Shown: piece by piece, positions 1 through 64,000 of the stretch
How positions within the stretch are numbered: position 1 is the stretch's first letter
Layout of the letters: each line of letters opens with the position of its first letter
NCBI GenBank assembly: GCA_937907425.1
Contig: CALCIE010000065.1
Location: forward strand, 6,191-70,190
Length of the DNA stretch: 64,000 bases
From: an uncultured Pseudomonadota bacterium
GTDB taxonomy: Bacteria > Pseudomonadota > Gammaproteobacteria > Burkholderiales > SG8-39
Direction: 5' to 3'
Translations under genes and position numbers: made by a program
The notes under the pieces: generated by a model
Told to the model about the DNA's origin: nothing
The model's database searches: none
The model's input: only the letters and a program-made list of their open reading frames with translations

Positions 1-1208
1 ATACCGCGCCGGGCACGTTCTGGCCGGTAGCAGGCAGAGCCGGCACAGTCGGCAACGGCGTGGCACCGGCCAACGCCTTCATCGGCGGCTCCGCCACGCC
101 TACCACCTTGCGCTACAGCGAGGTGGGCAGCTTCACCTTGCGCGCCGCGGCCCAGAATTATCTGGGCGCCGCCGGCGCCGACATCGGCGACGCGGGCGGC
201 GTAATCGTCGGCCGTTTCCGTCCCTACGAGTTCGGCGTCACGCTGAACACGCCGGCGTTCGAAACCTATTGCGGTAGCGGCGTCGCCGGTTTCACGTACG
301 TCGGCCAGAACTTCCGCTACGCGACCGCGCCGGAAATGACGGTGCGCGCCCTGAACAAGCAGGGCGACGTCACGGAGAACTACACCGTGGGCGGACTGAA
401 CGGCGGATGGTTCAAGCTCACGGCGACGAACCGCACCTACAGCGTGCTCACCGGAACGCTGGATCTCGGGCTGGTGCCGGCGAACGATCCGGTCATCACC
501 ATCGAGTCGGCCGGAACGGCGAAGCTCGTTTTCGACGACGGCGGCGGTATACAGTTCACGCGCACCGCTCCGGTCGCGCCCTTCGATGCCGAGATCAGCC
601 TGGCGGTCACGCTGACCGACAGCGACGGTACCGCCTACGCCGACAACCCGGCGCGGTTCGGAACCCCGACGCACGGCGGCGGCATCGACTTCACCCACGG
701 CAAGGAAATGCGCTTCGGGCGCCTGCGCATCTTCAACGCGCTCGGTTCAGTCAGCGCGCCTCTCTTCGTGCCGATGCAGACGGAGTACTGGAACGGCTCG
801 GCCTTCGTGCCGAACACGGCCGACGACTGCACGACGCTTGAGCCTTCGGACATCGCCATGGACAACTACGAGGTTTTCGCGCCGAACAGTTGTCCCACGG
901 CCATCGTCGGCGGCCCGGTCGCTTTCTCCGGCGGCAAGGCACAGATGACCTTCAGTGCACCGGTAAACGGTTCGAACGGCAGCATCGATCTGCGGGCGAA
1001 TCTCGGCACGCCTTCCGGCCAGTACTGCCCGGCGCCGAACGGCGTGCGGACGGATGCGACGAGCGCGGTGCGCGGCTATCTCAAGGGCCGCTGGAACGAC
1101 GCGGAGAACGGCGCGGGCTACGACGACGATCCGGTGGCGAGGATCACGTTCGGCGTGTATGGTCCGCAGGCGCCGAAGCGGTTCATTTATTCGCGCGAGA
1201 ACTATTGA
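1..1208 (+). CDS. MshQ-like MSHA pilus biogenesis protein, C-terminal fragment (5' end outside window)
   Basis: Frame 3 is open from the window edge to the stop at 1206-1208. It lies directly upstream of an mshI-J-K-L-M-N block. The Gly/Thr-rich sequence ending FIYSRENY resembles MshQ/DUF6701 C-termini. The call rests on synteny plus recollection. Confidence 0.5.
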   Translation, partial: TAPGTFWPVAGRAGTVGNGVAPANAFIGGSATPTTLRYSEVGSFTLRAAAQNYLGAAGADIGDAGGVIVGRFRPYEFGVTLNTPAFETYCGSGVAGFTYVGQNFRYATAPEMTVRALNKQGDVTENYTVGGLNGGWFKLTATNRTYSVLTGTLDLGLVPANDPVITIESAGTAKLVFDDGGGIQFTRTAPVAPFDAEISLAVTLTDSDGTAYADNPARFGTPTHGGGIDFTHGKEMRFGRLRIFNALGSVSAPLFVPMQTEYWNGSAFVPNTADDCTTLEPSDIAMDNYEVFAPNSCPTAIVGGPVAFSGGKAQMTFSAPVNGSNGSIDLRANLGTPSGQYCPAPNGVRTDATSAVRGYLKGRWNDAENGAGYDDDPVARITFGVYGPQAPKRFIYSRENY

Positions 1209-1337
1209 CGATAATTGGACAGTTCCGGGCCGGACGGAAAGGTGCCCTTGTAAGACAATTAGTTGCAAGAGAACGATAACTTGCTCGGAGGAAGGAGGCG
1301 GTCTCGATACCGCCTCGGATGCAAATCGGGAGGGTGT

Positions 1338-2270
1338 GTGAGCTGGTGGCGAAAAGCCCGGCGTGAACCGGGCTGGATGGTGCTGGACGCGGCCGATGGC
1401 GAGCTGCGGGCCGTGCACGGCGAGTCGGGCAACGGACGCCCCGCCGTGCGGCAATACGCCGTCCGGGCGATCGGGGACGCGCCGAACGCCTTGCAGCAGA
1501 CCGCGAAAGAGCTCGGCCTCAAGCGCTATCAATGCGCGACCCTGCTCGGCGCGGACGACTACCAGATCGTGGTGGTCGACGCGCCCAATGTGCCGCGCGA
1601 CGAGCTCAAAGCCGCGATACGCTGGCGGGTCAAGGATCTCATCGACGCGCACATCGACGACGTCACGCTCGACGTGCTCGACATCCCCGTGCCGAAGGAT
1701 GTGCCGGTGTGGAACCACACCATGTACGCCGTGGCGGGGCGCAACGAGGCGATCCAGTCCGTCATCAAGCGCTTCGAGGAAGCGGACATTCCTCTGTCGG
1801 TCATCGACATCCCGGACACGGCGCAGCGCAATATCGCCGCGCTGTACGAAGACGCCGGCAGCGCGATTGCGCTGCTCTACCTGGACCGGCGGCAGGGCCT
1901 GCTCACCATCAACTACAACCGCGAGCTGTATTTCACGCGCCGCTTCGATTGTCCCTTCGAGCAGCTCGCCGGCGAGGATGAAAGACTGCGCGACGAAGCG
2001 CGCGCCCGCGTCCTGCTGGAGGCCCAGCGCTCGCTCGACCATTTCGACCGCCAGTTCCGCTCCATTCCCGTCTCACGGCTGCTCGTGGCGCCGGCACCCG
2101 CCGACACCGGCCTCACCGCCTACCTGGCGGCCGAAAGCGGCTTCGCCGTGCAGCCGGTCGATCTCAACGAAGTCATCGACTTCGGCGGCGGTCCGCTGGA
2201 CGAACGGCTGCAGTGGCGCCTGTTCCACCTCATCGGCGCTTCGCTGCGCCAGGAGGTGAAGACGCTATGA
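1338..2270 (+). CDS. mshI: MSHA biogenesis protein MshI (PilM-like)
   Basis: Part of ORF 1263-2270. The N-terminus WWRKARREPGWMVLDAADGELRAV resembles PilM/MshI starts. GTG 1338 follows GGGAGGG; ATG 1377 is an alternative start. The stop overlaps the next start (ATGA at 2267-2270). Confidence 0.7.
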   Translation: MSWWRKARREPGWMVLDAADGELRAVHGESGNGRPAVRQYAVRAIGDAPNALQQTAKELGLKRYQCATLLGADDYQIVVVDAPNVPRDELKAAIRWRVKDLIDAHIDDVTLDVLDIPVPKDVPVWNHTMYAVAGRNEAIQSVIKRFEEADIPLSVIDIPDTAQRNIAALYEDAGSAIALLYLDRRQGLLTINYNRELYFTRRFDCPFEQLAGEDERLRDEARARVLLEAQRSLDHFDRQFRSIPVSRLLVAPAPADTGLTAYLAAESGFAVQPVDLNEVIDFGGGPLDERLQWRLFHLIGASLRQEVKTL

Positions 2271-2893
2271 GCCAGCAGCTCAACCTCTTCAACCCCGTCT
2301 TCCTGCGGCAGAAGAAATACTTCTCCGCCGCCGCAATGCTGCAATTGCTGGGCGTGGTGCTCGCCGCGCTTGTCGGCACTCACGGCTTCCAGCGCTGGCA
2401 GTTGAACGGCCTGGAGAAACAGCTGGCCGAGGCGCAGGCGCAGCACGCCACGGTGCAGCGGCAGCTGGCGGAATTCAAAGCCGCTCAGGCCGAACCGAGC
2501 GCCGCCCTGCAGGAGGAACTGCTGCGCATCGAGGCGCAGGTCAAGGCCCGGGAGGCTCTGCTGGCGCGCCTGGACAGCGGCGAACTCGGCAACACGGAAG
2601 GCTTTTCCCGCTACCTCACCGCCCTCGCCCGCCAGAACGTGCCCGGCGTATGGCTGACGGGCTTCCTGGCCACCGGCAGCGAGGGACCGAAGATCATCGA
2701 AGGCCGCATGCTCGAACCCGATCTCCTGCCGGCCTACCTGCGCGCGCTCAACAAGGAGGAAGCTCTGCGCGGCCACGGCTTCGCCGCCGTACAGCTCACG
2801 GCACGCGAGGAAAAGCGGGCGGATGCAGGCGAAGCGCGTTACGTCGAATTCACGCTCGGTGCGACGCAGACCGTCAAAGGAGCAGACCGATGA
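2267..2893 (+). CDS. PilN-like fimbrial assembly protein (second MshI-type component)
   Basis: Starts MSQQLNLFNPVFLRQKKYFSAAAMLQLLGVVLAAL, the typical PilN N-terminus with one TM helix, followed by a coiled coil. ATG 2267 overlaps the upstream stop. Confidence 0.65.
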   Translation: MSQQLNLFNPVFLRQKKYFSAAAMLQLLGVVLAALVGTHGFQRWQLNGLEKQLAEAQAQHATVQRQLAEFKAAQAEPSAALQEELLRIEAQVKAREALLARLDSGELGNTEGFSRYLTALARQNVPGVWLTGFLATGSEGPKIIEGRMLEPDLLPAYLRALNKEEALRGHGFAAVQLTAREEKRADAGEARYVEFTLGATQTVKGADR

Positions 2894-3570
2894 AGCAATG
2901 GTGGCTGAAGTGGTCCGAACGCATCGACGCCATGACACTGCGGGAACGGGCGGCGGTGTTCTTCGCCGCGGCCATGGTGCTGGTCTTCGCTTTCCAGATG
3001 CTGTTCGGCGATCCGGTCACGCGGCGCGAGCGGGACGTCATGCGGCAGCTTGCCCAGACGCAGCAGGAGACCCGCCAGCTTCAGAATCAGATCCAGATCC
3101 TCATCGCCCAGCGCACGCGCGACCCGGATGCCGAGCGCCGCGTGCAGCTCGATCTGTTGAGGACGCGCCTCGCCAAGCTGGAGGCCACGCTCGCCGAGAA
3201 GGAGCGCGAGCTGATCTCGCCCGAACACGTGCCGGGGCTGCTGGAGGAAATGCTGCGCCGCGAGCGGCGTCTGGAGCTGGTCAGCCTGAAGTCGCTGCCG
3301 CCGGCGCCCTTGTTCGACGGCAAGGACGCGCCGTCCGGCAATGCCGGCGGGGACAACGCCGTGCCGTCGCTGCAGGTATACCGGCACGGTGTGGAGCTTA
3401 TCGTGCGCGGCAGCTATTTCGACCTGGTGCGCTATCTCGACGAGCTCGAACGCCTGCCCTTGCGCATGTACTGGCATGAGGTCGCGCTCTCGGGCGAGAA
3501 CTATCCCTTGATCACCATGAGATTGAACGTCTATACGCTCAGTCTCGAACGGACGTGGGTGGTGGTATGA
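2890..3570 (+). CDS. mshJ: MSHA biogenesis protein MshJ (PilO-like)
   Basis: Starts MKQWWLKWSERIDAMTLRERAAVFFAAAMVLVF (TM helix plus coiled coil). ATGA overlap with the upstream gene. Position in the cluster fits. Confidence 0.65.
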   Translation: MKQWWLKWSERIDAMTLRERAAVFFAAAMVLVFAFQMLFGDPVTRRERDVMRQLAQTQQETRQLQNQIQILIAQRTRDPDAERRVQLDLLRTRLAKLEATLAEKERELISPEHVPGLLEEMLRRERRLELVSLKSLPPAPLFDGKDAPSGNAGGDNAVPSLQVYRHGVELIVRGSYFDLVRYLDELERLPLRMYWHEVALSGENYPLITMRLNVYTLSLERTWVVV

Positions 3571-3929
3571 AGCAGCTTCGCGCCATCCCGACCGTGACGC
3601 TCGTCCTGGCCGCCGTCGCCGCCCAGGCGCAGACGCTCAACGATCCCATGCGTCCGCCGCAATTCGTGGCACAGCAGCAAGCCGCCTCCCAAAGCGGTCC
3701 CGTGCTGCAGTCGGTGATCATCGGCAAGGACAGGCGTCATGCCATCATCAACGGCGAACGCATCGGCCTGGGGGAGGCGTACGGCGATGCCAAGCTGGTG
3801 CGCATCACCGAAAACGAAGTCACGTTGCGCGACGCCGCCGGCGAGACCGTGCTGAGACTGGTACCGGAATTCAAGCAACCGATCGTGGCACCCAAGAACG
3901 TAAGCCGCGACACTGCACGGGGGAGATAA
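3567..3929 (+). CDS. mshK: MSHA biogenesis protein MshK
   Basis: Signal peptide MKQLRAIPTVTLVLAAVAAQA. The motif LQSVIIGKDRRHAIINGERI is typical of MshK. ATGA overlap with mshJ. Confidence 0.6.
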   Translation: MKQLRAIPTVTLVLAAVAAQAQTLNDPMRPPQFVAQQQAASQSGPVLQSVIIGKDRRHAIINGERIGLGEAYGDAKLVRITENEVTLRDAAGETVLRLVPEFKQPIVAPKNVSRDTARGR

Positions 3930-3935
3930 GGAAAA

Positions 3936-5663
3936 GTGAGAAGAAAAATCGTGCTTGCGTTTGCGTGGGTGCTGACCGCATGTGCAATACCGAACGATCC
4001 GCAGACCCTGGATCCGCGCATCCTCGACGAGATCAACGCGGCTGCCGCCGCCAAGCCGCAGCCCGCGCATGAGTCCGCGGTCGAAGAGGCGCTCATCCCG
4101 CCCCTGCGGCTGGAACTGCCCAAGGTCGACGATCGCGAGCTGGAGCCGCGTTTCGATATTTCGGTCCACAACGCGCCGGCGCAGCAGGTGCTGCTTTCCA
4201 TCGTCTCCGGCACCCGCTACAGCATGCTGATCCACCCGGACGTGGCCGGCAGCGTCACGCTGAACCTGAAGGACACGACCGTGCCGGAAGCGCTAGACGC
4301 GCTGCGCGAGCTTTACGGCTACGAGCACCGTATCGACGGCCACCGCATCATCGTCCAAGCGCCTTCGCTGCAGACGCGCGTATTCCGCGTCAACTATCTG
4401 GCCGGCCATCGGCAGGGGCGCAGCGAGGTGCGCGTCATCTCCGGTTCGGTGGCCGACGCGGGACCGTCGACGCCCCGTACCGTGGGCGGAACCGTTCCCG
4501 GTATCGACGGCGCGCAACCGTACCCGCAGCAGGGCGGCGCCAGCCGGGCGACCGATTCCGCACGCGTGCTCACTTCCACCAGCACTGATTTCTGGAAGGA
4601 TCTCGAACAGACGCTCAAGCTCATCGTCGGCGGCGAAGGCGGCCGCAGCGTGGTCGTGAACCCGCAGGCCGGCGTCATCGTGGTACGCGGCATGCCGGCC
4701 GACATGCGCAACGTCGAGGAGTACCTGCGCGCCATCAAGCTCTCTGTCGAACGCCAGGTGATGATCGAGGCGAAGATCATCGAGGTGACGCTCTCCGACG
4801 GCTATCAGGCGGGGATCAACTGGTCCGCCTTCGGTGCGGGCCGGTTCGCCGGCGGTGTGATGCGGCCCGGCGCAAGATTGGGACGCTCCGGCGAAATCAG
4901 GGGCGGCAGCATCCGTTCCACACCCGGCGATCGATCCATCGAATCCGTGGTCGAGGACGCCGCAAACCTGTCCGGAGGATTGTTCGGCCTCGCCTTCCAG
5001 ACCCGCAATTTCGCCGCGGTGCTGGAATTCCTCGAAAGCCAGGGCAGCGTGCAGGTGCTTTCCAGCCCGCGTATCGCCGCGCTGAACAACCAGAAGGCGG
5101 TGCTGAAGGTCGGCACCGACGAATTCTTCGTGACCAACGTGCAAAGCGGCAACACCACCACGGGGGTGATCGGCGGCAACACCACGACCTTCCCGACGCT
5201 CACGCTGCAGCCCTTCTTCTCCGGCGTGTCGCTCGACATCACGCCGCAGATCGACGAGGACGCCAACGTGATCCTGCACGTGCACCCGTCCGTGAGCCAG
5301 GTGGAGCAGGACAATCGCGTGATCAACCTGGGCGAGCAGTTCTTCGGCACCGTGAACCTTCCCCTCGCCCGCAGCACGGTGAGCGAGACCGACAGCGTGG
5401 TCAAGGTCGCGAACGGCAACATCGTCGCCATCGGCGGCCTGATGAAAGTCGACGTGATCGACAGCAAATCCGGCCTGCCCGGCCTGCAGAACGTGCCGGT
5501 GGTCGGCCAGGCCTTCGGCAGCCGCGACCGCGTGGCGGTGAAGAAGGAACTGGTCATCCTCATCAAACCGACCATCATCGGCGGCGAGACGAACAGCGCG
5601 GAGATCGGCGAGGCGCGCGAACGCCTGCTCAACCTCGGAACGCGGAGCCGGGTCAACCGCTGA
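3936..5663 (+). CDS. mshL: MSHA pilus secretin MshL (GspD/PilQ family lipoprotein)
   Basis: 575 aa with a lipobox (VLTAC). The secretin C-domain is recognisable (VLSSPRIAALNNQKAVLKVG ... GLPGLQNVPVVGQAF). GTG start follows AAGGAAAA. Confidence 0.9.
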   Translation: MRRKIVLAFAWVLTACAIPNDPQTLDPRILDEINAAAAAKPQPAHESAVEEALIPPLRLELPKVDDRELEPRFDISVHNAPAQQVLLSIVSGTRYSMLIHPDVAGSVTLNLKDTTVPEALDALRELYGYEHRIDGHRIIVQAPSLQTRVFRVNYLAGHRQGRSEVRVISGSVADAGPSTPRTVGGTVPGIDGAQPYPQQGGASRATDSARVLTSTSTDFWKDLEQTLKLIVGGEGGRSVVVNPQAGVIVVRGMPADMRNVEEYLRAIKLSVERQVMIEAKIIEVTLSDGYQAGINWSAFGAGRFAGGVMRPGARLGRSGEIRGGSIRSTPGDRSIESVVEDAANLSGGLFGLAFQTRNFAAVLEFLESQGSVQVLSSPRIAALNNQKAVLKVGTDEFFVTNVQSGNTTTGVIGGNTTTFPTLTLQPFFSGVSLDITPQIDEDANVILHVHPSVSQVEQDNRVINLGEQFFGTVNLPLARSTVSETDSVVKVANGNIVAIGGLMKVDVIDSKSGLPGLQNVPVVGQAFGSRDRVAVKKELVILIKPTIIGGETNSAEIGEARERLLNLGTRSRVNR

Positions 5664-5664
5664 G

Positions 5665-6558
5665 ATGGTTTATCTCTCCCATTTCGGGCTGCGCGAAGCG
5701 CCGTTCAGCATCACGCCGGACACGAGCTACTTCTGCTCGTTCCGCAGCATCCAGGCGGCGCTCAACACGCTGATGTTCGCCGTGCACAACGGCGAAGGCT
5801 TCATCAAGATCACCGGCGAGGTCGGCACGGGCAAAACGCTGCTGTGCCGCAAGTTCCTGTCCAGCCTGAAACCGGAGTGGGTCGCGGCCTATACCCCCAA
5901 CCCCAACATCTCGCCTTCCACGCTGTTGCGTGCCATCGCCGAGGAACTGGGTGCCTCCGTCGAGCACGACAGCGACGAACACGCGCTCATGCGCACGATC
6001 AACGCGCATTTGCTGGAACTCGCCCAACAGGGCAGGTATCCCGTGCTGTGCGTGGACGAGGCGCAGGCCATGCCGATCGAAACCCTGGAGATGGTGCGGC
6101 TGCTCACCAATCTCGAAACGGAGAAGCGCAAGCTGCTGCAGGTCGTGCTGTTCGGACAGCCCGAGCTCGACCAGAAGCTCGCGCGCCCCGAGATCCGGCA
6201 GCTGCGCCAGCGCATCACCTTCGAGCATCGCCTGACGCCGCTCAGCCGCGACGAAACGGCACGCTATCTCGCCCACCGTCTGGTCATCGCCGGTCACGGT
6301 GGCAGCCGTCTTTTCACGCCCGCGGCGACCTGGGTGATCCACCGCGCGAGCGGCGGCGTACCGCGTCTGATCAACATCCTCGCGCACAAAACGCTCATGC
6401 TCGCCTACGGCCGCGGCGATCACGAGGTGAAACTCGGCGACGCGCTGCGCGCGGTGGCGGACACGCCCGCCGCAAAGGGCGGCGCCAACCGGCTGCTCTG
6501 GCTCGGGATACTCGCCGCGGTGATCCTGGGCGTGGTGACGGCTTATCTCATGATCTGA
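5665..6558 (+). CDS. mshM: MshM / ExeA-type AAA ATPase
   Basis: The N-terminus YLSHFGLREAPFSITPD and Walker A GEVGTGKT are typical of ExeA/MshM. Confidence 0.85.
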   Translation: MVYLSHFGLREAPFSITPDTSYFCSFRSIQAALNTLMFAVHNGEGFIKITGEVGTGKTLLCRKFLSSLKPEWVAAYTPNPNISPSTLLRAIAEELGASVEHDSDEHALMRTINAHLLELAQQGRYPVLCVDEAQAMPIETLEMVRLLTNLETEKRKLLQVVLFGQPELDQKLARPEIRQLRQRITFEHRLTPLSRDETARYLAHRLVIAGHGGSRLFTPAATWVIHRASGGVPRLINILAHKTLMLAYGRGDHEVKLGDALRAVADTPAAKGGANRLLWLGILAAVILGVVTAYLMI

Positions 6559-6563
6559 AGACT

Positions 6564-7682
6564 ATGAGCGTCATCAACCGGATGCTGCGGGATCTCGACC
6601 GGCGTCAAGGCGGCGAACGGCCGCTCTACGTCCAGCATCTCATCGCCCCGGCGCCCGCTTCCCGCAAACCCCTGCTCATCATCGCCCTCGCCTTCGTGTT
6701 CGCGCTGATTGCGACTTACGGTGTGCTGCGCCACGTCGGCGACGGCAAGGCGGCGCCCGAACCGGCCGCGGCCGCCCCGGACATGCGACACGCGCCGCCC
6801 GCGCAGGCCGCGCGTCCGGCCGCTCAGTCTGTCGGAAGCGGCATCGCCGCGCCCGCCGCAGCGGATTCGCCGGCAGTCCAAGCGCCCGCCGCCGAGGCCG
6901 CATCGGTCGCAGACGTCGCCGCGACAAAGGAAGCGGTACAACCGGCCCAGGCTCCTCTTACGCTCGCCGAAGCCGGACCCGTGCCACAACCTGAGACGCC
7001 TCCGCCACCGCCGCTTGTCCAGCCGACAGCAGCCGTCCCGGCGCCGGCCGCGCCGGAACACGAGGCGCCTGTGGCGCATGGCCCGGCGCGCATCGACGTG
7101 CGGCCCTATGTGCCCGAGCCCACGGCGAACAGCGAGTATCGCCGTGCGGCGGCGCTAATCGATCAGGGCCGCAACGAGGAAGCACGCGCCGCCTTGCGGT
7201 CGGCCTTGGCTTTGGATCCCTCCCATGAAGCAGCGCGTCAGACGCTGGCGGTGCTGCTCATCGAGGCGCATGCCGATGAGGATGCCGAAACCGTGCTGGC
7301 CGAGGGTCTGCGCTTGAATCCTGCGCAAACGAACTTCGCCATCGTGCTGGCACGGTTGCAACTCGAACGCGGCGAAGAGGCCGCCGCGCTGCAGACCTTG
7401 CGTTCCCACGCCGCGGCAGCCGAGTCGAACGCCGAATACCGGGCCTTCACCGCCGCGCTGTTGCAGCGTCTCGGCCGTCACACCGAAGCCATCGAGGAAT
7501 ACCTCGCCGTGCTGGACCTCGCCCCGTATGCGGGCATCTGGTGGGTCGGGCTTGGACGCTCTTACGAGGCGGCCGGGCGGACCGGGGACGCAGCGGCGGC
7601 CTATGCCCGCGCTCGCGAGACCGGCACGCTCGCTCCCGGCATCGCGTCATTCGTGGAGCAGAAACTGCAGACGCTGCGCTGA
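6564..7682 (+). CDS. mshN: MshN-like TPR protein with a long Ala/Pro-rich linker
   Basis: Starts MSVINRMLRDLDRRQ, followed by a TM helix, an A/P-rich low-complexity stretch and C-terminal TPR repeats. ATG 6564 lies inside the longer shadow ORF 5844-7682. Confidence 0.65.
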   Translation: MSVINRMLRDLDRRQGGERPLYVQHLIAPAPASRKPLLIIALAFVFALIATYGVLRHVGDGKAAPEPAAAAPDMRHAPPAQAARPAAQSVGSGIAAPAAADSPAVQAPAAEAASVADVAATKEAVQPAQAPLTLAEAGPVPQPETPPPPPLVQPTAAVPAPAAPEHEAPVAHGPARIDVRPYVPEPTANSEYRRAAALIDQGRNEEARAALRSALALDPSHEAARQTLAVLLIEAHADEDAETVLAEGLRLNPAQTNFAIVLARLQLERGEEAAALQTLRSHAAAAESNAEYRAFTAALLQRLGRHTEAIEEYLAVLDLAPYAGIWWVGLGRSYEAAGRTGDAAAAYARARETGTLAPGIASFVEQKLQTLR

Positions 7683-7745
7683 GGCGGCGGTGCACGCCGG
7701 TCGTCTCCGGCACATTGCCTGCTGCATGGTTGATACCCTCCAACC

Positions 7746-9812
7746 ATGTTCATCCGCGCTTTCCGCCGCTGTGCCCTGTTCGTGCTCGCCTGCGGCGCGG
7801 GCTTTCCCGTTGCCGCTCAGGACACGGCGGAAGAAATCGTCGTTTCCGCCAGCCGCCGTGAACAGCGCGTCTTCGATGCGCCGGCGGCGGTGAATACGCT
7901 GGACGCGGAGGCCATCCGCGCCGCCGGGCCGCGGGTCAATCTGTCCGAACCGCTCGTCCGCCTGCCCGGCGTCCAGGCACTCGAACGCCAGAACTACGCC
8001 CAGGATCTGCAGCTCTCGATCCGCGGATTCGGCGCGCGCTCGACCTTCGGCGTACGCGGCGTGCGCATCCTCGTCGACGGCATTCCCGCCACCATGCCGG
8101 ACGGCCAGGGCCAGGTATCGGCCATCGATCTTGCGGGTGCGGAACGTATCGAAGTGCTGCGCGGCCCGCTTGCCCAGCTCTACGGCAACGCGGCGGGCGG
8201 TGTGCTCCAGGTCACCACCGCGCTCGGCGGTCCGGATCGTATCGAAGCCGGGCTCGACCGCGCCCGTTCCGACACTCAAAGGCTGGGCCTGCGCCTGCTC
8301 GGCGAAACCGAGGGCTTCCAAGGCGCCGCTTCCCTGAGCCGTTTCACGACCGACGGCTGGCGCGAGCACAGCGCCGCGGAACGTACGCTGTTCAACGCCA
8401 AGCTGCGCTTCGAGGTCGGGCCGTCGAGCCGGCTCACTTTGACCGGCAACGTCTTCGAACAGCCCCACGCGCAGGATCCGGGCGGCCTCACGCGTGCGGA
8501 GTACGGAAGCGACCGGCGCGGCGCGGCGCCACTGAACCTCGCTCAAGACGCGCGCAAGTCGGTGCGCCAGCGGCAGGCGGGCCTGCTGTTCGAGCATGCG
8601 CTGGACGGCTCGCGTTCCATCGGCGCCCGCCTCTACTTCGGCCAGCGCGATCTGTTCCAGGCGCTTGCGATCCCGCTCGCCGCGCAACTGAGCCCGACTT
8701 CGGCAGGCGGCATCGTCGATCTCGAACGCGACTACGGCGGATTGGGTCTGCAATACATGCGACGCGGGCTGCATGGCGGCACCGCCGATTTCGTCGCCGG
8801 CGTCGAGCTCGACGGGATGCGGGAACGCCGCCGCGGCTACCTCAACGACGGCGGCCGACGCGGTGCGCTGAAACGCGACGAGGACGATACGGTGTGGAAC
8901 GCCGATGTCTATGCGCAACTGACGTGGCGCTTCGCCGCGAGCTGGACGGCATTGGCCGGCGTGCGCCATAGCACGGTGCGCTTCGATGTGGACGACCGCT
9001 ACATCGCAGCCGGCAACCCTGACGACAGCGGCGACGTGCGCTATCGCGCGACCAATCCCGTGCTGGGGCTGACCTATCACGCCGGCGACACGCTCAACCT
9101 CTACGCCAATTTCGGCCGCGGTTTCGAGACGCCCAGCTTCACAGAGCTCGCCTACCGCAGCGACGGGCCGGGCCTCAATTTCGCGCTCGATCCCGCCCGC
9201 TCGCGCCATTGGGAAGTCGGCGCGAAATTCCGCCCGGGAGCCGGACATGCGCTCGATCTGGCGTTCTTCATCATCGAGACGGACGACGAGCTCGTCGTGG
9301 AATCGAACGCGGGCGGACGCACCACCTACCGCAACGCCGCACGTACCGAACGCAAGGGCATGGAGTTGGCGTATCGCCGGCCGCTCGGCCGCGCATGGCG
9401 AATGGATCTTGCCTGGACCGAGCTCGATGCGCGCTTCGCGGGCGGCGACAGCGACGGCAACCGCCTGCCAGGCACGCCTTCGCGGCAAATCTACGCCGGC
9501 GTGATGTGGCAACCGAATCAGGCTGGCGCGCTATCCGGCCTCACCGCGGCCGTCGAAGCGGTGCATGTGGGGCGCATCTACGTGGACGATGCCAACACCG
9601 ACGCCGCCTCGGCGCATACGCGTTACAACGCGCGTCTGGAGCTGCGCAAGAGTTACAGCCGCTGGTCGCTTGCGACCTATGCGCGTCTCGACAATCTCGG
9701 CGACAAGCGCTACGCCGGCTCCGTCATCGTCAACCAGAGCGCCGGGCGATACTTCGAGCCGGCGCCGGGACGAAGCTGGTCGATCGGTCTGATCGCCGAA
9801 TTGCGCCGCTGA
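7746..9812 (+). CDS. TonB-dependent outer-membrane receptor
   Basis: 688 aa with a signal peptide, a plug domain (EEIVVSASRREQRVFDAPAAVN) and a C-terminal beta-barrel ending in an aromatic-rich strand. The substrate cannot be called. Confidence 0.85.
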   Translation: MFIRAFRRCALFVLACGAGFPVAAQDTAEEIVVSASRREQRVFDAPAAVNTLDAEAIRAAGPRVNLSEPLVRLPGVQALERQNYAQDLQLSIRGFGARSTFGVRGVRILVDGIPATMPDGQGQVSAIDLAGAERIEVLRGPLAQLYGNAAGGVLQVTTALGGPDRIEAGLDRARSDTQRLGLRLLGETEGFQGAASLSRFTTDGWREHSAAERTLFNAKLRFEVGPSSRLTLTGNVFEQPHAQDPGGLTRAEYGSDRRGAAPLNLAQDARKSVRQRQAGLLFEHALDGSRSIGARLYFGQRDLFQALAIPLAAQLSPTSAGGIVDLERDYGGLGLQYMRRGLHGGTADFVAGVELDGMRERRRGYLNDGGRRGALKRDEDDTVWNADVYAQLTWRFAASWTALAGVRHSTVRFDVDDRYIAAGNPDDSGDVRYRATNPVLGLTYHAGDTLNLYANFGRGFETPSFTELAYRSDGPGLNFALDPARSRHWEVGAKFRPGAGHALDLAFFIIETDDELVVESNAGGRTTYRNAARTERKGMELAYRRPLGRAWRMDLAWTELDARFAGGDSDGNRLPGTPSRQIYAGVMWQPNQAGALSGLTAAVEAVHVGRIYVDDANTDAASAHTRYNARLELRKSYSRWSLATYARLDNLGDKRYAGSVIVNQSAGRYFEPAPGRSWSIGLIAELRR

Positions 9813-9814
9813 AG

Positions 9815-11536
9815 CTATGCATTGAAGAACTCGTCCGCCACGCCGGGGTCGCCGCGTTTCACGCCCACCAGGCGCGGCTGGTTCAAAGGCCGCGGCTTGA
9901 TGACTTTCTCGGCGCGCAGATAGCGTTCCACGACCTCCCAGACCGGCTCGCCTTGCGCGCCGGGTGCCACCGGCGCCCAGCCGGCGACCTTGTAGGTCTT
10001 GCCGGCCTCGATGGGCTTGCCGTTCAGACGCATGTCGCCGATGCGCTCGCCGAACTTCGCGTGCGGATTGCAGCTGTACGTGAGCCCGCCCACGCGCACC
10101 ATGTCCCCGCCCTGCTGGCGGTAGGGATCGGGGTTGAACAGGTTGTCGCACACGTCTTCCAGCACGGTCTTGATCATCTCGCCTTTCATCATCGTCACCG
10201 TGGTGTACGGATAGGTGATGGCGGTCTGATCCATGAGCCGCTCGCGGGTGATCGGCTGTCCCGGCAGCACGGTCGTCCCCCAGCGGAAGCCGGGCGAGAA
10301 CGCGATCTCGGCGTCCTTCTCCTTCATCAGCGCGTCGAGGATGAGCTGGTCGAAGCTGCCGTTGAAGTTGCCGCGCCGGTAGAGCAGATCCTCGCTCACC
10401 GCAAGCACTTCCTCGAGCCTGGCTTTGTAAGGTGCGCGCACCTGTTCGATGTAGCGCTGCATCGCCTCATCCGCCGGCAGCAGATCGGCGAACACCGGCA
10501 GCAGACGGTAGCGGTAATCCGTGATACGGCCGTCTTTCACCTCCAGATCGAGCAGGCCGAGGAACTTGCCGTTCGAGCCGGCGTTGGTGACCAGCGTCCG
10601 CCCGCCGGCGTTTTTCACCACGACAGGCTGCGGCATGCCGTCGTGGGTGTGGCCGCCGAGAATGGCATCGATACCACGCACGCGGCCCGCCAGTTTGAGG
10701 TCCACGTCCATGCCGTTGTGCGAGAGCACGACCACGACCTGCGCACCCTTGGCGCGCGCCTCGTCCACATAGGCCTGCAGGCGCTCCTCCTGGATGCCGA
10801 ACTGCCATTCCTCGACGTAGTAGCGCGGATTGGCGATGGGCGTGTAGGGGAAAGCCTGGCCGATGATCGCGACCTGCACGCCGTTGATCTCGCGGATCAC
10901 GTAGGGCTCGAACACCTCTTCGTCGAAATCGAAGGTGCGGATGTTCTGCGCGACGAAATCGACCTTGCCGGCGAAATCCTTCTGCACCACTTCCTTGACC
11001 CGCTCGGCGCCGTAGGTGAATTCCCAGTGGCCGGTCATCACATCCACGCCCAGGAGCTTGACGGCGTCGACCATATCCTGCCCCCGGGTCCACAGCGCCG
11101 TGGCCGAGCCCTGCCAGGTGTCGCCGCCGTCGAGCAGCAGCGCGCCGGGACGCGAGGCCTTGAGGCGTTTCACCAGCGTGGCGAGGTGCGCATAGCCGCC
11201 TACGCGGCCGTAGCGCTGCGCCGCCTCGACGAAATCGAGATAGGTGAAGGCGTGCGCTTCGCGCGTGCCGGGGGCGATCCCGAAAGCCTTGAGCAGCGCT
11301 TCGCCGACGATATGCGGCGGCCGCCCCGCCGCCTCGGCGACGCCGATGTTGACGCTGGGTTCGCGGAAATAGACCGGCAACAGTTGCGCATGGGTATCGG
11401 TGATGTGAAGCAGGCTCACGTTGCCGAAGCGCGGCACGTCGTAGAACGCCGCGCCGTCGGTTTTCGCAAAGGCGTCGAGCTTGAAGCCGCACGCGGCCGC
11501 GGCGGCAAGCACGTGCAGGAATTCGCGTCGTTGCAT
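9815..11536 (-). CDS. soxB: Thiosulfohydrolase SoxB
   Basis: 573 aa with a Tat motif (MQRREFLHVLAAAAA). The metallophosphoesterase/5'-nucleotidase fold carries the SoxB-typical stretch FGNVSLLHITDTHAQLLPVYFREPSVNIGV. Confidence 0.85.
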   Translation of the reverse strand: MQRREFLHVLAAAAACGFKLDAFAKTDGAAFYDVPRFGNVSLLHITDTHAQLLPVYFREPSVNIGVAEAAGRPPHIVGEALLKAFGIAPGTREAHAFTYLDFVEAAQRYGRVGGYAHLATLVKRLKASRPGALLLDGGDTWQGSATALWTRGQDMVDAVKLLGVDVMTGHWEFTYGAERVKEVVQKDFAGKVDFVAQNIRTFDFDEEVFEPYVIREINGVQVAIIGQAFPYTPIANPRYYVEEWQFGIQEERLQAYVDEARAKGAQVVVVLSHNGMDVDLKLAGRVRGIDAILGGHTHDGMPQPVVVKNAGGRTLVTNAGSNGKFLGLLDLEVKDGRITDYRYRLLPVFADLLPADEAMQRYIEQVRAPYKARLEEVLAVSEDLLYRRGNFNGSFDQLILDALMKEKDAEIAFSPGFRWGTTVLPGQPITRERLMDQTAITYPYTTVTMMKGEMIKTVLEDVCDNLFNPDPYRQQGGDMVRVGGLTYSCNPHAKFGERIGDMRLNGKPIEAGKTYKVAGWAPVAPGAQGEPVWEVVERYLRAEKVIKPRPLNQPRLVGVKRGDPGVADEFFNA

Positions 11537-11575
11537 AGGCGCACTCGATCAGTTGGAATCGCGGCCTCTACTCTA

Positions 11576-12766
11576 CTACGCCGCGCCTGCCCGCATGCGT
11601 GTGGCGCGATAGCACGAGACGCTGAGCAGGAACGCGCCCGCCATGCCGGCCGCGAGCCTCAGGCCGCTGCCGAAGAACAGCGGCGCGATGGCGGCAGTCG
11701 CGCCGAACACCGCCGTCTGCACGAAGGACAGCAGCGACGAGGCCAGCCCGCGCAAGGCGGGGAACAGATCCACGATGCGCAGCGTGAGACTCGGCATGAG
11801 GAGCGACAACCCGAAGTTGTAGAGCATGAGCGGCAGCACCATCCACGGCAAGGCCGGCGGCAGCAGCGCGTTGTAGAGCAGATTCGCCGCCACCGCCGCA
11901 GCCATGAACAGGTAGCCGTTGCGGATCATGCGCCCGGGCACGACGCGATGCGCGTTGCGCGAGGCCACCCATGCGCCGGTGATCATGCCCGTCACCATCG
12001 GCACGAACAGCCAGCCGAAAGCCGTCTCCGGCAGGCCGAGCAGCGTCATGACGAAATACGGCGCCGAAGCGATGTACAGACCGAAACCGGCAAAGCCGGT
12101 GCCGATCGCGAGCGCCATCAGCAGGAAACGCCCGCTGCGCAGCACGCGGCAGTAATTGCCGGCGATAGTGCGCAGATGCAGAGGCTGGCGCGCTTCCGGC
12201 GGCAGGGATTCGGGCAGTCCCAGATAGGACGACAGCCACAGCAGCAGCCCGAACGCGCTCAGAAAGGCGAACACCGACGGCCAGTCGAACACGCGCTGCA
12301 GCCAGCCGCCGATGATCGGAGCGATCGCCGGCGCGAGGCCGAACACCATGGTGATCTGGGCCATGGCGCGTTGCGCGTCCGCGCCGGCGAGCAGGTCGCG
12401 CACGATGGCCCTTCCGATCACCACTCCCGCCCCGGCCGACATGCCCTGCAGCGCGCGGCAGACCAGCAGCCAATGCAGATTGGGCGACCATACTGCCGCG
12501 AGCGAGGCGCCGATGTACACCGCGAGCGCGATCAGCACGATGCGCCTGCGGCCGAAGGTGTCGGACAAGGTGCCGTGGAACAGCATCATGGTCGAGAAAG
12601 CGAGCAGATAGACGCTCAGGGTCTGCTGGACCAGCACCTCGTCCACCCGCAGCGAAACCGCGATGGCGTGAAAAGACGGCAGATAGGTGTCGATGGAAAA
12701 AGGACCCAGCATCGCCAGGCCGGCGAGCAACAGGGTGAGACGGTGGGAGGCGACGTTGTTCTTCAT
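11576..12766 (-). CDS. MFS transporter, Bcr/CflA-type drug efflux family
   Basis: 396 aa with 12 predicted TM segments. The N-terminus LLLAGLAMLGPFSIDTYLPSFHAIA is characteristic of the family. Confidence 0.8.
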   Translation of the reverse strand: MKNNVASHRLTLLLAGLAMLGPFSIDTYLPSFHAIAVSLRVDEVLVQQTLSVYLLAFSTMMLFHGTLSDTFGRRRIVLIALAVYIGASLAAVWSPNLHWLLVCRALQGMSAGAGVVIGRAIVRDLLAGADAQRAMAQITMVFGLAPAIAPIIGGWLQRVFDWPSVFAFLSAFGLLLWLSSYLGLPESLPPEARQPLHLRTIAGNYCRVLRSGRFLLMALAIGTGFAGFGLYIASAPYFVMTLLGLPETAFGWLFVPMVTGMITGAWVASRNAHRVVPGRMIRNGYLFMAAAVAANLLYNALLPPALPWMVLPLMLYNFGLSLLMPSLTLRIVDLFPALRGLASSLLSFVQTAVFGATAAIAPLFFGSGLRLAAGMAGAFLLSVSCYRATRMRAGAA

Positions 12767-12910
12767 CGGCTGTGCAGGCGTGTGCGTGGATGCCGGTGCG
12801 CCCTTCGGGAAAGATGGGATCGACGATACCGCGAAGCAGCCTGCCGCGCCGATTCTACGCCCCGGCGCCGTCCGCCGTCCTTGACGGCAGGTGTTGCTTA
12901 CGAAGCCGCG

Positions 12911-13339
12911 CTAGGTTGCCGGGAGCATGCCGCGCACCCAGTGCACGATGCGGCCCGCGTCCATCGCGCCGGACTGACGCGCGATTTCGCGGCCGTTGCG
13001 GAACAGGATGAGCGTGGGAATGGAACGGACGCCGTAGCGCGCGGCGATGTCGGGTGCCGCTTCGGTGTCCAGCTTGGCGAGCCGCACGAAGGGCTCCAGC
13101 TCGGGCGCAGCACGCTCGTAGTGCGGCGCCATCATCCTGCAAGGGCCGCACCACGCCGCCCAGAAATCGACCACCACCGGCAGGTCCGCGCCGACGTGGC
13201 GGTCGAAATGCGCCGCGTCGAGTGCCAGCGGCCTGCCCTCGAACAGGCGCCCCTTGCAGCGGCCGCAATGCGGCGCTTCCCGCAGCCGCTCCGGCGGCAC
13301 GCGATTGGTGGTATGGCAATGCGGACAGACAACATGCAT
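12911..13339 (-). CDS. trxC: Thioredoxin 2 (TrxC) with N-terminal zinc finger
   Basis: CPHC...CGRC zinc finger followed by the WCGPC active site. Confidence 0.9.
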   Translation of the reverse strand: MHVVCPHCHTTNRVPPERLREAPHCGRCKGRLFEGRPLALDAAHFDRHVGADLPVVVDFWAAWCGPCRMMAPHYERAAPELEPFVRLAKLDTEAAPDIAARYGVRSIPTLILFRNGREIARQSGAMDAGRIVHWVRGMLPAT

Positions 13340-13343
13340 CGTT

Positions 13344-14303
13344 TCAGGCCAGCATCACGCGACCGCGGCCCGCCTGCTTGGCGCCGTAGAGCGCGCGGTC
13401 GGCTTTCTCGATCAATTGTTGCGGCGTCGCCTCGCCGGCGAACTGCGCGATGCCGGCCGTACCGGTGACGGGCGGCAGTCCGCCCTCGCGGTCGTGCCGC
13501 ATCGCCGCCAGATCGGCCAGGCAGCGGGAGATCGCCTCGCGCGCGTTCTCGCCGGTGGCACCGGGCAGGACCGCGCAGAATTCGTCGCCGCCCAGGCGAC
13601 CGACGAGATCGTGCGCGCGCAGCGACAAGGTGAGGATGTCGGCGAAACGTTTCAACACCCTGTCGCCTGTGAGATGGCCGTGCCGGTCGTTGATTGCCTT
13701 GAAATGATCGAGGTCGAGCACGACGAAGGCGAGCGGTTCGTCCGAGCGCCGCGCACGCTCGAATTCCTCGGCGAGACGGCGCTCGATATAGCGCCGGTTG
13801 TAGACACCGGTGAGCGGATCGCGGGTGGCCTGCCGCTCAAGTTCGAATTCCAGATGCTTGTGCGAAGTGATGTCGGAGAAGGAGCACAGCACCGCCGCCA
13901 CCTTGCCGCTATCCATGTCGAACACGGCGCGCGCATTGACGTTCAGCCAGCGCGTCACGCCGTCGGGGCCGCTTACCTGCATCTCGACGCCCGTGCGCGG
14001 TCGTCCGTCGAGCAGCGTTTCCGTGGCGGGATGGCGACCCGGCACACGGGCCTGAGAATCGGCGCCCCACAGCCAGCGTGCGATGGCTTCGGGTTCGCCC
14101 ACCAGTCGCCGGGCTGCGCTGTTGAAGGTGCCGAGCTGGCCATGCTCGTCCAGGATGACCACGCCCTCTTCCATCGCTTCCACCAGCACGAAGTGGCGCT
14201 GTTCCATCCAGCGCAACGCCGCGCGGGCGCGGCCGAGCTCTTCCAACGCGATCTTCAACTCTTCGCGATAAGCCGGCTGGCTGTCCAGAGATTGCGTGCC
14301 CAT
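13344..14303 (-). CDS. PAS-domain diguanylate cyclase (GGDEF)
   Basis: PAS-like N-terminal half. The GGDEF motif is present as RLGGDEF, and the upstream RxxD I-site region is recognisable. Confidence 0.85.
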   Translation of the reverse strand: MGTQSLDSQPAYREELKIALEELGRARAALRWMEQRHFVLVEAMEEGVVILDEHGQLGTFNSAARRLVGEPEAIARWLWGADSQARVPGRHPATETLLDGRPRTGVEMQVSGPDGVTRWLNVNARAVFDMDSGKVAAVLCSFSDITSHKHLEFELERQATRDPLTGVYNRRYIERRLAEEFERARRSDEPLAFVVLDLDHFKAINDRHGHLTGDRVLKRFADILTLSLRAHDLVGRLGGDEFCAVLPGATGENAREAISRCLADLAAMRHDREGGLPPVTGTAGIAQFAGEATPQQLIEKADRALYGAKQAGRGRVMLA

Positions 14304-14449
14304 GGAAAGACTCCTCCTTGTCGCGCTGGCGCTCGGTCAGGCAAGCACCGCGCCCGGCGACCGCCCATCGGCGGTATGGTGCGAGAGTTTCCGCCGAACG
14401 GTATTTCCCGCACACTGACCGGACGGCGGGTCGCGCCCGCCACGACACC

Positions 14450-14923
14450 ATGAACGACGCCGACCGCGAAATCAAACGCCGTCAGCTCGCCCGGCTCGCC
14501 TGGCTGCTGGACAACTCCATCAAGCTCCCAGGGCTGGATTTCCGCATCGGGCTGGACGCCCTCGTCGGCCTGATCCCTGGATTAGGGGATGCCATCGGGG
14601 TCGTCCTCTCCGGCTATATCCTCCGCGAGGCCTGGCAACTGGGCGTACCGCGCAGCACCCTGCTCCGCATGGCCTTGAACGTACTGGTCGAAGGCGTGCT
14701 GGGCAGCGTGCCCCTGCTGGGCGATCTGTTCGACGCGGGCTGGAAAGCCAACCAGCGCAACGTGCGCCTGCTCGAAGCCCATCTCCACGATCCCGGACGG
14801 GCCGCACGCGCAAGCCGCGGCTTCCTGGCGCTGGTGCTGGGTGCGCTCGTGCTAACGGCGATCGGCGCCGCCCTCGCCCTTTACGGCTTAGTACGGAGCC
14901 TCATGGCGCTGGCGAGCGCCTGA
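14450..14923 (+). CDS. DUF4112 membrane protein
   Basis: LDALVGLIPGLGDAIGVVLSGYIL ... VPLLGDLFDAGWKANQRN matches my recollection of the DUF4112 signature. ATG 14450 lies inside ORF 14318-14923. Confidence 0.75.
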   Translation: MNDADREIKRRQLARLAWLLDNSIKLPGLDFRIGLDALVGLIPGLGDAIGVVLSGYILREAWQLGVPRSTLLRMALNVLVEGVLGSVPLLGDLFDAGWKANQRNVRLLEAHLHDPGRAARASRGFLALVLGALVLTAIGAALALYGLVRSLMALASA

Positions 14924-15190
14924 CTACCGCGCCGTGCCGGAGGAATCGCGCGCGGCGCCCGCCGGGAGATTGGCCGGCGGCGTGGGATCGAGCTGTTGCT
15001 GCGTCGGCACCTCGTCCCTGATGTTCGACTGCGCTTTGTTGCCCGCAGAATCGCCGGCCGCACCGGGCGGCGTCTGCTGGGGCGTACTGCCGATGCGGGT
15101 TTCCGGCTGCGGCGGTGCTGCCTCCTGCCCGCATGACGTCAGCCCGAGGCTGAGCAGCAGCACGGCGGAGACGCGGATCGTCGGACTCAT
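14924..15190 (-). CDS. Small lipoprotein (88 aa), Pro/Gln-rich
   Basis: MSPTIRVSAVLLLSLGLTSCGQE contains a lipobox (LTSC). ATG at 15190 lies inside the longer ORF 14924-15394. Confidence 0.55.
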   Translation of the reverse strand: MSPTIRVSAVLLLSLGLTSCGQEAAPPQPETRIGSTPQQTPPGAAGDSAGNKAQSNIRDEVPTQQQLDPTPPANLPAGAARDSSGTAR

Positions 15191-15504
15191 AAAAAGCTCC
15201 TTGCTGGAGGCGGCGACGCCGCCCTCGGAAATGCGGTGCAACACGCGGTCCCGCCATGCCGCATGGCGCAACGGCGGCGGGGGAACTTCCACCGGCCGGC
15301 CGCGTCTCTCTAGAGGCTCGGTCGAGAACGTCGACGGCAATTGACCTGCATCACAAGCAGGTGATGACGAGCGCGCAAAATGGCACCCGGGCAAGTGCGC
15401 AGACGCTTTCCTTTTATGGCCGAATCGAATTTAATAATGCCTCACCGATCGCCCGGCCGCGTGCCTCCGCAGAGCGGCTTGGTGCCCACAGGAGTCAATT
15501 GAGC

Positions 15505-15756
15505 ATGGCTATCACGAATCCAGGCTGGACCGACGAAGCGGACGAACTCTTCGATCTCGAACACCTGGCAAGCAACCGCGTCGATGAGGAAACCGGGATG
15601 ATCCTCGGTCACCCGGCGGTGTACCGGCAGTTGCTCTCGGTGGACGAGAAGCTGTACCAGCCCGTGGATACACTCGAAGCGACGGCCTACGAGAATCTGT
15701 CGCTCGCAGAAGTGCTGGACGACACCGATTCCGGTGTAGATCGCTGGGATTACTGA
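15505..15756 (+). CDS. Very acidic 83-aa hypothetical protein
   Basis: ATG 15505 lies 10 nt after GGAG. About 20 Asp/Glu versus about 4 basic residues. No family recognised. Confidence 0.5.
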   Translation: MAITNPGWTDEADELFDLEHLASNRVDEETGMILGHPAVYRQLLSVDEKLYQPVDTLEATAYENLSLAEVLDDTDSGVDRWDY

Positions 15757-15890
15757 GCGCTTTCCCCGCAACAACCGTCCGGCGACGATCGCCGCCGGAG
15801 CGTTACATCATTCCCATGTCGGGTTAGACTTGGGCCGCGTCCCGACCACGCGCTGCCGCAACGGTCGGCGCGTACCTGGAAAAACATCCC

Positions 15891-16661
15891 ATGGCGGAAC
15901 AAAAATGGCCGGACATCCTCTGGCTGGTCCGACACGGCCAGAGCGCGGGTAACGTCGCACGCGACGCCGCAGAAGCGGCCGACCGGCCTCTCATAGACAT
16001 CGCCGAGCGCGACATGGATGTCCCGCTCTCCGAGCTCGGCCGCCGCCAGGCCGCCGCGCTCGGCCGCTGGTTCGGCCAGATGCCGCCCGAGAAACAACCC
16101 ACCGTGGTGCTCTGCTCGCCCTACGTGCGGGCACGCCAGACCGCACAATACATCCTCGAGGCGGCCGGCATCGGTCCCAACGACCTCATCTTCCACGTCG
16201 ACGAGCGGCTGCGCGAGAAGGAATTCGGCATCATGGACCGGCTCACGCTCTCGGGCATCAAACTGAAGTACCCGGAGCTCTACGAGCAGCGCATGCATGT
16301 CGGCAAGTTCTATTTCCGTCCGCCGGGCGGCGAGAGCTGGTGCGACGTCATCCTGCGCCTGCGCAGCGTGCTCGACACGCTGACGCGCGGCTACCGCGGC
16401 GAGCGGGTGCTGATCATCGCGCACCAGGTCATCGTCACCTGCTTCCGCTACCTGTTCGAGCGCATGGACGAGCAGCGCGTGCTCGAAATCGACCGCAACA
16501 GCGACGTGCCGAACTGCGGCGTGACCTCCTACGAGTTCGATCCCCACGTCGGCCGCAAGGGCAAGCTCGTGCCCAAGCTGATCAACTTCGTCGTGCCCTT
16601 GCAGGAAGCGGGCGCCACAGTCACCACCGAACGCGACATTCCCGCCGCGCCCAAGTCCTGA
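15891..16661 (+). CDS. Histidine phosphatase (phosphoglycerate mutase) family protein
   Basis: The N-terminal catalytic RHG motif is present (LWLVRHGQSAGN). Confidence 0.8.
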   Translation: MAEQKWPDILWLVRHGQSAGNVARDAAEAADRPLIDIAERDMDVPLSELGRRQAAALGRWFGQMPPEKQPTVVLCSPYVRARQTAQYILEAAGIGPNDLIFHVDERLREKEFGIMDRLTLSGIKLKYPELYEQRMHVGKFYFRPPGGESWCDVILRLRSVLDTLTRGYRGERVLIIAHQVIVTCFRYLFERMDEQRVLEIDRNSDVPNCGVTSYEFDPHVGRKGKLVPKLINFVVPLQEAGATVTTERDIPAAPKS

Positions 16662-16714
16662 ACGGGCCGGGTGATTGCAGCGGGCGGAAGGTCTCCGTCC
16701 TTTCCCCTCGCTCG

Positions 16715-17986
16715 ATGAGCGCATCCTGCATTCCCCACGTCGTCATCGTGGGCGGCGGTTTCGCCGGCCTGTGGGCCGCACGCGAGCTCGCCACGACCAC
16801 GGCCCGCGTCACGCTCGTCGACCGCCGTAATCACCACCTCTTCCAGCCCCTGCTCTACCAGGTTGCGACGGCAGGTCTTTCGGCGCCGGCCATCGCCACA
16901 CCGCTGCGTCATCTCTTCCAGCGCCAGACCAACATCACCGTCGTGCTCGGCGACGTCGAAGCGGTTGAAGCCGCGAACCGGCGATTGCGCTTCCGCGATG
17001 GACGCACCATGCAGTTCGACTACCTGGTGCTCGCCACCGGCGCCACGCACGCCTATTTCGGTCACGAGGACTGGGCGCAGGTCGCGCCGGGATTGAAAAC
17101 GCTGGAAGACGCGCTCGGTATCCGCCGTCGCCTGCTGCTCGCTTTCGAGCGCGCCGAAGCCGAGGCCGATCCCGAACGCAGACGCGAATGGCTAAGCTTC
17201 GTGATTGTCGGCGGCGGACCGACGGGCGTGGAACTCGCCGGCACGCTGGCCGAAATCGCCCGCCACACTTTGCGCTACGACTTCCGTCGCATCGATCCCG
17301 CCAGCGCGCGTGTGCGCCTGGTGGAAGCCGGTCCCCGCGTGCTCGGCTCGTTCCCCGAAGCGCTGTCGCGCAAGGCCGAAGCGCAGTTGCACAAACTGGG
17401 CGTGGAAGTGCTGACCGGCGCGCCGGTGGCGGCGATCGATCGCGAAGGCGTGCAGATCGGGAAACGTTACATCCGCGCCCGCACCGTACTGTGGGCCGCG
17501 GGCGTGGCGGCCTCGCCGCTCGCGCGCACCCTTGGCGTGCCGCTCGACAAGGCGGGACGCGTGATCGTAGGCGGCGATCTGCGCGTGCCCGCCCATCCGC
17601 GCATCTTCGTCGCCGGCGATCTCGCCGCCCTCGAGCAGGACGGCAAGCCGGTGCCGGGGCTTGCGCCCGCAGCCAAACAGATGGGCATCTATGCGGGCCG
17701 GGCCATCAAAGCCGAGCTCAAGGGTATGCGCATCGGGCCGTTCCGCTACCGCCATGCCGGTTCGCTCGCCACCATCGGCCGCAAGGCCGCGGTCGCCGAT
17801 CTCGGCCGGTTCAAGCTGTCCGGACTGCCGGCGTGGTGGTTCTGGCTGCTGGTGCACATCTACTTCCTGATCGGTTTCCGCAACCGGTTGATGGTGCTCG
17901 CCGACTGGGCTTGGTCGTATTGGACTTACCAGCGCTCTGCCCGCATCATTTTCGAACTGCCGGACGACACCCGTCCCTTCGAATAG
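16715..17986 (+). CDS. ndh: Type II NADH dehydrogenase (NDH-2) family FAD oxidoreductase
   Basis: VVIVGGGFAGL dinucleotide fold, the motif HHLFQPLLYQVATAGL and a second GGGPTGVE fold. Confidence 0.85.
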   Translation: MSASCIPHVVIVGGGFAGLWAARELATTTARVTLVDRRNHHLFQPLLYQVATAGLSAPAIATPLRHLFQRQTNITVVLGDVEAVEAANRRLRFRDGRTMQFDYLVLATGATHAYFGHEDWAQVAPGLKTLEDALGIRRRLLLAFERAEAEADPERRREWLSFVIVGGGPTGVELAGTLAEIARHTLRYDFRRIDPASARVRLVEAGPRVLGSFPEALSRKAEAQLHKLGVEVLTGAPVAAIDREGVQIGKRYIRARTVLWAAGVAASPLARTLGVPLDKAGRVIVGGDLRVPAHPRIFVAGDLAALEQDGKPVPGLAPAAKQMGIYAGRAIKAELKGMRIGPFRYRHAGSLATIGRKAAVADLGRFKLSGLPAWWFWLLVHIYFLIGFRNRLMVLADWAWSYWTYQRSARIIFELPDDTRPFE

Positions 17987-17989
17987 GGC

Positions 17990-19873
17990 ATGATCGATTT
18001 CGTTCTGCTGCTGCTCTTCGTCGCCTACGCGGTCGCGAGCGGCCTCCATGCGCGGAAGCAAGCCTCGCGCAACGCCGAGGAATACTTTCTCGCCGGACGC
18101 AGCCTGCGCGGCTGGCAGGCCGGCTGCAGCATGGCCGCGACGCAATTCGCCGCCGACACGCCGCTGCTCGTCACCGGCCTCATCGCCACCGGCGGCCTGT
18201 TCATGCTGTGGCGGTTGTGGATCTACGGGCTCGCTTTCCTCGCGATGGCGGCGATCTTCGCCGCGCTGTGGCACCGCTCGGGCGTGCTGACCGACGCGGC
18301 GCTCGCCGAACAGCGCTACAGCGGGCGCGGCGCGCTCGCGCTGCGCAGCATCAAGGCGCTCTACTTCGGCACGCTGGTGAACTGCATCGTGCTGGCGATG
18401 GTGCTCGCCGCCACGCTGCGCATCACCGAACAGTTCCTGCTCTGGCACGAATGGCTGCCAGGTTCCTGGTACGAAGCCTGGCGCACGGCGGCGGACGCGC
18501 TCGGCATGCGCTTCGTCAGCCCGGTGACGACGCTCGATCCTTCCATCGCAAGCGCGAACAATCTGCTCTCGCTGCTTGCGATCCTCGCGTTCACCGCGCT
18601 TTATTCGCTCACCGGCGGCCTGCGCAGCGTGGTGCGTACCGACGTCGTGCAACTGGCGGTGGCGCTGGCCGGCACTCTGGCCTATGCCGTCGTGCTCATC
18701 GTCCAAACCGGCGGCATCGGCGAAATGCTCGCGCGGCTGCACGACTTGTACGGCAGCGTGCGTGCATCTGCGCTGCTCTCGATGGCGCCGAGCGGCGCGG
18801 ACCGCGAAACGCTGCTCGCCTTCGGCGTGCTGATCGGACTGCAATGGTTCTATCAGATGAACAGCGACGGCACCGGCTATCTCGCGCAGCGCGCCATCGC
18901 CTGCCGCGACGAACGCGAGGCGCGTCTGGCGTGCCTCGGCTTCGCCTGGCTGCAGATCGTGCTGCGCAGCGCGATCTGGGTGCTGATCGGCGTCGCACTG
19001 CTCGTCGCTTTTCCCGCGACGCCCGCCGACGCGCAGAGCGCCAGCTTCGCCGCGACCCGCGAAAGCAGCTTCGTCACCGGCATCGACGTATTGTTGCCGC
19101 CCGGCGTGCGCGGCCTGATGCTGATCGCCATGCTTGCGGCGCTCACCTCCACCGTCGACACGCATCTCAACTGGGGCGCCGCGTACTGGAGCCATGATCT
19201 CTACGGCCGCCTGCTGTGCGAACGGTTGCTGGGTCGCACGCCCTCGCGTCGCGAAGAGGTACTGGTGGGCCGCATCGCCGGCGCGCTCATCCTCGTGCTG
19301 GCTTTAGTGCTCGCGGCACATCTGGATTCCATCGCCGAAGCCTGGTCGATCTCCCTGATCTTCGGCGCCGGCATCGGTCCGGCGCTCGTTGCGCGCTGGC
19401 TGTGGGAACGCGCCAACGTCTGGTGCGAACTGGTGGCGATGCTCGCGAGCCTCGTCGCCGCGCCGCTCGTGCTGTACGGCCTCGACGCCGACTGGCAACG
19501 CATGGCGGCCGTCGCATCGGTTTCCACGCTCGCGGTATGGCTCGCGGGCCGTTATGCGCCGCCGGAACGGCCCGACACGCTGGACGCCTTCTACCGCCGC
19601 GTCCATCCGCCCGGCTGGTGGGCAGCCGCGGCGGCGCGCTGCGGCGAATCGCCGCGGGCACCTTTGATCCGCCTGCGCCAGGATCTCGCCACGCTCGCGC
19701 TCGCCGCCGCGTCGCTGTTTCTCACGCTCTGGTCGCTGCTGCGGCTGCTGCTGCCGCCCGACCCCGGCGCAACCGGATGGCTGCCCGGTCTGCTCGGCCT
19801 GGCGCTCGCGTTCGCCCTCGTGCCGCTGTGGTGGCGGCCACTCGCCGCGGCACCGGGCACCGTCCGCGCGTGA
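17990..19873 (+). CDS. Sodium:solute symporter (SSS) family transporter
   Basis: 627 aa, polytopic. The N-terminus EEYFLAGRSLRGWQAGCSMAATQFAADTPL is typical of SSS proteins. It starts 4 nt after the ndh stop. Confidence 0.75.
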   Translation: MIDFVLLLLFVAYAVASGLHARKQASRNAEEYFLAGRSLRGWQAGCSMAATQFAADTPLLVTGLIATGGLFMLWRLWIYGLAFLAMAAIFAALWHRSGVLTDAALAEQRYSGRGALALRSIKALYFGTLVNCIVLAMVLAATLRITEQFLLWHEWLPGSWYEAWRTAADALGMRFVSPVTTLDPSIASANNLLSLLAILAFTALYSLTGGLRSVVRTDVVQLAVALAGTLAYAVVLIVQTGGIGEMLARLHDLYGSVRASALLSMAPSGADRETLLAFGVLIGLQWFYQMNSDGTGYLAQRAIACRDEREARLACLGFAWLQIVLRSAIWVLIGVALLVAFPATPADAQSASFAATRESSFVTGIDVLLPPGVRGLMLIAMLAALTSTVDTHLNWGAAYWSHDLYGRLLCERLLGRTPSRREEVLVGRIAGALILVLALVLAAHLDSIAEAWSISLIFGAGIGPALVARWLWERANVWCELVAMLASLVAAPLVLYGLDADWQRMAAVASVSTLAVWLAGRYAPPERPDTLDAFYRRVHPPGWWAAAAARCGESPRAPLIRLRQDLATLALAAASLFLTLWSLLRLLLPPDPGATGWLPGLLGLALAFALVPLWWRPLAAAPGTVRA

Positions 19874-19976
19874 CGCCCGCCCACGCATGCCGGAGCAAAC
19901 CATTGATCATTGGAAGCGAGCGGTCCGCACCTGCGGCTACAATGCCGCCCGAGGAGATGACAACGGGGAGAACGGC

Positions 19977-20360
19977 ATGAGCTACATGGCCATCAAACAT
20001 CTTCATCTCGCGGCGGTCGCGCTCGGCATTCTGCTGCTGTTGCTGCGCGGTTTCTGGCTCAGCACCGGCTCGGGCATGCTGGCGAAGAAATGGCCGCTCA
20101 TCGTGACGCATCTGAACTACGGTGTGCTGTTCCTCGCCGGGCTCGCGCTCGCCTTCTCGCTAAGCGGTCGCCTCGGCGACCATCCCTGGCTGATCGCCAA
20201 GGTGGTGGGCTTCGTCGTGCTGGTGATCCTCGGCGCACGCATCCTGCCGCGCATGAAGACCACCGGTGCGAAACTCGCGGTCTGGGCGATCGCAGTGCTG
20301 CTGTTCATCTACATCGTCGCAGTCGCCCTCACCAAACAGCCCCTGCCCTGGGCGGGCTGA
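19977..20360 (+). CDS. SirB2-family membrane protein
   Basis: MSYMAIKHLHLAAVALGILLLLLRGFW and four TM helices resemble SirB2/YchQ. Confidence 0.7.
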   Translation: MSYMAIKHLHLAAVALGILLLLLRGFWLSTGSGMLAKKWPLIVTHLNYGVLFLAGLALAFSLSGRLGDHPWLIAKVVGFVVLVILGARILPRMKTTGAKLAVWAIAVLLFIYIVAVALTKQPLPWAG

Positions 20361-20365
20361 GAGAA

Positions 20366-20770
20366 ATGATCGCGCCGCACGCCCTGCGCGACGAAGAGAT
20401 CGAGTTCGTGCCGATCCGCGCGCAGGGCGCCGGCGGACAGAACGTCAACAAGGTCTCCAACGCCGTACAACTGCGCTTCGACGTGCGAGCCTCCTCGCTG
20501 CCCGACGAAGTCAAGCGCCGCCTGCTGGCGCTGTCGGATCAGCGCATGAGCGAAAAAGGCGTAATCGTCATCAAGGCGCAGCGCTTCCGCAGCCTCGAAA
20601 AGAACCGTCAGGACGCGCGTGCGCGGCTGGAGGAGATGGTCGCCCGCGCTTCGTTGCGGCCGAAGCCGCGCAAGCCCACCCAACCCACGCGCGCCTCGCA
20701 ATTGCGCCGTCTGGAAAGCAAGCTCAGACGCGGCCGCGTGAAAGCCCTGCGCGGTCGCGTGACGGAGTGA
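20366..20770 (+). CDS. arfB: Alternative ribosome-rescue factor ArfB (peptidyl-tRNA hydrolase)
   Basis: GGQ motif in RAQGAGGQNVNKV plus a basic C-terminal tail. Confidence 0.9.
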   Translation: MIAPHALRDEEIEFVPIRAQGAGGQNVNKVSNAVQLRFDVRASSLPDEVKRRLLALSDQRMSEKGVIVIKAQRFRSLEKNRQDARARLEEMVARASLRPKPRKPTQPTRASQLRRLESKLRRGRVKALRGRVTE

Positions 20771-21182
20771 GCGGGCTTTCCGCCGCGGCACGCGCCTGGC
20801 GCTCGAAGTGGTTGTCGTAGTAGGGCCGGCCGCCGCGCAGCCACTGATAGGTGCTGCTGCCCAGATACAAGGGAAAGAACAGCACACCCCAGCGCTCGTA
20901 TTGCCGCACGTGCGCGTATTCATGGAGGCGGCATGCCGAGAGCGCATCGTCGTCGCGTGCGACGACGACGTGGCCGAGCGTGACGGCGACGAAGGGGCAG
21001 CGCCGCGCAAGCCGCGCGCGCCGTCTCCCGGCGACCACTTCGATCACGCCCTGCCGCACCGACCAGCGCCCGCCGCACGCGCCCGCGATGATGGCGGCCA
21101 GCAATCCGATCACGGTCGCCGGCAACGCCCAGACGTAGCTGCGGAACGGGCGCCGTCCGTCTGGCATGGAAGCAACGCTCAT
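20724..21182 (-). CDS. Membrane protein with an HExxH-type motif (HEYAH), function unknown
   Basis: MSVASMPDGRR..., with a TM helix (WALPATVIGLLAAIIAGA) and HEYAHVRQYERWG. The start is chosen inside ORF 20724-21293. The 3' end overlaps arfB by 47 nt (convergent). Confidence 0.55.
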   Translation of the reverse strand: MSVASMPDGRRPFRSYVWALPATVIGLLAAIIAGACGGRWSVRQGVIEVVAGRRRARLARRCPFVAVTLGHVVVARDDDALSACRLHEYAHVRQYERWGVLFFPLYLGSSTYQWLRGGRPYYDNHFERQARAAAESPLTPSRDRAGLSRGRV

Positions 21183-21204
21183 CTCGGCAAGCGGACAGCG
21201 GGTC

Positions 21205-21411
21205 TCAAAAGACGGGACGACGGGTCTGTTTCCGGGCGCCATGGATCGGACTCGACGCAAGATCGATGGCGCACATCGCTGCGCAGATCGCACCGCTTAC
21301 TCGCCGGACCGTGCTCACCAGGTACCCGCCCCACAGCAACACCGCCGCGCCCACGATCAGCCGGAATCCGGGCGCACGCCCTGGCAGGATGCGGATGTCG
21401 CCGACAACCAT
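21205..21411 (-). CDS. Possible 68-aa single-TM protein
   Basis: High third-position GC and one hydrophobic helix (FRLIVGAAVLLWGGYLVSTV). It fills the gap between two same-strand genes. The SD spacing is poor, so the call is weak. Confidence 0.3.
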   Translation of the reverse strand: MVVGDIRILPGRAPGFRLIVGAAVLLWGGYLVSTVRRVSGAICAAMCAIDLASSPIHGARKQTRRPVF

Positions 21412-21449
21412 CTCCTCCGCCTGGCATCCCCGGTACCGTGCGCAAGGGT

Positions 21450-21812
21450 TCAACGCCTCCCGGGGTGGCGATGGCCCATGGCGCCGGGACGGGGCGCCGG
21501 CGCGTCGAGCGGCGCGCGCCGGTCGAAGGCGCGCGAGCCCGGATGGAACTGGTCGAAACGCCGCGAACCGAAGTCCTGCCACCCACGGTGCCCGCGCCAC
21601 GGATCGCGGCCGAAATGCGCCTGGGAATCGAAATGCCGCTCGTCGAAACGCGGGGCCCGGCGCGCCCTGAAGCCGGGATCGGCATGATCGAAGCGATGGC
21701 CGAAATGGCGCTCGCCGATCCGGTCCCGGATGCGCGCGTCGCGATCGGCGTAGGCGGCAAGCGACACGACCGACAGCAGAACGGCGAGGAAGAGGCTTGG
21801 CAGGCGGTGCAT
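21450..21812 (-). CDS. Secreted His/Arg-rich repeat protein
   Basis: Signal peptide MHRLPSLFLAVLLSVVSLAAYA, then repeated R(H/R)FD-type motifs (ERHFGHRFDH, PRFDERHFDS, SRRFDQFH, RAFDRR). Confidence 0.6.
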   Translation of the reverse strand: MHRLPSLFLAVLLSVVSLAAYADRDARIRDRIGERHFGHRFDHADPGFRARRAPRFDERHFDSQAHFGRDPWRGHRGWQDFGSRRFDQFHPGSRAFDRRAPLDAPAPRPGAMGHRHPGRR

Positions 21813-21903
21813 GGCGGTCTCCCGGAGGCGTTGTCCCCGCCCCTCATGCAAGCATATTGAGCGCCAGGAAGCGGACCGAAGCGTAACGAATGTACGCCGG
21901 CCT

Positions 21904-23283
21904 TCAGCACTCGATCACGTTCACCGCCAGGCCGCCGCGCGAAGTCTCCTTGTACTTCGTCTTCATGTCGGCGCCGGTCTCGCGCATGGTCTTGATCACT
22001 TTGTCGAGGGAGACGAAATGCTGGCCGTCGCCGTGCAGGGCGAGCCGCGCCGCCTGCACTGCCTTGGTAGCGGCCACGGCGTTGCGCTCGATGCAGGGAA
22101 TCTGCACCAACCCGCCGACGGGATCGCAGGTAAGCCCCAGATGATGTTCCATCGCGATCTCGGCGGCGTTCTCGACCTGCCGCGGCGTGCCGCCCAGCAC
22201 TTCGGCCAGCGCACCGGCCGCCATCGAACAGGCCACCCCGACTTCGCCCTGACAGCCCACTTCCGCGCCGGAAATGGAGGCGTTCTCCTTATACAGAATG
22301 GCGATCGCGCCGGCGGTGAGCAGAAAGCGCACCACACCCTCCTCGTCCGCCCCGGGCACGAAACGCGTGTAGTAGTGCAGCACCGCCGGAATGATGCCGG
22401 CGGCACCGTTGGTGGGCGCAGTGACCACGCGTCCGCCGGCGGCGTTCTCCTCGTTCACCGCCATGGCATAGAAGCTGAGCCAGTCGAGGATGACGAGCGG
22501 ATCGCGCAGAGGCGCATCGGACGAAGCCGACAGTTTGCGGTACAGCTCGGGCGCGCGGCGGCGAACCTGCAGGCCGCCCGGCATCACGCCTTCCCGGGTC
22601 GCGCCGCGCCGCACGCAATCCTGCATCACCGCCCAGCGTTCCAGCAGACCGCGCCGCACTTCCTCGCGGCTGCGCCACGCCTGCTCGTTCTCGTACATCA
22701 GCTCGCTGATCGACAGGCCGTGCCGCTCGCAATGCTCCAGGAGCTGCGCCGCGGTGGTAAAGGGATATTTCAGCGGCGTGCGGTCCGGCACGATGCGGTC
22801 GGCGCCCGCGGCCGATTCGTCGACCACGAAACCGCCGCCGACCGAGTAGTAGATGCGCGTGCGCAGCACTGTCCCGTCGGCGTCGAACGCGGTAAAGCGC
22901 ATGCCGTTGGGGTGATAAGGCAGCGACTCGCGCCGGTACATGAGCAGATGCTCGCGCTCGCGGAAGCGGATGGGATGGGTGCCGAGCAGCCGCAACTGCT
23001 GTGTGGCGCGGATCTGCGCGAGGCGGGCATCGATTTCGTCCACCGCCACGTCTTCGGGCGTCGCCCCTTCCAGCCCGAGCATAACGGCCTTGTCCGAACC
23101 GTGGCCCTTGCCGGTCGCACCGAGCGAGCCGTAGAGCTCGGCCTTCACGCCCGCCGTGCGCGGCAGCAGGCCTTCGTCGCGCAGGCCGGCGGCGAACTGC
23201 AACGCCGCCCGCATCGGGCCCACGGTGTGGGAGCTCGAAGGACCGATACCGATCTTGAACAAATCGAAAACGCTGATGGACAT
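21904..23283 (-). CDS. sdaA: L-serine ammonia-lyase (Fe-S type, single chain)
   Basis: 459 aa. [24 protein letters not shown] is the canonical N-terminus. Confidence 0.92.
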
Positions 23284-23374
23284 GGCTCGTCAACGGGGCG
23301 CGCGCCGCGCCCGGCAAGATGCATAAAGGACCGCCGCCGCGGCCCGCGGTTCAAGCCGCCGACGCCCGCCCGGC

Positions 23375-23668
23375 CTACATGCCGAGCATGCGGCCGATGT
23401 CGGCCAGGTATTGGGCGCCCTTGAATAGGGCGCTGTCGCTTTCCTCGAAAGCCTGGCGCAGGCCGTGCAGCCGTTCGCGCACCGGCTCGTCGTCGCCCGC
23501 ATGCGCGTGCAGCGCCTGTCGCAAAGCCTCCACCTCCGCGCGCAGCGTATCGATGTCGGCCGTACCGTGTTGCGCGCGTTCGAGATCGCGTTCGAGAGCC
23601 TGCACCAGGCGCCTCACCTCTTCCAGGTCGATGCCCGCACTGCCGGGTTGGGGATCGCTTGCGGTCAT
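23375..23668 (-). CDS. DUF4404-like small helical protein
   Basis: 97 aa, an acidic coiled coil ending ADIGRMLGM, as I recall for DUF4404. Confidence 0.55.
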   Translation of the reverse strand: MTASDPQPGSAGIDLEEVRRLVQALERDLERAQHGTADIDTLRAEVEALRQALHAHAGDDEPVRERLHGLRQAFEESDSALFKGAQYLADIGRMLGM

Positions 23669-23792
23669 GGCGGTCGTTCAAAGGCGATGGAAACCCGACT
23701 TTAGCGCGGGCGAGCCGGGCTGGCGAGGCCCGGCGGTCTGATCCTTGCTGCGCGGAAGCGCGACTTCAGCATCCGGACCGCACGCGGTTCAC

Positions 23793-26363
23793 ATGTTCTC
23801 CGCCTCCGATTCCGCCGGCAGCACGCCGCGGCCGCAGCGACGCCTGCAGCGCGCGGTGTGGCCGCTGGTGATCGTCGTTCCCGTCATGCTGGGCCTGGTC
23901 TGGGCCTGCATGGAAGTGCTTGCGGCGAGCCGCGCCCACGTCGCCGCGCTCGGCTACTGGTCGCATGCCCAAAAGGACGCGGTGGTGCAGTTGTTACGCT
24001 ATGCCGAGACGCACGACCCGTCGCACCTGGCGGCCTACCGCCGGGCGATCGCCGTGCCGCAGGGCGACCGGACCGCGCGCCAGGCCCTTGCCCAGGACCC
24101 GCCCGACCGCGAGCGCGCCCGCCGGGGATTCGAGGTCGGCGGCAACGCGCCGGAAGACATCGGCCGGCTGATCTGGCTGTTCCTGAACTACAAGGAGGCG
24201 CCCTTCGTCGCCGACGCGCTGCGCGCCTGGGAGGCCACCGACGCCGAGCTGGACCGCCTCGACGCCCTCGCCGCCGAACTCGAGACGCTGGTGCGCGAAG
24301 GCCGGGCCACGCCGGAGGCGGTGGCGGCGCTCACCGCGGAGATCGAACGCGTCAACCGCACGCTCGCCCCCCTGCAGCAGCATTTCGCGCGCGCGCTGAG
24401 CGAAGGCTTCGACCGCATGCGCACGATGCTCTACGGGGCGCTTTGCCTGACGGCGCTGGCGCTGCTCGCCATGGGCTGGCTGAGCGCGCGCCGCATGATC
24501 GAACGCGCCGTACGCGCCGAACAGGAACTGGCGCTCGCCGAACGCGCGGTGTTCGCCGAACGCGACCGCGCCCTGGTGACGCTGCAATCCATCGGCGACG
24601 CCGTGATCACGGCGGACGCCCAGGGGCGCATCGACTACCTCAACCCCGTCGCCGAGAAGGTCACGGGCTGGAGCAACGCCGAAGCCTGCGGGCGGCCGCT
24701 GGAGGAAGTGGTGCGCATCGTCGACGAACACGGCGGCAATCCCGTGCGCGAACTGCCCGAGCGCATCCTGCGCGAGCGCGGTCCCATCGAGATCGCGCGC
24801 AACGCCACGCTCATCCGCCGCGACGGCAGCGAAGTCGCCATCGCCGAATCGGCCTCGCGCATCCGCGCCCGCTCCGGCGAGGCGCTGGGCATCGTCATCG
24901 TGTTCCGCGACGTCAGCCGCGAACGGCGCATCGCCGCCCAGCTCTCCTATCACGCCTCGCACGATCTGCTCACCGGGCTGGTGAACCGCATGGAGTTCGA
25001 ACGGCGGCTGCAGAACGCCCTGCATTCGATCGACACCGAGCGGCGCTCGCACGTGCTGCTGTTCATCGATCTGGACCGTTTCAAGCACGTCAACGACGCC
25101 TGCGGGCATGCCGCCGGCGACCAGTTGTTGCGTCAGGTCTCCGATCTGTTCGCCGCCGAATTGCGCGAGAGCGACACGCTCGCGCGCCTGGGCGGCGACG
25201 AATTCGGCATCCTGCTCGAGAACTGCAGCGTGGAGGACGCCCTGCGCATCGCCGAGGAACTGCGGCGCCGGGTCGAGAACTACCGCTTCGTTTACGAAGC
25301 GCGCTGTTTCAGCATCGGCGCGAGCATCGGCCTGGTACCGCTTGCGCTTTGCCAGCAGACCGTCTCCGCCGCGCTCGCCGCCGCCGACCGCGCCTGCTAC
25401 ATCGCCAAGGAAAAGGGGCGCAACCGCATCGAGATGTACGTGCCGGACGCGGACGAGGCGCACCGCCGCCACATCGACCATGGCTGGGGCGAGCGCGTCG
25501 CCCGGGCGCTGGAACAGGATCGGCTGCTGTTGTACGCGCAGCCGCTCATGCCGCTCGCCGCGGACGGCGAGGACGCGCCCCTCGTGGAGGTTTACGTGCG
25601 CCTGCGCGAAAACGGCGGGCAGCTCGTGAGTCCGAGCGCCTTCATGCCCACGGCCGAACGGCTCGGTCTGATGCCGCAGCTCGACCGCTGGGTGATCGCG
25701 AAGGTGCTCGAGCGCGCGGCGCACTGCCTCGAAGCGGGGCAGGTCCCGCCCTGCTGCATCATCAATCTCTCCGCGGCGAGCATCGCCGACAAGAGCCTGC
25801 TCGATTTCGTCGTCGAGCAGTTCGAGCGTCACGGCGTGCCGCAGGCGCGTTTCTGCTTCGAGCTCACCGAATCGGAACTCATGACCCATTACACGCAGGC
25901 GCAGCGTTTTATGGCAGGCGTGAAGGCGCTGGGCTGCCGCGTCTCGCTCAACGAATTCGGCCGCACTACGGCCTCATTCGGCTACGCGCGCAACCTGCCG
26001 CTGGACTTCATCAAGATCGACGGCATGTTCGTGCGCCAGATGACCGCCGATCCCGTCGACGCCGCGACGGTGGAGGCGATCAACCGCATCGCTCACGTGC
26101 TCGGCAAGCGCACCATCGCTGAAAGAGTGGAAGACGAAGCCGCGATCGCAACGCTGCGCGCCATCGGCGTGGACTACGCGCAAGGCTATGCGGTGGCGCC
26201 GGTCGTGCCTCTGGAAGGATTCTTCGCCGATCGGGGCCGTGCCGCGTGCGCGGCTTTGTCCAGGGCGGAGCGCCGCCAGACGGCGCGCCGCCGCGCCGCA
26301 ACGTCTACAACTTCACACCGGGCTCGCGAAGCGGCTGGCTCCTGCCACGGGAAAAAGCGATGA
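23793..26363 (+). CDS. Membrane-anchored sensor with PAS, GGDEF and EAL domains
   Basis: N-terminal TM helices and a periplasmic-type domain, a PAS domain, GGDEF (RLGGDEFG) and an EAL-family C-terminus (the core EAL triplet reads ELT; downstream EAL-domain motifs are recognisable). ATG 23793 lies inside ORF 23745-26363. Confidence 0.85.
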   Translation: MFSASDSAGSTPRPQRRLQRAVWPLVIVVPVMLGLVWACMEVLAASRAHVAALGYWSHAQKDAVVQLLRYAETHDPSHLAAYRRAIAVPQGDRTARQALAQDPPDRERARRGFEVGGNAPEDIGRLIWLFLNYKEAPFVADALRAWEATDAELDRLDALAAELETLVREGRATPEAVAALTAEIERVNRTLAPLQQHFARALSEGFDRMRTMLYGALCLTALALLAMGWLSARRMIERAVRAEQELALAERAVFAERDRALVTLQSIGDAVITADAQGRIDYLNPVAEKVTGWSNAEACGRPLEEVVRIVDEHGGNPVRELPERILRERGPIEIARNATLIRRDGSEVAIAESASRIRARSGEALGIVIVFRDVSRERRIAAQLSYHASHDLLTGLVNRMEFERRLQNALHSIDTERRSHVLLFIDLDRFKHVNDACGHAAGDQLLRQVSDLFAAELRESDTLARLGGDEFGILLENCSVEDALRIAEELRRRVENYRFVYEARCFSIGASIGLVPLALCQQTVSAALAAADRACYIAKEKGRNRIEMYVPDADEAHRRHIDHGWGERVARALEQDRLLLYAQPLMPLAADGEDAPLVEVYVRLRENGGQLVSPSAFMPTAERLGLMPQLDRWVIAKVLERAAHCLEAGQVPPCCIINLSAASIADKSLLDFVVEQFERHGVPQARFCFELTESELMTHYTQAQRFMAGVKALGCRVSLNEFGRTTASFGYARNLPLDFIKIDGMFVRQMTADPVDAATVEAINRIAHVLGKRTIAERVEDEAAIATLRAIGVDYAQGYAVAPVVPLEGFFADRGRAACAALSRAERRQTARRRAATSTTSHRAREAAGSCHGKKR

Positions 26364-26533
26364 TCGCCCGCGCCGGCCGTCCGGCCGGCCGTATTCCCGG
26401 GGAAAAGATGTTGCTGCTTCTGTGTCTGCTGGCGACGAGCGCCGCGGCGGTCGCGACGCCCGCGCTGGTGTTCACCCTCGCCTTCTCGCTTTCCGTGCTC
26501 AGCACCGGTCTCCATCTCACCCGCGGCCGGTGA
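26360..26533 (+). CDS. Possible 57-aa membrane peptide translationally coupled to the GGDEF-EAL gene
   Basis: ATG 26360 overlaps the upstream TGA (ATGA). Hydrophobic core LLLLCLLATSAAAVATPALVFTLAFSLSVL. No family recognised. Confidence 0.3.
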   Translation: MIARAGRPAGRIPGEKMLLLLCLLATSAAAVATPALVFTLAFSLSVLSTGLHLTRGR

Positions 26534-26536
26534 GGC

Positions 26537-26971
26537 CTAGTGCAACGCCAGCCGCCTCGCCAGCTCGCGCAAGGCCGCGACTTGCAGCGGTTTGACGAGA
26601 TGACCGTCCGCGCCCAGGGCCGTGCAGGCCTCGAGTTCCGGCGCATCCTTGCCGCTCACCATCACGATCACCGGAACCGCCGCGGTGTCGGGCCGCTGTT
26701 TGAGCCGCCTCAGCACTTCGAAGCCGTCAAGACGCGGCATCTTGAGATCGAGCAGCACCACACGCGGCGGGTTGCGTCCGATCCATTCGAGCGCTTCCTG
26801 ACCGTCGCGCACCCAGTGCGTGCGGGCCTTCAAACCCGACTGGGCCAATGCGTGCAGGGCGAGCTCCGCGTCGTCGGCGCTGTCTTCGACCAGCAACAGA
26901 TCGGGCTCGCGCCGCGGTTCAGCACGGCCGCCGGCCGACGACTCCTCCGCGGGAAACAGGAGCATGCTCAT
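26537..26971 (-). CDS. Stand-alone response-regulator receiver protein
   Basis: LLLVEDSADD ... VLLDLKMPRLDG ... KP are receiver-domain signatures. There is no output domain. Confidence 0.8.
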   Translation of the reverse strand: MSMLLFPAEESSAGGRAEPRREPDLLLVEDSADDAELALHALAQSGLKARTHWVRDGQEALEWIGRNPPRVVLLDLKMPRLDGFEVLRRLKQRPDTAAVPVIVMVSGKDAPELEACTALGADGHLVKPLQVAALRELARRLALH

Positions 26972-27172
26972 TTTTATGCGGCCGCACGACGCGCTTGCCG
27001 GACGCCGAACAATATGACGGAAAGCGGACACATGAGGTTTCCTCGCTCGGGCGGTGCGCCTTTGTAAGGCATTTCCCTACACGTTTTCGCACCGATTTCC
27101 GATTAGGAAAAAGCGGCGTTGATCCTATCATTGCGTCGCGATTCATCTTCGTGATGAACGCTTCTCCCCCAA

Positions 27173-27210
27173 AGGCCCCGCGCATCTCCCCCAAGCGCGG
27201 GGCTTTTTCT
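27173..27210 (-). terminator. Hairpin terminator just downstream of cfa (looks bidirectional)
   Basis: GCCCCGCGC-N11-GCGCGGGGC, flanked by TTTTTCTTT on the plus side and CUUUGG on the minus side. It lies 6 nt after the cfa stop. Confidence 0.6.
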
Positions 27211-27215
27211 TTGCG

Positions 27216-28478
27216 CTACGCCTGCGTGAGCGCTTCGGTTCGAGGTTCGTCCCGTGTCCGTTCCGTTTCGGCGGCGTACATGTAGCGTCGCGTCATCGGC
27301 AACGTGTTGAAAGCGGGACTGCCCGCCTTGCAGGCCAGCACCTGGTAGATGTTCATCCATCCCTGGGCGAAACCGTAGGAACAGCCCTGCAGATAGACCG
27401 ACCAGATGCGGTAGCGCCGCTCGCCGGCGAGCGCGACGGCGCGATCGCGCGCGCGCTCCAGCGACTGCGCCCAAAGCCCGCAGGTGCGCGCATAGTGGCG
27501 GCGCAGCGACTCCACGTCGGCCACTTCCAGCCCGGCCGCGGCCATTTCCTTGATGACCAGAGACAGATGCGGCAGCTCGCCGTCGGGGAAGACGTAGCGG
27601 TCGATGAATTCGCCCGCGCCCAGGCCGACCGAACGGCTGTCCGGATCGCTGGAGGTGATGCCGTGATTGAGGACGATGCCGCCGTCCTTGAGCAGATTGC
27701 GCAACTGCCGGAAATAGACCGGGAGATTCTTCAGCCCCACGTGCTCGAACATGCCGACGCTGGCGATCTTGTCGTAGCCGCCGCGTTCGGGCACGTCGCG
27801 GTAGTCCTGCAGGCGCACTTCGCAGCGTCCTTCCAGTCCCTTCTCGCGGATCTTCTCGCGCACGTAGTCGTACTGGTTTTGCGAGAGCGTGATGCCGACG
27901 GCGCTTGCGCCGTATTTCTCCACCGCCCGGAAGATCAGCGCCCCCCAGCCGCAGCCGACGTCGAGAAAGCGTTCGCCCGGCTTGAGCCGCAGCTTGGTGA
28001 GGATGTGGTCGAGCTTCTGTTCCTGCGCCCGGTCCAGCGTGTCGTCCTCGTTCTCGAAATAGGCGCACGAGTAGACCATGTTGCGGTCGAGGAACAGCGC
28101 GTAGAAATCGTTGGAGACGTCGTAGTGGTACTGGATCGCCTTCTTGTCCTTCTTGCGGGTGTGCCGCAGGAAGCGCCGCATCGGCGTGAAGCCGGACTCG
28201 CCCGGCGATGCAGCACGCGCGAACTGTTCCCCGACTTCGAAGATGTCGCGCAGCGAGCCGTCGACCTTGATGTGCCCCTCGACGTAGGCTTCGCCGAGCT
28301 TCATCAGGTTGGGCGACACCAGGTAGCGCAGGCTCCTGGCGCTCGGGACGGTGACGACCACACGCGGATCGGGTCCGAGATCGTGGGTCCGTCCGTTCCA
28401 AAGCTTGATCCGCAGCGGTACCGGCTGGGTCAGCTTGACCCGTTCGAATATTTTTTCCAGGCGATTGTCGAGAAACAT
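27216..28478 (-). CDS. cfa: Cyclopropane-fatty-acyl-phospholipid synthase family methyltransferase
   Basis: 420 aa. SAM motif LDVGCGWGAL and YDKIASVGMFEHVG. Confidence 0.85.
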   Translation of the reverse strand: MFLDNRLEKIFERVKLTQPVPLRIKLWNGRTHDLGPDPRVVVTVPSARSLRYLVSPNLMKLGEAYVEGHIKVDGSLRDIFEVGEQFARAASPGESGFTPMRRFLRHTRKKDKKAIQYHYDVSNDFYALFLDRNMVYSCAYFENEDDTLDRAQEQKLDHILTKLRLKPGERFLDVGCGWGALIFRAVEKYGASAVGITLSQNQYDYVREKIREKGLEGRCEVRLQDYRDVPERGGYDKIASVGMFEHVGLKNLPVYFRQLRNLLKDGGIVLNHGITSSDPDSRSVGLGAGEFIDRYVFPDGELPHLSLVIKEMAAAGLEVADVESLRRHYARTCGLWAQSLERARDRAVALAGERRYRIWSVYLQGCSYGFAQGWMNIYQVLACKAGSPAFNTLPMTRRYMYAAETERTRDEPRTEALTQA

Positions 28479-28703
28479 GGCGCCCTCAATCTGTCAGACT
28501 CAGGGAAACGAGGCCTGGCCTCGCGCTTTCCGCATGTCACGACGCGCAGCCCTGTGACGCACGCTACGCGCACGGGCAGGACGGACTGATCGGATCGAAC
28601 GCCCGCTTCGTCGAAGTCCTCCCTTGAACGGCGAGCCCATGTTAGCCGCATGCGGGCGCGGCGCCAATGGACTTTGCGCAATCGGGCCGGTAAAGAACGT
28701 CAA

Positions 28704-29213
28704 TCAGACCGCGGCGCGGCCGCGTGTGCCGCGGCGTTTGGCGACGGTCTTGGGTTTGGCGGCCGGACGACGGCGCGCGGGCGAATGGGCCGTGCTTCGC
28801 GCGCCGCGCGCCGGCTTGCGCGCCGGCTGGGCGGCACGCCCCTCGAGCGCGTCCAGGCGCGCCAGCACGGCCTGCATGTCCTTGGCGGTCGGTACGCCGA
28901 GCCGTTCGAGCGCCCGGCCCATGCCGGCTTCGAGCAACTGTTCGAGGTGCTCGAACGCGGCCGAGGCGCCTCGTGTCGCCTGGATGGCGGCGCGTCCCGC
29001 TTCGTCGCCGAGTCCGGAGAATCCTCGTTGCGCCGCGCGCTGGCCGCGCCGGCCCTCGCTTTTCAACGCACCGAGCACCTTGCCGCCTTCCTCCTGCGTC
29101 CTGACCAGCGCGTTGAGTCCCGCCAGCCAGATCTGTTGCGCGGCGGCGCGCAGACTGCCCAGCAGCTCGGCGTCCGCCGCTTCGTTCCGCCGGGTGGATT
29201 TTCTGGTCGTCAT
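28704..29213 (-). CDS. PHA granule-associated phasin (PhaF-like) with a basic AKP-rich tail
   Basis: AAQQIWLAGLNALVRTQEEGGKVLGALKSEG matches the phasin TIGR01837 type as I recall it. Lys/Arg/Ala/Pro-rich C-terminus. ATG 29213 follows GGAGGA. Confidence 0.75.
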   Translation of the reverse strand: MTTRKSTRRNEAADAELLGSLRAAAQQIWLAGLNALVRTQEEGGKVLGALKSEGRRGQRAAQRGFSGLGDEAGRAAIQATRGASAAFEHLEQLLEAGMGRALERLGVPTAKDMQAVLARLDALEGRAAQPARKPARGARSTAHSPARRRPAAKPKTVAKRRGTRGRAAV

Positions 29214-29289
29214 GGTGTCCTCCTTCTCGCATTGAGCGGACCCGGCACGCCGCAGGATAATGTGCGTCTCCGGTTCCGGCTTTCCTGCC

Positions 29290-29760
29290 ATGTCCCTGGC
29301 CGTAGGCGATCCTGCCCCGCCCTTCTCCGCGCCGACCGCCGACGGTCGCGTACTGTCGCTTGACGATTTCCGCGGCCGCAGGCTGATCCTCTACTTCTAT
29401 CCGATGGACGATACGCCGGGCTGCACGGCGCAAGCCTGCTCGCTGCGCGACGGCCTCACACGTCTGCAGCAGGCCGGCTATGCCGTCGTCGGCGTCTCGG
29501 CGCAGGATGCCGCCTCGCACCGCCGCTTCGCGGACAAACACGGTCTGAACTTTCCGCTGCTGGTGGACCGCGACCGCCGCATCGCGCAGGCTTACGGGGC
29601 GCTGGGACGCGGCCCGCTCGCCTGGCTGCGCAGCCGCCTCGGCTTCTACCGGCGCATTACCTTTGTGATCGACGAAGCGGGTCGCATCGCCGACATCATC
29701 GAGCGGCCCGACACCCGCCGGCACGCCGACCAGGTGCTGCGGCGCAAGCCCGCATCCTGA
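29290..29760 (+). CDS. bcp: Thiol peroxidase Bcp (peroxiredoxin)
   Basis: LILYFYPMDDTPGCTAQAC carries the peroxidatic Cys motif. Confidence 0.9.
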   Translation: MSLAVGDPAPPFSAPTADGRVLSLDDFRGRRLILYFYPMDDTPGCTAQACSLRDGLTRLQQAGYAVVGVSAQDAASHRRFADKHGLNFPLLVDRDRRIAQAYGALGRGPLAWLRSRLGFYRRITFVIDEAGRIADIIERPDTRRHADQVLRRKPAS

Positions 29761-30204
29761 GGGCGACAGCAAGATACGCACCCGTCATCCGTCGCTCGGC
29801 GCGGCGCGCGTTCGCACACGTCAACCTGCGTTCGGACCGGTGCGCGCTTGCCCCGATGCGTTCACGCGCGCATGTAAAACGGATCGGTCTGCACACGGCT
29901 AACCGATAGGCACATGCGCGTCGATGTCACGAGCGATGGCGGTCGCATTCCATCGAACGCCGCCACGCGACGATCTCCGGAACCGCGAAACGGCGTAGCA
30001 CGAACACTTCGAAGCTCGACACAACGCGCCATCGACGTGGGTCGATCTGTGAAGAATCTCCGCTCGAGCGCTGTCGAAATATGAACAGGTGCTTGCCCGA
30101 GATTCTCGGCACCCGAACGAAATTCTCTTTTTCATTAAGTTCTTAGCAGCACATACCGCACCGGACGCCTCATTCCGGCGTCATAGTTGCAGGACATTGT
30201 CATA

Positions 30205-30233
30205 TTGAATCGATGGCCGCTTTCGCTTATAGT
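30205..30233 (+). promoter_or_regulatory. Near-consensus sigma70 promoter (TTGAAT-17 nt-TATAGT)
   Basis: -35 at 30205-30210 and -10 at 30228-30233 with an exact 17-nt spacer, inside a gene-free spacer. Confidence 0.6.
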
Positions 30234-30239
30234 CCGCTT

Positions 30240-30334
30240 GACCTCCGACGCGCGCAATGCGGTCGCGAGGTTACCTCCGAGAGCGCTCACCCGCTCTTCC
30301 TCCCTGTAGCGGCCCACGCGGGCCGCTTTTTTTT
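30240..30334 (+). ncRNA. Candidate ~95-nt sRNA (or terminated leader) with three CCUCC motifs
   Basis: Predicted TSS about 7 nt after the -10. Two hairpins: ACCUC..GAGGU at 30241-30271, and GAGAGCG/CGCUCUU starting at 30280. Intrinsic terminator GCGGCCC-ACGC-GGGCCGC plus U8 at 30309-30334. Confidence 0.5.
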
Positions 30335-30385
30335 GCGCGCATTTCGCCGCGTACAATCCTCTCCACCACAACGAACGAGAATGCG

Positions 30386-31804
30386 ATGAAGCTGCATTTT
30401 CTCGGCGCATCCGGAGAGGTCACGGGTTCGTCGTATCTGGTGGAAACGGCGCAGTGCCGTTTCCTGGTGGACTGCGGCATGTTCCAGGGCGGCCGCGAGG
30501 CAGACCGCAAGAATCTCGCCGCGCTCGGTTTCGACGTGCGCTCGCTCGACTTCGTCCTGCTGACCCACGCGCATCTGGATCATTCGGGACTGCTGCCGCG
30601 CCTCGTCGCCTTCGGCTATCGCGGCCCGATCTACACCACCACCGCGACCGCGACGCTGTTGCCGCCCATGCTCAAGGACAGCGCCTACATCCATGAAAAG
30701 GAAGCGCTGTGGGAAACGGCGCGGCGGCGCGCCAAGCGCGGGCGCGACGGCGTGCTCGCGCGCGAAGTCGCGCCTCTCTACACCGTGGCGCAGGCCGAAG
30801 CGAGCACGCAGCAGGTGCACGGCCTGCCCTACGGCAAGCGCTTTTCGCCGCACGACGGCGTGGAAGTGTGCTTCCGAGACGCCGGTCACATCCTCGGCTC
30901 GGCGATCATCGAAGTTTGGGTGAAGGAAAGCGGCGCGCAGCGCAAGCTGGTCTTTTCCGGCGACCTCGGCCAGCCGGGGCGGCCCGTTGTACGCGATCCG
31001 ACGCCGATCGAAGACGCCGACGTGCTGCTCGTGGAATCCACTTACGGCAACCGCAACCACCGCAGTCTCGAAGCCACGATCGAGGAACTGGTGGAAGCGA
31101 TCGAGCGCACCTTCGACGGCCGCAGCGGCGGCAACGTCATCGTGCCCGCTTTCGCGCTCGGTCGCACCCAGGAACTGTTGATTGTGCTCGCCTCGCTTGC
31201 CGAAAGCGGACGCCTGCCGAACCTGAAGGTCTTCGTCGATTCGCCTCTGGCGACGGCAGCCACCCAGGCCACGCTGCAGCACGCCGATCTGCTGGACGAA
31301 CAGGCGCAACGGCTGTTCGGCGCGGCGCTGCGCGGCGAGCTGCCCATCCAGATCCGTTTCACCGAATCAGTGGACGACTCCAAGGCGCTCAACACCATCC
31401 GCTCCGGCGCGATCATCATCGCCGCGAGCGGCATGTGCGAAGCCGGGCGCATCAAACACCATCTGCAGCACAACCTCGGGCGCTCGGAATGTTCGGTGCT
31501 CATCACCGGTTTCCAGGCGCACGGCACCCTGGGCCGCAGGATCGTAGACGGCGCGCGCTATGTGCGTATCTTCCAGGAGGACGTGCCGGTGCGGGCGAGG
31601 ATCTACACCCTGGGCGGTCTGTCGGCGCACGCGGATCAGTCGGCGCTGCTGGCGTGGCTGGGTCACTTCAAGCGAGCGCCGGAACAATGCTTCGTGGTGC
31701 ACGGCGAAGAGGAGATCGCCGTCGAGTTCGCCGGCGTGGTGCGTGAACGGCTCGGCTGGCCTCGCGTGATCGTGCCCACGCAGGGCACGATCGCCGCGCT
31801 ATGA
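30386..31804 (+). CDS. MBL-fold beta-CASP hydrolase (RNase J/CPSF-like)
   Basis: MKLHFLGASGEVTGSSYLVE, the HAHLDH motif and a beta-CASP/RNA-specificity C-terminus. Confidence 0.85.
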   Translation: MKLHFLGASGEVTGSSYLVETAQCRFLVDCGMFQGGREADRKNLAALGFDVRSLDFVLLTHAHLDHSGLLPRLVAFGYRGPIYTTTATATLLPPMLKDSAYIHEKEALWETARRRAKRGRDGVLAREVAPLYTVAQAEASTQQVHGLPYGKRFSPHDGVEVCFRDAGHILGSAIIEVWVKESGAQRKLVFSGDLGQPGRPVVRDPTPIEDADVLLVESTYGNRNHRSLEATIEELVEAIERTFDGRSGGNVIVPAFALGRTQELLIVLASLAESGRLPNLKVFVDSPLATAATQATLQHADLLDEQAQRLFGAALRGELPIQIRFTESVDDSKALNTIRSGAIIIAASGMCEAGRIKHHLQHNLGRSECSVLITGFQAHGTLGRRIVDGARYVRIFQEDVPVRARIYTLGGLSAHADQSALLAWLGHFKRAPEQCFVVHGEEEIAVEFAGVVRERLGWPRVIVPTQGTIAAL

Positions 31805-31808
31805 GGTT

Positions 31809-32258
31809 TCAGGGCTGAGATTGCGGCTCGCGCGGCAGATCCGCTTCGGGGCCGCGGGTCCAGCGGAAAATCACTTCGCGAGTGCCAGTGGCCGGTACGT
31901 TGACCGTGCGCTTCTGGCTCTGCTGCCCGTCGCTGGCGGTGACGGTGTAACGTCCGGGCGCGAGCTTGGCAAAGAGCCACGGGCCGTCCATCGCCGCCTC
32001 CAGCACCTGCTTGCCCTGCCCGTCGGCGATGCTCACCCGCACATCGGCAAGATAGGCTCCGCCGCTCACCGCCGCCACCACCTTGAGGTTGTAGCCTTCC
32101 TGTTTGGCTTCCTGCAGCAGCGCTTCACGCTCGTCCAGGCCGACGCCGCCGCTCACATAGGGCACGGGATGGTCGACCTGCGTCTGTCCGAAGGCCGCGA
32201 GCGGTAACGCGGCCAATGCCAGCATCAGCACGAAACGCCTCGAAGACTGGGGACACAT
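31809..32258 (-). CDS. Secreted carboxypeptidase-regulatory-like domain protein
   Basis: Signal peptide MCPQSSRRFVLMLALAALPLAAFG. ATG 32258 lies 6 nt after GGAGGA. It is the C-terminal part of shadow ORF 31809-33596. Confidence 0.6.
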   Translation of the reverse strand: MCPQSSRRFVLMLALAALPLAAFGQTQVDHPVPYVSGGVGLDEREALLQEAKQEGYNLKVVAAVSGGAYLADVRVSIADGQGKQVLEAAMDGPWLFAKLAPGRYTVTASDGQQSQKRTVNVPATGTREVIFRWTRGPEADLPREPQSQP

Positions 32259-32317
32259 ACGAAGTTCCTCCATCGTCTGAACAAACCCGTCGGCGCGCGG
32301 TCGGGGCGCTGCGTCCG

Positions 32318-34732
32318 TTACGCCCCCGCCTGCTCGCCGAAAGCGGCCCGCACGGCGTCGTCGACGTTCTCCAGCCAGATGAACTCCAGGCGCGCCTTGG
32401 CGCTTTCCGGGATGTCGACGTAATCTTTGCGGTTGCGCGCCGGCAGCATCACTTTCTTGATGCCCGCACGCATCGCCGCCAGCACCTTTTCCTTGATGCC
32501 GCCCACCGGCAGCACCAGCCCGCGCAGGCTGATCTCGCCGGTCATCGCGATATCGGAAGGCACGGCGCGCTCGCTGAAGAGCGACATCAGCGCCATGAAC
32601 ATCGCCACGCCGGCGCTGGGACCGTCCTTGGGAATCGCGCCCGCGGGCACGTGCACGTGCACATCGGTCTTGTCGAAACCCGCGGGATCGATCCCGAGGC
32701 TCGCCGCGCGCGACTTCACCAGCGTGAGCGCGGCCTGCGCGCTCTCCTTCATGACGTCGCCGAGCTGGCCGGTGAGGATCAGCTTGCCGCTGCCCGGCAT
32801 GCGTGTGGCCTCGATGAACAGGATGTCGCCGCCGACCGGCGTCCATGCCAATCCCGTCACCACGCCGGGCACGCCGCTGCGCAGCGCCACTTCGCTTTCG
32901 AAGCGCGCCGGCCCGAGAATCTCCGCGAGATCGCTCGCTTCCACGCGGATGGGCGGCGTCGCCCCTTCGGCGATGCGCACCGCGACGTTGCGCAGCACAG
33001 CGCCGATCTCGCGCTCGAGATTGCGTACACCCGCCTCGCGCGTGTAGTCGTTGATGATGGCGGCGAGCACTGCATCGCCGAGCTGCACCTGGTCGGCGTG
33101 CAGGCCGTTCGCCTCCAGTTGCCGCTTCACCAGATAGCGGCGCGCGATCTCCAGCTTCTCCTCGGCGGTGTAGCCGGGAAGCTGAATGATCTCCATGCGG
33201 TCGCGCAACGGCCCCGGGATGTTGTCGAGCACGTTGGCGGTGGTGATGAACACCACCCGCGACAGATCGAAGGGCACGCCCAGGTAGTTGTCGCGGAAGC
33301 TGTTGTTCTGCTCGGGATCGAGCACTTCCAGCAGCGCCGCGTTGGGATCGCCGTGGAAACCCTGGCCGACCTTGTCGATCTCGTCGAGCATCATCACGCA
33401 GTCGCGTTCGCCCGCCTTCTTGATCGCCTGGATGATGTTGCCCGGCAGCGCGCCGATGTAGGTGCGCCGGTGCCCGCGGATCTCCGCCTCGTCGTGCACA
33501 CCGCCCAGCGCCACGCGTACGAACTTGCGATGCAGGGCGCGCGCGATGCTCTGGCCGAGCGAGGTCTTGCCCACGCCGGGCGGGCCGACGAAGCACAGGA
33601 TGGGCGCATGGCCCTGCGGGTTGAGCTTGCGCACCGCGAGGAACTCGATGATGCGGCGTTTGACCTTCTCCAGGCCGTAGTGGTCCTCGTCGAGGATGCG
33701 GCGCGCCTCGGCGATGTCGATTTCCTTCGGCTCCGGTTCGCGCCAGGGCAGCTCGATCAGCCAGTCGAGATAGGTGCGCGCCATCGAGTACTCGGACGAG
33801 GACTCGGACATGCGTTCGAGCCGTTTCAGCTCCTTCTTCGCCTGCTGCTCGACCTCTTCCGGCATGCCGGCCTTGGCGATCGCCTCGGCCAGGTCCTCGA
33901 GCTCCGCGCCGGCGTCGTTGTCCTCGCCGAGCTGGCGCTGGATCTGCCGCATCTGTTCACGCAGCAGGAACTCGCGCTGACGCTCGTCCATGCTCGCCTT
34001 GGTGCGCTCCTCGATTTCACGCGACAGGCGCAACACCTCGATGCGGCGGCTGAGCAGCTCCAGCACGCGATCCACGCGCGCCGGCACGTCGACGATTTCG
34101 AGGACGGCCTGCTTCTCCGCCACCTCGATGTCGAGGAAACCGGCGACGAGATCGGCCAGTCCGCCCGCGGAACCGAACTGCTGCACGGCCTGCACCAGTT
34201 CCTGCGGCGTTTGCGGCAGCAACTGCAGCGCAGCGATGGAGCGCTCGCGCAATTGCAGCAGGCGCGCCTCGATTTCAGGCGACTTGTCCTCTTCCGCCGT
34301 CAGGCGTTCGACACGCGCGGCGAGATAGGGATGGCCGGGCAGGAACTCGACAATGCGGAAGCGCGCCTCGCCCTGGCAGACCATGTGGTGGGTGCCGTCT
34401 GCGGTCGTGACGTAGCGCAGGATCTGCGCGATGGTGCCGACTTGGTACAGATCCTCGGGCGTGGGCAGATCGACCTTGGGGTCCTTCTGCAACAGCAGGC
34501 CGATGGGCCGCTCCGCCTTCACCGCCGCCTGCGCGGCGGCGATCGACATTTCGCGGCCGATGGTCACCGGCAGGATCATGCCAGGAAACAGCACCATGCC
34601 GCGCACCGGCACGATGACGATGGCGTCCTCCGGCAGGGTCCATGCGCCCGCCTCGGGCGCGGCCGGCTCTTGCGCGGTCTGCTCCGCGCGCGTTTCGTTC
34701 TCCTGCGGACGCTGCTGATCCAAGTTGTTCAT
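32318..34732 (-). CDS. lon: ATP-dependent Lon protease
   Basis: 804 aa. Walker A GPPGVGKTS and protease-domain motif PKDGPSAG with the catalytic Ser. Confidence 0.95.
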   Translation of the reverse strand: MNNLDQQRPQENETRAEQTAQEPAAPEAGAWTLPEDAIVIVPVRGMVLFPGMILPVTIGREMSIAAAQAAVKAERPIGLLLQKDPKVDLPTPEDLYQVGTIAQILRYVTTADGTHHMVCQGEARFRIVEFLPGHPYLAARVERLTAEEDKSPEIEARLLQLRERSIAALQLLPQTPQELVQAVQQFGSAGGLADLVAGFLDIEVAEKQAVLEIVDVPARVDRVLELLSRRIEVLRLSREIEERTKASMDERQREFLLREQMRQIQRQLGEDNDAGAELEDLAEAIAKAGMPEEVEQQAKKELKRLERMSESSSEYSMARTYLDWLIELPWREPEPKEIDIAEARRILDEDHYGLEKVKRRIIEFLAVRKLNPQGHAPILCFVGPPGVGKTSLGQSIARALHRKFVRVALGGVHDEAEIRGHRRTYIGALPGNIIQAIKKAGERDCVMMLDEIDKVGQGFHGDPNAALLEVLDPEQNNSFRDNYLGVPFDLSRVVFITTANVLDNIPGPLRDRMEIIQLPGYTAEEKLEIARRYLVKRQLEANGLHADQVQLGDAVLAAIINDYTREAGVRNLEREIGAVLRNVAVRIAEGATPPIRVEASDLAEILGPARFESEVALRSGVPGVVTGLAWTPVGGDILFIEATRMPGSGKLILTGQLGDVMKESAQAALTLVKSRAASLGIDPAGFDKTDVHVHVPAGAIPKDGPSAGVAMFMALMSLFSERAVPSDIAMTGEISLRGLVLPVGGIKEKVLAAMRAGIKKVMLPARNRKDYVDIPESAKARLEFIWLENVDDAVRAAFGEQAGA

Positions 34733-34749
34733 GCCTGTCCCCCGTCCGG

Positions 34750-35148
34750 TCAGCCGATCCGCTGCAGCCCGATGACCAGACAGCCGCTGTCCAGCTCATA
34801 CTGCAGCAGCTCGTAATGTCCAGCCGGCAGGGCTACCCGCCGCTCGAACGGACCGTAAGGAATCTCCAAGCGGCGGATGGCCGCCTGCCGCGCCTGCGGC
34901 GGCAACGGCCGTTCGCCGCGCACCACCAGCACGTTCCCTTCGAGTTGCACCTGTACGCGATCGCGATCCACGCCGGGCAAGGCGTAGTAGAGCCAGATGG
35001 CGCCCTGCGACTCGAACACGTCGACGGGCGGCTCCCAGCGCGGCACCTCGCTCTGCCGGCCGAGACGGAAGAACTGCCGGTGCAGCCGTTCGGCCTGGTC
35101 CAACAGATCCAGTGCCTCGGCCCAGATGCCACGTTGTCGCGATTGCAT
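34750..35148 (-). CDS. Hsp20/alpha-crystallin small heat-shock protein
   Basis: Alpha-crystallin core (PPVDVFESQGAIWLYYALPGVDRDRVQVQLEGNVLVVRGER). ATG 35148 follows GGAGGAG. It lies 18 nt upstream of lon. Confidence 0.8.
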   Translation of the reverse strand: MQSRQRGIWAEALDLLDQAERLHRQFFRLGRQSEVPRWEPPVDVFESQGAIWLYYALPGVDRDRVQVQLEGNVLVVRGERPLPPQARQAAIRRLEIPYGPFERRVALPAGHYELLQYELDSGCLVIGLQRIG

Positions 35149-35187
35149 GGAGAACTCCTCCGGCAGCACGCGCCGGTTTGCAGGCAA

Positions 35188-35215
35188 AGATGTGGTCGTA
35201 CGGGATTTAATCAAG
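35188..35215 (-). promoter_or_regulatory. Sigma32-type heat-shock promoter for hsp20-lon
   Basis: The minus strand reads CTTGATT-13 nt-CCACATCT, against the consensus CTTGAAA-N13-15-CCCCATNT. Confidence 0.65.
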
Positions 35216-35239
35216 TCGCACGCCGGAAAAACGCTCTCT

Positions 35240-35545
35240 TCAGAGTTTCTCGACCGGCAGGGCGCGCACGTGCAATTTGGCGCCGAAGCGCGGCTCCAGA
35301 TGGCGCCGGAAGTCGTGCCACCAGCAGCGGTCGAGCCGCTCGCAGAAGATTTCGAACACCACCAGCTCTTCACCGCGGGGCTCGGCCTCGCTGGATCCCA
35401 GGCGCTCCGCCGGCATGCGCACATGGGCCGTGACGCTTTGAAAGTGCTGCTTCAGGTGATGCCGGATGTCGTCGAACGCCGCCGTGGGGACCGTCTCCCC
35501 ATTCCGGTCGTGGACGGGGACGAGGATCTGCACCAGATGTTCCAT
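35240..35545 (-). CDS. Hypothetical 101-aa protein
   Basis: ATG 35545 lies 6 nt after GGAGG, and third-position GC is high. No family recognised. Confidence 0.5.
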   Translation of the reverse strand: MEHLVQILVPVHDRNGETVPTAAFDDIRHHLKQHFQSVTAHVRMPAERLGSSEAEPRGEELVVFEIFCERLDRCWWHDFRRHLEPRFGAKLHVRALPVEKL

Positions 35546-35905
35546 CGTTCGCCTCCGTGTGAAGGGCCAATGCAAGGAGCGTACTCCCTACAGCATACGT
35601 CCGGATGCGGCCCTTCGCTTGAGGCGCGTCAAAAGAAGGCCCGGCCGGGCTATCGCGATACCGGTTCGCGCCGCCCTTCTCCCGTTCGCCTGCCCGGCGT
35701 CATGCACGTCGCGTAGCGGATGAGGGAAGCGCGAGCCTTCCGCGGCGAAGCGGTTTGTATTCGCGCCGCGCGTTTCATTGCCGGATCGGTTTCTCTCGAA
35801 CAATGCCCGATAAAGCTGCGCCGAGTGTGAAACGGCAGCGCGCCGACTGGTGCCGCGAGATCAAGGCCTGTCGCGGCCCCATGGAAAACGACGGCGTGGC
35901 CCGGA

Positions 35906-36760
35906 TCAGACGGCGGCGGCAGCGAGCGCTTCGGCATGCGCGAGCGCTTCGGCAGTCGGCAGACCGGCGCGTTCGCGAGCGCAATTGAGGAACTCGTTGA
36001 GGATGGGCGTACCGTCGAGCTGGTTCGGATCGCGCGGGTCGTGCAGTTCGGGATGCCACTGCACGCCGAACACGTAACTGTCGCCCGTCCAGCGCAACGC
36101 CTCCACGATGCCGTCGGGTTTGGCGCGCGCCTCGACCACGAGGTTCTCGCCCAATGCCTTCACCGCCTGATGATGGATGGTGTTGACGCGCGCCGTCGCG
36201 CGGTCCGGATAGAGCGCCGCCAGCCGGCTCCCCGGCACGAACTCGATTTCGTGAAAGTTCTGGTCGTAGATCTCGGCGTCGTGATGGCCGATGGTGTTGG
36301 GGAGCTGCGTGGCGATGTCCTGGTAGAGCGTGCCGCCGAACGCCACGTTGATGAGCTGCAGGCCGCGGCAGATCCCCAGCACCGGCTTCTTCTGGTCGAT
36401 GAAGGCGCGCAGCAGCTCCAGCTCGTAGAGATCGCGCACCCGGTCGCCCTGCCACGCCTCGCACAGCGGCACTTCGCCGTAGGTCACCGGACTCACGTCC
36501 GCGCCGCCCTGCAGGATGAGGCCGTCGAGCTCGTTGACGTAATCGGTCACGCTGAGATTGCCGCGCCGGATCAGTCCGCCGGACTCGATGGAGGGAATCA
36601 TGAAGATCAGCGCGTCGCGCGACATCACCCAGTGCGCGATCGACTCCACGAGGTACTGGATGCCGCGCCGCCCCACGCCCAGTTCGGGCGGAACGTTGTG
36701 CAGAAAGCGGGGCGAAAGGCCGATCCGCAGGAGCCGGGTTGCGCGCATGACAGTTGGCAT
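35906..36760 (-). CDS. Class I glutamine amidotransferase, gamma-glutamyl-GABA hydrolase (PuuD/C26) family
   Basis: GICRGLQLINVAFGGTLYQDI carries the nucleophile Cys, and there is a C-terminal HH..E region. The start (36760 or 36748) is uncertain. Confidence 0.75.
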   Translation of the reverse strand: MPTVMRATRLLRIGLSPRFLHNVPPELGVGRRGIQYLVESIAHWVMSRDALIFMIPSIESGGLIRRGNLSVTDYVNELDGLILQGGADVSPVTYGEVPLCEAWQGDRVRDLYELELLRAFIDQKKPVLGICRGLQLINVAFGGTLYQDIATQLPNTIGHHDAEIYDQNFHEIEFVPGSRLAALYPDRATARVNTIHHQAVKALGENLVVEARAKPDGIVEALRWTGDSYVFGVQWHPELHDPRDPNQLDGTPILNEFLNCARERAGLPTAEALAHAEALAAAAV

Positions 36761-36815
36761 TCTTTCACCGTTGCCGCTTTTTTTCGAGTCCTCCCGGCAA
36801 ACGGTGTTGCGCGGA

Positions 36816-36832
36816 CGTGACAAAGTGTCACG
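36816..36832. promoter_or_regulatory. Perfect 17-bp palindrome CGTGACA-AAG-TGTCACG in a divergent promoter region
   Basis: Seven-bp arms with a 3-bp spacer, located between the amidotransferase gene and the mrfA-like gene. Confidence 0.4.
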
Positions 36833-36923
36833 CGCAGCGGCGATGCCGCCGGCCGCAGGCTCACTTGACGAGCCTGTACCGCTGCGATGCTCGTCTTGTC
36901 TGAACGTCGGATGGGATCGCTGC

Positions 36924-39374
36924 ATGGCTTCGTACTTTGAGACCGGCCTCGACCTCTTTGGTTCTGCCGCGGGAGGCGGCGCAGGCGAACCGCTGCCTCG
37001 AGAGCGGCCGCCTCGCACGGTTGAGGCGCTGATCGAGGCGCTGGAACGCCGCCACAAAGGGCGCATCGCGGGCCGGCTGAAACTGCCGGCGCGCGCCGCC
37101 AGCTACGCGGACTTTCCCGAGGAACTGGACGCCCGGCTGCGCGCCGCCCTCGCCGCGCGCGGCATCACCCGGCTCTACAGCCACCAGCGCGAAGCGTGGG
37201 AACACGTGCAGGCGGGGCGCGACGTCGTGGTCGTCACGCCCACCGCTTCCGGCAAGACGCTGTGCTACAACCTGCCGGTCCTGCAGGCCGTTTTATCGGG
37301 CAAAGCCAAGGCCTTGTACCTCTTCCCCACCAAGGCGCTGGCCCAGGATCAGGTCGCCGAACTGCTCGAGCTCAACCGCGCCGGCCGGCTCGGCGTGCGC
37401 GCCTATACTTTCGACGGCGACACGCCCGCCGACGCCCGCAAGGCGGTGCGGGTGCACGGGGATGTCGTGGTCTCCAATCCGGACATGCTGCACCAGGCCG
37501 TCCTGCCGCATCACGCCAAGTGGGCGCAGTTCTTCGAAAATCTTCGTTATGTGGTCATAGATGAATTGCATACCTACCGCGGCGTGTTCGGCGCGCACGT
37601 CGCCAACCTGATCCGGCGCCTGCTGCGCATCTGCCGCTTCTACGGCACCGAGCCGACCTTCATCCTCTGCTCCGCCACCATCGCCAATCCCCGCGAGCTC
37701 GCCGGCACGCTCGTCGGCCGTCCGGTCGAACTCGTCGACCGGTCCGGCGCGCCGCAAGGCGAAAAGCATCTGCTGCTGTGGAACCCGCCGGTGCTCAATC
37801 CGGACCTCGGCATCCGCGCTTCGGCACGCTCGCAGTCCACGCGCATCGCGCGGCTGGCGCTGCGCATGGGCTTGAAGACCATCGTCTTCGCCAATTCGCG
37901 ACTGGAAGTCGAGGTGCTGACCAAATACCTCAAGGATGTCTTCGACCGCGATCCGCGCAAGCCCGCGCGCATCACCGCCTACCGCGGCGGCTATCTGCCC
38001 AGCGAACGTCGGGACAAGGAGACAAAGCTGCGCGCCGGACAACTCGACGCCGTGGTCTCGACCTCGGCGCTGGAGCTCGGCGTGGACATCGGCAGCCTGG
38101 ACGTCTGCGTGCTGAACGGGTACCCGGGCAGCATCGCCGCATCATTGCAGCGCTTCGGCCGCGCCGGACGCAGGCAACGCGCCGCGCTCGGCGTGCTGGT
38201 GTGCAACAGCGACCCGCTCGACCAGTACCTCGCGCGCCATCCGGAGTTCTTCTTCGAAGCCTCGCCCGAGCACGCGCGCGTCGATCCCGACCAGTTGCTG
38301 ATCCTCATGGATCACGTGCGCTGCGCCGCCTTCGAACTGCCGTTCCGGCGCGGCGAACGCTTCGGCAAGGAGAATCTGGAAATCCTGCTCGCCTATCTGG
38401 AGGAACAGGGCCTGCTGCACCGCGAGGGCGACACCTGGCACTGGATCGCCGACGGCTATCCGGCCAACAGCGTGAGCCTGCGCTCGATCGCCGAAGGCAA
38501 TTTCACCGTGATCGACATCACCGACGGCAGGAAGAACGTCATCGCCGAAGTCGATTATTCGAGCGCCGCCATGACCCTCTACGAAGGCGCGATCTACATG
38601 GTGCAGGCTTCGCCCTGGCAGGTGGAGAAGCTCGACTGGGTCGGCCGCAAAGCCTATGTGCGCAAGACCAACGCCGACTACTACACCGACGCCATCGACT
38701 ACACCAAGCTGAAGCCGCTGGACGAATTCGAAGCGAACGAACGCGACGGCGCCAAGTGCGCGCACGGCGAAGTGCACGTGCTGCGCCGCGTGGCCGGCTA
38801 CAAGAAGATCCGCTACTACACCCACGAGAACGTCGGCTACGGCAACGTGCATCTGCCCGACTACGAAATGCACACCACCGCGGTATGGTGGCAGTTGCGG
38901 GAGCACGTGCTGGAACGCGCCTTCGCCTCGCGCTTCGAGGCGCTCGACGGCTTCCTGGGCGCGGCCTATGCCATGCACCACATCGCCGCGCTGCTGTCGC
39001 TCGCCGAGCCGCGCGACCTGGGCCGCGCGGTGGGCGACGGCGCCGCGCAATGGTCCGCCGCCGTGGACGCGAACGGCCGCGCGAGCGTGCGCACCCTGGC
39101 CGGCGAGACGGTGGATCTCGAGCGTCAACGCGCCTTCCGTCCGACGGTCTATCTTTACGACAACTACCCCGGCGGCATCGGCCTGTCCGCCCCGCTCTAC
39201 GATCTGCGCGACGAAGTCGTCACGCGCGCCATCGAACTGATCGAACAATGCCGCTGCGCGCAGGGCTGCCCCGCCTGTGTGGGCCCGATCCTGGGCGACC
39301 CCGGACAGCGCCACCACACGCCCAAGGCCGCCGCGCTGCTGGTGCTGTGGCTCTTCAGGGGAGGCGTGAAATGA
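36924..39374 (+). CDS. DEAD/DEAH-box helicase with C-terminal DUF1998 zinc-binding domain (MrfA/YprA-like)
   Basis: Walker A TPTASGKT, DExH box VIDELH, and the C-terminal Cys cluster CRCAQGCPAC. Confidence 0.85.
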   Translation: MASYFETGLDLFGSAAGGGAGEPLPRERPPRTVEALIEALERRHKGRIAGRLKLPARAASYADFPEELDARLRAALAARGITRLYSHQREAWEHVQAGRDVVVVTPTASGKTLCYNLPVLQAVLSGKAKALYLFPTKALAQDQVAELLELNRAGRLGVRAYTFDGDTPADARKAVRVHGDVVVSNPDMLHQAVLPHHAKWAQFFENLRYVVIDELHTYRGVFGAHVANLIRRLLRICRFYGTEPTFILCSATIANPRELAGTLVGRPVELVDRSGAPQGEKHLLLWNPPVLNPDLGIRASARSQSTRIARLALRMGLKTIVFANSRLEVEVLTKYLKDVFDRDPRKPARITAYRGGYLPSERRDKETKLRAGQLDAVVSTSALELGVDIGSLDVCVLNGYPGSIAASLQRFGRAGRRQRAALGVLVCNSDPLDQYLARHPEFFFEASPEHARVDPDQLLILMDHVRCAAFELPFRRGERFGKENLEILLAYLEEQGLLHREGDTWHWIADGYPANSVSLRSIAEGNFTVIDITDGRKNVIAEVDYSSAAMTLYEGAIYMVQASPWQVEKLDWVGRKAYVRKTNADYYTDAIDYTKLKPLDEFEANERDGAKCAHGEVHVLRRVAGYKKIRYYTHENVGYGNVHLPDYEMHTTAVWWQLREHVLERAFASRFEALDGFLGAAYAMHHIAALLSLAEPRDLGRAVGDGAAQWSAAVDANGRASVRTLAGETVDLERQRAFRPTVYLYDNYPGGIGLSAPLYDLRDEVVTRAIELIEQCRCAQGCPACVGPILGDPGQRHHTPKAAALLVLWLFRGGVK

Positions 39375-40270
39375 GCGCGCTGCCGGATCTCGCGACGCGC
39401 CTGCAGCGGCTCGCGCCGGCGCGTTCCTTCGCCAGCAACGACGCGCGCAGCGCCGAACTGGAAGCGCTGATGGCCCGTGTCGCACGCCTGCGCGGGCGTG
39501 CGCGCGAAATCGCCCGCATGCGGCCGCGCCTCGACGTGGCCTCGCTCGGCGGGCGCTGGGTCGGCGAACATCTGCTTTGCGTCGAACGTCGTTATCCCCT
39601 CGTCAGCCGCCACGGCGACGTGCCTTTGCGGCGACTGGCGCAACTGCGGCACGACCGCGGCGGACTGCTGGGCATCGAACACGCGCTCGATCCGCGGCGC
39701 ATCGTCTTCCTCGACACCGAGACCAACGGCTTGTCGGGCGGCAGCGGTACGCTGGCCTTCATGCTCGGGCTGGCGAAGCTCGAAGAGGAACTGCTCGTCG
39801 TGCGCCAATATGTGCTCACCCGCTACAGTGCCGAAGCGGCCATGCTCGACCGGCTGGCAGAGGAATTGCACGGCGCGGCGCATGTCGTGACCTACAACGG
39901 CAAGCGTTTCGACGTGCCGCTCCTGCAGACCCGCCTGAGGCTGCACGGCCGCGGCGATCCCTTCGCGGCTTTGCCGCACATCGATCTGCTGCACGCGCTG
40001 CGGCGCGCCAGACGCCACCGCCCGGAGCTCGGCGTCCTGGCCGACTGCCGCCTGCAGACCGCCGAAGCGCGGCTGCTGCGGCTCGAACGCCGGGACGATC
40101 TGCCGGGCAGCGAAATCCCCCGCGCCTGGGAACGCCTGCTGCGCGACGAAGACGCTTCGCTGCTCGCCCAGGCGCTGGAACACAACCGCCTCGACCTGCT
40201 CAGCCTGGCCGCGCTGCTGCCGGCGCTGGGCGATCTGGCGGGCACGCTGCTCGGCGCCCCGGCCGCCTGA
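39371..40270 (+). CDS. RNase H-like DEDD exonuclease (MrfB/YprB-like)
   Basis: IVFLDTETNGL (Exo I), YNGKRFDVPLL (Exo II) and HIDLLHALRR (Exo III). ATGA overlap with the helicase gene. Confidence 0.8.
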   Translation: MSALPDLATRLQRLAPARSFASNDARSAELEALMARVARLRGRAREIARMRPRLDVASLGGRWVGEHLLCVERRYPLVSRHGDVPLRRLAQLRHDRGGLLGIEHALDPRRIVFLDTETNGLSGGSGTLAFMLGLAKLEEELLVVRQYVLTRYSAEAAMLDRLAEELHGAAHVVTYNGKRFDVPLLQTRLRLHGRGDPFAALPHIDLLHALRRARRHRPELGVLADCRLQTAEARLLRLERRDDLPGSEIPRAWERLLRDEDASLLAQALEHNRLDLLSLAALLPALGDLAGTLLGAPAA

Positions 40271-40338
40271 CGCTCCGCCTCCGGCTACAGGCGCGCCGCT
40301 TGCCTGCCTTCCTGCCGGAAAAACGGTTCGAGGCAAGC

Positions 40339-40908
40339 ATGTCACCGACTCTCAAAATCCTCGGCATCGTCGGCAGCCTGCGCCGCGATTCATTCAACCT
40401 GAAGTTGATGCGGGCCGCCGAGCGCAAAATGCCGGCGGGCACGGAACTGCGCATCCTTACGCTCGAAGGCATCCCGCCCTTCAACCAGGACGAAGAGCAG
40501 CAACCGCCGCCCGCCGTGACGCAGTTGAAGCGCGCCATCCGCGACGCCGACGCGCTGCTGATCGCCACACCGGAATACAACTACTCCATCCCCGGCGTGC
40601 TGAAGAACGCCATCGACTGGGCGACGCGGCCCTACGGCGACAACCCCTTCCGCGACAAGCCTGGCGCGCTCATGGGCGCCACGATAGGCGGCATGGGCAC
40701 TTCACGCGCGCAATACCATCTGCGGCAGGTGCTCTGCGCGCTGAACGTGCATCTGCTCAACCAGCCGGAGCTGATGATCAGCCATGCCGACCACGCCTTC
40801 GACGACGAGGGCAGCCTGCGTGACGAGGAGCGGGCGGCGCAACTGGACAAGCTTCTGCAGGCGCTCGTCGCATGGACGCTGCGGCTCAAAGGCCCGCAGT
40901 CGGAATGA
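40339..40908 (+). CDS. NADPH-dependent FMN reductase (ChrR/YieF-like)
   Basis: KILGIVGSLRRDSFN ... ATPEYNYSIPGVLKNAIDW is the family signature. Confidence 0.85.
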   Translation: MSPTLKILGIVGSLRRDSFNLKLMRAAERKMPAGTELRILTLEGIPPFNQDEEQQPPPAVTQLKRAIRDADALLIATPEYNYSIPGVLKNAIDWATRPYGDNPFRDKPGALMGATIGGMGTSRAQYHLRQVLCALNVHLLNQPELMISHADHAFDDEGSLRDEERAAQLDKLLQALVAWTLRLKGPQSE

Positions 40909-40918
40909 GGGAGCGACC

Positions 40919-41644
40919 ATGAACGACGAAGCCGATTTCCGTTTCGAGTCCGATGCCCGGTACGCTGTGCTCACGCTGCGCGCGCCCGTCGCAGAAAGCC
41001 TGCGCGACGGCCTGGCACGGCTCGCTGCACTTACCGACGTACGAACCCTGCTCCTCGTGCTGTCGGCCGAAACGCTCGCCGCACCCGGTCCCGCCGCGCA
41101 AGCGCTGCCCGATGCCCTGGACCGGGACTGCCATCCGCTGGTGCTGCAACTGCGCGCGCTGCCCTATCCGGTAATCTGCGCGGTGGGCGGCTACGCCACC
41201 GGCCTTGCCGCGGGCATCGCACTCGCGTGCGACGTCGTGGTCGCCACGCACCGGGCCGCGTTCAATTTCTCGTTCCGCGAAGGCACGACGCTGCCGGGCT
41301 GCGGCAGCACCTGGCTGCTGCCGCGCATGGTCGGCATGACGCGTGCGCTCGGCATGCTGCTGTTGCGCGACAAGCTCACCGCCGACGAGGCCGAGCGCTA
41401 CGGCCTGATCTGGGCCTGCGTGGCCGACGACCGGCTGCTCGACGAGGGACACGGCATCGCCCGCTACTTCGCCTCGCAGCCGCCGCGCGCGCTGGCGGCG
41501 GTCAAGCGCGCCCTGCAGGCCGCCGCCGACAACGACTTCGACGCGCAGCTCCATCTCGAAGCGGCCATGCACCGCGAGCTCGCGAACGACCGCCAGCCGG
41601 CTACAGCAGATAGGCCGCGTGATGGCGCAGGTGGTCGGCCATGA
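40919..41644 (+). CDS. Enoyl-CoA hydratase/isomerase (crotonase) family protein
   Basis: Crotonase-fold pattern (VICAVGGYATGLAAGIALACD). The 3' end overlaps the convergent fghA by 44 nt. Confidence 0.7.
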   Translation: MNDEADFRFESDARYAVLTLRAPVAESLRDGLARLAALTDVRTLLLVLSAETLAAPGPAAQALPDALDRDCHPLVLQLRALPYPVICAVGGYATGLAAGIALACDVVVATHRAAFNFSFREGTTLPGCGSTWLLPRMVGMTRALGMLLLRDKLTADEAERYGLIWACVADDRLLDEGHGIARYFASQPPRALAAVKRALQAAADNDFDAQLHLEAAMHRELANDRQPATADRPRDGAGGRP

Positions 41645-42437
41645 AGGTGGCGATGAAGTAGTAGCCGTGGTCGTAGCCCGGCTGCATGCGCAGCTGCAGG
41701 CGCGTTCCGCTCGCTTCGCAGGCCTCGGCGAATTTCTCCGGCTGCAGTTGCACGCCCAGGAATTTGTCGGCCGTGCCCTGATCGATGAGGATGGTGCCGT
41801 CGTAACGCCGCGCCCGTACGAGCTCGGCGGCGTCGTAGCTGCGCCAGGCTTCGCGGTCGATGCCCAGATAGCCCTCGAAAGCCTTCTTGCCCCACGGCAC
41901 CTGCGAAGGCGTGACGATGGGCGCGAAGGCCGACACCGACAGATACTTGTCGGGATTGCGCAGCGCGCATACCAGCGCGCCGTGTCCGCCCATGGAATGA
42001 CCGAAGATGCTCTGCCGTTCACCCGCCTCGAAATTCGCACGCACCACCGCCGGCAGTTCCTCGGTGACGTAGCTGTACATGCGGTAATGCGCCGACCACG
42101 GTGCGCGCGTGGCATCGACGTAGAAGCCCGCTCCCAGACCGAAGTCCCAGTCGGCGTCGTCGCCCGGGAACCGCGCGTCGCGCGGGCTGGTGTCGGGCGA
42201 CACCAGCATGATGCCGAGCTCCGCCGCCAGGCGTTGTGCACCGGCCTTGATGGCGAAGGTCTCCTCGGTGCACGTCAGCCCAGCCAGGTAGAACAGGATC
42301 GGCGGCCGCTCGCGCGAACGCGGGGGGCGGAACACCGAGAAGCGCATCTCGGTGTCGCAGACCTCGGAATGATGCGCGTAGAAGCCCTGCACCCCGCCGA
42401 AACAGGCGTGCTCGGAAATCACTTTAAGCTCGCTCAA
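41601..42437 (-). CDS. fghA: S-formylglutathione hydrolase (esterase D)
   Basis: [17 protein letters not shown] and GHSMGGHGA (nucleophile Ser). The TTG start overlaps the dodecin stop (TTGA). Confidence 0.9.
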
Positions 42438-42658
42438 TCGTCGTCCTCTTCGTCGTCGACGCGGAAACCGACCTTGACGGTCACCTGCCAGTGTTTGACG
42501 CGGTTGTCCTCGATGTAGCCGCGCGTATCGACCACCTGGAACCAGTGCAGATGGCGCAGCGTCCTGCCCGCCTTGGCGATCGCGTTGTTGATGGCGTCCT
42601 CGATGCTCTTTCCGGACGAGCCGGTCAGTTCCACCAGCTTGTAGACATGGTCGCTCAT
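42434..42658 (-). CDS. Dodecin-family flavin-binding protein
   Basis: [42 protein letters not shown] is a typical dodecin sequence, followed by an acidic tail. Confidence 0.8.
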
Positions 42659-42692
42659 GGGCCCCCTCCTCGGTTGAAAACGCCGTCCCGGC

Positions 42693-43802
<1,110 letters not shown>

Positions 43803-43881
43803 GGCTCGTCCTCACTCGAAGTTGGGAAGCGGCAGCCCCAAGCCTAGACGACCGGGTGCGCAGGCGCAAGCGCAAGGCATA

Positions 43882-44646
43882 ATGCGCGCCGTGAAGCGTC
43901 GCGCGGCATGGCTCTTGCACCGGGTGCTGTTCGTCTGCTGCGCCACGCTGCTGCCCTTTTCCGTCGCAATGAACGCCGAAAACGACTACGCCGAGCAGCG
44001 CGCACGCCTGCTGGTCGACATCGCCGGCATGGCGGCTTCCAGCGCGTCCTACACCGGCCGCAGCAGTTTCTCGCCGCGCGTCATGCAGGCGATCGAACGC
44101 GTGCCCCGTCACGCCTTCGTGCCCGAATCGCAACGCGCTCACGCCTACGAGAACCGGCCGCTGCCCATCGGCGAAGGCCAGACGATTTCGCAGCCTTTCA
44201 TCGTCGCGCTGATGACGGACATGCTGGAGCCGCGGCCCGACGATGTAGTACTCGAGGTCGGTACCGGGTCAGGCTACCAGGCGGCGGTGCTCGCCGAGCT
44301 CGTCGCGCGCGTTTACACCGTCGAGGTGCTGGAATCGGTCGGCAAACGCGGCGCGCAGGTCCTGCGCGAGCTGGGCTACGACAACGTCCACACCCGCATC
44401 GGAGACGGCTACGAAGGCTGGCCCGAACACGCGCCTTTCGACGGCATCATCGTCACCGCCGCCGCCCCGCACATCCCGCAGCCGCTCATCGACCAGCTCA
44501 AGCCCGGCGGACGCCTGGTCATTCCCGTCGGCCCGAGCGGCGGCGTGCAGACGCTGGTCCTGATCCGCAAGCACATGGACGGCTCGGTCACGCGCAGCGA
44601 GACCATCCCGGTGCAGTTCGTGCCGCTCACGCGCACGGCCGACTGA
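43882..44646 (+). CDS. pcm: Protein-L-isoaspartate O-methyltransferase with an N-terminal signal/anchor
   Basis: GEGQTISQPFIVALM and VLEVGTGSGYQAAVLA, preceded by the hydrophobic stretch LLHRVLFVCCATLLPFSVA. Confidence 0.85.
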   Translation: MRAVKRRAAWLLHRVLFVCCATLLPFSVAMNAENDYAEQRARLLVDIAGMAASSASYTGRSSFSPRVMQAIERVPRHAFVPESQRAHAYENRPLPIGEGQTISQPFIVALMTDMLEPRPDDVVLEVGTGSGYQAAVLAELVARVYTVEVLESVGKRGAQVLRELGYDNVHTRIGDGYEGWPEHAPFDGIIVTAAAPHIPQPLIDQLKPGGRLVIPVGPSGGVQTLVLIRKHMDGSVTRSETIPVQFVPLTRTAD

Positions 44647-44672
44647 GCATCCTGCTGCCGCCCGCGCTATGA

Positions 44673-46589
44673 TTGCGCGTTTTTCGGCGCCGCCTCCGCA
44701 GGCCATCCGCAGTGACCGTGTCGTTTCCCATATCCGATCCAGCTTCACCCGTCGCATTCACCGAACTGCTCGCCGGCCCCGCCGTATGGGCGCTGGTCGA
44801 CGGCCGCTCGCCGCATGACGACGAGCCGGGCGTGTGGGTCCTGCGCGGTCTTGCCGAACGCATCGACGCCGCGCGCCCGGAAGACGTCGAGACCGCCTGC
44901 GAACGCATCGAAGCGCTGAGCCGTACGCAGCACGTCGTGGCGCTGCTCGACTACGAGCTCGGCTACTGGCTGGAACCGCGCGCGGCGCTCACCGCGCCGC
45001 AGATCGAACGTCCGCCGCTCACCGCTCTCGCCTTCGAGCAGGCGAAATGGATGCCGCAGGCGACGTTCGACGACCAGCTCGCCGCCTTCGTCGCGCAACT
45101 GCCCGAAACCGAGCGCCACGCAGGCATCGCCGAGGTGCGCCGCGGCCTGGAGCGCGAACCCTACCGCGCGGCCATCGAACGCATCCTGCACTACATCCGC
45201 GAAGGCGACTGCTACCAGATCAACTACACCTGGCCGATGCACTTCCGCTGCTACGGCTCGCCGCTCGCGCTCTATCTCGCGCTGCGCCGCCGCCAGCCCG
45301 TCGAGCACGGCGCGCTCGTCCGGCTGCCGGACCGCACGGTACTGTCGCTCTCGCCCGAGCTCTTCCTGGAGCGGCACGGCTCGCGGCTGCATTCGCGGCC
45401 GATGAAAGGGACCGCGCCGCGCGGCGCCACGGAACTGGAGGACCAGCGCAACGCCGACGCGCTGCAGGCCTCCGAAAAGGACCGCGCGGAGAACGTGATG
45501 ATCGTCGATCTCATCCGCAACGATCTCGGACGCATCGCCCGGCCGGGTTCGGTGCGCGTCGCCTCGCTGTTCGAGATCGAACGCTATCCCACCGTGCTGC
45601 AGATGGTGTCCTCGGTGGTCGCCGACGCGCCCGAGGCATCGCTCTACGACATCCTGCGCGCGCTGTTCCCCTGCGGCTCCATCACCGGCGCGCCGAAGAT
45701 CCGCGCCATGCAGATCGCGCAGGAACTGGAGCACGGTCCGCGCCGCCTCTACACCGGCAGCATCGGCCTGATCCGTCCGGGCGGTGATTTCAGCTTCAGC
45801 GTCGTCATCCGCACGCTGGAGATCGACGCCGGCGGTGAAGGCCGCCTGGGCATCGGCAGCGGCATCGTGCACGACTCCGACCCGGATCGCGAGTACGACG
45901 AATGCCTGGCCAAGGCGCGCTTCGCCACCGGGCTGCCGGCGGAGTTCGAACTGATCGAAACGCTCAAGCTGCTGCCGCAGGAGCGCGAGCCCTACCCGCT
46001 GCTCGCGTGGCATCTCGAGCGCCTGAGCGAATCGGCGCGCTACTTCGGCTTCCGTTACGACGAAGCGGCGATCCTGAACGCGCTGGAGGACGTGCGCCGC
46101 CGCGCCGGCACGCAGCCGCAGCGCGTGCGGCTCACTCTGTCGAAATCGGGGAACGTGAACATCGGCGCCGCCGCGCTTCCGCCGCCCTTCGCCGAGCCGC
46201 CCGGCGTGATCTACGCCGATGCGCCGGTGCAATCGGACAACGTCTTCCTGCGTCACAAGACCACGGTGCGCGGCACGTACGAGGAAGCGCTCAAGCGCGT
46301 CGAGCAACTGCCCGGCTGTTTCGACGCGCTGTTTTTCAACGAACGCGGCGAACTGACCGAAGGGGCGCGGACCAACGTCTATCTGGTGATGGACGGGCGC
46401 TGGTATACGCCGCCGCTGGCCTGCGGGGTGCTGAACGGTGCCATGCGCCGCGCGCTCATGGCGCAGCACACGCCACGCATCGAGGAACGGGTGCTGTACC
46501 GCGCGGACGTGGAGGCCGCGGACGAGATCTGGCTGTCGAACGCGTTGCGCGGCCTGTTCCGCGTGCGTCTGCTCAAACCCGCGCCGTAG
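44673..46589 (+). CDS. pabB: Aminodeoxychorismate synthase component I fused to an aminodeoxychorismate lyase-like class IV aminotransferase domain
   Basis: Chorismate-binding motifs (FPCGSITGAPKIRAMQI, YTGSIG) followed by a class IV fold C-terminal domain of about 200 aa. The start is uncertain (TTG 44673, GTG 44712 or GTG 44718). Confidence 0.8.
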   Translation: MRVFRRRLRRPSAVTVSFPISDPASPVAFTELLAGPAVWALVDGRSPHDDEPGVWVLRGLAERIDAARPEDVETACERIEALSRTQHVVALLDYELGYWLEPRAALTAPQIERPPLTALAFEQAKWMPQATFDDQLAAFVAQLPETERHAGIAEVRRGLEREPYRAAIERILHYIREGDCYQINYTWPMHFRCYGSPLALYLALRRRQPVEHGALVRLPDRTVLSLSPELFLERHGSRLHSRPMKGTAPRGATELEDQRNADALQASEKDRAENVMIVDLIRNDLGRIARPGSVRVASLFEIERYPTVLQMVSSVVADAPEASLYDILRALFPCGSITGAPKIRAMQIAQELEHGPRRLYTGSIGLIRPGGDFSFSVVIRTLEIDAGGEGRLGIGSGIVHDSDPDREYDECLAKARFATGLPAEFELIETLKLLPQEREPYPLLAWHLERLSESARYFGFRYDEAAILNALEDVRRRAGTQPQRVRLTLSKSGNVNIGAAALPPPFAEPPGVIYADAPVQSDNVFLRHKTTVRGTYEEALKRVEQLPGCFDALFFNERGELTEGARTNVYLVMDGRWYTPPLACGVLNGAMRRALMAQHTPRIEERVLYRADVEAADEIWLSNALRGLFRVRLLKPAP

Positions 46590-46592
46590 TCC

Positions 46593-46955
46593 TCAGCGCG
46601 CCGGCGCGTCGCCGCGCCGGTATTCCTCGCGCAACTGGCTGGCATGCCGGTACGCGGGCTGGATTTGCTCTTCCGGCGTGGGCGGTACGTCGCCGCGCGG
46701 CAGCATGGGCTGCGCCGGTTCCGCCTCGGGGGCCTGCGGCGTCACGCGCTCCAGCCGCTGCAGGCGGTCGCGCAGCCGCCGCAAGTCGTCGACGCTGCAG
46801 CGTCCGTGGCGGTAACAGCCGTCGTAGTAATAGAACGAACCGGCGCGCGTGAAGACGGCGTCGCTCGGATAGACGTACTGCTGCTCGGCCTGCGCGGCAG
46901 GCGCCAGAAGAACGAGCAGCGCCGCGACGCAACGCACGGCACGCAGCGGGCTCAT
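46593..46955 (-). CDS. Secreted hypothetical protein (120 aa)
   Basis: Signal peptide MSPLRAVRCVAALLVLLAPAAQA. No family recognised. Confidence 0.5.
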   Translation of the reverse strand: MSPLRAVRCVAALLVLLAPAAQAEQQYVYPSDAVFTRAGSFYYYDGCYRHGRCSVDDLRRLRDRLQRLERVTPQAPEAEPAQPMLPRGDVPPTPEEQIQPAYRHASQLREEYRRGDAPAR

Positions 46956-46976
46956 GGCGCCGTCTGGCCGCCGGCC

Positions 46977-47168
46977 TCAGTAGTCTTCATGCGCGCCCTC
47001 GCCGGCCTGCGAGGCGCGTTCCGCCGCCTGCGCTTCCCGCATCATGCGGCAGGCGAGCAGCTGTTCCACCAGGCTGGGCGGATGCGGCACCGTTTCGCCC
47101 GGCTGCAGCCGCCGCGACAAATGCAGGAAACCGGTGCCGTTGGGACGCATGGTACTGATGGGTTCCAT
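46977..47168 (-). CDS. Hypothetical small protein (63 aa)
   Basis: ORF only; no family recognised. Confidence 0.3.
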   Translation of the reverse strand: MEPISTMRPNGTGFLHLSRRLQPGETVPHPPSLVEQLLACRMMREAQAAERASQAGEGAHEDY

Positions 47169-47423
47169 TGTCTTCCCTCCGCGAATGACCCCGACCCGGG
47201 CGGAAAGCCTGCGCCGTCCCGCCCTCGTGATGCGCCCAAAGCAGCACCCATGCCTGCGCGCGCCCTTTTCCCGTCCTGCGGACGGTATCGACGCTTAAGT
47301 GACGGTTCGGGAAGGCCGCCGCTCGGGTAAAAAACCGTGCGCCTGCGGCAATCCAGAGCATCCGCGGCGCATACCGCCTGCCCATGTGCGTCCACAAATG
47401 ACAAGGCGGCGCACAAATGACAA

Positions 47424-47442
47424 GGGGCCCGCGCGGGGCCCC
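47424..47442 (-). terminator. efp terminator hairpin
   Basis: The minus strand reads GGGGCCC-CGCGC-GGGCCCC followed by UUGUCAUUUGU, about 25 nt after the efp stop. Confidence 0.6.
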
Positions 47443-47467
47443 TCGTATGCGGACGGCGGGAAACCGC

Positions 47468-48031
47468 TCAGTTCGCGTTGGCGCGGCGGCGGTATTCGCC
47501 CGTGCGGGTGTCGATCTCGATCATGTCGCCGGTTTCGCAGAACAGCGGCACCTGAACCTCGAAGCCGGTGGCAAGCTTCGCCGGCTTCAGCACTTTGCCG
47601 GTGGTATCGCCGCGCACCGCCGGTTCGGTATAGGCGATCTGGCGCACCACCGTCTGCGGCAGCTCGACCGAGATCGCCCTGCCGTTGAAGAACACCACCT
47701 CGCATTGCATGCCGTCTTCGAGGTAGTTCAGGGCGTCGCCCATGTTGTCCTTCTCGACCTCGTACTGGTTGTACTCACTGTCCATGAACACGTACATGGG
47801 ATCGGCGTAGTACGAGTACGTCACTTCCTTGCGGTCGAGGATCACCACGTCGAACTTCTCGTCCGCGCGGTACACGCTTTCGCTGACGGAACCGGTGAGC
47901 AGGTTCTTCAGCTTCATTTTCACGACCGAAGCGTTGCGGCCGGATTTGTTGAACTCGGCCTTCTGCACCACCATCGGGTCCTTGCCGAGCATGACGACGT
48001 TGCCTACGCGTAATTCCTGAGCTTGTTTCAT
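47468..48031 (-). CDS. efp: Elongation factor P (Arg32 type)
   Basis: [35 protein letters not shown]. Residue 32 is Arg within the KSGRN loop. Confidence 0.95.
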
Positions 48032-48113
48032 AGCTGCCTGATCTTCCCTGCCGGCGGGGCGCCGCCCTGCGGGGGAGCCGCACCGAAAATTGTCCCGCGA
48101 TTGGAAAAGCTGC

Positions 48114-49256
48114 TTATTTTACTTGCGCTTGCACGAACTTGACCAGTTCGGCGGCCAATTCGGGCCCCTGTTCGCGCAATACTGCCCAGCGTTCGGCGTG
48201 CTGCCGGGCCGCTTCCCATTGCGCGCTCCAGGCCTGCCACGCGCTGCCGGCGTCGGGGGCACCGTGCACCCCGTTCCAGGCGGCATGCAGCGCGCGCGTC
48301 GCCCGGGCGAGCCCCGCCGGCATGCCGGCGCAATAGCGTTCGAGGAAGGCCTCCAGCTTGGCGAAATGGGCGCCGCCCTCCTGCGGATAGATGTGCCAGA
48401 CGAGGGGCCGCGCCGCCCATTGCGCGCGCACGAAAGAATCCTCGCCGCGCACCAGATTGAGATCGCAGGCCCAGAGCAGGCGGTCGTAGTCCGGCTGATC
48501 GCTGAAAGGCAGCACCGCCACGCCCAGCCGCCCGCGCGCGAAGCGCTGCCCCGCGCGGACCTCGCCGCATTCGAAATACGCCGCCACCCGGCGCAGGATC
48601 GCGCCTTCCGGCACGAGGCAGGTCACCAGCGCCTCGCCTTCCGCCCAGGCGTCGAACAGCGGCGCAAGGGCCGGGTTGTCGTAGCAGAACAGCGAGACAC
48701 GCCGCTCGCCCGGCGCGGGCGCAGGCAGGCCGAGTTTCGCCCAGAGCGCGCGCTGTTGCGCGGCGTCGTTCTGAAAGGCTGTGCGTCGCTCGCCCAGATC
48801 GCGCTCGCGCAGCAACCCGCCCGTGCCCGCCTCGAAACCCGGAAAGAAAAAGTGTTTCACCAGCGGCAGCCGCGGATGGGGCGACGGCAGGCCGTGGCAG
48901 CCGCGCACCCAGTCCTCCGCGCTCAGGTATTCGAGATTGATCCACACCGGCGGCCGGGCTTTGCGCGCCATCGCCTCCACATAGGCGGGCGGCAACTGAC
49001 AGCCGAAGGCCTCGATCACCACTTCGCCGGGCTCGATGCCGGGAAAAGGATCGCGCCAGGCTCGCACCTCGACCCCTTCGCGCAGCTGCACCGCCGCTTC
49101 CGGGTCCGCGCCCTGGTCCAGGCGGGCGTAGGCGTGCAGGTCGTCGATCCAGAGGCGCACCGGCACGCCGTGCTCCGCGCGCAGGCTGCGCGCCAGGCGC
49201 CAGGACACCCCGACGTCGCCGAAGTTGTCCACCACCGAACAGAACAGATCCCACAT
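48114..49256 (-). CDS. earP: EF-P arginine-32 rhamnosyltransferase EarP
   Basis: [22 protein letters not shown] and [13 protein letters not shown] are EarP (DUF2331) hallmarks. The gene lies directly upstream of efp. Confidence 0.85.
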
Positions 49257-49611
49257 AACGCGGAGCCTAAGGCGGCCCGCCGGGAAACTCAAACGCCGCG
49301 GCATGGGCGTTGCATCGCAGCCGCCATGTTTTCCGCAGCCGACCGCTGAACGTTTTTCCGAACCGATTGATGCTTCAAACCGCGCCGATCCGGCTTCCAC
49401 GGCAGAAAACAAGCTCCACTGGCGCCGGATGTCCGGCCGAACGCCCGGCACGAAAGCCTCGTGGCAGCCGTCGTCGCGCACCGCCCCTTCCCCGGTGTGC
49501 GGCGTGCATGCACGCCTTTAACCGTTTCCGCACGATGCGCCGCGTCGCGCCGGCCCGCCATGGCCCTGCACCGTGCGCAAAGCCGCCGGCCGGCCTGGAA
49601 GGATGCGAACC

Positions 49612-51042
49612 ATGAAGCGAAGCAGCGATCCGTCATCGCGTGTGCCGACCGGCATCCCCGGCCTCGACCCGGTCCTCGGCGGCGGACTGGTGCTGCCCGG
49701 CATGTACATGCTCGAAGGGCCGCCCGGTGCCGGCAAGACCATCCTCTCGGCGCAGCTCGGTTTCAGGCTCGCGCGCGCGGGACATAAAGCCATCTATCTC
49801 AGCCTGATCGCCGAATCGCACGGCAAGCTGTTGCAGAACCTGCGCGGCTTCGAGTTCTTCGACGACAAGCTCGTACCCGAGCGCTTCGTGCTGATGAGCG
49901 GCTACCAGGAGCTGAAGAGCGCCGGGCTGGCCGGGCTGCTGCAGTTCATCGCCCAGGCCCTGGCCGAACACCGGCCCGCCCTGCTGGTCATCGACGGCTA
50001 CAGCAGCCTGCACATGCTCGCGCCCCGTCCCAGCGCCACGGCGGAATTCGTCTACGAGCTGAATACGCTCATCACCACTGCGAAATGCCTGTGCGTGCTG
50101 ATCGCGCCGCAGGAGAACGGCCATTGGGCTGAGAAGAACCTGGTCGACGGCCTGATCGAGCTGTACCGGCAGCCGAGCGGCATGCGCAGCGTACGCGAAC
50201 TGGAGGTTCACAAGATGCGCGCCGCCGCGCAGATCGAAGGCCGTCATGCCTTCCTCATCGATTCCAGCGGCATACGGGTGTTCCCGCGCCTGGAGGCGAG
50301 CGTGCCGTTCCGGCATACGCCGCCGGTCTACGAGGACGAACGCGCCGCCTTCGGGGTGCCGGGCCTGGACGGGATGCTGTACGGCGGCGTGCTGCGCGGC
50401 AGCGTCACCTGCGTGTCCGGCCCGCCGGGCGCCGGCAAGACCATCGCCTGCCTGCATTTCCTCGATGAAGGCGCACGGCACGGCGAGCCGGGCCTGTACT
50501 TCGGCTTCTACGAGGCGCCCACGCATCTGCTCGCCAAGGCGCGCAACCTCGGCATGAAGCTCGAAGAGGCCTACCAGGCCGGCACCTTCGCCGTCGTCTG
50601 GCAGCCGGCGCTGGAATGCGGACTCGACCAACTGGCGGCGCAACTGCTCGAAGACGTGCAACGGCGTCAGGTGCGGCGCGTGGTGATCGACGGCCTGGAG
50701 GGCTTCGTGCAGAGTGCGATCCGGCCCGAACGGATCAGCACCTTCTTCAATGCGCTCGTGGGCGAACTGCGCCGGCTGCACGCGACCACGCTCTACACCG
50801 AGGAGAGCACGCTGTTCGCGCTTCCTGCGGGCGCTTCCACCCTGTCGAGCCCGGCGATCGTCGGCAACCACATCGTCCTGGGTTATGTACAGCACGAAGC
50901 GCACATGCGCCGCACCATCGCCGTGCTCAAGCAGCGCCAGAGCGCGCACGACCAGGACCTCAGGGAATGCTGGATCGAAGACAAGGGACTGCGCGTCGCG
51001 CCCGACAGCGGCAGCGCGCAAGCCTTCCTGGCGGGATCATGA
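49612..51042 (+). CDS. Two-domain KaiC-like RecA-superfamily ATPase
   Basis: VPTGIPGLDPVLGGG, and two Walker A motifs, both GPPGAGKT. A single acidic residue (IAES, FYEA) stands where true KaiC has EE. Confidence 0.8.
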   Translation: MKRSSDPSSRVPTGIPGLDPVLGGGLVLPGMYMLEGPPGAGKTILSAQLGFRLARAGHKAIYLSLIAESHGKLLQNLRGFEFFDDKLVPERFVLMSGYQELKSAGLAGLLQFIAQALAEHRPALLVIDGYSSLHMLAPRPSATAEFVYELNTLITTAKCLCVLIAPQENGHWAEKNLVDGLIELYRQPSGMRSVRELEVHKMRAAAQIEGRHAFLIDSSGIRVFPRLEASVPFRHTPPVYEDERAAFGVPGLDGMLYGGVLRGSVTCVSGPPGAGKTIACLHFLDEGARHGEPGLYFGFYEAPTHLLAKARNLGMKLEEAYQAGTFAVVWQPALECGLDQLAAQLLEDVQRRQVRRVVIDGLEGFVQSAIRPERISTFFNALVGELRRLHATTLYTEESTLFALPAGASTLSSPAIVGNHIVLGYVQHEAHMRRTIAVLKQRQSAHDQDLRECWIEDKGLRVAPDSGSAQAFLAGS

Positions 51043-51410
51043 TGGCGACGCAGGCGAAAAGCATCCTGGTGGTGGACGACGAGTTCGACGTGCGCGCCAT
51101 CATGGAGCTGATCCTGGGCATGCAGAACTACGACGTCCTCACCACGCCCAGCGCCCTGCTCGCGCTCGAGAAACTGCAGCAGGAACAGCCGGCGCTGATC
51201 ATCACCGACTGGATGATGCCGATCATGGACGGCGTCGAGTTCTGCAAACAGGTGCGCATGCACCCGCAATGGCGCGAAGTGCCGATCATCATGATGAGCG
51301 CCGCCAACGAACCGGCCGACCGCAACCAGGGGCTGTGGAACGCCTATCTCCACAAGCCGCTGGACATGGACGAGCTGCTGCAGACGGTCGCGCAGACGCT
51401 CGGCGAATAG
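51039..51410 (+). CDS. CheY-like single-domain response regulator
   Basis: ILVVDDEFD ... LIITDWMMPIMDG ... HKP. ATGA overlap with the KaiC-like gene. Confidence 0.85.
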   Translation: MMATQAKSILVVDDEFDVRAIMELILGMQNYDVLTTPSALLALEKLQQEQPALIITDWMMPIMDGVEFCKQVRMHPQWREVPIIMMSAANEPADRNQGLWNAYLHKPLDMDELLQTVAQTLGE

Positions 51411-51416
51411 GCGCGC

Positions 51417-53159
51417 TCAGGTGCGCCGCGTGGGCACCGCGGCCGAGCCCGAATGCCCGGCGGCAGGCACGGTATAGCGTTCTTCGATGGCCTCGCGGAT
51501 GCGCGTGCGGCTCTCCTGCGGCGACAGGCCCGCGTCCGCCTCGATGTCGCGCACCTGGTCGGCGAGTTGTTCGTCCTTCACGCAGTCGCGCAGCCAGCGC
51601 GAATAGTCGCCCCGGCGCAGATGATGCGTCCAGGTGTCGTCGTCCACGCCTTCGGCGAGCTGGGAGAACAGCACGAGGTTCTGCGCCCGTAGATTGAGCT
51701 TTGCCTCCGGGCCGCGGAAATAGAAGCTGCGGTCGGGCGGCAGCTCGCCTTCGGCGTACTTGCGCCGGTGGCGGCGGCGCTCGCTCCGGCCGGGTTCGAC
51801 CGCGATGACGAAAGGCGGCGTGGGCTCGCCGCGGAACCACAGCAAGGCCTGCCCGGGTTCCAGCTCCAGCGGCTGCGCGGCAGGCGGCTCGGCCCCCGCC
51901 GCGCGTGCGAAGTTGCCGAGCGTTTCGCAGGGCTCTTCACCGAGCGCGGCGACCACATCCACGCCGCGCAGCACCTCCGGCGCCACCCAGTCCGGATGCA
52001 CGGTGACGTAGATCATCGAACTGAGTCCCTCCCCCAGCATCGACGAGGCCGCTTCCCAATCGGTAGGCAGCAGGTGATGCGTCTCGTCGACCAGGATCCA
52101 ATGCGGACGGCCGGTCTTGGAGCGCAGCTCCTGCAGGCGCGGCAGCAGGCCGAGGAAGAAGTCCGGGCGGTCCTGCAAGGGCAGGCCGACGAGGTTCACG
52201 ACCACGTTGGTCTGCGGCTTCTCGAGCGCGGTCAGCACTTCGTTCGCCGAAGGCCCGTGATCGTTGTCGCCGAACACGATCGCGTCCTCGAAGCCTTCGT
52301 AGTCGCCCTCGGGATCGATGACGCAGAACTGGTAGCCCTGCTTGCACAGCCGTTCCAGCACGCCGCTGGCGAACGTCGATTTGCCGCTGCCCGAGGAGCC
52401 GGCAACGAGCAGGTTGTGCCACGCCGGTGCGATGTAAACCGGCTCGCCGCCGCGCCGGCCGAGCAGCAACCGCCGTCTGCGGAGCGCCGCGCCGCGCAGG
52501 TCGTCCTCCACCAGCCGGCGGACGATCTCCGCCACGCCTCCGCCGTGCGGCATGGCGGTCACGAGATCCGCTTCGCGTTTGAGCATCGGCACCGCGTTGG
52601 CGACCGCGACGCCGCACTCGCAGCAATCGAGCAGCGCGTGGTCGTTCTCGGCATCGCCGATCGCCACCACGTTGTGGGGGGACAGCTTCATGTGCTCGAG
52701 CGCCGCGGCGAGGCCCGATGCCTTGTTGACGCCCGGCGGCAGCACCATCACCGCGCCCTTGTTGAAGATGAGCTGCAGTTCCAGGCCCAGCTCGCGGACG
52801 GTCTCGATCACCGTGACCTCGTGCGGGGTGACGGTGGCGACGATCGACGCGCCGATCTGCAGGGGCACGCCCTTGCGCTCGAGCGCCTGCACGAATTCGG
52901 GCGGCGGCGCTTCGCCGAGTACGATGCGTTCGCGCGTGCCCGGCCGGTAAAGCAGCGCGCCGTTCTCCGCCACCACCCAGTCGAACAGATCGATCTCGGG
53001 AAACACCTCGAGCAGCTCGTTCAACTCGCGGCCGGTGACGAGCAGCAGTTTGCGTCCGGTCGCGGCCGCCTGTTTGAGCGCTTCGAGCGTGTCCGGCGCC
53101 ACCTTCCCCGCGTGGGCGAGCGTGCCGTCGTAATCGATCGCCAGGGCCAGATAGCGCAT
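51417..53159 (-). CDS. Fusion protein: HAD-IIB (Cof-type) phosphatase domain plus HerA/FtsK-like P-loop ATPase domain
   Basis: HAD motifs DYDGT (aa 9-13), VTGR and GDAENDH. Then Walker A GSSGSGKST (aa 254-262), the HerA-like VIDPEGDY and Walker B WILVDETHH (aa 354-362). No SD precedes the ATG. Confidence 0.75.
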   Translation of the reverse strand: MRYLALAIDYDGTLAHAGKVAPDTLEALKQAAATGRKLLLVTGRELNELLEVFPEIDLFDWVVAENGALLYRPGTRERIVLGEAPPPEFVQALERKGVPLQIGASIVATVTPHEVTVIETVRELGLELQLIFNKGAVMVLPPGVNKASGLAAALEHMKLSPHNVVAIGDAENDHALLDCCECGVAVANAVPMLKREADLVTAMPHGGGVAEIVRRLVEDDLRGAALRRRRLLLGRRGGEPVYIAPAWHNLLVAGSSGSGKSTFASGVLERLCKQGYQFCVIDPEGDYEGFEDAIVFGDNDHGPSANEVLTALEKPQTNVVVNLVGLPLQDRPDFFLGLLPRLQELRSKTGRPHWILVDETHHLLPTDWEAASSMLGEGLSSMIYVTVHPDWVAPEVLRGVDVVAALGEEPCETLGNFARAAGAEPPAAQPLELEPGQALLWFRGEPTPPFVIAVEPGRSERRRHRRKYAEGELPPDRSFYFRGPEAKLNLRAQNLVLFSQLAEGVDDDTWTHHLRRGDYSRWLRDCVKDEQLADQVRDIEADAGLSPQESRTRIREAIEERYTVPAAGHSGSAAVPTRRT

Positions 53160-53218
53160 GGGGGAACGAGGAAGGGAATCTGCCTCCCCGGGTGCAAGTG
53201 CCGCACCCGCGGCGCACA

Positions 53219-53249
53219 GAAAAACGGGCGCCCCGATGCGGGGGCGCCC
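53219..53249 (-). terminator. Intrinsic terminator downstream of the integrase gene
   Basis: The minus strand reads GGGCGCCCC-CGCATC-GGGGCGCCC-G-UUUUU. Confidence 0.75.
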
Positions 53250-53418
53250 GAAACTTCCCTAAGGAGGAGGAAGACGGGATGGCGCACAAACCGACGGGGA
53301 GGAGGAGGGAGGAGAGATCCGGCTTGCATGCATCCCGTCCACGCATGCTACGGGTCCGGCCGGGCGCGCTGTAGATGCGCCCGTCCGATTCGGATGTAGG
53401 ACGCCTCCTACCCTGCCT

Positions 53419-54597
53419 TCAGCCTTCGCGCGGTTCGCCGAGCCGGAAGCGCAGCCGGTTCACCGCCGCCGCCAGTACGGCGAGCGGCATCTCCTGCCGG
53501 CTGCGGCGCGTCCGGCGCCCGACCAGCGCCTCGAACACCGCTTCCTCGACCCCGGCTTCGCGGCAGGCTTCGGCAAAGGTGTGACGGAAGGAATCGAAGG
53601 TCTTGCGCCGGTCGCGGATGCCCACCGCGCCGCGCAGATAGCGGGCGAACCACTTCGACCAGTTGCCCGTGGGCTTGCCCTTGTTGTCCGGGCGCAATTC
53701 CGGAAACAGCCGCTGCTCCCCTGCCCTGCGCTGCATCTCCACGAACTGCAGGAAACCGAGGCGGATGAGGTCCGGATGGATGGGCACCGGCCGGCGCTCC
53801 GGTTCGCCCTTGCGCGTGTGCTCGGTGAGCATGTCGAGATACTTCACGCCCTCGGCCTCCCGGACGTCCTCCACCCGCAGGACGCCGATCTCGCCCTGCC
53901 GCGCACCGGTGTAGAGGGCGAGCAACGGCAGCCAGTAGGCCGCCGCTCCGGCGCCCGCGACGGGCCGTTCGCCCTGGGCGTATACCGGCGAGGCGAAAAT
54001 CGCCAGCAGTTCCTCGGGCGTGAACTCCACGCGCGGCCTGCGCCCGGGGCGCGCACCTTCGACGGTTATACCGCGCGCGGGATTGCGCGCGATCAGGCCG
54101 TCCTCGACCGCGAGTTGCAGCATGGCGGCGATAGCGCCGAGCTGTTTCTTGACCGTGCCGGCCGAAAGCCCTTCCGCGACCATCGCGTCGCGCATCGCCT
54201 CGATGTGACGCGGTTCGATCGCCTCGACCGCAAGACCGGGATGCAGGCTCACGAAACGGCTCGTGGCCTTGGCGAAGTCGTAAACGGTGGTGCGCGGCCG
54301 TTTCGCGCGTGCGTTCCAGCGCTCGAACAGGGCGCGCATGGCGCCTTCGGCCGCCGCATCCGGCGGCAAGGGCTTCACGCCGCGCGCCGCGCGTTCGGCT
54401 TCGCGCAGCCGGGCGAATTCCTCCTCCAGCCGCTGCGCTTCCAGGCGCGCGAGCCGCTGCGCCTCCAGCACATCGCGCGTGCCGAGCGACTTGCGCACTT
54501 CGTCGGTACCGAAATGCGCCCGCAGGGCTGCGGGGATTTTTTTGCGGAAGTAGTAGACCTCTCCTCGACGGAACAGAAACTTCGCGTCTGCTGCCAT
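53419..54597 (-). mobile_element. Tyrosine site-specific integrase (DUF6538-type N-terminus)
   Basis: 392 aa. MAADAKFLFRRGEVYYFRKKIP N-terminus and a C-terminal catalytic region with R..HxxR..Y elements (FRHTFAE; the end of the protein is not checked in detail). Confidence 0.85.
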
Positions 54598-54720
54598 GGC
54601 GCGATTCTAGCCCCACCCCGCCCGGTGTACCAGATTCCACACCTATTGCATTGATCCGCTTCGAAAATGATCCGGCGCCCGGCTTTCTGATCAATGGCGT
54701 CCCGTGCGTCCGGCCGGGTC

Positions 54721-54747
54721 AAGAAAAAGGCTGGGAATCCCGGCCTT
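54721..54747 (-). terminator. usp terminator
   Basis: The minus strand reads AAGGCCGGG-AUU-CCCAGCCUU-UUUCUU (one mismatch in the stem), 22 nt after the usp stop. Confidence 0.6.
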
Positions 54748-54768
54748 GCTGCTACGCCTTGCGCGAGC

Positions 54769-55269
54769 TCATTCGCTGGCGAGCCACACCACTGCCAGGC
54801 CGCCCGCGAGCCCTGCGGGCAGGCCCACACGTTCGGCCCAGCCGCGACGGCCGCCGCTCACGGACTGGACCGGCACGGGCGTCAGTTTGATGAGTTGATC
54901 GACCAGCCGTCCCCTCCAGCCCAACCCCGCCGCGGGCTGTGCGCCGATGACGATGCGGTCGGGACTTTCGCGCCTGGCGAACCCGGCGATCGCCGCCGCG
55001 ATGTGACCGCGTGCCATATGCGTGCTGCAAGGAATGCCGGCGCTGCGCACGCGACGCGCCGCGACGGCCATGGCCGCACGGGCGCGGTCCAGACGCATCG
55101 CTTCGCACGCGCCCGCCCCGACGAAGCGGCTGACGTGGCGCGTCATGAGGGGTTGCACATTGAGCAGTTGAATCGAGGCATGGCCATGTTCCAGCGCATC
55201 GCGGATCGCCGCGTCCACCGCCTTCAGTGCACATTCGGAACCGTTGACCGGTACGAGGATTTTCAACAT
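54769..55269 (-). CDS. Universal stress protein (UspA family)
   Basis: MLKILVPVNGSECALKAVD ... the IVIGAQ pattern of Usp domains. Confidence 0.8.
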   Translation of the reverse strand: MLKILVPVNGSECALKAVDAAIRDALEHGHASIQLLNVQPLMTRHVSRFVGAGACEAMRLDRARAAMAVAARRVRSAGIPCSTHMARGHIAAAIAGFARRESPDRIVIGAQPAAGLGWRGRLVDQLIKLTPVPVQSVSGGRRGWAERVGLPAGLAGGLAVVWLASE

Positions 55270-55285
55270 GACAGGGCTCCTTGCG

Positions 55286-55978
55286 TTAAGCGTTGCGTAC
55301 CGCCGGGGCGCGGCGGCGATTCCTGAGATACCCGAGACCGATCACACCGCCGATCACGGAGACGTACAGCGAGACGACGAAGGCCGGGTTGGCGGCCAGC
55401 ACATCGGCGACCAGAGGCTCGCCCGTAACCAGCTTCACGGCGGTCCACGCCAGCACCGCGGCACCCAGGTAGATGATCGCGGGGAAGCGTTCGATCAGCC
55501 GCAGGATGAGCCGCGATCCGCCGATTACGATGGGGATGCTGATCAACAGGCCCAGCACGACGAGCACGACGCTGCCGTGCGCTGCGCCGGCGATCGCCAG
55601 CACGTTGTCGAGCCCCATGACCGCATCGGCGATGACGATTGTCTTCATCGCGCCCCAGAAGGTCGTGGCGGAGGCGACATGGCCGTGCGAATCGTGCGAT
55701 TCGCCTGGCGCGACCAGCCGCCACGCGATCCAAACCAGCGCCAGACCGCCGGCGAGCATCAGGCCCGGCACCTTCAGCAGCCAGACCACGATCAGGGCCA
55801 TGGCGGCACGCATCGCGACGGCGCCGAAGGTGCCCCACAACACCGCCTTGCGCTGCAGATGAGCGGGGAGATTGCGCGCCGCGAGCGCGATGACGATCGC
55901 GTTGTCGCCCGCCAGCACGAGGTCGATCAGCACGATCGCCGCGAGCGCGGAGAAAAACTCCGGAGTGAACAGTTCCAT
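55286..55978 (-). CDS. TerC-family membrane protein, YjbE subgroup (putative Mn2+ exporter)
   Basis: LVLAGDNAIVIALAA and ADAVMGLDNVLAIAGAA are the duplicated TerC motifs. ATG 55978 follows AAGGAAG and is preceded by a Mn2+ riboswitch. Confidence 0.85.
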   Translation of the reverse strand: MELFTPEFFSALAAIVLIDLVLAGDNAIVIALAARNLPAHLQRKAVLWGTFGAVAMRAAMALIVVWLLKVPGLMLAGGLALVWIAWRLVAPGESHDSHGHVASATTFWGAMKTIVIADAVMGLDNVLAIAGAAHGSVVLVVLGLLISIPIVIGGSRLILRLIERFPAIIYLGAAVLAWTAVKLVTGEPLVADVLAANPAFVVSLYVSVIGGVIGLGYLRNRRRAPAVRNA

Positions 55979-56033
55979 CGACTTCCTTTCCGGCGGACCG
56001 CGAGGATCGCAACCGGCCGGGCACGATCCGCCA

Positions 56034-56150
56034 CCTTTGCCCGAATCCGGCAAAGGTCTCGCTCGTGCGCGGCGGCCCCGACGACCGGAGAGGGAATCTC
56101 GCAATGACGATCGCCGGCGGGAATCGCTTCCCGGAGCTACTCCCCTTTGA
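56034..56150 (-). promoter_or_regulatory. yybP-ykoY Mn2+ riboswitch (aptamer about 56049-56150, platform hairpin 56034-56056)
   Basis: AAAGGGGAGUAGC (56136-56148 on the plus strand, as reverse complement), the internal CGUCAUUGCG, and the 3' strand GAGCGAGACCUUUGCC (56049-64). CCUUUGCC can pair with the downstream GGCAAAGG. Confidence 0.85.
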
Positions 56151-56226
56151 AGGGTTCCCCGCCGCATGTCGCGCGACGGGTTGCGACGATCTTGCGCAAA
56201 GGCGGGAAGGAAAGGAAACGAAGCTT

Positions 56227-56254
56227 CGCAATGCGGCCATTGCGACACGCAATG
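56227..56254. promoter_or_regulatory. Three phased 7-mers CGCAATG / CATTGCG / CGCAATG (candidate operator)
   Basis: Located at 56227-33, 56238-44 and 56248-54, with start-to-start spacing of 11 and 10 bp. They form two overlapping perfect inverted repeats between the divergent transcription units. Confidence 0.5.
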
Positions 56255-56307
56255 AGGAAAGACGGAACTCCCGGGCCCGAACCCGGTCTGCTACGAAGTC
56301 GCGGCTC

Positions 56308-56439
56308 CCAAAGGGGAGTAGCAAGGCGCAAGGGCCGTCAATTCGGAGAAGATGATCCCGGCCCTGCGGGCAGACGAACGTCTGTGAGCGAGACCTTTGC
56401 CGCCGGCAGCGCTGCGATGCAGCAGTCCGCCCGGCAAAG
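56308..56439 (+). promoter_or_regulatory. Second yybP-ykoY Mn2+ riboswitch, upstream of the LysR gene
   Basis: AAAGGGGAGUAGC at 56310-22, GGGCCGUCAAUUCGG, the CAGAC-GAAC-GUCUG hairpin and GAGCGAGACCUUUGCC at 56386-401. CUUUGCCG (56395-402) is complementary to CGGCAAAG (56432-39). Confidence 0.8.
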
Positions 56440-56476
56440 CCGTTCCGTCAATCGCCACAGACGAGGAGATTTCGTC

Positions 56477-57472
56477 ATGCTCGACCGTCGCCTGCGCCGC
56501 TATCTGCGGCACGGCATGCTGCCGCAGCTCGCCGCCTTCGAAGCGGTCGTCCGACTGGGCGGCTTCACCCGCGCCGCCGAAGCGCTGCATCTGGCGCAGC
56601 CGACCGTTTCCCTGCTCGTCAAGAAGCTCGGCGAAGCTCTCGGCGTTGTGCTGTTCGAGTCCACCGCCCCGGTGCGGCTCACCCCCGCCGGGCAGGAAAC
56701 CTACCGCTTCTGCCAGGATTTCTACGAGCGCTGCTCGACCTTCGATCAGCGGCTGGCGCAGTTCAAGAATTCCCCGCCCGATACGCTGCGCATCGTCGCC
56801 TGCACGGCGGCCGAGTCGATCGCGCCCCTGCTGCTGGACAGCTTCTGCAGCCTGCACCCCGAGGTCCGGCTGGTGCTCTCGGTCGCGAACCGCGAAACCA
56901 TGCTGGAACGCTTCCACGCCCGGACCGACGACTTCTACATCTTCGGCGCGCCCGTCGCGCTGGACGCGAGCTTCCATCCGCTGCAGGAAGACGAACTGCA
57001 CTTTTACGCTTCGGTCGCCCACCCTTACGCGCGCCGCCGCGGACTCCGGCTCGAAGCGCTCGCGCGCGAGCCGATCCTGGGACGGGAACCGGGTTCGGCG
57101 TCGCGCACGGCGCTGGAGGAAGTCTTCGCGCCGCTGGGCGGCTGCAGTCTGCGTTTGGAAATGGACGACGACGCGACCATCAAGCGCGCGGTCGCCGCGG
57201 GCCTGGGCGTGGCTTTGCTGTCCCGCTACGCCGTCGCGGAAAACCCGCGCCACGACGCGCTCGTCCCGTTAAAGGTGGAAGGATTGCCGTTGAAACGGCG
57301 CTGGCAGCTCGTGCATCGCGCGCAGGATGCGCGCTCGCCCGTGGCCGAAGCGTTCATCGCCGCGCTCACCGCCAAGGCCCGGCAGCTCGAAGAACGCTAT
57401 TTCAACACCCCGGCCGTCGCCGGCCGGCGGATACCGCATGCGGAGGTGCTGACCCGCGCGGGATCGGGATAA
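56477..57472 (+). CDS. LysR-family transcriptional regulator
   Basis: HTH region LAAFEAVVRLGGFTRAAEALHLAQPTVSLLVKKLGEALGVVLFE. ATG 56477 lies 8 nt after GAGGAG. Confidence 0.85.
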   Translation: MLDRRLRRYLRHGMLPQLAAFEAVVRLGGFTRAAEALHLAQPTVSLLVKKLGEALGVVLFESTAPVRLTPAGQETYRFCQDFYERCSTFDQRLAQFKNSPPDTLRIVACTAAESIAPLLLDSFCSLHPEVRLVLSVANRETMLERFHARTDDFYIFGAPVALDASFHPLQEDELHFYASVAHPYARRRGLRLEALAREPILGREPGSASRTALEEVFAPLGGCSLRLEMDDDATIKRAVAAGLGVALLSRYAVAENPRHDALVPLKVEGLPLKRRWQLVHRAQDARSPVAEAFIAALTAKARQLEERYFNTPAVAGRRIPHAEVLTRAGSG

Positions 57473-57548
57473 GGCCTCGCGCGCACGCGGCCGTAGAACG
57501 CGCCGGTTCGACGGCGAACGCCGGTGTCACACGTCGGTTGAACGGGCA

Positions 57549-57575
57549 ATAAAAAACCGGCCTTGCGGCCGGTTT
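57549..57575 (-). terminator. Intrinsic terminator after the tRNA-like gene
   Basis: The minus strand reads AAACCGGCC-GCAA-GGCCGGUU-UUUUAUU. Confidence 0.8.
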
Positions 57576-57583
57576 CGAGAATC

Positions 57584-57681
<98 letters not shown>

Positions 57682-57696
57682 AACCGCGAGAGCGAG

Positions 57697-57725
57697 ATTA
57701 TAGCCATGCTCCCCTTGCGTGTAAA
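57697..57725 (-). promoter_or_regulatory. Sigma70 promoter TTTACA-17 nt-TATAAT driving the tRNA-like gene
   Basis: -10 at 57697-57702 and -35 at 57720-57725 (as reverse complement), about 15 nt upstream of the tRNA-Ala 5' end. Confidence 0.65.
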
Positions 57726-57730
57726 CATGC

Positions 57731-59128
57731 TCAGGAAAGAAAAGCGCGCAACGGCGCAACGACGCGCGCCTTGCCCGACAGCGCGAGCAGCGGGAAGAGC
57801 GAAGGCGTTTGCGGCGTGCCGTACACGATTACGCGCAGCGGAATGGCGAGCTTGGGCATCTTCAGCCCGTGCGCCTTCAGCACGCCGTTGAAGGCCTGCG
57901 AAACCGCCTCCTCGTTCCAGTCGCCGACAGCCTCGAAAGCCTGCAGCACTTCGCGCAGCGCCGGTTTGATGTCCTCCGTCACGTGCTGCTTCAGCGCTTC
58001 CTCGCCGGGCTGCGCGGCGCGGTAGACGATGCTCACCTGTTCCGCCAGTTCGCGCAGCGTGGCCGCGCGCTCCTGGAACATCTTCACCGCCGCATCGAGC
58101 GCCGGCCCCTGCTCGGGCGCGATGCCCATGTCTTTCAGCCGCGGCGCGACATCGCGCGCGAGCCGCTCCGGATCGGCCGTCTTGATGTACTGCTGGTTCA
58201 GCCACAGGAGTTTCTCGGGGTTGAACTGCGCCGCCGAGCGGCTGATGTGTTCCAGATCGAACCACTCGACGAACTGCCGCATGGAGAAGATCTCGTCGTC
58301 GCCGTGCGACCAGCCCAGGCGCGCGAGGTAGTTGAGCAGCGCCTCGGGCAGATAGCCCTCCTCCGCGTACTGCATCACGCTCACCGCGCCGTGGCGCTTC
58401 GACAGCCGTTCGCCGTCGGCGCCGAGGATCATGGGCACGTGCGCGTACTGCGGCGGCTCCGCGCCCAGCGCTCTCAGGATGTTGATCTGGCGCGGCGTGT
58501 TGTTGACGTGGTCGTCGCCGCGGATGACGTGCGTGATCTTCATGTCCCAGTCGTCGACCACCACGCAGAAGTTGTAGGTCGGCGTGCCGTCGGCGCGCGC
58601 GATGACGAGGTCGTCGAGCTCGCTGTTGCGGAAGGTGATCGGGCCTTTGACGAGGTCGTTGAACGTCACCTCGCCGTCGAGCGGATTCTTAAACCGCACC
58701 ACGGGCTTCACGCCCGCGGGCGGTGTCCTGCCCTTGGCGTTCTCGGGCCGCCAGCGGCCGTCGTAGCGCGGCTTCTCGCCGCGGGCGCGCTGCGCCTCGC
58801 GCAGGGCGTCGAGCTCTTCCTTGCTCGCGTAGCAGTAATAGGCCTTGCCCTCGTCCAGCAGCTGCTGCACCACTTCGCGATAGCGGTCCATGCGCTGCAT
58901 CTGATAGTACGGCCCTTCGTCCCAATCCAGGCCGAGCCATTTCATCCCGTCGAGAATGGCCTGCACCGATTCGGGCGTGGAACGCTCCAGATCGGTATCC
59001 TCGATACGCAGCACGAAGGTGCCGCCGTGACGGCGGGCGAAGGCCCAGGAGAACAGCGCGGTGCGCGCGCCGCCGATATGCAGATAGCCTGTTGGACTGG
59101 GAGCGAAACGGGTGCGGATCATAGACAT
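57731..59128 (-). CDS. gltX: Glutamate--tRNA ligase
   Basis: 465 aa. [17 protein letters not shown] (HIGH motif) and a KMSKS-type motif (LSKRHG). Confidence 0.95.
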
Positions 59129-59248
59129 GCCAACGAGAAAGGCGGCATTTTACGCGAAGCGCACCGTGCCTCGCGCGGTCTGCTTCTTGCACTTGCTCAG
59201 GACAAGGCTCAACCTAAGCTCCAGCGTCCGTCCAACACCGCCAAGCAC

Positions 59249-60505
59249 GTGTCCGCCCTCCCCTCCGACCCGCAAGAAACCGAAGGCCTGCGTTACATGC
59301 GCCGGGTGGCGACCGGGCTTTTCGTGCTCATGGCCGTCATGTACGTCGCCGCGCGCATGCACGAAGCCGAACAGCCGTGGCTCGGCTTCGTGCGCGCCTT
59401 CGCCGAAGCCGCCATGGTCGGCGCGCTCGCCGACTGGTTCGCCGTGGTGGCGCTGTTCCGCCATCCGCTCGGCCTGCCGATCCCGCACACGGCCATCATT
59501 CCGCGCAACAAGGACCGCATCGGCGCGGGCCTCGGCCGCTTCGTCGAAACGAACTTCCTCGCGCCCGAAATCGTGTCGCAGAAGCTCGCCGACGCGGACT
59601 TGGCCGGCGCGCTCGCGCAATGGCTCAAGCGCCCGAAGACCGCGGAGCTGCTCGCCCTGCGCGTGAGCCGTTTCCTGCCCGGACTGCTCGACACGCTCGA
59701 CGACGACGATCTGCGCCGGCTGCTGCACACCGCCGTGACCGGCCGGCTGGAGAGCGTGCAGCTCGCGCCGCTCGCAGGCGACGCGCTCAGTCTGCTCACC
59801 CGCGACGGCCGCCACCGTCCCGTGGTGGACGAGCTGCTCGCGCACGCCGCCGACGCGCTGCACGAATACGAGCCGCTCATCCGCGAGCGGGTGCGCGAGC
59901 GCACCGCGTGGCTGTGGCGCGCGATCGGGGTGGACGCCATCGTCGCCGACAAGCTGATCACCGTGGCGGAGGAAACCCTCGACGCGGCCCGCAACGACCC
60001 GGCGCACGCCTGGCGCGTGAAACTCGACGAGCAGCTCGCCGAATTCGCCGAAGCCCTGCGCACCTCGCCCGAACTGCACGAAAGCGCCGAGGCGCTCAAG
60101 GCGGAACTCATCGCCCACCCCACCGTCGCGCGCTATCTGCAAAGCCTGTGGAACGATCTGCGCGCCGGGGTCGCCGCGGACGTCGCCAAGCCCGACTCGC
60201 GCATCCGCGCCCATCTCACCGCGGCGATCCACGCCTTCGCCGACCGCCTGCAGGAGGACGAAGCCGTGCGGCGCAAGGCGAACCGCCTGCTGCGTTCCAT
60301 CGTCGAGCAGGCGGCCGCGACCGGGCGCCACGGCATGGCGGACCTCATCGCGCAAACGGTCCACGCCTGGGACGCTCACACAGTAAGCAGCAAGATCGAA
60401 ATCGCCGTCGGCAAGGATCTGCAGTTCGTGCGCATCAACGGCACGCTGATCGGCGGGCTGGTCGGCCTCGCCCTGCACGGCATCTCGCGGTTTCTGCCGG
60501 GATGA
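59249..60505 (+). CDS. DUF445 (YjiN-like) membrane protein
   Basis: LRYMRRVATGLFVLMAVMYV ... GALADWFAVVALFRHPLGLPIPHTAIIPRNKDRIG is the DUF445 signature. Start is GTG 59249 or ATG 59297. The upstream part of ORF 57809-60505 is antisense to gltX. Confidence 0.75.
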   Translation: MSALPSDPQETEGLRYMRRVATGLFVLMAVMYVAARMHEAEQPWLGFVRAFAEAAMVGALADWFAVVALFRHPLGLPIPHTAIIPRNKDRIGAGLGRFVETNFLAPEIVSQKLADADLAGALAQWLKRPKTAELLALRVSRFLPGLLDTLDDDDLRRLLHTAVTGRLESVQLAPLAGDALSLLTRDGRHRPVVDELLAHAADALHEYEPLIRERVRERTAWLWRAIGVDAIVADKLITVAEETLDAARNDPAHAWRVKLDEQLAEFAEALRTSPELHESAEALKAELIAHPTVARYLQSLWNDLRAGVAADVAKPDSRIRAHLTAAIHAFADRLQEDEAVRRKANRLLRSIVEQAAATGRHGMADLIAQTVHAWDAHTVSSKIEIAVGKDLQFVRINGTLIGGLVGLALHGISRFLPG

Positions 60506-60511
60506 AGCGCC

Positions 60512-61824
<1,313 letters not shown>

Positions 61825-61825
61825 A

Positions 61826-62560
61826 TCAGATCTCCATACGCGATTCTTTCCACCGAACGAGCAACCCCAGCACCATGAGCGACGTGATGGGCGCCAGTGC
61901 GATCAGCGCCACGAAGCCCAAACCGTTCACGATGGGATTCTGGCCGCCGATCGAGGACGCGGTGCCCAACGCGAGCGCGAGCAGAAAGGTGTTGGCCAGC
62001 GGCCCGGTCGCGACACCACCGGCGTCCACGGCGATCGCCACGAAATCCTTGTCGCTGAACCACATGATCACGATCACCGCCAGGTAGCCGGGCACCAGCA
62101 GATAGAGCAGCGGGATCTCGTAACCGATGCGCAGCAGCCCGAGCCCCGTCCAGACCGACACCCCGACGCAGATCGCGGTCAGCACCATCAGGCGGGGGAT
62201 GGAACCGTTCGAAGCCTCGTCGACCTGGTCGGCCAGGATACGCACGGCCGGTTCGCTCCAGGTGGTGATGAAACCGAGCGCCACGCCGGCGGGCAGCAGC
62301 AGCCACTTGTACGACAGCGTTCCCAGCGCTTCGCCAATGGCTTGGCCGAAAGGCATGAAACCGATATGCACGCCGAGCAGGAACAGGAACAGGCCCGCGG
62401 CCGCCAGCAGGCTGCCCATCAGGATGTTCCGGATGTCCTTGCGCGGCAGATCGAGCAGAAAGACCTGGACAACCAGGAACAGCGCCGCGAGCGGCAATAC
62501 CGCCATGATCACGCTCCAGGCGGTATGGGCGACTTCTTCGAGCAGGACGATCCAGTTCAC
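61826..62560 (-). CDS. DUF1538 family membrane protein (paralogue B)
   Basis: 244 aa, polytopic and paralogous to the upstream gene. The GTG start overlaps the upstream stop (GTGA). Confidence 0.7.
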   Translation of the reverse strand: MNWIVLLEEVAHTAWSVIMAVLPLAALFLVVQVFLLDLPRKDIRNILMGSLLAAAGLFLFLLGVHIGFMPFGQAIGEALGTLSYKWLLLPAGVALGFITTWSEPAVRILADQVDEASNGSIPRLMVLTAICVGVSVWTGLGLLRIGYEIPLLYLLVPGYLAVIVIMWFSDKDFVAIAVDAGGVATGPLANTFLLALALGTASSIGGQNPIVNGLGFVALIALAPITSLMVLGLLVRWKESRMEI

Positions 62561-63279
62561 CGCAGCCAGATCCCCATGAGGAGGATGGCAAGGATGGGGC
62601 CGATGGAGGCGAAACCCAGCAGACCGAAACCGTCGGCCACAGACGAACGCCCCGCAAGCACCGAAGTGATGCCCACCGCGAGCGCGATGACCACCGGCGC
62701 CGTCAGTACGCCGGTCGTGACGCTGCCCGCGTCATAGGCCAGCGGAATGAAGTCCGGCGGCGCCGCGAAGGACAGCAGCAGCACCGCGGCGAAGGAGATC
62801 GTGAGCAGCAGCCGCATCGACACCCCGAACAGCACCCTGGCCATGGCAAGGGCGACGAAGAAGCCCACTCCCAGCGCCGTCACATAGAGGACCAGGGAAC
62901 CCTTGATCTCGCCGCCGGAGATACGGTCCACCTGCGTGGCGAGCACCAGCACATCGGGCTCGGCAACGGTGGTGGCGAAGCCCAGCACGAAGGCTACGCC
63001 CACGATCAGGGCAATGGAACCTTTCCTCGGCAGCTCGGCGCCGATGAAGCGGCCCATGGGCAGGATGCCCAGATCCACCCCGATGAAAAGCAGCAGCATC
63101 CCCACGATCACCAGCACCGAGCCGGCCAGGAACTGCAGGAAAACCTCGAGCGGCGCGTGGACCAGCGTGATCTGGAACAGGCAGGCTAGCGCAATGAGCG
63201 GGACGACGGTTTTAAGGGTTTCGGCGATGCGTTCTTTTAATTCTGGCCACATGGTCCGGCTTTCATCGAACCCCGGCAT
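62557..63279 (-). CDS. DUF1538 family membrane protein (paralogue A)
   Basis: 240 aa, polytopic. The family call is from recollection of DUF1538 sequences and their usual pairing with a PII-like gene. Confidence 0.7.
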   Translation of the reverse strand: MPGFDESRTMWPELKERIAETLKTVVPLIALACLFQITLVHAPLEVFLQFLAGSVLVIVGMLLLFIGVDLGILPMGRFIGAELPRKGSIALIVGVAFVLGFATTVAEPDVLVLATQVDRISGGEIKGSLVLYVTALGVGFFVALAMARVLFGVSMRLLLTISFAAVLLLSFAAPPDFIPLAYDAGSVTTGVLTAPVVIALAVGITSVLAGRSSVADGFGLLGFASIGPILAILLMGIWLR

Positions 63280-63344
63280 TCTACGATGCGGCGCACCGCC
63301 CGGTCACACCGAATCGCGCCTGCCTGTTCCATCCGGAAACCGTC

Positions 63345-64000
63345 TCACTCCACCGGAAAGTCGAAGTAGGTATCCGGATACGGCTCGTTCTCCAGGGTGA
63401 AATGCCACCACTCCTCGCGCAGCGGGCGGAACCCGTGGCGTTTCATGACCTGCTGCAGCAAGGCGCGGTGCGCGCGCTGTTCCGCGGGCAATTCCTGGTA
63501 CGAAGGCCAGGACTCGGGGCCGAAGAAATCGAAGGGCGTTCCCATGGGCAGCTCCTTGCCGGTCTTCAGGTCGATCAGCGTCAGATCGACGGTGCTGCCG
63601 CGGGTGTGGCCGGAGCGTTCGGCGATGTAGCCGTCGCGGAACAGATGGGCCTTGTCGACGCCGGGATAGTGGCGCGCCTTGGTGGACTGGTCGGAGAGAT
63701 CCGCCGCCCAGCGCACGAAATGATCGACGGCGCGCTGCGGACGATAGCCGTCGAAGACCTTCAGGCCCAGGCCGAACTGCGCCAGCTCCTCGCTCACCCG
63801 GGCCAGCGCCTCGGCCGCCGGCCGTGTGAGGATCACGGTGTTGGCGTGATAGCCGTCGACGGGACGGCCGACGAAATTGTCGGCGCCCGCATAGCGCGCG
63901 TCGATCACCACGCGCGGCGCGACGTCGGCGAGATAGACGAAACCTTCCGGCAGCGCATGAGCCGGCGAAGCCAGGACAACGAGCCAGAGTGCGAGTACCC
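63345..64000 (-). CDS. ddpX: D-alanyl-D-alanine dipeptidase (VanX/DdpX, peptidase M15D), 5' end outside window
   Basis: YAGADNFVGRPVDGY, SGHTRGSTVDLTL and WWHF. The frame stays open to the window edge and encodes part of a signal peptide (VLALWLVVLASPAHA). Confidence 0.85.
   Translation of the reverse strand, partial: VLALWLVVLASPAHALPEGFVYLADVAPRVVIDARYAGADNFVGRPVDGYHANTVILTRPAAEALARVSEELAQFGLGLKVFDGYRPQRAVDHFVRWAADLSDQSTKARHYPGVDKAHLFRDGYIAERSGHTRGSTVDLTLIDLKTGKELPMGTPFDFFGPESWPSYQELPAEQRAHRALLQQVMKRHGFRPLREEWWHFTLENEPYPDTYFDFPVE

Follow-up and report, generated by a model that had tools for sequence, protein, structure and literature searches.

Genes and aptamers at the locus

The window (the whole stretch of DNA analysed, 64,000 nt) holds a terC-usp operon and a divergently oriented lysR gene and, as judged by covariance models, each of the two is preceded by an aptamer of the Mn2+ (yybP-ykoY) class (Table 1). 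The terC product is a TerC protein (Pfam, 1.3e-48) that scored 221 bits against TIGR03717 R_switched_YjbE, the cut-off of which is 134.8, and the usp product carries a Usp domain (Pfam, 8.8e-13). The lysR product combines an N-terminal HTH_1 domain (PF00126, 7e-19) with a LysR_substrate domain (PF03466, 2e-40; both Pfam). It has no curated equivalog and no NCBIfam model (CbbR, OxyR and others) matched it at cut-off, the best being a CbbR-like match of 152 bits against a cut-off of 450. The ATG start codon of lysR is backed by a conserved N-terminus (MLDRRLRRY) and a Shine-Dalgarno sequence (SD) in 10 members of the window's clade. The public gene call for lysR is 362 aa long and starts at a GTG at 56384, within the aptamer.

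Table 1. Features of the lysR/terC-usp locus, with positions in the window (R1 and R2 are the covariance models described in the text)
Feature	Position	Strand	Description or basis
usp	54769..55269	-	Universal stress protein; follows terC after 16 nt
terC	55286..55978	-	YjbE-subfamily TerC membrane protein, first gene of the terC-usp operon
terC leader/expression platform	55979..56048	-	Consensus structure of 10 leaders
terC-facing Mn2+ (yybP-ykoY class) aptamer	56049..56150	-	R1, R2, constrained fold
Divergent control region	56151..56307		157 nt between the two aptamers
lysR-facing Mn2+ class aptamer	56308..56401	+	R2, R1, constrained fold, clade covariation
lysR leader/expression platform	56402..56476	+	Targeted duplex analysis
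lysR	56477..57472	+	LysR-type transcriptional regulator, 331 aa

An earlier reading made from the letters of the window (the sequence-only reading) had proposed two back-to-back, divergent Mn2+ aptamers at this place, and the two independent covariance models bore this out. Its sequences and coordinates (minus strand from 56150 to 56049, plus strand 56308-56402) agree with the letters of the window, as do its spacer of 157 nt and its distance of 75 nt from the end of the plus-strand aptamer to the ATG at 56477. It had also rightly placed a YjbE/TerC gene followed by usp behind the minus-strand aptamer (Pfam, TIGR03717) and a LysR-type regulator behind the plus-strand aptamer (HTH_1 and LysR_substrate). 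Both aptamers contain AAAGGGGAGUAGC, a CGUCA-bearing L3 segment and GAGCGAGACCUUUGCC, as it had said. The 14- and 17-nt inverted repeats common to the two aptamers correspond to the family-invariant L1/P1 strands.

Class membership and conservation of the aptamers

For model R1 we used 13 related loci and left out the window sequence; model R2 was made from 8 P2-less relatives, again excluding the window. The terC-facing aptamer scored 54.6 bits with R1 (E 5e-10 in a 330-kb search) and 33.1 bits with R2, and the lysR-facing aptamer scored 59.8 bits with R2 (E 1.5e-13), which was the best match in the whole window with filters off, and 30.8 bits with R1 (E 2e-4 in the 330-kb search). The E. coli mntP and alx leaders, which belong to the same aptamer class, were both recovered by these lysR-derived models: alx scored 36.5 bits with R1 (E 1.5e-6) and 34.7 bits with R2, and mntP scored 28.4 bits with R1 (E 1.2e-4). 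These matches fall where the leaders are expected, at -206..-80 and -224..-115 counted from the coding sequences.

The sequence-only reading had named failure of the plus-strand copy in a covariance search with RF00080 as one outcome that would refute it, and formally this outcome occurred. In this search the lysR-facing aptamer gave no match at E<=10 and the terC-facing aptamer reached 32.5 bits (E 4e-7), short of the GA cut-off of 45. The same model scored the validated E. coli mntP at 41.6 bits, also below the cut-off, and missed both the validated E. coli alx and 20 of the 20 homologous loci tested, so that its failure here is uninformative; since R1 and R2 detect both window aptamers, the outcome of that search is reversed.

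In single-sequence folds constrained only by keeping L1 and L3 unpaired, all 46 elements (2 from the window and 44 from relatives) folded as P1.1-L1-P1.2-(P2)-P3.1-L3-P3.2-P4. Both window copies have the two-leg architecture, with P1.1-L1-P1.2 and P3.1-L3-P3.2 meeting at a multi-helix junction, and the 3' strand of P1.1 can instead pair with the expression platform, in a helix that excludes P1.1. L1 (5' GGAGUAG, 3' GAGA) does not vary in either window copy or in the alignments, the CGUCA of L3 is invariant in an alignment of 31 elements, and an L3 of the GUCA/GACA type was identified in 46/46. In the L. lactis yoaB RNA, the L3 adenine A41 contacts Mn2+ through its N7 and is Mn2+-selective (PMC11672702). 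The equivalent adenines are 56105 in the terC-facing and 56340 in the lysR-facing aptamer. The crystallised L. lactis yoaB and B. subtilis yybP/ykoY aptamers have L1 (GGAGUAG) and L3 (CGUCA, with the Mn2+-contacting adenine) in common with the window copies.

In the constrained folds, both copies have P1.1 as CAAAGG/CCUUUG and L1 as GGAGUAG. The terC-facing aptamer has P2 (CGGGAA-GCGA-UUCCCG), a P3.1-L3-P3.2 leg with L3 as UCAUUGC, and a vestigial P4 of 2 bp. The lysR-facing aptamer is a three-way-junction variant with a 4-9 nt linker where P2 would be, and has P1.2 (GC/GC), P3.1 (CGCA-GGGCCG/CGGCCC-UGCG), L3 (UCAAUUC), P3.2 (GGA/UCC) and P4 (CAGACG-AA-CGUCUG). The peripheral four-way junction of P2 and P4 is therefore incomplete in both window copies, whereas L. 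lactis yoaB and B. subtilis yybP/ykoY have full four-way junctions. P2 and P4 are common in Mn2+ riboswitches, variable in length and outside the metal site. As all of the lysR-facing copies of the window's clade lack P2, we filed the plus-strand aptamer as a variant rather than a standard member of the class.

Pairing was conserved across the elements: 94.3% of the cells were paired, where slid controls gave 33-49%, compensatory changes occurred at 31 of 42 pairs, and 0 of 500 shuffles reached the observed values; the covariation backs P1.2, P2, P3.1, P3.2 and P4. Nine further loci keep the P2-less form with L1 and L3 invariant, and within that clade pairing amounted to 98.9% and 9 of 28 pairs were compensatory. 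An attempt with MAFFT and RNAalifold on 31 elements recovered P3 only, because the helix lengths vary too much, and was replaced by the constrained folds and a covariance-model-based alignment. By these models, folds and covariation, both window elements are genuine aptamers of the Mn2+ (yybP-ykoY) class. We infer that Mn2+ is the ligand of both, and ligand binding is predicted for the reduced forms, without P2 on the plus strand and without a full P4 on the minus strand.

The sequence-only reading had taken the terC-facing copy as the textbook case and the lysR-facing copy as the oddity, but comparison of the loci reversed these roles. An aptamer faced lysR in 42 of the 44 loci with a LysR homolog, ending 18-120 nt ahead of the start codon, which answers its question whether orthologous loci keep this element, and the conserved lysR-facing aptamer was seen in at least 42 species-level genomes. 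Genes of the usp-terC side were likewise stable: terC was divergent from lysR in 41/44 loci, at LysR identities of 37-61%, and usp was syntenic in 36/44 (tblastn). The terC-facing aptamer was confined to the window's clade (about 10 distinct loci), where orthologous copies were found in L001, L013 and L047-L057 and both aptamers were present at every complete locus. Hidden terC-facing aptamers were ruled out for 16 single-aptamer loci that were searched with filters off, each of which had exactly one aptamer and none facing terC. From this distribution, the lysR-facing position is ancestral and the terC-facing copy a clade-specific gain, and the conserved unit in Burkholderiales-type betaproteobacteria is aptamer-lysR, divergent from terC-usp. 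The flanks of the lysR/terC-usp module vary from locus to locus.

Orthologous copies were 76% identical, compared with 58-65% between the two copies of one locus, which indicates that both lineages are old and separately maintained. A recent inverted duplication was considered as the origin of the pair and rejected, the shared repeats being the family-invariant L1/P1 strands. The 5' P1/L1 strand of the lysR-facing copy was lost in one relative (L049), so the lysR-facing element can decay. A blastn search with the control region and a representative aptamer gave no match in a plasmid collection.

Expression platforms and the divergent control region

In the terC leader, the anti-P1 strand GGCAAAGG (plus-strand 56034-56041) pairs with the 3' P1 strand (plus-strand 56049-56056) in a hairpin. 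Beyond this hairpin lie a GGCGGA...UCCGCC stem and then the SD GGAAAGGAAG (plus-strand 55982-55991). The consensus structure included one compensatory change, from U-A to C-G in L013, and two-state folding of the terC leaders gave mixed results.

The lysR-facing leaders aligned too poorly for a consensus fold, and targeted duplex analysis was used for these instead. The window's lysR leader has an anti-P1 strand, CGGCAAAG (56432-56439), and an anti-aptamer element consisting of GUC (56447-56449) and UCGCCACA (56452-56459), which pairs with UGUGAGCGAGAC of the aptamer 3' strand in a duplex of -11.9 kcal/mol that ends 16 nt before the AUG. In the relatives, UGCAAGCGAGAC pairs with UUUUCGCUUGCAG at -14 to -18.5 kcal/mol, and the duplex ends 19-22 nt before the AUG. 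This element adjoining the SD is kept in the clade, with the window altered on both strands. The SD of lysR, GAGGAG (56463-56468), lies in the loop of a hairpin formed by GACGA/UCGUC (56460-56476). A terminator scan of the window and two relatives found no U-tract terminator in either window leader. The suggestion of the sequence-only reading that both copies use the same non-terminator platform held as far as the anti-P1 strand and the missing U-tract go; what it had not foreseen was the covarying anti-aptamer element that the lysR leader adds. L. lactis yoaB and B. subtilis yybP/ykoY resemble the window in sharing the 3' strand of P1.1 with the expression platform but use intrinsic terminators, while the E. 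coli mntP and alx leaders, like those of the window, have none.

Among 39 single-aptamer loci, the best partner of the 3' P1 strand overlapped the lysR start codon or lay within 12 nt of it in 32, a geometry that plainly points to a translational ON switch. In two-state folding, locking P1 made the SD more accessible than it was in the apo state at 13/13 loci with an SD sequestor, and the bound state opened the SD in 6 of 9 clade leaders. The window's own lysR leader showed no opening of the SD on P1 locking in this analysis, with an accessibility of 0.38 bound versus 0.47 apo, which is not diagnostic. On the geometry of its homologs, we infer an ON direction for the window's lysR-side switch.

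The spacer between the aptamers contains a palindrome, TCGCAATG-CGGC-CATTGCGA (56226-56245), which is a putative LysR operator and is conserved across the window's clade, as well as further half-sites, CGCAAT at 56248-56253 and TTGCGA at 56181-56186. A search for perfect-palindrome operators proved too strict and core-motif enrichment was used in its place. The density of the TYGCRA core was 11.6 per kb across 48 intergenic regions and 0.99 per kb outside them, a 12-fold enrichment, and the cores clustered 65-135 nt upstream of the lysR-facing aptamer; the relatives also have GCGCTATACT 15-20 nt upstream of the aptamer. A sigma-70 promoter scan of the window's control region found none, and consensus scans of the window and two relatives were likewise unhelpful, so the promoter positions and a lysR start upstream of 56308 are presumed; weak -10-like hexamers stand at 56189-56194 for terC (minus strand, CAAGAT) and at 56292-56297 for lysR (TACGAA). 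LysR-type regulators typically control the divergent gene. LysR may bind the TCGCAAT/ATTGCGA boxes, and the divergent arrangement together with the motif enrichment would fit LysR control of terC.

A proposed Mn2+ relay from LysR to TerC

With both aptamers genuine, we consider it probable that each regulates in cis the gene in front of it and that LysR relays the Mn2+ signal to terC-usp. On binding of Mn2+, L1 would dock on L3 and lock P1.1, and the aptamer 3' strand GAGCGAGACCUUUGCC would then leave the competing leader helix. In most species its competing partner would be the SD or start codon of lysR, so that Mn2+ would turn LysR translation on. In the window the partners would be the anti-P1 strand (56432-56439) and the anti-aptamer element (56447-56459), which abut the SD, and a Mn2+-dependent opening of the ribosome-binding region is most likely, to which evasion of Rho may add, as it does in E. 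coli mntP. LysR would bind the boxes in the spacer and thereby control terC-usp. As terC has acquired a Mn2+ aptamer of its own within the window's clade, TerC output would need Mn2+ twice, for LysR synthesis and in the terC leader, in a coherent feed-forward with AND-like behaviour. Only tentatively do we go further and suggest that the riboswitch-LysR relay may be the main route of TerC induction in many betaproteobacteria, that the second aptamer may turn it into a two-sensor feed-forward, and that the P2-less form may be functional.

The locus might instead consist of two independent units, with LysR regulating other genes or only itself, terC-usp governed by nothing but its promoter and aptamer, and the intergenic region that they share being merely a common divergent arrangement. 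The evidence for LysR binding to the boxes consists of motifs, the module flanks differ between loci and this LysR has no characterised equivalog, all of which would fit such independence; yet terC-usp stays divergent from lysR in 41/44 loci across a wide divergence of LysR, the palindromic motif is conserved and enriched although terC mostly has no aptamer of its own, and control of the divergent gene is the general habit of LysR-type regulators. We regard independent units as rather unlikely. More improbable still is a reversed sign, or action at a different level, for the window's lysR aptamer: Mn2+ might free a C-rich single-stranded segment (about 56420-56460) that loads Rho, or lower LysR in some other way, and negative feedback would replace the relay. 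The segment freed by P1 formation is indeed C-rich, the leader has no terminator and showed no SD opening in two-state folding, and the E. coli mntP leader is a target of Rho (PMC11647493). These points are set against the ON-switch geometry of 32/39 homologous loci, the SD opening in the 13/13 controls and 6/9 clade leaders, and the fact that all characterised Mn2+ riboswitches are ON switches (PMC11672702, PMC11647493).

Two further alternatives concern the aptamers themselves. A ligand other than Mn2+, such as Ca2+, or pH-dependent folding seems very unlikely to us. The leader of E. coli alx, a TerC gene, is pH-responsive. The S. pneumoniae mgtA member responds to Ca2+ as well (PMC11672702), and reduced P2 and P4 could change selectivity, but the metal-site residues of L1 and L3, including the A41-equivalent adenine, are invariant in the aligned elements, and TerC-family proteins are Mn2+-related, E. 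coli Alx being annotated as a Mn2+ exporter. We give hardly any credence to the plus-strand copy being a decaying, non-functional remnant of an aptamer duplication. Its missing P2, its failure with RF00080 and the strand loss in L049 would agree with decay; against this, the P2-less form persists at 9 more loci, where L1 and L3 are invariant, pairing is near-complete and compensatory changes occur, the lysR-facing position is ancestral (42/44), the anti-aptamer element covaries with the plus-strand copy, and the similarity between the two copies of a locus does not exceed that between orthologous ones.

The relay from LysR to terC-usp that we favour has partial precedents. In Vibrio cholerae a c-di-GMP-I riboswitch lies upstream of tfoY, and an AdoCbl riboswitch sRNA sequesters EutV (cited in PMC7266159); in these cascades, as in our proposal, an RNA that senses a ligand determines how much of a regulator of other genes is present or active, but the ligands and regulator families differ. 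The sequence-only reading had stressed combined RNA- and protein-level Mn2+ control, which is already known from E. coli mntP, where MntR and a riboswitch act together and translation initiation is coupled to Rho (PMC11647493); the unusual part that stands is the regulator gene behind the riboswitch. The E. coli riboswitch precedes a transporter gene and MntR itself senses Mn2+, whereas here a riboswitch precedes the regulator gene. The window's terC has a TerC-family counterpart in E. coli alx, but most related species have a terC without an aptamer and the window's plus-strand copy has no P2, unlike E. coli mntP and alx. Two same-ligand aptamers with one output (terC) could sharpen the dose response, as tandem riboswitches do; tandem aptamers share one mRNA, while in the window 157 nt separate two aptamers that lie on opposite strands and face a gene each, with two transcripts that would be coupled through a protein relay. 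The Mn2+ class, with >5,000 members, has been reported to be without tandem arrangements (PMC9481103).

Our literature search found no elemental-ion riboswitch described ahead of a LysR-type regulator, and the lysR-facing Mn2+ aptamer, of which we found no published account, appears to be undescribed. For annotation, the RF00080 model used misses these elements and gene callers run lysR into the aptamer. Reduced aptamers, without P2 or nearly without P4, may mark a smaller functional core for structural work, and a P2-less three-way-junction aptamer would be functional if the proposal is true. Mn2+ riboswitches are described as gating genes of transporters and membrane proteins directly, and here the class is consistently wired to a transcription-factor gene. 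If the proposal is true, bacterial metal homeostasis would gain an RNA-to-protein relay, which would explain Mn2+ induction of TerC where terC has no riboswitch and provide an AND-like sharpening that other riboswitch classes reach with tandem aptamers. In the dual form of the window's clade, nature offers a case in which to see what a pair of sensors for a single ion does to the dose response.

Two divergent aptamers and their scoring by covariance models

Both aptamers proposed in the sequence-only reading were found between usp-terC and lysR, on opposite strands and pointing outwards from a spacer of 157 nt. Each copy carries the hallmarks AAAGGGGAGUAGC, an internal segment with CGUCA, and GAGCGAGACCUUUGCC. 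The minus copy lies upstream of the TerC/YjbE gene, which usp follows, and the LysR-type regulator gene begins 75 nt past the end of the plus copy. The complements of the 3' P1 strand were likewise found downstream (GGCAAAGG and CGGCAAAG), and a terminator scan found no U-tract terminator in either leader.

Features of the divergent locus and its surroundings (window coordinates unless a related locus is named)
Feature	Position	Strand	Remark
ORF, 580 aa	51417-53159	-	unusual fusion
DUF6538 + phage-integrase family gene	53419-54597	-	adjoins usp
usp	54769-55269	-	3' of terC
TerC/YjbE gene (terC)	55286-55978	-	
GGCAAAGG	56034-56041	plus-strand positions	3' P1 complement, terC leader
Minus copy	56150-56049	-	terC-facing aptamer
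Half-site TTGCGA	56181-56186		spacer
Spacer motif	56226-56245		
Half-site CGCAAT	56248-56253		spacer
Plus copy	56308-56402	+	lysR-facing aptamer
Public LysR gene call P0001	56384-57472	+	362 aa, GTG start
CGGCAAAG	56432-56439		3' P1 complement, lysR leader
lysR (LysR-type regulator)	56477-57472	+	no curated equivalog
Strong terminator	~57548-57570		after pseudo-tRNA
Pseudo-tRNA	57584-57680	-	between lysR and gltX
SRP RNA gene	L025 1261-1357, L036 1220-1316, L037 1119-1215	-	downstream of usp

The supplied RF00080 (the Rfam 15 model 'Manganese', 177 positions, with P1 unpaired in the consensus structure and a U-rich tail) recognized the pair only in part: the minus copy reached 32.5 bits against a gathering score of 45, and the plus copy was not reported even at E ≤ 10. 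The sequence-only reading had named the latter outcome as grounds for rejection, yet it is uninformative because the model also under-scores the validated Escherichia coli mntP riboswitch (L045 962-1074; 41.6 bits, again short of 45), does not report the validated E. coli alx riboswitch (L046 1875-2001) at E ≤ 0.01 and detects no homologous element in any of 20 related loci. Annotation relying on this model will under-call the Mn2+ riboswitch class.

Related loci were collected by a reference-genome scan with the LysR protein, which gave 44 loci, mostly from Burkholderiales and Nitrosomonadales MAGs but also from Ideonella, Aquabacterium and Caldimonas. The covariance model R1, trained on 13 related elements with the sequences of the window, L001 and L013 left out, recovered 42 of 42 lysR-facing elements in a 330-kb search, where the minus copy scored 54.6 bits (E 5e-10), the plus copy 30.8 bits (E 2e-4) and the E. 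coli alx leader 36.5 bits; the mntP leader scored 28.4 bits (E 1e-4) with filters off, and both E. coli matches sit at the expected 5' UTR positions. With R2, trained on eight P2-less relatives excluding the window, the plus copy reached 59.8 bits (E 1.5e-13) and was the best match across the 64-kb window with filters off, in which no further aptamer copy was found; alx scored 34.7 bits. We are highly confident that both window elements are genuine Mn2+-class aptamers.

All 46 elements folded as P1.1-L1-P1.2-(P2)-P3.1-L3-P3.2-P4 in single-sequence folds in which only the loops L1 and L3 were held single-stranded. In the covariance-model alignment of 46 elements, which was fitted to the structure and favours its pairing figures, unlike the independent single-sequence folds, standard pairs occupied 94.3% of cells versus 33–49% with slid partners, and both sides had changed in 31 of 42 pairs; none of 500 shuffles reached the observed pairing and covariation values. 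L1 and the L3 sequence CGUCA do not vary, and the CGUCA adenine, at 56340 (plus copy) and 56105 (minus copy), is equivalent to A41, the Mn2+-selective contact (PMC11672702). The plus copy has a short linker in place of P2, as does every lysR-facing copy in the window's clade of two-aptamer loci (98.9% pairing, 9 of 28 pairs compensatory), and the minus copy keeps P2 with P4 reduced to 2 bp. The window aptamers are reduced variants of the Mn2+ (yybP-ykoY) class. In the related locus L049 (2285-2419, plus strand; 17.8 bits with R1), the lysR-facing aptamer lacks its 5' P1 strand and L1 (CCCAAAGGGGAGUAGC), either by natural decay or by assembly error; its remainder and the terC-facing copy are both kept.

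Conservation, novelty and genomic setting

The usp-terC pair is divergent from the lysR homolog in 41 of the 44 loci, and the lysR-strand element GGGAGUAG...CGUCA...AGACCUUUGCC was present in all but two, both non-syntenic, so that related loci do retain an aptamer before the LysR gene. Searches of 16 representative single-aptamer loci with filters off gave exactly one aptamer per locus, always on the lysR strand and never facing terC. The conserved element is the lysR-facing aptamer. A strand-blind reading would credit it to terC, and the TIGRFAM name R_switched_YjbE indicates that the proximity of yjbE to the Mn2+ riboswitch motif was noticed earlier. Only the window's clade has the terC-facing copy: it occurred in the window, L001 and L013 among reference genomes, and no complete locus retrieved for LysR proteins of 49–61% identity lacked it (L047, L048, L049, L050, L052-L055 and L057). 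Orthologous copies share 76% identity versus 58–65% for the two copies of one locus. These values mark both lineages as old and kept up separately, and rule out a recent duplication as the source of the pair.

Control of regulators by riboswitches is known from other ligand classes. Unlike described Mn2+ riboswitches, the present system has a LysR-type regulator without a curated equivalog as target, two divergently paired aptamers and a plus copy that has lost P2. A 2013 regulon survey lists transporter-type targets only, and tandem Mn2+ riboswitches are reported absent (PMC9481103); the window pair is not tandem. Joint RNA- and protein-level Mn2+ control, which the sequence-only reading expected from the arrangement, is already known for one gene, E. 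coli mntP (PMC11647493). No Mn2+ riboswitch before a LysR gene was described in the full text searched, in which the founding 2015 papers, a possible place of earlier mention, were not covered. In sum, the initial observation was confirmed and its interpretation supported with corrections.

The usp-terC-lysR module is flanked by an integrase gene on one side and a broken tRNA on the other, and its flanks differ among related loci, often holding metal-related genes (CusF, a copper-binding protein and ArsC in L049; ChrB and a chromate transporter in L052 and L053), which hints that the module is part of a mobile or accessory metal-stress region. The apparently chimeric pseudo-tRNA joins a tRNA-Ala(GGC)-like 5' half to the anticodon arm, T arm and 3' end of tRNA-Glu(UUC), with unpairable acceptor strands (5' GGGGUAU, 3' UGGGGAC); Rfam reads it as a tRNA carrying a 24-nt insert (35.1 bits) and ARAGORN as tRNA-Glu at 57584-57656. 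In the 580-aa ORF, a HAD-type hydrolase (Hydrolase_3, S6PP) at the N-terminus is joined to a HerA/DUF87-like AAA ATPase region. Ideonella-like loci have the SRP RNA gene directly downstream of usp, as a conserved housekeeping neighbour of the module.

Leader architecture and probable cis control of lysR

An anti-P1 hairpin, CUUUGCC-loop-GGCAAAG, is common to the ten terC-facing leaders and shows one compensatory change (U-A to C-G in L013); these leaders have no U-tract and no obviously sequestered SD, and their output would run through translation or Rho. Ten clade members share the N-terminus MLDRRLRRY... and a GGAGGA-type SD, which backs the assigned lysR start. The public gene call starts within the aptamer 3' strand and several relatives are likewise called at 340–342 aa versus about 320 aa; automated annotation swallows the riboswitch into the lysR ORF. 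In relatives, GCGCTATACT lies 15–20 nt upstream of the aptamer, which we infer would put the aptamer at the 5' end of the lysR mRNA.

In 32 of 39 single-aptamer loci, the sequence that pairs best with the 3' P1 strand covers the start codon or is no more than 12 nt away, as in CCUUUGCC-loop-GGYAAAGG-N6-AUG or CCUUUGCCUUCC with GAGGAAYGGCAAUG. In 13 of 13 loci of this SD-sequestor type, folding predicts a more accessible SD/AUG region when P1 is locked than when its 5' strand is blocked. A third group of single-aptamer loci (L023, L024, L026, L028, L031, L035 and L042), with lysR leaders of 71–102 nt, has a local anti-P1/anti-L1 hairpin right after the aptamer (e.g. UGGCAUCGGUCC) and is nearer in type to the window's terC leader than to the SD-sequestor leaders.

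The window's clade has longer leaders than the single-aptamer loci, and 8 of 10 clade loci hold a segment strongly complementary to the aptamer 3' strand UGCAAGCGAGAC (-14 to -18.5 kcal/mol) and ending 19–22 nt before the AUG. In the window, UGUGAGCGAGAC pairs with GUC..UCGCCACA in a duplex of -11.9 kcal/mol that stops 16 nt short of the AUG, and each strand differs from its counterpart in relatives. Given this downstream complement, the apo leader is predicted to form a long composite hairpin (~56385-56459) that takes up the aptamer 3' half and abuts the SD. The same platform type had been proposed for both leaders, which agree in having an anti-P1 strand and no U-tract but differ in the SD-adjacent complement of the aptamer 3' strand noted for lysR leaders. 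Folding does not settle the switch direction in the window, with an SD accessibility of 0.38 (P1 locked) versus 0.47 (apo); an ON switch would follow by analogy, since the homologs are ON-like, all characterised members are ON and E. coli mntP offers a precedent, with translational control coupled to Rho and no intrinsic terminator (PMC11647493). The plus copy probably controls lysR in cis.

A putative LysR operator and a possible link to terC

The spacer motif TCGCAATG-CGGC-CATTGCGA is conserved across the window's clade. The intergenic regions of 48 loci are 12-fold enriched for its self-complementary core TYGCRA, which clusters 65–135 nt upstream of the lysR-facing aptamer, and the motif fits a putative LysR operator common to the divergent promoters. 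Since terC has no aptamer of its own in most species, the Mn2+ signal would reach terC there through a LysR relay; we give about even chances to LysR passing this signal on. In the window's clade, terC output would then need Mn2+ twice.
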